Shown here piece after piece: positions 1 to 64,000 of a stretch of DNA of 64,000 bases; position 1 is the first letter of the stretch, and the number at the start of each line of letters is the position of its first letter. The DNA comes from Perna viridis (taxonomy: Eukaryota), in contig CM074523.1 of assembly GCA_037379345.1 (NCBI GenBank), forward strand, positions 29,294,995 through 29,358,994, written 5' to 3'. The translations under genes and the position numbers were made by a program. The notes beneath the pieces are model-generated. The model had not been told where the DNA came from, made no database searches, and saw only the letters and a program-made list of their open reading frames with translations.

Positions 1-13659: not shown

Positions 13660-14052
13660 GTTAACCAATGATCATCAATTTAATCCGTCATTTTCGAAAA
13701 TGCTGCCATCAATTATTCAATTTAACCTACATTTGGTTAAATAATTGCAATTTAATCAATAATTTTAAAAAATGCTGTAATTATAAGTTTATTTAAATCA
13801 TACATTTGGGTAAAGATTTGTAATTTAATTAATTACTTTCAGAAATGCTATAATCGTTAATTTAATTTTATCGTACATTTGTTTAAATAATTGTAACTTA
13901 ATCAATAACTTTCAGATATACTGCAATCATTAAATAAATTTAATCGTACACTTGGTTAAATGATTGTAATTTAATCAATAACTATAACAAATGCTGTAAT
14001 CATTAAATAAATTTAATTTTACATTTGGTGGATTGATTGATTGATTGATTGT
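13660..14052. repeat. AT-rich ~62-bp minisatellite (~6 copies) followed by (GATT)n
   Basis: Recurrent TACATTTGGTTAAATAATTGTAATTTAATCAATAA..AATGCTGTAATC units. Confidence 0.75.
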
Positions 14053-14169
14053 CTTTATTTCCTCCATTTTATAAAAATTTACACATGACACATAAATCAA
14101 TTTAGCTACAACATATATACACTACTCAAGAACAAACGAAAACGTACTAAAAAGAGTGAATATTCCCAA

Positions 14170-15000
14170 GTTTGTATAGAAATCAATCTTGCCAAATACG
14201 ATCAAATGCCTTTTCATTGTCCAAAATTATAGCATAACCTGGTGAGTTACGTTCATTTTAAAAGTTGATTGATTCCTTTGCAGAGAAGATGGCTGGGATG
14301 GAGACGTGTTCGTTTAAGAGCCCGAACTTAAGCAGATGCAGCATTACTGTTTTTGACTGATGTAGAGATTCTTAAATTCGGTTCAGCAATGTCCCTTCTA
14401 GTAAATTTGCTATTTCTTTTATAACACGTAATAATCGTTCCTTGTTTAAACGAAGTTGGGACAAATTCATATGGTAGATTCATGTTGAAAAATTCGCAAA
14501 TGAAGTTAACAACCACTTTTCCGCCGTAAATAAGATATTCGTTACAGAGGTGATCTGGTCCTAGTGCATTTCCAGCATGCAAAGTTTTAACCTAATATTG
14601 TACCTCATCAAAGTAATAGGACAGTCTAGTATCGGGTTTAGGAGGCTACGATCGGATTCAAAGTATTTATTAACACACGATGTAATGTTAGAATAAATAG
14701 TATTGTCAAATGAGTCTTCCGACTCGTCATCGTTAGTGAATAAATCGTGGAAATAATCACTCTTAAGTTCGCAGATGTTCGGGTCGTCTGTTGCGGTTGT
14801 ATCAACATAGACAAGTTTTGATACAGGTGAGTTCTTTAGTTTCATTCGTCTTATACCTTTGTAGAAATGTTCAATGTTAATTTCAGCTGCTTTTTTGTAT
14901 TTCGTCATATTTTTCATCTTCCCACAGCTTTTTTGCTGATCGTTTCTGTTTTCTGAATTCTGTTTTGTACGCATTGTTACTGTCGCTCTGATGCCCTCTC
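14170..15000 (-). mobile_element. Degenerate non-LTR retrotransposon (LINE) RT N-terminal region
   Basis: ALGPDHLCNEYLIYGG..FKQGTIITCYK and ERNSPGYAIILDNEKAFDRIW across frameshifts. Confidence 0.75.
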
Positions 15001-15110
15001 GAACGTCCTTCGGATGCCTTATTGACGCATAGTTTCTCTTTGCTTAAAATGAAAGTCATTTATATTGTTCGGTTTCAAATACGTTTCAGGTATGGACGGA
15101 ATTAATACGT

Positions 15111-16662
15111 AACAAACCAGCATGTGTAAAAATAAACATTTTTACTATGATCGTCCATAAAAACATCCACAATACATCAAACAGTTAGAAAAGTCACAAA
15201 ACATCACAACACATGAGCGTAGAATCATCTCCATTGCTGTGCTTTTTCTCCAACTCCCTTGACGACGTCACATCATCAGTGCATACGGTAAACAACGTCA
15301 ATGACGTCAATGGAGCATAATGGCATGAGGGGAAAACCCAGATTTACAGCACTGCTCCCCTTTTTAAAAATATTTCGTCCTCGAAACAAATATTTCTCCA
15401 CAAGTCACAATAAGATACCAATCACAACAGGATCATAGTTACATATTAGTATGCAATATTCTACTTGAAGGATGATATAAATAAATCGTCAAAGGTTTAA
15501 TTATCGGCTAAATTGATTTCAAAGCTTTGAGTAATGACATTCGGGACATTCTTTTCTTATGTGTCCTTTAATGTCACAAAATGAACATTTCATATCACGT
15601 CTGACAGCTTGCACTTCAACTCTTCTCAATTTACTTTTATATCCAGAAGACTTAGTATTTGAATCTGTTACAAACTCCTTTTCTCCGTGTTGTTCACTTG
15701 TATATTTAAGCAATGTGCTCTTGCAATGCTCCTGCAATAGCAATTCCTTAATCAGCTGGTCAACGGAAGACGGTTTTAAAGCTAAAACTCTATCTCCGAT
15801 ATCGCTATCACAATATCCTTTAATAGAATATTCTGTGGTTAGTTCAACTATTGTCAGTTGCGCCTGGGAAAGATTTTCGAACATCTTTCTCAACACGACA
15901 AACATATTCTTGAATATTTTCGTACCTGAACATATGGGTATCTGTTAATTTCATTCTGCATATCTGGGCACTTTCCATATCTACGAAACGGCGCTTTAAT
16001 GCGGTATATACAAGTGAAATATCCTGACGTGTCTCTGGCGATAAAGTAAGAGACATACTCTAAAGCTTTACCTCTCAGTGAGGTTATCAAATGAAAATAT
16101 TGATCACTTGGAAAGCAGTTGTTACGTTTAGCATAAATTGCATCCAGAAATCTTCAAATAGTACATCTCCGCTAAATTCTGACAATAACAACAACACATT
16201 GTGTTAAGTTCATATGCTGCATCTGATATCAAGTCTTCGTGTCCTTTTGGTTAGACATTAAAACACTATGAATTACACAATTCATTTTCCTCCTCTTCTT
16301 AAAAGGTGTTCAATATAGATTAATCTGCTCAGCAAATGAAGTGAGTTCGTTTCTGTACGCAGCTACCAGTGTGATGAAAATAGGTTCATGGGTCGAGCGG
16401 TCAAAAGTTACAACAACCCAGCATGTGTAAAAATAAACACTTTTACTATGATCGTCCATAAAAACATCAACAATACATCAAACAGTTAGAAAAGTCACAA
16501 AACATCACAACACATGAGCGTAGAATCATCTCCATTGCTGTGCTTTTTCTCCAACTCCCTTGACGACGTCACATCCTTAGTGCATCCAATACGGTTAACA
16601 ACGTCAATGACGTTGGCGTAAATATGGAGCATAATGGCATGAGGGGAAAACCCAGATTTACA
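15111..16662 (-). mobile_element. Non-autonomous gag-only LTR element (Ty3/Gypsy-like gag, no pol)
   Basis: Direct repeats at 16370-16662 (TGT..ACA ends) and 15111-15348 (truncated). PBS-like TGGTAGCTGCG next to the 5' LTR, PPT AAAAAGGGGAG before the 3' LTR. Frameshifted gag (LITSLRGKALEY, ALKRRF, CSFCDIKGHIRKEC zinc knuckle). Confidence 0.85.
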
Positions 16663-16965
16663 ATCACTGTAAAGTGTTTTCTTTGAAATACCTTGAATTT
16701 GAGCAAATTGAGTCTGAAGGTATAGAACTTATTTTTAATAACAGAAAATGGTATATTTGTGGTGCATATAAGCCACCGCCAATGACTGATAGTGTTTTCT
16801 TCAATGACTTTACAAATTACACGGATAAAATAACTTGTAACTATGATACTTTCATGATACTTGAAGATTTAAACAAAGAAAAGAGTTCACAACTGAAATA
16901 TTATGTGATATTTTTGATCTCACAAACCTTATTAAAGAAGCTACATGTTTCTGTAAAGGGATGGC
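16663..16965 (+). mobile_element. LINE APE-type endonuclease fragment
   Basis: IESEGIELIFNNRKWYICGAYKPP..FMILEDLN (GDxN-like), typical of CR1-type ORF2 N-termini. Confidence 0.7.
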
Positions 16966-17637
16966 TTTAGATAGACAAAAAGAATAGTTGGACCAATGTT
17001 TATTCAACACTGACCTAACGATGCCCTTAGATAGACAAAGGAGAATAGTTGGACCAAGTTTAATTCAACACTGGCCTAAAGATGACCATAGACAGATAAA
17101 GAAGAATAGTTGGACCAAGGTTGATTCAACACTGGCCTAACGATGACCTAAGATAAACAACAGAGAATAGTTAGACAAATATTTATTCAAAACTGGCCAA
17201 ACGATGACCTTAGATAGACAAAGAACAACAGTTGGACCAAGGTTGATTCAGCACTGGTCTAACGATGACCTTAGATAGATAAAGGAGAATAAATGGACCA
17301 AGGTTGATTCAACATTGGCCTAACAATGACCTTAGATAGACAAACGAAAATAGTTGAACCAAGGTTTATTCAACGCTAACCTAATGATGATCTTAGAAAG
17401 ACAAACAAGAATAGTTGGACCAAGGTTGAGTCAACGCTAACCTAACGATGACCTTAGAAAGACAAACGAGAATAGTTGGACCAAGGTTGAGTCAACGCTA
17501 ACCTAACGATGAACTTAGATAGACAAAGGAGAATAGTTGGACCAAGATTGTTTCACCACTGACCCAACGATGACATCAGATAGACAAAAGAGAATAGTTT
17601 GACCGAGGTTGATTAAACAATAACCAAACGATGACCA
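16965..17637. repeat. 60-bp minisatellite, ~11 copies
   Basis: Unit ~TTAGATAGACAAAGGAGAATAGTTGGACCAAGGTTGATTCAACACTGGCCTAACGATGACC. Confidence 0.9.
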
Positions 17638-18997
17638 TTCATAAGTTTAACGTGCATCCAACCATTATGTACCGATGATGGTTTCGATAAAACTGATATC
17701 CTTTTTCCATTAGAAGATAATGTCAGTATTATTAGCGTGACATACATCGCATTAGTTTAGCATATTTATTCTTATAGTAAAAATGTGCCTGTGTGCATCT
17801 GAATGTAATGGTAGTAAGAGAATTCTGTTATAATAATTACGGGGTGTAATAATGGCAATGGTTTATCAGATACAATGTAGTGAAAATGTTCAATAGTCTT
17901 GTATTTAATAGTAAAATATTAATATGTGCTAATATTTTGTATTTAGGCAGCATTTAAGGAAGCCTTTATACATTTTTGTTCACTTGTGAAAAATAAAGTA
18001 AATTTCAGTTCGTATATTATAGGTCAGTAGCAGTATAAGGAGATCATTATTACAATGATTTAGAATTTGGTTAATAACACTTTCTTTTAAGTTATTATTT
18101 AGTGGTTAAATTAAGAACGTGTAGTAAAAATGTGGTTAAAGCTAAAATATCAGATTTATTATTCATTGTGCCGACGTTTGGGCTACATCATAAAATTGAT
18201 TAACATTCTTTAATTTGTCTTTACTGTATGACAAAAAATGTACATTTAATTATATCTTATTAGCACACTAAATAAAATGGAATGGTGAATTGAAACTAAA
18301 ATTGAAACGGGGGAATGCTATCTGTGTTGAGGCTATGTCGGTCGGTTGAATGAGATCCAAGTAAACATTCAGTGAAGATCCAAAGGTATGAAACAGAGAC
18401 CTTCAAAACATAGACCTTCAAAACATAGTTATCATACATCAAGATGATCCTTATCCTTTATTCGGAATATCTCACGAGATAACTATGGGACTGCAAACTA
18501 ATAATCACTCGGAAAGTCTCTGGGACAATGCTACCACCGAAGAGGCTTAAATACGACCTGACTAATCATTAAAAATAAACAATATTCTCTTAATTTTATT
18601 CCTAGGTTTATAATAATAAGGTCGTATTGAGAAGAACATGGATTCAGATTTAGCCGGATTAAAGTGTACCACTTTCTAACTATATATACTTTTATTAACC
18701 TCCAAGTGGCGAGTATGTAAATTACAACACAGTTACTAACAAGCAAAAGGAAAAATAAATGCACATTCCCATCATACTAACAATACAATACCATTCATGA
18801 ACCATTCAATCACTCGAACATACACCAATCGCGTACATCCTGACACAGATATAAATAACTATCAACACAGTGAACATATATTATGTATATATCAGAGTAT
18901 AATGCATGCAAAATTAATGAAGTAAAGGATTTACCTGAGAAACAACATATTAAAAAAATCATACATATTCGATTACATAAATATGCATATACTAATA

Positions 18998-19655
18998 AAT
19001 GTGGCAACATCCCTTCGGCTCCTTCGTATGGAGTGTTCATATCACAACTCATACGTTATGCCAGAGCTTGCCCAAACTACGCAGACTTTTCGTATCGCGC
19101 TAGACCTCTAACAAATAGGCTTCTGGAACAGGGCTATGTTGCTACAAGATTGAAGTCATCACTACAGAAGTTTTATGGTCGTCATCATGAACTAGTGGAT
19201 CGTTATGGTGTATCCATCAACACCATGAAAACGGATTTATTCAACGGGTCATAGTTTTCCTTTCCTCGTTTGTCTACCCCCGGACTTTTTATGAGCAACT
19301 CGGCGGGTGTTTCTAGAAAAGCAGAGGACGCTTACCCTACCTACATTAGTATCGTTTGGAAGTTTACAGGCCCTTAGATGCTTACGTATATTTCTACCCC
19401 GGACTTGACTTTTTATGAGCAACTCGGCGGGTGTTTCTAGAAAAACAGAGGACGCTTACCCTACCGGTACACCTGGTCCATGCTCCCAGTTTTTAGTGGA
19501 GTCCGAGTTGATCATTTACTTTTGTTACTTTGTATGTATGATTTTAGTTACTTTATGTTCTTTGTTGTGTATGTCTGTTTTCCATGTCTGGTCTTTGTCA
19601 TTGGATTACATTCTTTTGATTACCGCTATAACCTTGGTTCCCTTGATTACTCCTT
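18998..19655 (+). mobile_element. Naiad PLE family A, partial tandem of two 3' fragments joined by ~50 bp of captured flank; followed by a CA-rich tract
   Basis: CGNIPSAPSYGVFISQLIRYARAC..FYGRHHELVDRYGVS; a second 3' UTR copy starts at ~19394. Confidence 0.9.
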
Positions 19656-19689
19656 CAACACAATACACGTTTACGCACAAACATCACAC

Positions 19690-19725
19690 TCCCTCCACAC
19701 ACACATACACCAACAGACGCGCACC

Positions 19726-19760
<35 letters not shown>
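19690..19760. repeat. (CA)n microsatellite
   Basis: Seen directly. Confidence 0.9.
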
Positions 19761-19765
<5 letters not shown>

Positions 19766-20060
19766 CATGCACGCACCATCTAATACACAAATTTATCTTT
19801 TTCGCCTAACAATAGTTTTGTTAACATAGTTTAAATTGAACATTAGTGACCCGTGTATGTTAAGCTTTACTTTACATTTATAAAAGCAAGTTAATGGATG
19901 TTCAGAATAAAATCTGTTCAAACATCGATGTTAAGTTTCAAAAATCGATTGTTATAAATATTGTGATGATTGGACAATATACTCGTTTTATTTTCTGTTG
20001 ATATTTTAGGTTTTAGGTCTATACTGGGGCCTCAGAGAAAGTGGAAAACTTCAGTTTAAA

Positions 20061-20352
20061 ATGAAGAAATCTGTCCTCGTTTACTTGATTCTTACAAAGG
20101 AAATAGTTTTTTGTTCTTATTTCAACACTTTTATCTGCCCATGTCCACTACGCGGTAACGTTTATTCTACAGTAACATTACCATCGAAAGTTTTTTGTGC
20201 CTATCTGTGCAATGCTGTAGAATCATGTGACTGGATTCTCTGGAATGGTGATTCTAAGATTTGTATGTTGCATTCATTTAAACAGTCAGGAGTCTATATA
20301 GACACAACAATAAATGGATTCAAATGGATTGGAAAGAAACCTTCCAGTAGTA
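20061..20352 (+). CDS. Secreted C-type lectin, coding exon 1 (signal-like N-terminus and PAN/apple-like Cys module)
   Basis: SKVFCAYLCNAVESC..WNGDSKICMLH (C-x3-C-x5-C..C pattern); phase-1 donor A|GTAAGC at 20352/3. Confidence 0.7.
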
Positions 20353-21188
20353 GTAAGCCAAAATATAAATTGTTTTATATAGATATATTGCACGAAATAC
20401 TTAGTTACATATTCCTCATAATGAATGTTAGTTTGTGTCAATCTACAGTGTAAAATATGATAATTAAGATAATATTATACTCGTTTCTGTTTCCAACTGG
20501 TTTACCGTAGTGTAATATATATATCTTGAATATCAACTCTAATAAATGAAAGTCAATTTAAAATATCAGAGCAATATATATACGCGTCAAGTTGCCGCCT
20601 AAAGTCCTCGAGTACTAAATTAAAGTGTTTAGAACGTAAGTTGAATTGACGAAATTTAACATTTATGTGAATTAAGAAATCTCCGACCACAGTAAATGCT
20701 TTTTTTGATATTTTCGATATAAGTGATAGAAGGTATTTATATTTAATAAAAAGATAAAAATCTTATAAATATTGCAAATTTCAATTAGCTTTACACGTGT
20801 TCAAGAAGTTACATGTACCTCTTATCAGCAGCATTTTAATCAAATACATATAGGATGATCTGCATCCAAACATTTATTGTACACGAGAAGCATTCTTAAA
20901 TACTGTACTCCGAACCAAAGCTATCGAAATAGGAAACCAAAAATTTATCACCAAGAGGTTCTACATGTACCATGTGCAATTCAAGAAGGAGTTTTCGTTC
21001 AAAATTTTATTTTGGAAAAAAAAAATAAATAATATAAAAAAATAATAAGGGGGTCAGACAGGTCGGACTACTGTATTGGTGAACACAAATGGTAGCTTGT
21101 TTTCCACAGGAGGGGTTACCTTGTGACCGCTGTTAACATTTCGGCATAGTTTTAACTGTTATGGAAATAAATGTTTTAAAATATTTCC

Positions 21189-22154
21189 TACGGAAGCGTA
21201 TTAGGGCCATCCTTTTTTAATTTTTTTTTCAAATTGTCGACTTAAATCTTGGAATTATCAACTTTAATCTTGGAATTATCAACTTTAATCTTGGAATTTC
21301 CAACATTAAACTTGAAAATTTCAATATTAAACTTGGAATTATCAACTTTAATCATGGACTTATCAACTTTAATCATGGAATTATCAACTTTAATCATGGA
21401 CGTATCAACTTTAATCATGGAATTATCAACATTAATCTTTGAATTTCTAATGAACGACCGACCAATGAGTGTCGGATCCAGAGCGTCAAACTTATGAGTG
21501 TCGGACTATCAATGTTATCCATGACATCATCAAACCGGAGCAAAATTCAAACTCGTCATGCAGATAAAACTATATATCACATCAATATTTTCACGACAAA
21601 AACGCCCCGTGCAGGTCCGGGTGAAGAATAGGCCTGCAGCAGCGCTAAGCTTGAAATGAAAGGCGACTAAACAGTGCTCAGAACCCTAACCGGGGGCTAG
21701 GGCGCTCTGCTTACCAGAGCAACTGGGTTGTGTGCCCCAGGTGGTGAAATGGGTACCCCTGGCGTGTTACATGCTGGGGTTGTCAGGCTATAATACTGAA
21801 AACCTGACCTCACCATGTTGGGAAAGATGCCACGTTCCTTGCACGTTAAAGAACCCTACTGTGGTATTCTCCTGGTGTAGGAACCATAGGGCTCGGCCAC
21901 TGAAGGCTAAATTGCCCTACCCTACCCACCTCTCCCTATTTCCAGTGGCAATCAAAATTTGTCGATCCGATTATCCTTTTGTCCCATTCCATTTTTCATT
22001 TCATCATTTCATGTTAATTTTATCATCTATTTCATGTTCATCGCCTGAATATATATGAAATATTCCTGCTCGGGCGTTAAAGTTGATAATTCCAAAATTA
22101 AAGTCGACTATTTGAAAAAAAAATAAAAAAGGATGGCCCTAATACACTTCAGTA
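21189..22154. mobile_element. MITE with ~75-bp TIRs and internal 21-bp tandem repeats, carrying a nested SINE-like element
   Basis: Left end TACGGAAGCGTATTAGGGCCATCC.. is inverted relative to right end ..GGATGGCCCTAATACACTTCAGTA; TTGGAATTATCAACTTTAATC repeats at 21249-21440. Confidence 0.8.
21604..22080 (+). mobile_element. SINE-like element with a structured non-tRNA head and Meta-domain signature (copy 1)
   Basis: Clear homologue of 59132-59641; GCACGTTAAAGAACCC core; GAAATATT..GGCGTTAA tail. Confidence 0.8.
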
Positions 22155-22295
22155 ATATCCTTATGGTCTTTGAATTCTTTGATTATTCAAACATGAAAAT
22201 TGGATGAGGAAAGACACTTTCATTGTAATGATAACAAACGAGTCGTTCTATTGCAAAAGTTTGTTTTGCATCCATATTTTTCTGTAAATTTTCAG

Positions 22296-22472
22296 TATGT
22301 AATCATGATGGTTATGATTATGACATTTCCACAAACACCTGTATTAGATTGGGACAATCTACTTCAGGGGTGACTTGGGTCAATGCTAGAGCCGAATGTC
22401 AGAAAGACGGAGGAGATTTAATCAGTATCTCCACACAGGAGAAGTCAGATTTTGTGTTGGATTACATTGACT
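22296..22472 (+). CDS. C-type lectin, exon 2 (N-terminal half of the CTLD)
   Basis: TTTCAG acceptor, 177 nt in phase 1-1: CNHDGYDYDISTNTCIRL..TWVNARAECQKDGGDLISISTQEKSDFV; GTAAGT donor. Confidence 0.85.
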
Positions 22473-22829
22473 GTAAGTTCAATTAAACAAAACAGATAAA
22501 ACAAGTTAGGAGACATTCTTATAGAAAAAAAATCGCTATCGGGGAATAAATGATAACCAACAGTCGTAGTACAAAGTACGCATGATGCAAAGAACCTTGA
22601 AAGAACATACAGGAATGACCAACTACAATGAACAATTAATGGTGACTTATGTGCTGTGCAAAGGTTAGCATATCCTGCTACTTAAAGTTGATCTGCCAAA
22701 TTAATGTAAATGAGTTCAATGATAAATACACCACCTAGATCAACTGTCCTGTACTACTATATATCGCATATATCGTGTACTAGGCTATAAAAATAAAAAC
22801 TACAAGGATAAATTAATGCTATATTTTGA

Positions 22830-22997
22830 TGTAACCAGGGTTGTCATGTGGTCTAGGAAGCTGGAATTAGAGCAGTAGTATTGCAACATATGCTGGAGTT
22901 TAAGTCCCACTTAGGAAATGACCAAAGATTTTCCCTACAAATTTACAGTATTAGTATCGTTTGGAAGTTTACAGGCCCTTAGATGCTTACGTATATT
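22830..22997 (+). mobile_element. Degenerate tRNA-derived SINE head/body
   Basis: A-box-like TGGTCTAGG and B-box-like GAGTTTAAGTCCC. Confidence 0.4.
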
Positions 22998-23260
22998 TCT
23001 ACCCCGGACTTGACTTTTTATGAGCAACTCGGCGGGTGTTTCTAGAAAAACAGAGGACGCTTACCCTACCCGTACACCTGGTCCATGCTCCCAGTTTTTA
23101 GTGGAGTCCGAGTTGCTCATTTAATTTTGTTACTTTGTATGTATGATTTTAGTTACTTTATGTTCTTTGTTGTGTATGTCTGTTTTCCATGTCTGGTCTT
23201 TGTCCCTGGATTACATTCTTTTGATTACCGCTATAACCTTGGTTCCCTTCATTACTCTTT
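22998..23260 (+). mobile_element. Naiad PLE family A 3' UTR fragment in lectin intron 2
   Basis: Near-identical to 19394-19652. Confidence 0.9.
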
Positions 23261-23534
23261 CCTTTCCTTTCTAAAGTCTAAAGTCAGCTTCCCATCAGCT
23301 AACTTAATAGGCATCGAATTGTCCACTCATGATGATACAGCAGAAAACAATAATATTGTTTAATTCTACAGGATAGTATACAACCATACCGATAAAGATG
23401 TTACGCTACTATAAAATAGCACATAAACTTGCATATTTAGTGAAAAGTGTATCCCAGAAAAATACAAAGTTCATTACCTTTTTTATAGATCTATATCAAT
23501 GTTTTATATGTATGCCTAATAATGACTATTTTAG

Positions 23535-23755
23535 GTTTTGACGGATTATGGATCGGGTTTCGTCAGGGAAAATGGGTTACCGGAGATTCTTTTCTGTCTT
23601 TTGTTCTAGCTAGTGTCAATAATTGGGACTCAGATTACCCGGCTGAAAGTGATCCATCTTGTGGAGCCGTCCATCCTTCGTGGGAATACAAAATTCAAGA
23701 TCAAAGCTGCAATATAAGAACTAAAACATATTTCGTTTGTGAAATCTATGTTTGA
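23535..23755 (+). CDS. C-type lectin, exon 3 (C-terminal half of the CTLD, stop)
   Basis: TTTTAG acceptor; LWIGF..W..NNWDSDYP..CGAV..IQDQSC..YFVCE. Confidence 0.85.
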
Positions 23756-24070
23756 CATGGCTGTAACACTCCTCTTAGAAATCTATGTTTGACACGGCTG
23801 TTACACTCCTCTTAGAAATCTATGTTCGACACGGCTGTTACACTCCTCTTAGAAATCTATGTTTGACACGGCTGTTACACCCCTCTTAGAAATCTATGTT
23901 TGACACGGCTGTATCACTTCTCTTAGAAATCTATGTTTGACACGGCTGTAACACTCCTCTTAGAAATCTATGTTCGACACGGCTGTTACACCCCTCTTAG
24001 AAATCTATGTTTGACACGGCTGTTACACCCCTCTTAGAAATCTATGTTTGACACGGCTGTTACCCTCCTC
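23741..24070 (+). repeat. 37-bp minisatellite (~9 copies) starting in the last lectin codons
   Basis: Unit GAAATCTATGTTTGACACGGCTGTTACACTCCTCTTA. Confidence 0.95.
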
Positions 24071-24564
24071 ATAATTGAGATTACTTATCATACGGACTAC
24101 AGAACTACACTTTAAATAATAAGACCTTAAACAAGTATATTTATTCATTGAATTCATATAATGTATTAAGCAAGTATATTTATCATTTACAAATTCATAC
24201 AAGTTTTGGTAGAAAAACTTATCCAGGTATAGAAGTTCCATGTAACAATTCTGTTATCGATCGTTTAATTATATGTAAGAATATAAAATGGAAAAAAAAC
24301 ACAAAAGCAAATGTGTATTTTTTTAGAATAAGAACATTTATTTTGTCGTTATTTCGAGATTGAAAATATTTCAAGGGCCATCAGAGTATATTAAATTTGT
24401 TATATTTTAGGGTTATTCATGAAATTTTATTATGTCAATTGTACAGAGAGAGACTCCGATGTGCTTTTCGAGTGGATTATTTAAAATCAGTAGACTAGTT
24501 AACAATAAGCATTGCCATTATTTTTTTCTGATATTTCTACATCCCTGTTCATACCTATATGCCT

Positions 24565-24925
24565 ACAACGGTCTCGTGGTAGCAAGGACGTCTCCACCTT
24601 GGATGATCGTGGGTTCGATTCCCAGCAGTCACACAAAAGACTTTAAAATTGGTAGGCGCTGCTTCTCCGCCAATCACGCAGTATTTAAGGGGATAGAATG
24701 ACGGCTGGTTGGGTGGGAGTCAGAACTATGTGTAAGAGTGGGGTGACATGCCTACCTGCAGGCTGTTTCTTCCATGAGCTAACATTAAAAATCCGGGTCA
24801 GCGTGCAAGGCAGGGTCTGTTTATTAGATTCAATTAGTCAATCGTTCTCGTTTTGAAATACAGGATATACAAATATATATTCCACAAGACAGTTTCACCA
24901 TATTAATCAATCAATCAATCAATCA
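24565..24925 (+). mobile_element. tRNA-derived V-SINE (BivaV-like)
   Basis: B box GGTTCGATTCCC; V-domain AAAGACTTTAAAATTGGTA..TGCTTCTCCGC..CACGCAGTATTTAAGG; (TCAA)n tail. Confidence 0.75.
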
Positions 24926-25354
24926 GTTAGTTACTTAATACATCCAGAACGTTAACGAAATTCAACTTCGCATAGATCCTTAAAATATGTCATTCTCATT
25001 TTCCAAAAGATATCTATCGGAGACAAAACAAATATCACTCGGGTCGACCGTACAAGTTGAGAGAGGCTCAATTAAAACCAAGTATCGATAAAATGACAAA
25101 TTAAAAAGAAGAAAAAAAAATGTGGTCATAACATACTTCGTTAAATTTCACATTGTTCACAGTTTCCATAAGTGACCATTAAACCTTCCTCTTGTTGTCA
25201 TATTGATTTTAACGTGGAAAGTTTAAATTTGAAATGTAAAATATTGATGTTAATACGATGTATAATTCAACCAGATGTTACCATGAAACTGTACAATAGT
25301 GTTGAGGAAAATGACTAGTGTATGACAATATAAAATACTAATACATGGTTTAAG

Positions 25355-25516
25355 ATGACAAAGTATTTTGCACTTATATGCCTTCTGCTAGTATGTATTC
25401 GAGGAGACAAAAACCAGCAAGACGAAAATACAGATGACGGTAACGATTATAAATCAGTTCTTGACTTCTTTAAAGAATTAGACACAAGTAAAGATGGGGA
25501 AGTAACAATAGATGAG
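25355..25516 (+). CDS. ER-lumenal EF-hand protein 1, exon 1 (signal peptide and EF-hand 1)
   Basis: MTKYFALICLLLVCIRG signal; loop DTSKDGEVTIDE; phase-0 donor GAG|GTATGT. Confidence 0.85.
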
Positions 25517-26188
25517 GTATGTCTAGTCTTTTTCTGTCCATAAGGAGAACATGGCCTCAAACAAGTTTTTTTTAGTTTCATGAGTTAGGAAAAAAATCAA
25601 ATTTGAGACTTCTTCAACGAAACGATTTCTTAAAAAATAAAAACTAGAAAATACTGTTTTTTAGGCAATTTTACATAAATTGTGATTATGAAAGACACCC
25701 CAAATCATCACTCCCCCCCCCAAAAAAAAAAACTGTGATGCCACATAACACCGTACTGTAGGGGTTCTGCCCATTTAAGTGAGTTCGAAGAATGTAAAAT
25801 TTTAAGAATTTGGAACTTTGCCTCTTTGAAATTTAAAAATCTGACCAAAAAACTATGAAAATGCTTCAGTTTATGATTCGCAAAAGGAAAGTATTAGGAT
25901 ATCAACTCCAAATTACATTTCAGGTTGCACCCCGACAGGCGCGAATTCCCAGGGAGCATTCCCAAAGTAAGCCACCACCCCCCCCCCCCGCCCCCGTAAA
26001 TTATTTGAATATTTTTTGCGTAAAACAGATTTTTTTTATAAATTGTACCCTAAAATTTTTTCTTGTCGCGTTTCGTTTGGCCTTCCACTCAATTTACGCG
26101 CCCTTAACCTGAAATCCTGGATCCGCCCTACACACCTGAAACCTTTATCTGGGCCGACGTTTAATTTTTCATCGTGTTTCCATTTCAG

Positions 26189-26365
26189 GTTGAAAAATTC
26201 CTAGCAAATCGTGGCTATACAGGGAAGGATTTAGACATGGTAGTGACTGATTTCATGGAGACGTACGACCAAAACAAGGACCACGCATTAACAGTAGAAG
26301 AATTTGTAACAACGGAAGAGAAACAGCCATCGGAAAACGAGGAAACAACACACACCGAACTGTAG
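26189..26365 (+). CDS. ER-lumenal EF-hand protein 1, exon 2 (EF-hand 2 and HTEL)
   Basis: TTTCAG acceptor; loop DQNKDHALTVEE; C-terminal HTEL*; spliced product is 112 aa. Confidence 0.85.
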   Translation, partial: VEKFLANRGYTGKDLDMVVTDFMETYDQNKDHALTVEEFVTTEEKQPSENEETTHTEL

Positions 26366-26479
26366 TAGGATAATGTTTTAGAAAGGAGAAGTAGGTGACA
26401 CGTGGTACACGTAGCAACAGAACAGTGTCACATTAGTTGAAAGAATCAAAATACATTTAATTTAGAATATTCTGTACTA

Positions 26480-26955
26480 CATATCCAATAACAGACTGTG
26501 TGACTTATATATCCAATAACAGATTGTGTAACTTATATATCTAATAACAGACTGTGACTTACTGATCTAATAACAGACTGTGTGATTTATATATCAAATA
26601 ACAGACTGTGTGATTTATATATCCAATAACAGACTGTGTGATTTATATATCTAATAACAGACTTTGTGACATATATATTTCATAACAGCCTTGTGACTTA
26701 TATTTCTAATAAAAGACTTGTGACTTATGTATCTAATAACAGACTGTGTGACACATATATATACAATATATATCTGTGTGATTTATATATCCATTAACAG
26801 ACTTGTGACATATATCGAATAACAGACTGTGTGACTTATATATCTAATAACAGACTTGTGACATATATCGAATAACAGACTTTGTGACTTATATATCTAA
26901 TAACAGACTGTGTGACTTATATATTTAATAACAGACTGTGTGACTTATATATTTA
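26480..26955. repeat. ~28-bp minisatellite in the probable 3' UTR of EF-hand gene 1
   Basis: Unit ~TATATATCTAATAACAGACTGTGTGACT; AATAAA follows at ~27005. Confidence 0.9.
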
Positions 26956-27149
26956 TTCAGGTCTATAAAGGCATATCCAAATTATGTCTGTCTCTTTCTT
27001 TGATAATAAAATAAAAACAGAAAGCAAAAAAGCTTGTCTTCGTGTCCTATCGAATCAGTCAAGTTCTTATGTTATATATATACGAACACTAAACTTGATA
27101 CAGATGTGTCGTCAGTAATCAATATTGCGACCATCAAAACCACGATTGT

Positions 27150-27745
27150 TGCCTCAAAATTTTACATGAGTGTGTCTTCTATAAGTTCCCTCTGGTTTAA
27201 TTAAAACTCGCATGTTCGGCTTATTTTTAGATAATGTATAAATTGATAAAGAAAACTGTTAATGTCTCTACTTTCTATTTTTATTGAATGAAACTCTAAA
27301 ACTGATACAGACTATCTCCAAGTCCCTCACGTATGGTATATACTTGTTTCAGCCTTCACGATAGTACTAACTTCATAATAAATACCGAATGAAATTGGAC
27401 AACCATAATTTAATTTATTTATCAAAACCTCACCTCACACCAAGAGACACAGCATATATATTAAACAGTAGCTCTATAGAAATACTAAAAATAACTATCA
27501 ATATTCATAAATATTGGAATGTTGGAATCGAAGGTCAATTTAATTTAACAGAAATTATAATACATAACGTAAAAACTATAGATTAATCTGTTTTGGTGAG
27601 ATTTACACCACTGTCGCACCATGGTCATAAATTTAGTTTATATGTAATGTATATTGCATTGTACTGTTTTTGTTCATGCCATAACCATTTACTTGTAAAT
27701 GTGTTTGTGCAATAAAATTGTCTATTTATTGTCTATTGTCTACTC
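27150..27745 (+). mobile_element. Degraded LINE 3' end
   Basis: KYRMKLDNHNL-like C-terminal motif; CAATAAAA followed by a (TTGTCTA)n tail. Confidence 0.4.
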
Positions 27746-29370
27746 ACTGTGGTAACACATGCGCTTTCGATGAAATCAATATACGTGTAAGTGGGTTACT
27801 CTTTTGTTCACCAGTGTTTGACATGTTCAATATGTGTAGGAAGATAAGATCTTGCACTGGCAAATAATGTTTGTCACCCGTACATAACTAGCTCGTTGAA
27901 AACTCATCATATGTAGTTTATTATATTGCGCCGCCATTTTGATTCGACAAATGGGACATAGTTGAATTTGAACTATTTCTACTCTATAGAAACACTAACT
28001 CCTCTGGTGTTCAAATTCTACCGGATTTTTATTTGCAACATTTAGTTGATCATATTGCACCGCCAATTTTACAGGAGTTATGGGATGTTTTTGTAGGTGA
28101 CCAAGGACATATGGGTACGCTTAGCAATCTTGCTTAAATTCATTTGTAAGTCGCTGATATTGTAAGCGACTTCTTGCACTCGCAATGTCTGTACTTTATA
28201 TTCGCATACGATTTGCATAAATATGTAGTTATACGTCATGTAATGCTGCAGATACTCGCCGGGTTTACCGCCATAGCGTCATAGCTCTAGCTTCATACTG
28301 CATAAAAATGTACCTCTTAAGTATCACACACGTGTGTTCTACGTGTGTTTCTTGCTTGAACGAGAACGGGAAGTTTACATGAAATGATCAAAAATTAGCT
28401 TTGAACATTACCCAGTTTCCGATTCAGGCGCTGGGGGGTCGCTACAAGACTATATAGGTCATATACGTTAGCACCACTAGATGTTTATGAATATTCATTG
28501 CAAGTTGCTTAATCTGGTTCCTAAACTGTTTCCCCTGGTCAATATCATAAGCGATCTAAAGATTGCTACAGCATACCTTTTTATAAAACATATACACATG
28601 TCTATGCGTGTTTTTTGCTTGTATTAGAACGGAAAGTTTACATTAAAAGATAAAATTATCGGTTAGCATTGAATTTATGTAACATTACCCAGCTTCCGAT
28701 TCAAACAGGCATTCGTTGATAATATGAAGGTAATATATATCATCAGGATACCTATATCTTTATATAGCCATTGCCAGTTGTTCAATCGATGATTGAAAAC
28801 ATTCGGGTTATAACTGTTACGAAAGATTTCGCAATAATATCATGGGAACCAAGATTTTAGCGGAAGTCACCCGATTTTAGAGCATATGGCATTTGTACCA
28901 TTTCGAATGTTGAAAGTAAGCTAAAATCAGTGACAGTGAATATTTGATGATTAGCTGCTTTGAAGACTTCAGTCTTTGATTGATTGCAGTAATGCATTGG
29001 AACAATCATTTAATATTTTGCATCTATTAATGCAAATGTAGCTACAACTATAAGAATAAAAATGGAAAAATACAGACCTGTCATCACACTAGTGTCTCAT
29101 AGTAAATCTCTATTGTCATATATCTCTGTGAAATGAAGATTTTTGCATTTTCATATTTTGTTTCTGTAGAAAATCGTATTTATAAGGTTCCCTTAATTAC
29201 TCTTAAAAACTTCTTAATAAATATATGATTGTAAATGTTGATAAATTTATATCCATTTACTATCAGGATAAGACCTATGTTTAGTGGGAACTATCTAAGT
29301 CTCTGAGAACCTTTTGCAGATAACACGGTCATTTAGTTCATGTAGGTACATATACACATGTATTGTCAAA

Positions 29371-29526
29371 ATGTCAATGTGGCAGCTAGGTTGTGTCCTT
29401 GTGGTTTGTTTTTGTGTCTCCAAACTCTGTAGATCTGAGGATGTTTTGAAGGATGAAGTTCTCAGACTTGACACTATCTATAAAGAGATTGATGTGGATA
29501 AAAACAGGAAGCTGACCCGACAAGAG
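29371..29526 (+). CDS. ER-lumenal EF-hand protein 2, exon 1 (signal peptide and EF-hand 1)
   Basis: MSMWQLGCVLVVCFCVSKLCRS signal; YKEIDVDKNRKLTRQE; phase-0 donor GAG|GTAAGA. Confidence 0.85.
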
Positions 29527-30800
29527 GTAAGAACACTTGGAGAAGAACGGCTTGCTGCTGACCCGACAAGAGGTAAGAATACTTGGAGAAGAAGGTTTGT
29601 GTTTAAAATCATTATTACTTTCACCTGAATACGAAAAGATTCTTTCTGTTTATTCCTCTATAACCGAATAGCTCTGGCCTACAACTTAAGTTAGAATTTA
29701 ACCTCCTACAAGACAATTTACAATATGTCCTATTCTCTTCATATATGATGCTAAATACAGGTATATCTATCTAGTTATATTTGAAGAAAGTTAGGCTACG
29801 TGTGTTATTTGTTAGGTTAAAATGAAAGCAATAATTAAAGGGAAATCACGACCAAAAAGACATTAAACTTGGTTTCTCCATGAAGTAAAAACCCCGAAAT
29901 TAGCACTCAATAACTGCATTCAAAGACTAATCGTTTTCACACTAATTATTTTACTTAATTTATTTAGGAAACAAATTTTAAAAACAACTTTAAAGTTAAC
30001 ACTAAAAAACAACAAACCAACTTTGTAGAGATCGTGTAGGTGAATTTAGAAAAAAAGGTATAATGAGGGGGAACGGTCTACAGAACAGGTGTATACAAAA
30101 GCCTAGAAAGCCAAAAAAAAATAAAAAATAAAAGAAAAAAAAAATTTCCCATAACATTACTTTGCCAGATTTCCATTATACTGTAGTATTAAAAAATGAG
30201 GAATGTGGGGATCCATCCCCGGACCCCCTTTTTCTCTGGATCCGCCACTAGCCAGTGACTTTCTCATTATCCTGTAAATTTATACCTGAACTCTTAGATG
30301 CCATACATAACTTGAAGTTCAGACTCAAGGCCATGATATATACCAAAATCGTAGGCAATCTTTACGAAGTTACAGAATATATAACAGTCACTTCTTCCGA
30401 CAAAACTTCCGTTTGACATAGATCACCTTCGACAAATAATTACTTAGTTATATCAACACGTTTTACGCAGTCTTTTTCATTACTATACACATATAGAATT
30501 CAAATGACATTCAACATAGAAACACAAGGCGTTTTAACAAAAAGTAGACACGGCTTTCATAAATATATGTTGCAAAGTATATTTGGTATGATCATATTTC
30601 TAGCTAAACGTATCATAACTCAGACAAGCAACAGTTGGTCATCCTTGTGGCGATCAAGCTGTTTAATTATTTCAGACGGCAACCAAGAGCGGTTGTAATA
30701 GAAACACTGCATTTGGTCTTTTTCAGATTGAGGTTGACCTGACGGCAACAAAGATTGGTTATAAATCACACTTATTGCATTTTGTTATTGTTTTTTTTAG

Positions 30801-30953
30801 ATTGAAGTCTACTTGACGGCTAATAAGCTCGGTTATAAGTCAGACTCGCCACAGTTCAAAGACATCGTGGATTCCTTAATAGGAGGCCATGATACGAATG
30901 GGGACGGGCTGGTCTCCTATGACGAATTTGTTCCGAAACATGACGAACTTTAA
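30801..30953 (+). CDS. ER-lumenal EF-hand protein 2, exon 2 (EF-hand 2 and HDEL); not in the ORF track
   Basis: Poly-T/AG acceptor; IEVYLTANKLGYKSDSPQFKDIVDSLIGGHDTNGDGLVSYDEFVPKHDEL*; spliced product is 102 aa. Confidence 0.88.
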   Translation: MEVYLTANKLGYKSDSPQFKDIVDSLIGGHDTNGDGLVSYDEFVPKHDEL

Positions 30954-31479
30954 AAGACAAATATCGATACATACGCGTCAGAGGAAACAGAAATCATTTC
31001 CAGGACTGAAAACCCGATTCCTGCAAGAACAAAGGACGATTGGCTTTAAAATTAAAAACGTGTGTATATGTTTGAGTCTATCTCGCCGTCCAATGCACAG
31101 AAGACGCCATTTAAAGATCCGTGAATGATTCAGTGATATGCTTAACTTTCAACAAAAACGAAATTTTAATTTTTATAGTTGTATGGCATGGACAGAAAAA
31201 CGGATAAAAAATCCTGACAGTTTTAGCTGAAATTTGAACTACAGTTTTTTTTTTTAAATTTTAGAGCATTTGACACTTGTACACTGTTGAACACCTTTGG
31301 TGATATCTGAAAGCTTTAACTAATTTGGGTTTAGCAAATGCACAGGTGCATTTGTCGCGTTTCGTCATGTCCTTTTGTTTTACTGGTGACGGTTTAAAAT
31401 CGTTAATGATGACTACGTTCGTCGTCCGGCAATTAATAATACACGTGTCCGTTTTTTTCTGCTGTGGGTATTTTCTTTA

Positions 31480-32340
31480 TTGATGCCACACATTGATAAA
31501 AGACAGTTCAGGCATACTTCTATACACGAACTACAGCGATATTTGATAGTATTATGAATAGGATTCCCATTGATACCCTACTGGTCTTGTTGCAATAAAA
31601 CTTTAGAAGTATTGAAGAAACTTCCATGCTATTTCCAATCTGGGCTTTTGAATATTTACAGCCTTTAAGTAATTTTGAAGTATTATATATCTCTATAGCT
31701 TGGTCGATGATCACGGATAGTTTTTAGTCCCAATTGCTCCTATTTCCTATTAGTTCTTTAAAGTTTACAAACTGCGTATGTATTTTGTTTGTTGGTCCTA
31801 GTCTTGGTTTGTCGGATTTATCGTCATTGACATGGCTTGTACGCACTTTAACAGATATCTAATATAATAGAAGTTCTCGTAAAGGTTGGGGTTGTATAGT
31901 ACAACGTATGTTGTGTGTAATAATACACATTTTATGTATGTACTATAGATTACAATATGTATGCTTTATCTGACTCACAGTACTGGATAATATAGGTATA
32001 AAACGTCAATAATATACCTGTCAATACCTGTCAACCAGCTGATGTCAAGAAGGTAAGATTCAATCAAATCTCGATCACTTATAGGCTTGAAGATGCAGAA
32101 TTTAAAGGGGTGACAAAGAGGAAAACAATCTGAAACTAGAAAGGCGTATTTGGGCTCTATACACAAAATGGAGGCACGGGTATGTTGACGAGATACATAT
32201 CCAATGATAAAGACTATTTCTTGTGGAGTACGGTCAGAAAGTACATGTAGCTGTTTGCCGTGTAATTACTCGTAAATCTGTAAATGTATACAGCAAACGC
32301 CTCAGATATCTATGAGCGTATCAATTTTTAATCCGGATGA
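31480..32340 (-). mobile_element. Heavily degraded Gypsy-like pol remnant (RNase H/integrase)
   Basis: LHGKQLHVLSDRTP.EIVF resembles the LYG..F.V.SDHKPLE.IF RNase H motif; weak integrase-like LSVIIDQ further along. Confidence 0.4.
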
Positions 32341-35139
32341 GACTATATTGCTGTCTATTATGTACATCTCTGTCTGTTTTGTTGGAGGATTCTTGTCATA
32401 CCTCTTGTATTTATATTTCCCACAGGATTCATGAATATAAAGTTTATTACATATATTACGGGGGTGTCTCGTTCTCATTCAGATTCCTTATCATTTGCTT
32501 ATGTGTGGCTTTGATAAAGGTACACTCACCCACAGCGTGGTTCAGATTCAGGATCAATGCTTTGATCTTGAACGTTGTTAGTTTTATGCTGAAGAAGGAT
32601 ATCGGTTACCGGTAAGAGGCATGCTATACACGAGCATAAGATAAAATGAGTTAATTTCTACTGTAGTCGATATTCACCTGTTATAAAAGAAAATGTAAAT
32701 TGGATGCTGAAGCAGATGTTACCGTCTCTAAAAAACACATTTATATCAATATGAATTTAGCAATAAATGAAATATATCAGTCAAAGTTAACACCAGGTTT
32801 ATATACCAATACGTGTAATAATAATATAATCATAAAATATATATTGTGTTTAAACTGAAACATTATTTTGATTGTAAGCAACATTTGAAATAGTACGTAA
32901 AATTTTTATCATTTGTACGCCCTTATTTTATTCGATTCGTTTTGGAAATTTTTGCAAGAAATGTGTTTATATAAAAGTTTGAAAAACATAAAGAAAAAGG
33001 TAATATATACATGTACTTTATACCTCTGGGTGAAGAGACACTTTGCACTTTGGAAACAAAGTGCAGTTATTATATCATGAGTTTTTGTTTTGTGGTAAAC
33101 TACAATTAAATTTTCCTGTGCTGTCTCGATCCAAAATTTTATTATGGATATTTAAAAATAGATTGATGTAGAATTATAGGTAAGACCCTTTATATAGATA
33201 AGATAAACATGATTTTTCAACCAAGACACGTGACTATTTATCACTGCAGACTTTTTAAATACACAGGATTTTTTTAAAAGTTATTTGTTAATTGCGTATG
33301 TTTAAAAAAAGATAAAGTTTTAACTATAAATGGTCTAACTTAGAGACATGTGTGACTACGTGTAGGTAAGTCATTTCAATTTGACTCCTTGAAGGTAGGT
33401 CATGATTAATTATAGTATCTGTATCACACAATCAGTTAAGAGACATTATAAGTATACCAATCTATACGTGTACTTCGAATGCCGAGGTTCTGGATTGGTT
33501 TTCGTCTATTTTGTTTTGTATACTGTTCTATCTGTAACCCGCCATTATTGAGACCTACTTTCGATTTTCATCAATGTTTATGTTATAACCGCGGGCAAGG
33601 GGTTGGGGCCAGGTTTGACAAGAGTCAGGGGAGGGGTTGGGTCCAGATTTTCACGGGGTAAATAGAATTAAAAAGCCCGAGCAAATATTTTGGGTAGAGG
33701 TCTTAACAAAATAAGAATTTATGCAAACATTAATTTGAATGTGGGGGTACTGATACTGTAGCCTGCAACGCCTTCCCTGAGATATATGCCTGTTAATATT
33801 TAAATATATTAATATTAGTTAAATTCAAGTATCGAGCCTGAACTTCCACCAAAAATATCATAATGATTAATATACTATAGTGACAGTGGACAAGCAAAGA
33901 TATACATTCCTCCATCGTGTAATAATTGGCTAAAAGTAGTTCATTTGTAAGTCACTACACAGCTAGGTCGGGATCTGTAATAGTGATTACTAGAGTACTA
34001 ATAGTTTTAGAAGGAAACATACCGTTGAAAATATAAATAATATATCTAGTATGATAAAAAAGTTTACATATTTAACTTGACTACGCTTACACTTATAACC
34101 TCTCCCCAAAAAGCTCAAACTCTCAAAATGAAGGTTGTATTTGTCGTTTACGGTATCGGGATAACATTGTGAACATACATACATAAAACGTTAACGAAAA
34201 TCAGTTTCTATAGCTATTTATTTCAAACTTTCAGTTTTGATACAACATGCGTAAGTAAACTTACAATATTTATTTAGATTGGCTTCCTCCTATGTATACA
34301 GGTTGATGTTTTGAACCGGTTTCTTTTCTTGCAAAAGCAATGTGCAATGTACCTTTCTCTGTCTGTGCGTACGTCTTTTCTTCATCTATTTTCAATATAA
34401 CTTGCTTCCATTTCTTTTTAATGGTACCCATCTAAACCAAACCTCTTGAGGACTGGAGATATCGGATTAAATGGAAAGGACTAGTTTGGTTTACACAAAA
34501 ATCAGTAATGTCAAGTTATATAAATCAGCTTTCGTTTTTAAACGATTCGTGTAAGACGGGTACATTAAAAATTATTTTTCCTATAAACTCAAGTAATTTT
34601 TTTACAACAAAAGTTACGTGCACTCAATATGATCCACTGAAAGGCCACTCCTATCAACAGTCTTGCATTTCATATCTCTGAGCGGGTCAAAACATGGAGG
34701 TTATAAAAATATAGTGCGTTTTCTTTTTGTCTCTTTACAATCTAATGTTTTGTCAAAAGATATGAACAATGACCTATAAAATAGAGCAAATATAACACTA
34801 TAAGATGACAAATTTTTGATGTGAAAAATTAACATTATAACATAATGTTCCTCTGAAAAGGTGGTTTGATGAGTGGAAAACGAAATTGAATGTAGAGAAA
34901 ATGGCTATTTTTAGTTTGTTCGATCAGGGAAATTAATTTTTTCTCGTGTCCTTAGAAATGCTTCACAAGTGAAAGTATTATCAATTCAATTTACATATTT
35001 TTTTTAAATCCTAGAAATATGCACTCCATTAAAGATGTCTATCGGAATATCAATGCAAGACTGAGACCAACACTCACATGCTTTTGTACCGTCTCTAATC
35101 TGTTCAATTACTTTCTTCATAGCTTTTTGCTCATAGGTA

Positions 35140-35223
35140 AGCACATGACCCTTACCATACCGGTGCACCTGGGTTACATTCTTTTGATATCCGCTAGAGT
35201 CTTGGTTCCCTTTATTACTCTTT
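35140..35223 (+). mobile_element. Internally deleted Naiad 3' fragment
   Basis: CTTACCATACCGGTGCACCTGG fused to TTACATTCTTTTGAT..CTTGGTTCCCTTTATTACTCTTT. Confidence 0.7.
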
Positions 35224-35478
35224 CATGGCAAGGACGCAATTTATTATGTATTGTAATAGTATCATTGAGTTCATCAGTTTACTCTTTGTTCCAATATTTT
35301 GTTAATGGTATTTTTCACCAAACGCCTTTTCAAACTGAAGTCCGGAGATCCGCAAAATGATATTTCCGGTAATAAGTAAATAAATATAAATATATCAGGT
35401 TGTAAATTTCAAACGGTTTTGCTATTTTGAACAATATGTGACCAAGAGTACCAAAAACAAATCTTCAATATTTTTCAG

Positions 35479-36518
35479 TAAAAGCAGCATTATCATCATT
35501 GACAAAATTTGAAAAAGACACAAAGATCGACCTTCTGTATGAGTTTACTCCGAGAAGCCAGTACGCATGCACAAAATGCATGAAATACAACAGAATTCGA
35601 AATGTAGATCAAATTCATATTGGCAGTCATATTTGCTTCGAACTTGAACTAAAGTTCTACCATGCTATAGTTTCTGAAATAAACAAAATAGACAAAGGTC
35701 GTGTTCTACTTGGAATCATTCATGCTTCAAGGAAAGGTGAGCTTGCGTTGGTGAGAAAGCTTTTCGGTAGGGATTTCACGCAACACGATGTAATAGTACA
35801 AGAAACTTTACCAGAGATAGATATAAACTTGTTCAACATATACACAGTTCAATACGGCCGCCATATCTATCAAAATGAAAAAATACTGAATAGAGCCTTG
35901 TCTCTTGTGACAAGGGCGCGTGGCTTAAGAGTAACAATTGGATCACTTTCAGATGAGAAAATAAGACCGGAAGCTACCTTCAGGCATTCGAATGTACACA
36001 CAACTTCCGAGCAATTCGCATCTTGGTGTGCGACTGGGGAATGCGTCTGTCTTATTGGCAGAGAACATAAAATAGAATACGAGAAGACGCCTGATACTAT
36101 ATCGATGAAGCTGACAGTTGTTTCAGATGATGATCCTGTGAAGTGTGCCACAAAACTGCACCGGGATCATGTACTCTGCGACGCATGCTTTTTGACGGAG
36201 CTCGTGTTATTGGTAAGGGAAACAAAAAATCCAGAGATTCACTACAATCTGGTCTCACCTGACGATACAGCTTGGATAAATGAGCGAAAGATTCCGGGTG
36301 GACTTTACCGCGTAAAATATTTGCCGATGGCGAACGAAGTATTGATTAAGATCAAGCGATATAATTCCAAACTAAAGAGATTTGCATTAGTGGTGAAAAC
36401 TGAATCGTTTTGTTTTACCTTCAAGTCTGGCCGGAAGTGTGAAGTGGACACAGAAGTGAAATATAAGTTTCCTTATCCTTTCTGGAAAATCCCGGGTGAA
36501 GATGATTCCAATTTTTAA
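35479..36518 (+). CDS. LRAT/NC-domain (permuted NlpC/P60, PLAAT/FAM84-like) protein paralog A, main coding exon; catalytic Cys replaced by Ser
   Basis: IGSHICF..FYHAIV..IIHAS..ILNRALS..TSEQFASWCATG (compare NCEHFAxWCxTG). TTTTTCAG acceptor at 35478, phase 1; start codon probably in an upstream exon. Confidence 0.8.
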
Positions 36519-37849
36519 CTGTAGCTCATTATATTTCTAGCATTGACATTTTAGTTGTCTGTTTGACGGATATGCTACAAAAAAGTACATTCAATAAAGT
36601 CTAAATATTAGGATGTGTATTTCTTAAAGCACGTACATTTTGGTTTCAATCTGTATTGTTCTTTTTTCACTCTCTTATTAAAAACAACCCAGTTTTACTT
36701 CTTTTATGAAAACATGCCATTAACATAGAAGATTAATGCTAGTGGTGAGAATGAAAGAACACAAATTATCTCAATATGTAAAACTTAAAACCAACAGGAT
36801 TTCCCAAAGAAAACATTGCAACAAAATCATATATTTTCGTATATTTCACAACATATCGAAACATATGTATTTTTTTTCTTCAAACGTGAAGTCCTACTTG
36901 AAACATACTGCCATAAAATTTCATTAACTTGTTTTTTTATTGATTAAGTGTAAGTGTTTGTATGAATTAGTAAAAACTGGAAAAATCAAAAACATGCATG
37001 TCAAAACCCCACAGATCTGAAAATAGAATATCACTCAAGGATGCTTTCTCTTTTTAAAAATACCATTATTTGATCTCTGTACCATTGGATTTGCTAAAAA
37101 AAAAATTCAATAGAATCTGAGAAAAATGTGGTTTTTGACAGAGTTATCTGCCCTTGAAATTTTCATTTTCAGTGCATTTCAGTGAAAGTATAACTAAATG
37201 TGCTAGCATGATTGGAAAATCTTGTCTGATTGTGCAAATAGTCAAATTACACTATCAAAATGATATTTTTTTTCATAACATGTTTCATCTACTCTCTGAT
37301 TCGTACAGGGACTGACACTTCGTTAGTCTTAAACATAATTATTTTTTTCATATGCTTTTTATGATGGTCCTAAGCATATGTAAAACATATGAAAATCATA
37401 TATTGCAACATGTGTATTTTCATCTACCAAATTATTATGCCATGTTCTGCAAACAGAATGGTCGACTGATATTAAATATAAGCTAAAAGAATAATTATAG
37501 GTAAAAAAAATGATGTGTATGAAAATTACCTTAGAAAATCAAAGTAATCCAGTATTGAGTAAACTTTTATGTTATGTAAACACACTATTTTATCCTTAAT
37601 ATCAGATTTATAATACTAGAAATAACACATAATACTAGAATTGATTAAAGTTTAACAACTAGTTTCGTTCTTCAAGCTTTCCAAATAATTCGTTTTATAT
37701 AGGATCAAAATCGCGGGAAAAGAATAAAAAGCATGTTAATGTTAGTCCAAATTTTTGCAAAGAAAAAATTGTCGTAACAAAATAAAACAAAACAAATAAA
37801 ACCTTTGAACATTTAGTTATCCTTACAACATCTACTATTATTAAGCATG

Positions 37850-37860
37850 GCACACGCACG

Positions 37861-37900
<40 letters not shown>
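37850..37900. repeat. (CA)n microsatellite
   Basis: Seen directly. Confidence 0.9.
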
Positions 37901-37902
<2 letters not shown>

Positions 37903-38619
37903 GCTTAACGAACAAAGAAGTACACCCAAACTTTAATTCCGCTGAACATTATTAGGTTCTTAAACGTGTGCTCCACTTGGGAAAAGACAGAATTTCTCAC
38001 ACTCGTGGAAGATATCCCAGATCTTCACTATTCACGAGTACAAGAACCTATTCCTTCGTTTAAAATTTCTAATACTATATGAATGTATGACACTTTGAAA
38101 GGAGGGTGCCAAAAGAGGTAATTTTGACTTTTTATTTTTTATGAATATTCATGAGCTTTGCTAGGACTACTTTTTTACCTCGCTTTTGATTGGCTGGCTT
38201 TGCCAACGAAAACAGGGTTGAGTGCCGCTGTTTTCACTGTGCTGTGTTCCCCGAAATCAATCAAAAACGAAAGAATCAGTTATCTTAGTCTGTCTTACGG
38301 TTAGAATGGGCGATATGCTAGTAATTTAACAGTTACAATTTAATTTCGTCGATGCAACATGGTCGAATTTGTCGTGGAGCTTCCATAGAAATATTTTAGG
38401 AGATGTTACGACTGGGCTGCTCTGCATTACTGCATTAGATGGTCAAGAAGCAAAGTTAATATATTATATATCTGAGTGTGGAATATGTTTAATATGATAT
38501 ATAATTCACACTGCAAACCACTTTAGTCCACTTACATATAATTACGTGTATAGAATGACGATGACAAGTATCTAAAATTAAACCTGAACTTCCTCGAGGA
38601 TAAGGCAGCAAGTGATACG

Positions 38620-38960
38620 TCTCAATACATACATATTAAGTGAGTCTCATTTGACTAGTATCATAAAAATCTCAAGTCCAATCAGACCGGAATTATCAAA
38701 TATCAAACACTGGGTAAGTCTCATTTGATTAGTATTATCAAATCTCAATACATACATACTAGGTATTACTAAGTCTCATTTGACTATTACATGTATTACT
38801 AAATGTCAATGCATAACGTATTCTGGGTAAGTCTCATTTGATTAGTATTATCAAATTTCTATACATACATACTAAGTAAATCTCATTTGACAAGTTTTAT
38901 CAAATCTCTGTACACACATGCTGAGTCTCATTAAACCGGCATAAACAAATCTCAATACAC
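38620..38960. repeat. Degenerate ~55-60-bp tandem repeat
   Basis: Recurrent AAGTCTCATTTGATTAGTATTATCAAATCTCAATACATACATACT. Confidence 0.7.
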
Positions 38961-39039
38961 TAAATAAAATAATTTTTCTCGTACAAAACTGTGTTACACA
39001 GTTTTGTTTTATGATCACCTCATTTTATAATGACAAAAT

Positions 39040-39190
39040 TCATTTTTTGAGACAATATTCAATTTTGTGTCACAAAAGTCAATTCTGTGTCACAAAAGTC
39101 AATTCTGTTTAACAAAAATCAATTCTTTGTCACAAAAATCAATTTGTGAGACAAAAGTCTATTTTGTGTCATAAAAGTCAATTTTGTATG
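39040..39190. repeat. 20-bp tandem repeat
   Basis: AATTCTGTGTCACAAAAGTC units. Confidence 0.75.
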
Positions 39191-39484
39191 CAAATTAGTT
39201 TACAGAATCCTTTGTATATGCAAATGAATTCTCTCTTATTACGATTTTTGTAAAAAGGCCTCTCACTGGATATAGTAACCGGGCGTCTGGCAGGATTCTG
39301 ATTACTTCGAGCAAGGTAATACCATATGGTAGATGGTCTATTTTGCAAAAGTAATACTTTATTATATATTACTTACTTTTGCAGAATAGCTCATTACCCA
39401 TATAATATGTCCTTGCTCGAAATAATCGCAAACCTGCGTCTGCGAGACCCGCAGATGCTATATCCAATGAGAAACCTTCTTACC

Positions 39485-42010
39485 TGGTTAGTACGATCCA
39501 GTGGTCTTTGGTCAGTTTGATCAAACGGTCTCTAGCCTGTATGATCCAGTGGTCCCTGGTCTGTAAAGTCAGGTGGCACCTAGTCAGTGATATAATCCAT
39601 ATGATTCAGTGATTCGCAACCTATTTGATCCAAAGTCCGTATGTTCTAGTGATCCCCTAGTCCTTATGATAAAGTGGTCTCAAGATTGGTGATCTAGTGG
39701 TCCTTTGTCAGTATGATTTAGTGATCTTCTAGTAAGTATGATCTGGTGATCCCCTATAGTCTTAATGATCCAGTGGTGTCTGAACAGTATGACCTAGTGA
39801 TCCCTTAGTCTGTATGATCCATGCAGTAATCTCTATTTTGTATGATCCAATGGTCCCTAGGCAGTATGATTCAGTGGTCTGTAGTCAGTATGGTCCATTG
39901 GTCTCTTGGCAGTATGATCCAGTGGTCCCTAGGCAGTATGATGCAGTGGTCTGTAGTCAGTATGGTCCATTGGTCTCTTGTTAGTATGATCCAGTGGTCC
40001 CTATGCAGTATGATCCAATGGTCTTTAATCTGTATAGTCAAGTGGTCCTAGCTTAGTAAGTGATGTGATCTACATGATTCAGTGATTTACAACCTATTTG
40101 ATCCAATAGTCCAAAGTCTGTATGATCTGGAGATCCCCTAGTCAGTATGATCCAGTGGTCCATAGTCAACCTGATCTAGTGATCCCTGTCAGTATGATCT
40201 ATTGATCCCTTAGTCAGTATGGTCCAGTGGTCTATATTCAGTATGATTTAGTGGTCCATATTCATTATGATTCAGTTTTCCCTAGTCAGGATGATCCAGT
40301 GGTCCTAATCAGCATAATCCAGTGAACTCTAGTCTGTATGGTTATGTGGTCTCTAGTCAGTATGATCCAGTGGTCTCTAGTCTGTATGATTTAGTGGCCC
40401 TTAGTCAGTATGAGGCAGTGGTCCCTAGTCAGTCTGATCTAGTGACATCCTAGTCTGCATAATCCAGCTAGAGCGATCCAGTGGTCCCTTTGTCAGTATG
40501 ATCTAGCAGTCTCTAGCCTATTTGATACAGTGGTCAGTATGGTTTAGTGGTCTCTAGTAAGTATTATCCAGTGATCTCTAGTCAATATGATCCGTGGTCG
40601 ATAGTCCGTATGATCTAATCATCTCTAGTCTGTATGATACAGTGGTCCCTGGTTAGTATGACCAAATGGGATCCCGTGGTTTCCTAGTCAATGTGATTTA
40701 GTAATCCACAACCTATTTAATCAATAATCTACGTGTTTATGATTGATATATCTCAGTAGTTTCTAGTCAATATGATCTCATTACCCATACTCATTTAATG
40801 ACCCTTTTTCCAAATGATCTAGTGATCCTTATCTGCATGATTCGGTGATGTTTATCCACATGATTCAGTGATCAACAGCCTATATAATACTAGTATGATC
40901 AAGTGATCCCTAGTAAATATGATTAAGTGATTACTAGCATATATGATAAACCAATGCTTAATGTATATTATCAATGGACCGCTAGTGTATATAATCAAGT
41001 GATCACTAGTATATATGTATCAAGTCATTCCTAGTGTATATGATCAAGTGATCACTAGTATATATAATTGGGTGATCCTTGTATATATGATCAAGTGATT
41101 CTTACGTATGTCAGAGCTTGCTAAAACTACGCAGACTTTTTGTATGGCGCTAAAGGAACTCTAACAAATAGGCTTCTGGAACAGGATTATATTGCTACAA
41201 GATTAAAGTCATCACTACAGAAGTTTTAAGGAAGTCATCATGAACTCGTGGATCGTTAGGGTGTATCCATCTGCACCATGAAAACTGATTTATTCAACGG
41301 GTCATAGGTTTCCTTTCCTCGTTTGTCTACCCCGAACTTGACTTTTTATGAGCAACTCGGCGGGTGTTTCTAGAAAAGCAGAGGACGCTTACCCTACAGG
41401 TGCATCTGGTCCATGCTCCCAGTTTATAGTGGAGTCCGAGTTGCTCATTTGCTTTTGTTACTTTGTATATATGGTTTTAGTTACTTTATGTTCTTTGTTG
41501 TGTATGTCTGTTTTCCATGTCTAGTCTTTGGCCCTGGATTACATTCTTTTGATTACCTTGGTTCCCTTGATTACTCTTGCGACATATAATCAATGGATCA
41601 CTAGTATATATGATCAAGTGGTTGCTATTATATAAATGATTGTGTGTTGTCCAGATGTCCCTAGTCCATGTAATTCAGTGATTCATAGTCTATGTGATTC
41701 AGTGTTCACTAGTCTATGTGATTTAGTGATCCTTTGTCTATGTGATTTATTGATCATTAGTATATTTGATTCAGTGATCATTAGTCTATGTGATTCAGTG
41801 TTAACTAATCTATGTGATTCAGTGTTAACTAATCTATGTGATTCGGTGATAATTAGTCTATGTGATTCAGTACTCACCAGTCTATGTGATTCAGTGATCA
41901 TTATTCTATGTGATTCAATGGTCATAAGTATATGTGATTCAATGGTCATAAGTCTATGTGATTCAGTGCTCACTAGTCAATGTGATTCAATGGTCATTAG
42001 TCTATTTGAT
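39485..42010. repeat. Long ~24-bp minisatellite array with progressive sequence drift; contains a Naiad insertion
   Basis: TATGATCCAGTGGTCCCTAGTCAG changes to TATATGATCAAGTGATCACTAGTA and then TGTGATTCAGTGATCATTAGTCTA. Confidence 0.9.
41105..41579 (+). mobile_element. Naiad PLE family A 3' fragment
   Basis: Colinear with 47795-48275. Confidence 0.9.
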
Positions 42011-42173
42011 TATATATGGATACAAGATTATTTGAAACTGTGATCCATATTTTATATAAACAAGTAATCCCTAGAAGTATTTACGAATTAAGGTAATGGT
42101 TCAGATGTCTTATATTAATTTGTGTTCGTGATTGTAAGGTTGGTTAAATCGCCGAATTCCTATTTTCTTTCAG

Positions 42174-43153
42174 AAATGTTTCGGAAAGAAGGAAAAGTAA
42201 ACCTGTTGCACGATTTCAGTCCAAGAAGCCAGTTCTCGTGCACTAGATGCATAAAATATAGACATGTTAAACGGATTGACGAATTGCTCATTGGCAGTCA
42301 TGTTTGTTTTGAGGTGAAATTCAAGTTCTACCATGCAATTATTTCTAAAATCAGCAAAGTGAATGAAAAACGTGTTAGGCTTTGTATAATACATGCCTCC
42401 AAAAAAAGTGAGCTTGCTGTTGTTAAAAGGCTGTTTGGTAAAGAATTCGCTCAACATGATATAATTTATGAAGAATATTTACCAGAACTAGACCTTACAA
42501 AGAGCAGTATTTATATCGTTCAATATGACCGCTGTGTCTGCAAAAATGAAATGGTGCTCAAGAGAGCCATGTCACAGATTCATAGATCAGGAAATAGAGT
42601 TCAAAGGTCTTATGGGTCTATCGCATACGAACGGTTTCAATCAGAACCAGAAAATATAGATGAAACATCAGAGCGGTTTGCATCATGGTGTGTAACTGGA
42701 GAATGTGTTTCCTTAAATACTAGAAGTAGTAGAGATTGTATAGAATACATAAAAAGTCCTGCTGATATTACAATGCATTTGAGGGTTATTTCAGACAAAG
42801 ATCCCATTGAAAGTGCTACAAAACTTCATCAACAGCGATTGCTATGCGACACGTGCTTTTTGACGGAAGTCGTTCGCTTAGTAAATTCACAAGACACACC
42901 AGAAACCAAATACTTTCTACACAAATTAAACGCTGCTTGGGTACAGGACCGACAAACTCCGAATGGTCTATATCGCGTTAAATACAAACCCCAAATTGAG
43001 GAAGTTCTTATAAAAATAAAACGCTACAACGCAAAAACCAAGAGACGAGCATCTCAAATAGAGAAAGAAACATTTGTATTTACTTTGGTTCCAGGTCGTA
43101 AATGTCAAGTCACAGATACAGAAATACTTTACACATGCTTTTGTCCACTTTGA
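42174..43153 (+). CDS. LRAT/NC-domain protein paralog B, main coding exon; catalytic Cys replaced by Ser
   Basis: Colinear with paralog A: IGSHVCF..FYHAII..IIHAS..TSERFASWCVTG. CTTTCAG acceptor at 42173, ATG at 42176. Confidence 0.8.
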
Positions 43154-44110
43154 AAACAACTTTCATTCTTGATTAAGCACAATCAAACCCTGAAAAACAT
43201 GAACCTTGAATGCACAGAAAGGTCCTGAAATCTGGCTCTTATTTAATAATTCATGGTCAGCAGTGCACAACTGTGTATTTAAGTATTTTTTAAGGATGAT
43301 GACGCATGTCCAGTGCTTCTTGTACGGTATTATAAACGGTAATGGCATCTGCCCTTAGAGAGTCATCACGAGGTAGGCGGCAGTACTAGCAATTACCATG
43401 TGACGGGGATGAATCGCTTGAATAGGTCACCTTTTCGTGCTTCATATGTAGTACAATCGCCGGCCTGCGATGATTGTTAGATTAGTGTATGTTACACAAA
43501 TGAATCATTTACTTTGTATGTCAGATTAGTATTTAAGTTACTATGTACGTCAGATAAGTGCGTAATCAACTTTGTATGTTAGACTAGTGTGTAAGTTACA
43601 TTATAAATCATCAAGTAAGTATGTAGTTTACTTTGTATATAAGACTAGTAATTAGTTAATTTTGCGTGTTAGACTAGTGTGTAGTTTACTTCGTATGTTA
43701 GACTAATGTGTAGTTTACTTCGTAGGTTAGACTAGTGTGTAGTTTACTTTATATGTTAGACTAGTGTGTAGTTTACTTCGTAGGTTATACTATTGTGTAC
43801 TTTACTTTATATGTTAGACTAGTGTGTACTTTACTTCGTATGTTAGACTACTGTGTAGTTTACTTCGTATGTTAGACTAGTATGTAGTTTACTTTGTATG
43901 TTAGACTAGTGTGCAGTTTATTTCGTATGTTAAGACTAGTGTGTAGTTTACTATGTATGGTAGAAAATTGTGTAGTTTACTGTAAAGTTTAGTTTAGTAT
44001 GTAGTTTACTATGTATGTTTGGTTAGTGTATAGTTTACCATGTTTAGCTGATGTGTCATTTACTTTCATATGTTGAACCAGTGTGTAGTTTTCCATCATA
44101 TGTTAGACTA

Positions 44111-44722
44111 TACTCGGCGTCACATAAATAACATACTGTTAAAATTTGAATAAAAATATATTCTACGACTTTAGTGACACCTACCGTCGTTTAAATTGTC
44201 TTAAATGACTTGCTCATTCGTTTAGCCAAACGGCTTCTCCCTAAACATTGAATCGTTAAATTCCGGTCAGATTTTAATTCTCGGTGCCAATATTTACATT
44301 GTAAAAAGTCGGCCATGTTTACAGTGGTCGGGTTGCTAGGAGATGTTGTTTACGTTTAAATGGTTTGTCCAAAAACCCGAAGAACCCAGAATGCATTTCG
44401 GCGTTATTTCGGATATCTCGGATTTATTTTACGCGAACAACGTACAATACCGAGAAGTTGATCAAGAAGACGGGAACTTACGAACTTCGTTTGTAAACAA
44501 ATCGTCCCGTAGAAACCAACATGGCGGATATTAGTATGGGATTTTCCCGTAAGGCTTTGTTACGCATGATTTAAGCTAATAAGCAACTTGTTTAGGGAGA
44601 AGCCGTTTGGCTAAACGAATGAGCAAGTCATTTAAGACAATTTAAACGAGGTAGGTGTCAATAAAGTCGTAGAAAATATTTTTATTCAATTTTAACAGTA
44701 TATTATTTATGTGACCCGAGTA
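44111..44722. mobile_element. MITE with ~135-bp TIRs and TA target duplication
   Basis: 44111-44247 is the inverted repeat of 44589-44722; removing the element restores the satellite unit GTTAGAC-TA-GTG. Confidence 0.88.
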
Positions 44723-45285
44723 TAGTGCGATTAACTATCACATACATTTCGTAGTTTAATATGTTGGACTATTTGTGTGGTTTACGATGCCTGCTAGATT
44801 TATGTGTATTTCATGTTGTATGTTTAACTAGTGGTTCGTTCGTTATGTATGTTAGTCTTATTTGCATATACTGTTAACCACGTATATCAGACAAGTACCA
44901 TAGTGTGTACTGTTAACTACGCATGTCGGACAATTACTTTAGTGTATAGTGTTAATTACGTAGGTCACACAAGTACTATAGTGTGTAGTTTTGACTATAT
45001 ATGCCAGACAAATACTGTAGTATGTAGTGTTAATTATGTTTGACGGACAAGTACTATATATAGTTTGTAGTGTTAATTATGTATGTCAGACAAGTACTAT
45101 ATATAGTGTGTAGTGTTAATTACGTTTGTCACACAAGTACTATATTGTGTAGTTTTAACTATGTATGTCAGACAATTATTTTAGTATGTAGTGTTAATTA
45201 CATTTGACAGACAAGTACTATAGTGTGTAGTGTTATTGATTACGTATGTCAGACAAGTACTATATATAGTGTGTAGTGTTAACTG

Positions 45286-46320
45286 TAGGGCAAGCAAAAG
45301 TGTCCAAAAAACAATATCTTGCAATATTAGAAAATGAATTTTTAATATTTCAAAAAATCATTTTTTTAATATAAGAAACGGTTTTTTTAATGTTAGAAAT
45401 TCATTTTCTAATATTAAAAATTCATTTTCTAATATTACAAAGTGATTTAGTAATATTTTCAAACATCCCGCATTTTGTTACAAATTGAATATGTAATATT
45501 AGAAAATGAATTTGTAATGTTAGAAAGTGAATTTGTAATATTAAAAAATCACTTTGCTATATTGCAAAATCAGTCACATTTTTTAATATTACAAAATGAT
45601 TTTCTGATATTAAAAATCGGTATTGAAAACGATAAATCCATTTTCTAATATTAGAAAATCAATTTCTAATATTAAAAAGTCGTTTTTTAATATTCGAAAT
45701 TCAATTGACTTTTTAATATTAAAAAAGTATTTTGTGATATTAGAAATCTAATTTGTAATATTAGAAATCTTATTGGTAATATTAAAAATCTAATTTGTAA
45801 TATAAGTACATGAATTTAAAATATTGAAAAATCATTATTTAATATTGAAAAAACATACTTTTTTAATATTACAAATTCATTTTTTAATATCAGAAAATAT
45901 TTTATATTATAAGTTCATTTTGTAATATTAAAAATTCATTTTCTAATATTAAAAATTCATTTTCTAATATTAAAAATTCCTGATTTAGTAACATTATAAA
46001 ACTTCACACATTTTGTAATATTACAAATTGAATTTGTAATATTAAAAAATGAATTTGTAATATTACAAAATTAGTTACATTTTTTAATATTACAAAATGA
46101 TTTTTTAATATTAAAAATCGTAATTAAATACATCGAATCCATTTTCTAATATTAGAAAATCAATTTCTAATATTAAAAGATCGTTTTTTTTAATATTAGA
46201 AATTCAGTATTTTTGTATATAAGAAATCTAATTTGTAATATTAGAAAATGAATTTGTAATATTGAAAATAATTTTTTAACATTAGAAAATACTCATTTTT
46301 GTCCACTTTGGCTTGCCATA
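45286..46320. mobile_element. AT-rich MITE/foldback element with short TIRs and internal 21-bp repeats
   Basis: TAGGGCAAGCAAAAGTGTCCAAAAA versus TTTTTGTCCACTTTGGCTTGCCATA; TTTTCTAATATTAAAAATTCA units in both orientations. Confidence 0.8.
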
Positions 46321-46699
46321 TAACTATGTATATCAGACCAGTTCTGTAGTGTGTAGTGTTAATTATGTATGTCAGACAAGTACTATGTATAGTGTATAGT
46401 GTTAATTATGTATGTCAGACAAATGCTATATATAGTGTGTAGTGTTAATTATGTATGTCAGACAAGTACTATATATATAGTACCATTAAGCATCAATTCG
46501 ATAGCTCTGCATATCATTTATTTTTCTTCAGACAATGTCATAAATTTAGTATTTTATTGTACCATGCAACTTAATATGCTTACGGGCTATTTTATTTTGT
46601 TTATGTTAACAAATATTATTCCTAACCACAGCAACATTACTTCATATTCACATTTGTAACTATGTTCAAAGGGAGATAACTGCTTTCTTTCATTGTTTT

Positions 46700-48275
46700 T
46701 GACTGCAAAACCTTTTACATCCAATGTTTATCAGAGGTAGACGTAGAAAATAATAGCAGTGATAAGACCTATACTGCTACCACACTCTCCAAAGAAGAGA
46801 TTGTGGAAAACCATAAATCTGTGCTATCCTCTTTTGGTCTCTCTACCAAGGACGATGATTTTGATTTACCGTCTATTTACTGGATTCCTAAACTCCACAA
46901 GAATCCATAAAAACAATATTTCATAGCTGGATCTGCAAAATGTACCACCAAACCTCTTTCAAAATTTATAACTTCTATACTCACAACTGTCAAAGAGGGT
47001 CTACATTCCTACCACAATACTTGTTACTCCCGTAGTGGTATTAATTCAATGTGGGTCCTGAAAAATTCGAAAGATCTCTTGGAGACAATCAGTTCAAGAC
47101 TATTATCTGAATATAATAGCATCAAAACCTATGATTTTTCAACACTGTATACTTCTATTCCCCATACTCAGTTAAAATCCCGACTTAAAAACATTATACA
47201 TCATTGTTTTTCCAAAAAAAGATGGTACACCTAGATACAAATATATAGTTCTTGGCAGAGATTCCTCATACTTAGTAAGAAATAATTCCAAATCATCTTC
47301 CAAATATACAGAGGAAGATGTTTACAAAATGCTGGAATTTTTAATAGACAACATACTTGTCCAGTGTGGTGGACGTGTTTTTCAACAAACGGTCGGCATT
47401 CCAGTGGGAACAAATTGTACTCCTTTACTTGCTAACCTTTTCCTTCACTCTTATGAGGCTGACTTTATAGCTGATTTGATCCGAAAGAAAGAATATCGTT
47501 TAGCTAGATCCTTTAATCTCAGTTTCCGCTATATAAATGACGTATTATCTTTAAACAATCCTAATTTCGGGGATTTGATGCATCGTATCTACCCCAAAGA
47601 ACTAAAGGATATCACAGACACTGTGAAGTCAGCCTCATATCTTGACCTACACTTAGAAATCGATGGTAAAGGAAAACTATTGACCAAACTTTAAGACAAA
47701 CGTGATGACTTTTCATTCAAAATTGTCAACTTTCCTTTCATCTGTGCCAACATCCCTTCAGCACCTGCGTATGGAGTGTTCATATCACAACTGATACGTT
47801 ATGCCAGAGCCTGCCGAAACTACGCAGACTTTTTGTATCGCGCTAGAACTCTAACAAATAGGCTTCTGTAACAGGGTTATAATGCTACAAAATTGAAAGC
47901 ATCACTACAGAAGTTTTATGGTCGTCATCATGAACTCGTGGATCGTTAGGGTGTATCCATCTGCACCATGAAAACTGATTTATTCAACGGGTCATGGTTT
48001 TCCTTTCCTCGTTTGTCTACCCCGGACTTTTTATGAGCAACTCGGCGGGTATTTCTAGAAAAGCAGAGGACGCTTACCCTACCGGTGCACCTGGTCCATG
48101 CTCCCAGTTTTTAGTGGAGTCAGAGTTGCTCATTTGCTTTTGTTGCTTTGTATGTATGATTTTAGTTACTGTTAGTGTTCTTTGTTGTGTATGTCTGTTT
48201 TCCATGTCTGGTCTTTGTCCCTGGATTACATTCTTTTGATTACCGCTATGACCTTGGTTCCCTTGATTACTCTTT
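46700..48275 (+). mobile_element. Longest Naiad PLE family A copy (5'-truncated, RT with stops and frameshifts, 3' UTR)
   Basis: DLPSIYWIPKLHKNP*KQYFIAGSAKC, YDFSTLYTSIPH, GIPVGTNC.PLLANLFL, FRYINDVL, IVNFPFIC.NIPSAPAYGVFISQLIRYARAC; no C-terminal endonuclease. Confidence 0.92.
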
Positions 48276-48517
48276 CGTTTCACTTATTAAATTTTTGTGT
48301 TCGAGATGGTATTATTACTTTCTCCCAATAATCATTACTTTTACATTTGTATACTGTTACATTTATTAAAAAAAAGCAGACTGGACGTGATTGATGCGAG
48401 TCAAAAACCCAACAAATTTACTTTTAATTTCTTTTTTCAGAAAGAGTTGCAGACCACATAGCCAGCACTAGTTTGGCATTTGGTTGTTGCACATTTGACA
48501 AATAAATTATATAGATT

Positions 48518-48680
48518 GCAGGGGTGGATCCAGGCATTTTGAAAAGGAGGGGTGCCAGCCGGGTTCCTCAGAGAAAGGGGGTGCTAAGAAATTAATACCA
48601 TTTTTTCCCAATTTTGCACATGAAAATGACAAATTCCAATAAAAGGTGTGTAACCAACCCCCTATACCCTCCCCTGGAAT
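48518..48680. mobile_element. Small MITE of the CAGGGG(C/T)GGATCCAG type
   Basis: Characteristic end GCAGGGGTGGATCCAGG..CCCTCCCCTGGA; related ends at ~26115-26130 and ~30236-30250. Confidence 0.45.
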
Positions 48681-50112
48681 GTGTTAGGAATTGTCACTTT
48701 GCAAGAGTTATTTTTCTTGATTTGGTTGAATAATGTGGGAGATGAACGTATGGTTTTCTATAGCATAAAGTTATGAATTTAGAAAGAACTATGATAACAT
48801 ATATAAATAGCATATGTAGCCCACAAAAAAATATTTGTTTAATGTTTTTTTCCTGCACCATGAATATCTCTACTATAAGCAGTGTCTGAATCTTTTATAG
48901 ATTAGTACTTTATTGCTGAAACTTTAATTGAATGAAATTCTGGAAAAATAGGTTAAAAGTCTCCCTTAGATGGAATATTTGACCCCAAACTAATTTCTAT
49001 CTAGTTAAGTCAGAAAATCATAGGCACTGTGCTTGAATACAAAAATCAAATAAAGTTGTAAATATATATTTATTCAATATGTACACTAACAAATTAACAT
49101 ATACAAGAAAATTGTAATATTAAATTGTATACATATTCTCAAAAGATTTTAAAGTACACAAAACACGTATAATAGGATGCATCACATACACCAATTATAC
49201 CTTCCCTACAAACAATAATGGTATGTGCCACAATAAAGAAGGGTTATACCAAATTAGGATTACAAAGTAACATCAGGGTACTGACCATATTATCCTCATT
49301 ACATACAGGTACATGTAGCTTTCATTATTTATGGGATTAATTTTCCTAGAAATTATTAAGACATGAAAAACAACAAAATATTGATTTGTTCATGTCAAAA
49401 AGATGAATTGTTCAATTTGTTGGAAGTCTCACTTTGTTTTTAATATTTGTATATCCAGGAAAATGAATTGCCATTAAAAATAATGAATGTGCTAATAGAA
49501 TACTGATATATATATATATAGTTATAGATTATATATAACACTTCATCAATTCTTCTGTTTTAAGCTACAGCATCAATTCTATATCTTTTCTAGCTGTACA
49601 GACTTGTACATAATTATAAGGTTCAGTTTTTTTTACCAGTGTATCAAAAAATCTGCAGTGCAGTACAGTGACTTTTTACTAACTACGACTATGAGGTAGT
49701 TCTATAAAATGTACTTTCAATTTCATAACTTTTTTTTACAAAAACTTATGCATATCACAGTTTGCCTGCTTTTGATAAAAGTTTGCCAAAAATATTTATT
49801 CCATCTTAATCATGACAAAAACATATTTTGTACTTCAATTTACGTGGAAGGATAATCACTCCAAGTATTTTCTTACTGTGATATTTATTTCTTTGATTTT
49901 AAATCATGGTATGTTATACTGTTAAAAACCTGTGAACCATTAATTTGAGGGAATAACTATAGTTCAAATATAATGCAATAGATTCATTTAACACAAATTT
50001 AGGTTTTTATTTGGTTTCTCCAATATGTATCTTCAAGTGGATAACAAATATAAAAAATTAAGACATCAGAAAAAGATTTCACGAGCACTATAAGTAAAGT
50101 TAGTACAAGTTC

Positions 50113-50272
50113 AGAGCTCAGTTTCATAAAGAATCTCAAACTGAGATTTTCCTCAAATCCTTCCTCAACTCAAATTTTGACCATTTAAATCATTTGAATT
50201 TGAACATTTGAGGAAAACTCAAGGATTTGATGAAAATCTCACTTCAAGATTTTCTTCTTTGAAACCCAGGCC
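50113..50272. mobile_element. Short palindromic MITE
   Basis: GTTTCATAAAGAATCTCAAACTGAGATTTTCCTCAAATCC is imperfectly inverted with GGATTTGATGAAAATCTCACTTCAAGATT..TTTGAAAC. Confidence 0.55.
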
Positions 50273-53200
50273 TGGCACTTAATGATCTGATAAATGATTG
50301 GTATTGGTCTAAATGGTTCTGGGTAAATTGACAACCAACATTGTCTCGTCATTTTATGGTGGAATCAATGAGTCTGACTAGCACCATAATACACAGGTAA
50401 TTATTGACTTGGTTATTGTCCATGGTGGTTCTATATGACTTTAATTTTGACGATGTTAATGTTACATATCAATGCTGGCCAGGAATAGTTTACAAATGAA
50501 GTACCATTCTGTGTAAGAATCAGAAATCATTTTTAGTCAAATTTAGTCATTTTTGCCTAAAATATATTCAGTACATATAGAAAACAACTGAAAAGCTAGA
50601 TAATTAATCCTGAAGCATCTGTGGCATAGACATTTTTTTACTGCTTTTACAGGAAAAAAAGCGTGGGAAATTTTCCTGTCATTCTTCCATGGTGCATTTC
50701 AACTTAAATTGACCTCTCTTGAATCTTAAAAGGGAAAACTTTACACTTTGATGGTTGTTTCTGGAGTTTATGTGGCATAAATAATGCAAATAAACCTCTG
50801 CGTGTTTTTTCTTCATGTGCCAACACCTTGTATACATTTTGCCTGATTCTTAGACAGAGAAATACTTAAATCTTATGTTTTACAAATTTCAGCTTATTTA
50901 AGAATCCCTTATCTTATTGTCTCTAAATCTGTCCAAAAAATTTCAAAGTGAATTATTACCAAATTTTATAGTTTAATGATTCAAAACGAGTACTGGTATA
51001 ATAATACCTTGATAAAAACAATTTTGAATTTTTGTAGTTTTGGAAAGTTAATAGTCATAGAGATCCAAGATGTCATGGTTTATTCACAAAAAAAATAGTA
51101 CTAAGAATACAAAAGTATAAAAACACACACCTAAAAGTACATAGAAACAAAATTAAGCATAGATAATATAGTTTTGTGTTACACTGTGAATGATACAACA
51201 CTTTGATCAGAAATGAAATTTGTCTGGTTCTGTTTCAATTTGAACTTACTCAACTACAAACTACAACTCCTCTTACATCCACATGTAAAAATATAAGGCA
51301 AGATTGATATATAATCCATATAAAAAAACAATAAAAATTAGCAATATCACAGATTAAAGAAATGAATGCATAAATGAGTCTCCATCAAAACAAACCAGTC
51401 ATACAAATCAAAGTCCAAGCAAACCCAATAGTAGCATAAAATGAATTGGAGTTATCTTTCTTTGTATCTTTTAGTAAAAAAGTACAATATATTTCCTTGC
51501 TAGGATAGTATTTTTGTCAAACCTTGCAAAATTTTAAAACTTAGCCTTCAGAATAAAAGAAGGATGCTTGTTCAATTATTGTACAATACCGAACAGCAGA
51601 ATATATCTTGTCTATATGTAAACCTTTCATTGTGTTCACAGAAAGTTATTCATCTTTTATTGAATGTAGTCATGATATCACAATAATTTATGATGGAGTC
51701 ATAAATGATGTATATTATCACATTTAACTTTTGTGAATACTATTCAGGACTTTAACATTACCAGAAAGAAACTGTCATTAACTATATTCTAATATGGTAC
51801 ACAAATGAATATTTCAAATGTAAGTACAGTTGTACTCACATCCTTCTTCAACAAAATATCGAAATGTGCTAAGTTTTATACAAAAGTAAGGATTGACTAC
51901 AAATTAAAATATAGCACTAGCATGTCCCTATAAATATTCATGGCTTAAATTCAATTCTCCAATGGTTAAACAATCTAACATCATACATTTTGTATTACTT
52001 TCATTAAATTTTGTCATGTACTATGATAATTCATTTTTAATATCATTTCATCATGTTTGACACAATCAATAAAGCTCCAATGAGGTCTTATGTCAATTAA
52101 CAAAAAACAACAATTTTGTTTTCCAATAAAAAGAAGAAGAACTGATATATAAAGTATTAAATATAATATAGGGAAAAGTTAATATCTCACAATAAACTAA
52201 TTAATTACATTACGTTGGTATTGACATGGATTGACAAAGATTGAAATCTAAAACTGCATAGATATAGTGAAAAATGACAGGTTTTTATAATATTGAAGTT
52301 GACATTTTTGTTTGACAGTTTATTGGGGAAATAACTTAATTTCTAACCAGGTATTTTTAATGCTGATTATTTCCTTATGGTTTATTGTTTAGTATCTGTT
52401 GAAATGGATACCAATTTAAATGCAAATATTCATTTTTTCATTGAGGAAATGAAAGTTTATACAAATCCATTACCAAAAACTGTAACAACAAAATTTAGTA
52501 GGTAATAAAAAAAAACACACAAATGTGAACAATGCAAAAAATATATTTGTTTAATTTATTCAATTTACAAGCAGAAAACTCAAAAACTGAAATTGAACTT
52601 TCTGTAACTTTTTAAAGGTTTTTCTTTACTCATTTAGACCAAAAATATTTTATTAACAATGAAACAGATAGCATGTATACATCTCTTAGAGAAACCTTAA
52701 AGAAGCACTCCAGCTAAGAATCATGCAAAATGTGATAAATGGTTGGAAAATCTACATATTTTTATTTTTGATATTTTTTAAGAATGCTTTAAAAAAACAG
52801 ACTATATTATGTGGCTTTTCACAGAACCCTTATTCATAAAAGATAAAAATTACATACAATGCACTGTAGAATTCAAAATTAAAGCAGATAACTCTGTACT
52901 TAACAAACTGTTGATTTTCAATGTGAATTATCTTCTAAAAGCAGACAGATTAGAATGAATAATTATACATTTCATCATATAGACCTGTAAAGTAACTTTA
53001 TAACAAAAATAAAAATGTGTAGCCCCTTTTTTGGGTGTATCACATTTTATAGAATTTGCATGACTCTAATAAAGACTGCTACTTAAGTGACAAATAATAA
53101 CAGCTTAGTACAGAAGCCAGAATCACACATACACCTTAAATATGTATCATTTATCTACTAAGGAATACTATTTTGAAAAAAAAATCTTACTGCCTGCTAA

Positions 53201-53625
53201 TACTGTCTTTCTTTTCTTGTCAAAAAATTTTCAATAAGCATTTTGAGTTATACAAGATCTGCGTTTAAATTACAGAGTGTTACATATCTTTATTGAAAAC
53301 TATAAAAAAAGACCTCACAAACTTCAAATGACATCCTCCAAAAACTTATTTCATCATGTAATTTTTCTTTGGAATTTTCATACAAAACACAGCTACATAC
53401 ATGTACAATACGTAATCACTACATGTAACAGTAAATGTCTTTGATCTTTCTCAACCACTGTATAGATGTAGAAATATTCTTCTGGGCCATGCGTAGTAGC
53501 CAAGATCTATCTCTTTGCCCTAGGATTTGATCCCAAGGAATGAACTTATTATGACATGGTCATGCAAAAGTTTGTCTGAGATTACAATAATAGTACTATC
53601 ATAAAACACCTAAATGACCCTGATA

Positions 53626-53847
<222 letters not shown>

Positions 53848-54274
53848 TTAAAAGCAGACCAAAACTATTTCAGTACCACCATTTTCCAGCAGTATATTAG
53901 TGGCTTTAGCACATATAAAACAAAGTACAAGAAGGAATTGTACTCATAAATCATATTTTATTTCACTTCTTTCGATGTCAGTATCTTTCAAAAAAGAAGC
54001 CTTAATTGGTGGTATTAATACCACTTTTATAAAGTGGTCATGTACCTGTATGTACATTTGTATGTAGTTTTCATCCTTTAACTGTTTTTATTTATTAGTG
54101 TCTTACATGAAGACTGCACATGTGTGTGCAAAGAAAGACATTTAATCATGCTCAAGTTTCAGTCAGACAGCAATGTGGTGTTCCCCTTGTAAACTTCTAT
54201 TATCAAACCTTACTATGATTCAGTAAGGAAGATAACATCACTACTGATTATAACATCAGTTTCTATACACTTAC

Positions 54275-54965
54275 CTGTATGTGTTCTAAGATGTGCTTTC
54301 AGGTGCGAACTTTTGGTATAAACTTTTTTACATCCTGTATAAGGACATTTGTGGTTCCTTCTACGCATATCGGGACTAACATCTGTACGAAGTTTGCCAT
54401 TCAGTGCCACAGGAGGGCGCTGTTGAAGTGGTTGAGCTGTGTATGGTCTAGGTCTGCCATTGGGACTTGTGATATAGTAGCGTTGATGACGCACCATTTC
54501 AGTTTGAGGTATTCGTACGGCCACTGTCGTTGTACGACCTGGCTGAGCAACAAGTCTTAGTGCAAATGGGTCATTACATGAAGAAGATTTAGGAATTATG
54601 GGAGATGATGGCGGATCACTATTATTACTATCCCATGAAACACCACTTGACGCTGAACTAAAACTATGTAAACTAATCCGATCTGAACATGGATCGTTTA
54701 AATTTAAATGTGCCAGTTGTTGAAGTCTATCCTCCGTCTCTGTTTCATTGCCATCATCGTCATCATCACTATCTTCATCAGAAACATCATACTCATCAAA
54801 GTCTGTCAATCGTAAGCCATTTTCGTCTTTCATTTCTACACGAATGCTGTCAGGTGCTGCATACTTTGAATCACAATTTTCATCCCAAGGATGTGAATCC
54901 TTTAACTTTTTGTAGGATGTTAATTTTGGTTCACTTTTCAAATACCTTTCCATCTCCAGACAATT
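54275..54965 (-). CDS. KLF7: Krueppel-like factor 6/7 (luna), internal exon (acidic/Ser-rich region and zinc finger 1); first exon not found in the window
   Basis: [14 protein letters not shown] (KLF6/7-type motif) and [31 protein letters not shown]; TTTCAG acceptor and G|GTAAG donor. Confidence 0.92.
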
Positions 54966-57900
54966 CTGAAACAAATAAAAGAAACTGAATAAAGATTTGT
55001 TGTAAATAAATATATAAATCCTTTAGACATAATGTTATTTATGCATATTTTACTGTGTAAAGTGTCACCCATGTCAATATTCAGGTTTTAGCTAAAAATT
55101 TTATAGACTGTAGTCACATGTAAACCACTACCCTTGGTTGAGCAAATTTCCTTTTTATGTAATTCCTTTTATTCAGCAAAAGTAAATAAAGACAAAAAAA
55201 AAAAAAAAGAAAAAAGAAAGAGAGCTTTGAAATTTTTACTTCAATCTTGATTTCATTGTTTTCTCTCATCAAGATTCAGCACATAGTTCTATAAACAGCA
55301 AGACAAAGATATCAGGATTATATGTGCAATATAAGTTGGTTCATATACACACTTGTAAAATGGGATTTATTCTGTTGGGGTGTAAAGAAATTAAAACATA
55401 AATAAAATACATAAAGTACTACTGTGTCTTACAATCAGGTAAAATGTGTATAAGGTGTGGCATATGAAGAAAAAATTGTAACATTTTATCAAATTTTCCA
55501 AGCATTTATACCACATAATAGTCAACTGCCAGAAATAACTATCAAAGTGTTTGTAAAGTTTGCCTTTTTAAGATAATGAAAGTTGAAATACACAAATTGA
55601 AAATGGTGGGAAAAACATTCCTGCACTTTTCCCTATATCAGCAGTCAAAAATATCACAGACACTATAGGATAAATTAAAATAGCTTTTCAGTTGTTTCCT
55701 ACTGAATACTGAGAAAAATCATCGCCTGATTCTTACACAGATTGGTACCAGACTAAAACATGACAAAAATAACTGTGTTTCCTTACAGTGAAACAGATAG
55801 AAGACTGGTACCTGTAGTTTAAAAAAAAAAGTATCTAAGGATTGCAAAAAAAAAAAAAAAAAAAATTCCAAGTATATATGTAAGCCTCTTCAACTGTAAG
55901 CTACAGACCATGAAAGACTAATACTATTATAGGAATCTTAACTCACATCAAAAATCAGTATTGTGTCTTCAGGGTAATACAGAAAGAAGCAAGTCAGATG
56001 GCATGTAATAGGATCTCATCAAAATTCATCTTTCATATGTAATTTAATTTTCTCTGCTAGAAGGACCTTGTAATATAATACTTAGAACATGAAATAAAGA
56101 AATTTTAATGAGATTTTAAGAGTAGCAATGATCTTTGAACAATATGGCAATGACCCAGTTTTCAAGTTTATATAAAAGAATTTTTAGAGAAATCGAACTA
56201 CATTTATTGTGAGCAGGCTGAACTCAGAACATGTATACCCTTAAGTTGATATATACACTTGATAATATTTTTTTTCTTTCAACATTTATGTACATATACA
56301 ATATAAAGAATGATATGAAATCTTCATATAAATTTTCATCAGAATCTAATAAACATTTAAAAGGAGTTGTCCACCCTTTGAACAGATTGGGATATATCAC
56401 ATTCAAAAGACAGGAGCACGAACGGAGTTAGAAATTAGACTAATATGTCTCTTTTAGAATGTATATGATTTATTCCAAATCAGAAGATCTAAGAATTGGT
56501 ATAATTATTTATTACTTTTTCTTTTTTTCCTAGAGATTAAAGACTTTTTGGATCTGACTAAATACCATTAAAACTTCAGACAAAATTCCATCATGTTTAT
56601 ACTTCAGTCATCAGTATACAGCCTTGTAATGACTAGTTGTTTTATGATCAGGTCGTGTTTCAAAGGAAGCTAAAGGACTAATGAATGAGAGAAAAAACTG
56701 ATATTACAGATTATAAAGTAGGCTTCAAATATTGTTCACAAAAAACCTCATCATCAATGATCTATAATCAGTTGTTCCACATCTTTGTAATAAGCATACT
56801 ATAATTTTGTTCCAAGAAAATATTTATGATGTTACAGCAAAAAGACAAAATATGACAATTTTTTTTATGCATCATTATAAAACCAAGACAAGATAGACTG
56901 ACTTGGAATAACTGGTATCACACACATAATAAATATGTTTAAATATGTTATGTAAAAACAAATATCTCATGTTTTGAAGAAACATTCATTACAGCTTACT
57001 GTATCTTCATTACCTGCCATGCCAGACTTTTAAGTGAAGGCAAAAACTAACAAAAATCATAACTTTCAAGAATTCAATAACTGCTTGATCATAGGTGATA
57101 CTGCTGGCCATTGACAAAGAGTGTGATAAGTGTAACCATATTTGTGTTGAATCATAACTTCTTAGTTTTTTTAAAATGCCTGCTTATGAAGTATGGAGAA
57201 GTCTTGACCAACTTCATATCTAATTTAAGATGCATGGTTTATAGAATTAACAAAATTTATGGAAGACCTTCAGAAACAAATAACATCACTGATCCAGGGA
57301 AGTACATAATAACATAACAAACTAGTTCAAGGATTAAGAATGGATTTAAGCACAACATATATATATATATATTGATGATTGAATAAAAATCAAACCATCT
57401 GGAGCAAAAAACCTACTGATAACATACTACACCTAACTTCTACTATTTTATCATTAGAAAAGAAACCTTACAAGAAAATCTGTCACCACCACCATTCTAC
57501 TTTGATTGAGGTTACCCACGCAGTAAGTAAACTATGTATATGATTATAACACCTACACTGGCATGTGAATGGCAAAATCACATGAGACGTAATGGAAAAA
57601 TAAAACAACAAAAAATAACATTATTTTAAAACCACTCAATAAATAAATAATTCAATACTCCGAAAACAAAGGAGGGTGTGTGGGTAAAAGGACCAGACTT
57701 AAAGCATGAAACTTAAAACCCCACTATCATTAAAATACATATGACCTTTTAACACTTAGTAATCCTGAAAAAAACAACATGATCTCTTACATAGCATTAT
57801 AAGGTTATAATGATTGAAATATGTTACATGTCATAGACCAAAGTTTACCTTGTAAATCTATACTGTCATTCCAGATAATAGTGTCTATTTATTACCAGCT

Positions 57901-59131
57901 TTTCTCCAAATATTAATACAATAATATATAACATACCTTTTCTCTTTTTATGACCATACAATGACAAAAAAACAAAACAAAAAACAAAAAAAAAATAAAA
58001 CAACAAAACCGTATCCTTTCAGTTACATAAAGATACTTGTTGAAAGTGAAGCAGTTATTGGATGCATTTATTATGGTAACTCCAGTCATTTTTAGTACTA
58101 ATACCTAAATTTACTGAAGTTAACATAAAATCATATGTACTTACCATAAATACTACATCGCATTCTTACTTTAAAAAACTCATGAGAGTCACAACAAAGT
58201 TATTTTCTCAACCCTATTTAAAAAGAAAACATTGACAGGCTTGCAAGCAATGACAAAATTGTTCACATTACTTTGATACACAACATGTGATTAACCTTAC
58301 ACTCAATCAAGGGGAAATAACTCTAAATTACCAAACCAGTTGAATCATAAATACCTGCGAGACATGTCAAAATAACTGATATTACAACAAAGTTTACATC
58401 ATAGGACTAATTAAATGCTAGTGTCAAAGGTCATTTCCTGATCAATTATCTATAATACCTATAGGGTAACAGACAATGCCACAAAAATGTATTACAGAGG
58501 TGTTATAGGGGCACAAAGGGGGACTGACAAATGATAATTGGCAATACAAGACAAAGATACAAGAAACCACTTCAGCAGTAGTTATATACCTATGGACAAT
58601 GCTGCTGTACCACAAAGGAAACATCGATCAAAATATTTCAATTTTATGAAGGAAAAATATTGTATCAGCTTTTTCTTGTTAAGAAAATTATCACATACAG
58701 ACAAGATTCCCACGAAGAACCCTACACTATATTCAATACATTCGGGAATCGTTCACAATATTCAATACAAAAATATTCTATTATGAATACACTGACTGAA
58801 TGAATATTTATGTGGGCTGATTTGAGGAAATTATCACTTAATCAAATCAATATCAGTTTACATTAAAAATACAATCAAGGTAATAACAAAACAGTATAAT
58901 TGTTTAATATCAGACATTGATTGAAGTCAATTTTTACATGACCTTGACAATGAAAAGAATGTAAAATAGAAATATGTAGGGAGTGATGCCAAATAAATCA
59001 ACAGACTAAGAAATGATACAAACCACAACAATACTGATAAACTTTAAGGTAAAAAATATCAAAAGGTTTATAATTAATATACACATGTATATACACTAAT
59101 AAATAAAACACAGATTTTAATAAATCCCATG

Positions 59132-59641
59132 ACCCCGTGCAGGTCCGGGTGTTAAAAGAATAGGCCTGCAGTAGCGCTAAGCTTGTCGTAAAAGGTGACT
59201 AAATAGTGCTCAGAAACCTAGCCGGGGGCTAGGCGCTCTGCCCACAGAGCAACTGGGATGTGTGCCCCAGGTGGTGGAATGGGGTACCCCTGGCGTGTTA
59301 CATGCTGGGGTGGTCAGGCTATAATACGGAAAACCTGACCGCAAACCATAGTGGTGCACCGTGTTGGGAAAGATGCCACGTTCCTCGCACGTTAAAGAAC
59401 CCTGCTGTGGTATTCGATAGGAGTAGGAACCTTTGCGCTTCGCTACAGGAGGCTGAATTGCCCGACCATACCCATCCCCCTTTTTCCAGTGGCAATCAAA
59501 ATTTGTCGACCCTATTATCCTTGTGACCCATTCTTTTTTTTTTTCATTTCATGTTCATTTTATCATCCATTTCATGTTCATTGTCTGAATATAGCGGAAA
59601 TATTGCTGCTCGGACGTTAAACCCCAACAAACCAACAAACA
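59132..59641 (+). mobile_element. SINE-like element with a structured non-tRNA head and Meta-domain signature (copy 2, full length)
   Basis: 13-bp TSD AATAAATCCCATG at 59119-59131 and 59642-59654; (CAAAC)n-like tail; homologous to 21604-22080. Confidence 0.88.
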
Positions 59642-60084
59642 AATAAATCCCATGCAAGTATGGCATAATCTGATACCATGACTAATCATCAACTAATAAT
59701 GTGTTCAAAGATGTATCCATTTCAACCTAGGACCTGATTCAAAGTTTTAAAGTCTAAGGAATACACCTGGCCATATTTTCATAGTCGATTTTTATATTTT
59801 CATTTGCACTTTGTCATCATGGATATAGAAAACATGCTTTGACATTTGTAGGATGTTTATGCATACATAATAATATACTTCTATAAAAAAAAATTATAAT
59901 ATGTCTGTGAAAATATCAAAGTCATTTCATTACATCATTGTAAATGAAAAGGGTGAATTCCTGGTGTTGGATTATGTAAGAAGACTACAATTTACTCCTA
60001 CAGAGATATTCATTTTATGATGACAGCAAACATATAGTTGTCAAAAAATTTACATAGAATTAATTATGCAGTGTAGCCCGAACG

Positions 60085-60480
60085 GTAGGCAATCTATGGT
60101 CAACTGGCAGAAATCTATGGACAATTAATGGTCAACTGGCAGAAATCTATGGACGATTAATGGTCAACTGGCAGAAATCCATGGACAATTAATGGTCAAC
60201 TGCAAGGCAACCCATGCTCAACTGTCAGGCAATTCATGATTTGCTGCCAAGCAATGTATGGTCAACAGCCAGGCAATCCATGGTCAAATACCAGGCAATG
60301 TATAGTCAACTGTCAGGCAATCCATGGTCTACTGCCAAGCAATCCACATTCAACTGTCAGGCAATCCATGATCAACTGCCGGGCAATATATGGTCAGGCA
60401 ATTTATGGTCATCAGAAGGGCAAACACGGTAACAGACTGGCAATCCAGTCAACTAGCAAACCACCTCAAGTCTGCTGATG
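60085..60480. repeat. Degenerate ~22-31-bp minisatellite
   Basis: ATGGTCAACTG(T/G)CAGGCAATCC units. Confidence 0.75.
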
Positions 60481-63239
60481 GGCAATTATAAGTCAGATAG
60501 GTAGTCCATTTCTACTAATTAATTGCCTAATCACAAGGACTTTGCAGGCAATGTAAATCATTTTTTGAGCAAACATGCCACTAAGTTTACAAAATACTAT
60601 TTATACCTGATTTGCATTGATTTGACACATTTAAATAAGATAAGTATCATGGTAAAGATATTAATGACAAACGAAGGCAAAACATCAGCTCATGGACAAT
60701 CTGTGGTCAACTGATGGACAATCCAAGGTTAACTTTGGGAACTGATGGGCAATTCTAAGTACACTGACAGGCAATCTATTGCCAGTTTGTCAGTACAACC
60801 CATAAACATAAATTTCTTCATATCATTAAATCATTGTATTTTTAAACAATTATTGAGTTAAAAACTGTGAGTTCACTTTTGCAAAATTTTCAGTTACCCC
60901 AGCGATAAATTTATATCAATTGTTTCCATGAAAATAAACAGGATAATACAGTACAAATGAATAATGGACCAGACTTAAAGACCACTCAAGTTTTTATTAA
61001 TCTCAAAGTTTGAACACCACTTAATGAAGGTTAGGATTTGAACTTCTAACAAATGGATCCATTTCAAAGGCAAAGAAAGAGAAAATAGGTCTAGATAAAT
61101 AACATAGTACATTCAGATCAAGTCAATCAATGAATTTTCAAGTGATAAAATCTAAATCTGGCTATTTAATTTTCTTTAGGCTACTAAGATTAAGACTACT
61201 GTTCAATTAAATACTTTACACACAACTAATGATTATACAAACAGTAATCCCAATAATATAATTCTAACCAGTGGTGACCAGCACTTTAAAAGCTTTTGAC
61301 CAGCTTAATAGGCAAGACCACGCTGAGAAGAGGGTCTACTAACAGACAATTATACCCAACCCTCAGAGATAAGGGCTAATCCATATCTAACCTCTTCATT
61401 TGAAAAGTACAAACAGCATTTATATATTTATAAATCTAAGGTAATTAAGCATGATAAGTGGAATATTATACCAGCATGGAGGTCAAGATAACTAGTATTG
61501 CAGTAAACCTAATAGTACTGCATGATAATTTTTGTCAACCTCTCAACCTTTATGTTGTAAATGGAAATCAATGAAAGTATGGTATGTTGAAAATTTGAGG
61601 CAAGTAAAAGTAATGAGAAACATTTAAAAAAAAATGTTCATATGCCAAATGAAAGAGCTGTATTATTTCTAAGGTTACTTTTGATTTGAATTTCATATGG
61701 AATTTCCCTATCAGTCTTCCTATTTCAAACTTGATCTAGATGCTATAACCTTCTCTTATTAACAAGAGAGACAAAACAGGAACAAAATAGACTTTTTATC
61801 AACAAATCATCTATATATAACCAAATCCTTTCGGAAATAATCATATCCAAGTGTTGAGTTACTTCCCTTTCTGAAGAGCTCTTCAGTCATTAAAGGAATA
61901 AAACTGTTATTGACCTGAACTTGACCTGAGATTTTAATTCATAGTAAAATGAAATTATACAATAATTTAATTAAGAAACTTCATATACTACATGTACATT
62001 ATGTTTAAATTGAGGAAGTTGTACTTTCTGACAATTCTACATGATCCGTACAAAATAAAAAGTTTTGTAAAGTCTACATCCAGGTGCCCTAAAATACCAT
62101 TTCCTGTAAAATGAGGACTGCTGATCAGGACCTTAATAATCTTTAGTAATATTTTGCATAAGTTTGACAAAGCAGAAACAGTCTCCATAAGAGGCCATAC
62201 CATTCCAGTTTATGAATCACTGAATGTATTACATTCTATAAACCATGGGGTTCAATTTTTTTCATAGAGATGTAGGTCCTACACTTTTCAAAGTTCATTA
62301 TCAATAGACAGAAAATCAGAAGTCCATAAAACAGCTGAAGGTCTAGCACCTAGGTAAATGAAAGGTCCAAGGCCAGACATAAAGGGTTACCAATAGTTTG
62401 AACCCCTGATTAAACAGTTGTTACCCCTATCAATACAAGTTCCTATATATATACCATTGAAAATCTTCAAATATAGAAACCCCGCAACTCTTAATATTTT
62501 ACGTGTCAATTATGCAACAATTCATTTTTTTAACTTAGAAATTAATAAATTCATTTTTTAGGAAGTTTGCCATACATTTAACTTGAGAGGTACATGTCCA
62601 CTGACCTTCAATTCTGTAAAAACAAACAGAAAAGAACTGAAATATTCTTAAGTTACTCTTTTACAGAATTTACCAGAATTCCATATGTCAAACTATTTTC
62701 AACAATGATTTCTATGATCAAAATAAAATGATAATTAAACTCATTTATAAGCAATAACTCTAGAGCTTAACAATGTAACTGGATCACTTGGAGATTCTCT
62801 CATTAAATTCGATACAACATGCACTATAAACTTAGAACTGAAACATGTATGACATGGAGTGAAATCATACTGCTGCATAAAATGAAATAAAATATAATAA
62901 GAAAAGTGTATGTTCTTTTAGATACAAAAGGGATATGTCAAGCTTTTTGTTAGGAAGAAAAGAGTATAAATAGTGTTACAAATAACTGATATGAAAACTA
63001 TAAAAGATGTCATAAGGATGTATTAGATTCAAACAAAAGGAAGAAAACAGTGATATGACACATTAACAAAAAAATGCCCAAATAACTTCTGTAATTAGAC
63101 AGTCTGAACACAAGACAGGTATCATCTATATCATACTAAAGAAAATAACCTGTCATCTTATAGGATTTTTATCTTCATCTATTTTTTTAAAATGATCAAT
63201 GTTTTTATTTTGAAAAATTCAAATTACTCCTAAAATTCA

Positions 63240-63392
63240 TAGCTGTACTGGTGTCATACACCTACAGTTTTGTATGTATAATCCATGGTTGTATTGGCAT
63301 CCTACATCTACAGTTTTGATGTAGAATCCATGGTTGTACTGGCATCCTACACCAATGGTTTTGTACATATAATCCATGGTGGTACTGGCATC
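63240..63392. repeat. ~48-bp tandem repeat, 3 copies
   Basis: AATCCATGGTTGTACTGGCATCCTACA..GTTTTG. Confidence 0.65.
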
Positions 63393-64000
63393 CAATTTAT
63401 TTTCACTGATACTTCTGATACTTATTTTTGATGTCAGATCTGCTACTTATGGTTGTATAATGATGAGACTTATGCATAGCAAAAATCTTATCATTTTTGT
63501 TTTCTTGCTCACAACAGCAGCAAAAGAATTAAAAAAAAGTAAAAAATAACAGCACTTTCAGAAGATTTTTGTCTCCATGTTTAGGTGATTGACATTCTCC
63601 TACAACTTTAATATCTGAAGGAATTTGTCAACTTGAGAAAGATGTTTACATCTTTGTATATTTCATATTCCACAAAACAAAACAAGATATTCTTTCACTT
63701 AACCCAGATTGTAGAGATGCATTAAGATAGGAAGGAATATGATTCAAGGTTAAAGTGATTAAAATCCTATAATACACCTCTTAACATCCTTGAAAAATGT
63801 CATCAAAGTCAGGATGTTAATAGCCTTATAGACTTTTACAATTAATATGATACAATAAAGATCACATAATTATCAGCAGTAATCAGTTACTGACATAGCT
63901 TTTTGATCTATACCTGCATCAATATCAACCATGAAGAAGAAAGCAATTCAAATATAGGAATTTACCTTTGAGGGTACTAATACCTTATTGTGGTAATATC

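What the first reader, a model, noticed from the sequence alone, without database searches (positions are those of the whole stretch)
25355..30953. Tandem pair of ER-lumenal two-EF-hand mini-proteins resembling FKBP7/14 without the PPIase domain
Seen: two diverged 2-exon genes (112 and 102 aa), each with a signal peptide, an EF-hand, a phase-0 intron right after Glu12 of that EF-hand, a second EF-hand and an ER-retrieval signal (HTEL, HDEL). Known: ER FKBP7/14 proteins end in a very similar module (human FKBP14 ..FQEMDLNDDWKLSKDE-VKAYL..DKDGFISAREFTYKHDEL versus YKEIDVDKNRKLTRQE-IEVYL..DTNGDGLVSYDEFVPKHDEL here); MCFD2 has two EF-hands but no KDEL-type signal; CREC proteins have many more EF-hands. 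Inference: a lineage-specific family of isomerase-less ER Ca2+-binding proteins, possibly Ca2+ buffers or dimerisation partners/regulators of FKBP14, which could matter in secretory or shell-forming tissue.
Basis: partly seen in the sequence, partly recalled or inferred. Interest (0 to 1): 0.72.

Follow-up and report, generated by a model that had tools for sequence, protein, structure and literature searches.

The report
Mussel isomerase-less FKBP14-like calcium proteins
Two small spliced genes, probably of a mussel, encode a signal peptide, two calcium-binding EF-hand motifs and an ER-retrieval tail but no enzyme domain; they belong to a family of at least seven genes shared with Mytilus that likely arose from the ER folding enzyme FKBP7/14 by losing its isomerase, and would let the still unexplained role of that enzyme's calcium-binding tail be studied on its own.

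Summary
Both two-exon genes are real: the predicted introns are spliced in 6 of 8 (gene 1) and 2 of 8 (gene 2) runs laid, and no FKBP-domain exon was found within megabases. They are two of at least seven such genes in this genome, with orthologues in three Mytilus species; RefSeq names some 'FKBP14-like' or 'FKBP10-like' although Pfam finds no isomerase domain in them. All seven share a phase-0 intron after Glu12 of EF-hand 1 with the genome's three FKBP-EF genes; the MCFD2-like gene and 30 control EF loops lack it. Sequence scores also favour FKBP7/14, but the tree cannot exclude CREC or MCFD2. Calcium ligands and an xxEL end are kept in all 13 members compared, and paralogues show dN/dS near 0.2. 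Best reading: ER-retained calcium-binding proteins made of the FKBP7/14 tail alone, most likely calcium-dependent partners of ER chaperones (untested); a plain calcium buffer is the main rival. Nothing here supports a shell role or FKBP14 binding. Nine literature searches and three look-ups in this scan found no description. A new variant of a known kind, of moderate interest.

The parts
25291..25354 (+). Gene 1 5' untranslated stretch; holds in-frame stops at 25316 and 25331
   Evidence: Five spliced contigs begin at 25291-25315 with all their letters laid; stops. Contigs cannot prove a start.
25355..25516 (+). Gene 1 coding exon 1: predicted signal peptide, acidic spacer, EF-hand 1 up to Glu12
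25517..26188 (+). Gene 1 intron, 672 bases, GT..AG, phase 0
   Evidence: Joint in 6 of 8 runs laid
26189..26365 (+). Gene 1 coding exon 2: linker, EF-hand 2, 12-residue acidic insert, HTEL stop
26366..27480 (+). Gene 1 3' UTR with a 28-bp minisatellite (26481-26952, 17 copies) and ATTAAA at 27460
   Evidence: Contigs of X1, X10, X12 and X15 end at 27480
29371..29526 (+). Gene 2 coding exon 1: predicted signal peptide, EF-hand 1 up to Glu12
   Evidence: 48% identical to the Mytilus galloprovincialis protein P0309 over the matched part
29527..30800 (+). Gene 2 intron, 1274 bases, GT..AG, phase 0; holds an out-of-frame duplicate of the donor (about 29557-29593) and a decayed copy of the acceptor and exon 2 start (about 30720-30771)
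   Evidence: Joint in X1 and X5 uses the first donor and the last acceptor; duplicates
30801..30953 (+). Gene 2 coding exon 2: linker, EF-hand 2, HDEL stop
   Evidence: 66% identical to P0309
30954..31062 (+). Gene 2 3' UTR with ATTAAA at 31051
   Evidence: X1 contig ends at 31062

Best explanation
The two genes are spliced, transcribed members of a family of at least seven small two-EF-hand genes that likely arose from a duplicated FKBP7/14 gene by loss of the isomerase exons, and whose products are predicted to stay in the ER lumen, bind two calcium ions and likely act as calcium-dependent partners of the ER folding machinery. Shown: gene structure, splicing, family size, shared intron, absence of an FKBP domain, conserved ligands and xxEL ends. 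Inferred: signal-peptide cleavage gives a roughly 9-11 kDa acidic EF-hand pair that the KDEL receptor retrieves (about 0.85). Descent from FKBP7/14 (about 0.85). A calcium-switched interaction with a chaperone, BiP being the best candidate, in secretory cell types that differ between paralogues (about 0.4, untested).
For: Splicing and no upstream coding exon for gene 1. None of the 20 FKBP_C matches in the genome lies within 9 Mb of any of the seven genes; host FKBP-domain exons give no tblastn hit below E 0.6 in the window plus 20 kb upstream. The same phase-0 intron after EF1 Glu12 is in 7 of 7 family genes and 3 of 3 host FKBP-EF genes. Four unnamed FKBP14-type last-exon ORFs run in through a Gln directly before the post-Glu12 residue (P0138, P0140, P0143, P0144 against spliced P0313). 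It is absent at 0 of 30 control EF loops, and the host MCFD2-like gene has its intron 10 residues later, in phase 1. Mean local score of the seven against host modules: FKBP-A 104, FKBP-B 87, calmodulin-like 51-73, CREC 51-71, FKBP-C 54, MCFD2-like 43. hhalign gives 98.9% against an FKBP-EF protein and 92.6% against calumenin. Human FKBP14 (4MSP) matches profile positions 6-72 up to the C-terminus (E 9e-11, rank 8) and is Foldseek rank 1 for a homologue's model. The family is one side of a branch in two trees (75/81 and 80/91). Ligand positions 1, 3, 5 and 12 fit in 26 of 26 loops and 13 of 13 members end in xxEL. dN/dS is about 0.2 for the one unsaturated paralogue pair. HTEL is described as an ER-retrieval signal (PMC11845761, passage). 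FKBP7 modulates BiP in a calcium-dependent way (10.64898/2026.01.18.700172, passage). The two genes are found in different runs: X5 holds only gene 2; X10, X12, X15 only gene 1.
Against: The tree does not resolve the origin: AU tests reject neither family+FKBP (p 0.27, 0.45), family+CREC (0.39, 0.37) nor family+MCFD2 (0.38), and family support is not starred. Gene 1 alone scores no better against FKBPs (78-81) than against calmodulin-like pairs (77-83). Foldseek E-values are weak (best 3e-3), and VIA-align ties MCFD2 (Z 9.7) with FKBP14 (Z 9.5) and many others. Seven calmodulin-like or KChIP-type chains outrank 4MSP. GAG followed by GT is a common intron context (recalled), so some convergence is possible. 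The non-host FKBP sequences were found with family queries, which biases those scores. No binding, location or calcium data exist. The BiP link rests on mammalian FKBP7, where the isomerase activity also takes part (titles in the reference list). The 5' end of gene 2 is not closed: one contig starts at an AG at 29345 and another has 30 unlaid letters before 29361.
Confidence: 0.55

Rival explanations
1. Same origin and location, but the proteins are simple lumenal calcium buffers or shuttles, an ER counterpart of the two-EF-hand buffer calbindin-D9k (analogy recalled), with no specific protein partner.
For: All ligand positions are kept while linkers and surfaces diverge widely. The proteins are acidic (pI 4.2 and 4.8), and gene 1 has gained extra acidic stretches. 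For FKBP22 the EF-hands have no known function beyond binding calcium (PMC6965642, passage).
Against: Two sites per protein is low capacity next to the host's CREC genes. Seven old paralogues with one-to-one Mytilus orthologues and different expression suggest specialisation. Both points are inference.
Confidence: 0.3
2. [quoted passage not shown]
For: Shared ancestry and compartment with three host FKBP-EF genes. An EF-hand-mediated dimer in the FKBP22 crystal is recalled only; the paper was not held.
Against: EF-hand disruption changes neither isomerase nor chaperone activity of FKBP22 in vitro (PMC6965642, PMC10607241, passages), so such a partner would have little known activity to regulate.
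Confidence: 0.1
3. They are secreted biomineralisation proteins like the EF-hand shell matrix proteins (SMP5, calconectin type).
For: Signal peptide plus acidic EF-hand pair is the layout of abalone SMP5 (PMC10741955, passages). xxEL proteins can leak to the surface (PMC11845761).
Against: 13 of 13 members keep an xxEL end. No HDEL, RDEL or HTEL string was found in the four supplements of a Perna viridis shell proteome; its one signal-peptide EF-hand protein checked is unrelated. Whether that is the host species is not established.
Confidence: 0.07
4. They derive from MCFD2 or from the last two EF-hands of a CREC protein, and act as cargo-receptor adaptors or CREC-like chaperones.
For: Same size class and fold as MCFD2 (Z 9.7, rmsd 2.0, 67 aligned). 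AU tests do not reject either grouping. CREC proteins end in HDEF, HDEL or similar.
Against: Intron position differs in the host MCFD2-like gene and in all control loops. Scores are lowest for MCFD2 and lower for CREC. CREC tails after the last EF loop are about 25 residues against 7-9 in 12 of 13 members. An xxEL end opposes ER export.
Confidence: 0.08
5. They are decaying fragments or mis-read 3' halves of an FKBP gene.
For: Broken copies of gene 1 lie 33 and 68 kb upstream; gene 1 is a long branch.
Against: Intact frames, own hydrophobic N-termini, spliced transcripts, full-length orthologues in three Mytilus species, and dN/dS about 0.2 among paralogues.
Confidence: 0.02

Closest known systems
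FKBP7 (FKBP23) / FKBP14 (FKBP22) ER isomerases, PDB 4MSP
   Same: Signal peptide, two C-terminal EF-hands with a long linker, a short F-x-x-(P)-[KR]-HDEL-type tail, and the intron after EF1 Glu12 in the host genes.
   Different: No FKBP domain at all; 91-112 aa instead of about 210; expanded to at least seven genes.
Automatic Mytilus gene models: XP_063412718.1 'FKBP14-like' (109 aa), XP_071148414.1 'FKBP10-like' (96 aa), XP_063412302.1 '16 kDa calcium-binding protein-like', VDI02295.1, VDI38326.1, VDI52734.1, VDI52735.1
   Same: Members of the same family; VDI02295.1 and XP_063412718.1 are orthologues of gene 2.
   Different: Only pipeline names; 7 of 7 scanned carry no FKBP Pfam domain. No description as a family turned up.
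MCFD2 (LMAN1 cargo-receptor subunit), PDB 3LCP
   Same: Small lumenal protein with signal peptide and two EF-hands; same fold.
   Different: The host MCFD2-like gene (label from a recalled motif) has another intron position, a longer linker, no xxEL end and the lowest score.
CREC family (calumenin, reticulocalbin, Cab45)
   Same: Secretory-pathway EF-hand proteins with HDEF/HDEL-type ends.
   Different: Many EF-hands, about 320 aa, longer tail, no intron after Glu12 in the host loops examined.
Mytimycin precursor C-terminal EF-hand region; abalone SMP5
   Same: Mollusc secretory-pathway proteins with an acidic EF-hand pair (PMC8004829, PMC10741955).
   Different: The 16 mytimycin rows seen have no xxEL end and carry a cysteine-rich peptide; they did not appear among the listed hits. 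SMP5 is described as secreted, 134 aa, with three motifs.

Membership tests
FKBP7/14 ER isomerases | FKBP-type isomerase domain (PF00254) | tested here: not met
   None in the exons, in 7 of 7 Mytilus members, or near the loci
FKBP7/14 ER isomerases | N-terminal signal peptide | tested here: met
   Hydrophobic core in 7 of 7 host genes (maximum 2.3-3.7); heuristic only, no predictor
FKBP7/14 ER isomerases | Two C-terminal EF-hands with intact ligands | tested here: met
FKBP7/14 ER isomerases | C-terminal KDEL-type motif | tested here: met
   HTEL and HDEL here; xxEL in 13 of 13
FKBP7/14 ER isomerases | Phase-0 intron after EF1 Glu12 | tested here: met
   7 of 7 family genes, 3 of 3 host FKBP-EF genes, 0 of 30 control loops; read from genomic DNA except for the two window genes
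FKBP7/14 ER isomerases | EF module forms one clade with FKBP7/14 modules | tested here: inconclusive
   AU p 0.27 and 0.45; alternatives not rejected either
FKBP7/14 ER isomerases | ER-lumenal location and calcium binding | not testable with these tools
   Needs bench work
MCFD2 | Two EF-hands without a KDEL-type end, and MCFD2 gene structure | tested here: not met
MCFD2 | Binding to LMAN1 | not tested
   No LMAN1 sequence was fetched
CREC | Five or more EF-hands in about 320 aa | tested here: not met
   Two EF-hands, 91-112 aa
Secreted EF-hand shell matrix proteins | No retrieval signal; present in shell extracts | tested here: not met
   xxEL ends; no such strings in one mussel shell proteome, whose species may not be the host

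The most novel reading that the evidence does not exclude
Mussels have freed the calcium-binding tail of FKBP7/14 as a stand-alone, tissue-diversified family of ER microproteins that switch BiP or FKBP14 activity with lumenal calcium in their heavily secreting glands, revealing an isomerase-independent function of a module whose role is still open in the human Ehlers-Danlos protein FKBP14.
Probability: 0.25. Interest if true: 0.7.

Novelty: new variant of a known kind. Interest (0 to 1): 0.42.

Why it matters
The EF-hand pair of human FKBP14 has no known job beyond binding calcium, and breaking it leaves isomerase and chaperone activity intact in vitro (PMC6965642, PMC10607241). A family that keeps only this module, intact and under purifying selection across mussel genera, indicates that the module can have a function of its own, and supplies natural 10-kDa versions to test it. 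It also corrects databases, which name these proteins as isomerases. The limits: domain loss with lineage expansion is common in bivalves, and no function is shown here.

Tried and rejected
Homodimer prediction for the gene 2 orthologue P0309 (residues 30-109, two copies, calcium): no answer, scores 0.03 and 0.11 against a mark of 0.32; not evidence either way. A complex with host FKBP14 or BiP was not modelled. Profile searches for longer proteins and of the 50% representatives were swamped by many-EF-hand proteins and gave no family members among the rows listed. The range outside Mytilidae is therefore open; the two useful searches (33 of 33 and 120 of 507 hits listed) named full-length members only from Mytilus. 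ESM Atlas with two homologues gave generic EF-hand clusters only. No indexed run was on record as RNA; absence of cover in a contig run is weak. Mytimycin's EF region was considered as a member and rejected. Unigene15208 of a shell proteome, with a matching signal-peptide length, proved unrelated. Fold comparison cannot separate EF-hand families. Alignment A4 stacked exon 1 on EF-hand 2 and was not used. Three look-ups in this scan's notes gave nothing on this family. The FKBP22 structure paper and the 2014 substrate paper were not available, so the crystal dimer is recalled only.
Full report
Observation. The window holds two genes on the + strand as described. Gene 1 has coding exons 25355-25516 and 26189-26365 (112 aa, HTEL); gene 2 has 29371-29526 and 30801-30953 (102 aa, HDEL). 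Both introns are GT..AG and phase 0, directly after Glu12 of EF loop 1. All four exons hit Pfam EF-hand models below the curated cut-offs. The two exon patterns occur twice each in the window and in 0 of 200 shuffles. The proteins are distant paralogues (score 79; maximum 54 in 2000 shuffles).

Expression. Eight runs were laid, of 24 listed. The gene 1 joint is in 6 of 8: four stranded raw reads in X22 and contigs in X1, X7, X10, X12 and X15, from five studies. The gene 2 joint is in 2 of 8 (X1, X5). X5 covers gene 2 but not gene 1; X10, X12 and X15 the reverse; the two raw-read runs have no depth in the 29421-29821 bin of gene 2. The contig runs are only guessed to be RNA, and their tissues are not given. 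The five gene 1 contigs start at 25291-25315, upstream of an in-frame stop at 25331, with every letter laid. For gene 2 the 5' end stays open: the X1 contig starts at an AG at 29345, and one short X5 contig has 30 unlaid letters before 29361. Contig 3' ends follow ATTAAA signals at 27460 and 31051.

No isomerase domain. None of the 20 FKBP_C matches in the genome is near the window or the other family loci; the closest on this contig is over 11 Mb from the window (a lower bound). Host FKBP-domain exons give no tblastn hit below E 0.6 in the window and 20 kb upstream.

A family. Searches of the own genome and reading of the loci gave five more intact genes: one on C7 (7.93 Mb), one on C13 (26.49 Mb) and three in tandem on C13 (26.55-26.56 Mb). 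They are 91-98 aa, with a hydrophobic N-terminus, two EF loops, the same intron and KDEL, HDEL or RDEL ends. Their splicing was read from DNA only. Two broken copies of the gene 1 start lie 33 and 68 kb upstream. Protein searches found full-length members in Mytilus galloprovincialis, M. trossulus and M. edulis. P0309/P0414 pair with gene 2, P0308/P0417 with the C7 gene, P0125/P0297 with the tandem cluster, and P0126 weakly with gene 1. The host is thus probably a mytilid outside Mytilus (inference from 60-66% exon identity). RefSeq names two members 'FKBP14-like' and 'FKBP10-like', yet Pfam finds no FKBP domain in 7 of 7 scanned. The range beyond mussels is untested, since two of the four database searches were swamped.

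Origin. Three host FKBP genes with EF-hands (C13 at 17.76, 1.05 and 11.02 Mb) have the same phase-0 intron after EF1 Glu12. Four unnamed last-exon ORFs of vertebrate FKBP14 type (label recalled) begin at the same place. As controls, the host MCFD2-like gene (found with a recalled motif) has a phase-1 intron 10 residues later and no xxEL end. In 20 control loci (CREC and other EF-hand hits), 0 of 30 uninterrupted EF loops are followed by an intron; three are followed by a GT codon but read on in homologous sequence. Against host modules the seven score on average 104 and 87 (FKBP-A, B), 54 (divergent FKBP-C), 51-73 (calmodulin-like), 51-71 (CREC) and 43 (MCFD2-like); FKBP-A and B stay on top without the last four residues (95, 77). 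Gene 1 alone is not discriminated. hhalign gives 98.9% to an FKBP-EF protein and 92.6% to calumenin. In the PDB, FKBP14 4MSP ranks eighth by sequence and matches up to the C-terminus. It ranks first by Foldseek for an AlphaFold model of the homologue P0126 (pLDDT about 90 over the EF pair), but VIA-align ties many EF-hand proteins, including MCFD2. Two trees (37 rows; then 33 rows after dropping six long or redundant rows and adding two host CREC rows) put the family on one side of a branch (75/81, 80/91), next to FKBP modules on short branches. AU tests reject no alternative. Descent from FKBP7/14 therefore rests on gene structure, tail and scores, not on the tree.

Constraint. Positions 1, 3, 5 and 12 fit the EF-hand pattern in 26 of 26 loops of 13 members; the pattern located the loops, but no member lacked either. 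All 13 end in xxEL. Over the EF region of the tandem trio, dN/dS is 0.26/1.21 for one pair; synonymous sites are saturated in the other two, with pN about 0.3.

How it likely works. Inferred steps: entry into the ER, signal cleavage, retrieval by the KDEL receptor (HTEL is described as a retrieval signal for human CES2; PMC11845761, passage), and binding of two calcium ions. The parent module's role is largely unknown, and EF-hand disruption does not change FKBP22's isomerase or chaperone activity (PMC6965642 and PMC10607241, passages). FKBP7 is reported to modulate BiP in a calcium-dependent way (10.64898/2026.01.18.700172, passage; the primary papers seen as titles only). I therefore favour a calcium-dependent chaperone partner (about 0.4) over a plain buffer (0.3), an FKBP14 decoy (0.1), an MCFD2- or CREC-like role (0.08) and a secreted shell protein (0.07). 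For the shell idea, no HDEL, RDEL or HTEL string occurs in the four supplements of a Perna viridis shell proteome (PMC6641155; passages and supplement searches); whether that is the host is not established.

Prior description. Nine full-text searches listed no paper on such a family; most subscription papers are not searched. Passages were also read in PMC8004829 (plus supplement part 1 of 9), PMC10741955, PMC12668782, PMC5549309, PMC2447506, PMC5870485 and PMC6290070, without a mention in those passages. Earlier notes of this scan hold nothing similar.

Verdict. Real, expressed and conserved across mussel genera. Not an FKBP by membership, since the defining domain is missing, but most likely its liberated EF-hand module. 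New variant of a known kind; interest 0.42.

Noticed in passing
window 35442-36518 and 42119-43153 (+): Two single-ORF paralogues of about 350 aa, 51% identical, with no Pfam match. Their motifs recall an LRAT/NlpC-P60-like domain with Ser in place of the catalytic Cys (recalled, untested).
   Followed up: no
G000:C13:29286369-29286624 and 29251850-29252105: Two broken copies of the gene 1 upstream region and late exon 1, about 34.5 kb apart, each lacking about 370 bases that hold the start codon and signal peptide.
   Followed up: partly
window 29557-29593 and about 30720-30771: The gene 2 intron carries a duplicate of its donor and a decayed duplicate of its acceptor; the spliced contigs seen use neither. 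X5 also holds a low-depth intron-retaining contig.
   Followed up: partly
window 26481-26952: A 28-bp minisatellite of 17 copies lies in the transcribed 3' UTR of gene 1.
   Followed up: partly
L036 (G000:C13:11022324-11023934, +): A third, divergent host FKBP gene with two EF-hands that ends in KQEL.
   Followed up: partly
window 53626-55022 (-), 20010-23755 (+), 3675-4574 (-): A Kruppel-like C2H2 zinc-finger gene; exons with PAN and C-type lectin domains; an ORF with a DZIP3-like HEPN domain.
   Followed up: no
ESM Atlas hits for P0126 and P0309: The nearest clusters (0.91-0.93) are 101-109 aa EF-hand proteins whose few labelled members are viral; shared features are under the tool's 170 mark, so a lead only.
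   Followed up: no
P0126 and P0414 (Mytilus trossulus): The likely orthologues of gene 1 and gene 2 both lie on a contig of 63,222,996 bases, so the pair may be linked there too; positions are not available.
   Followed up: no
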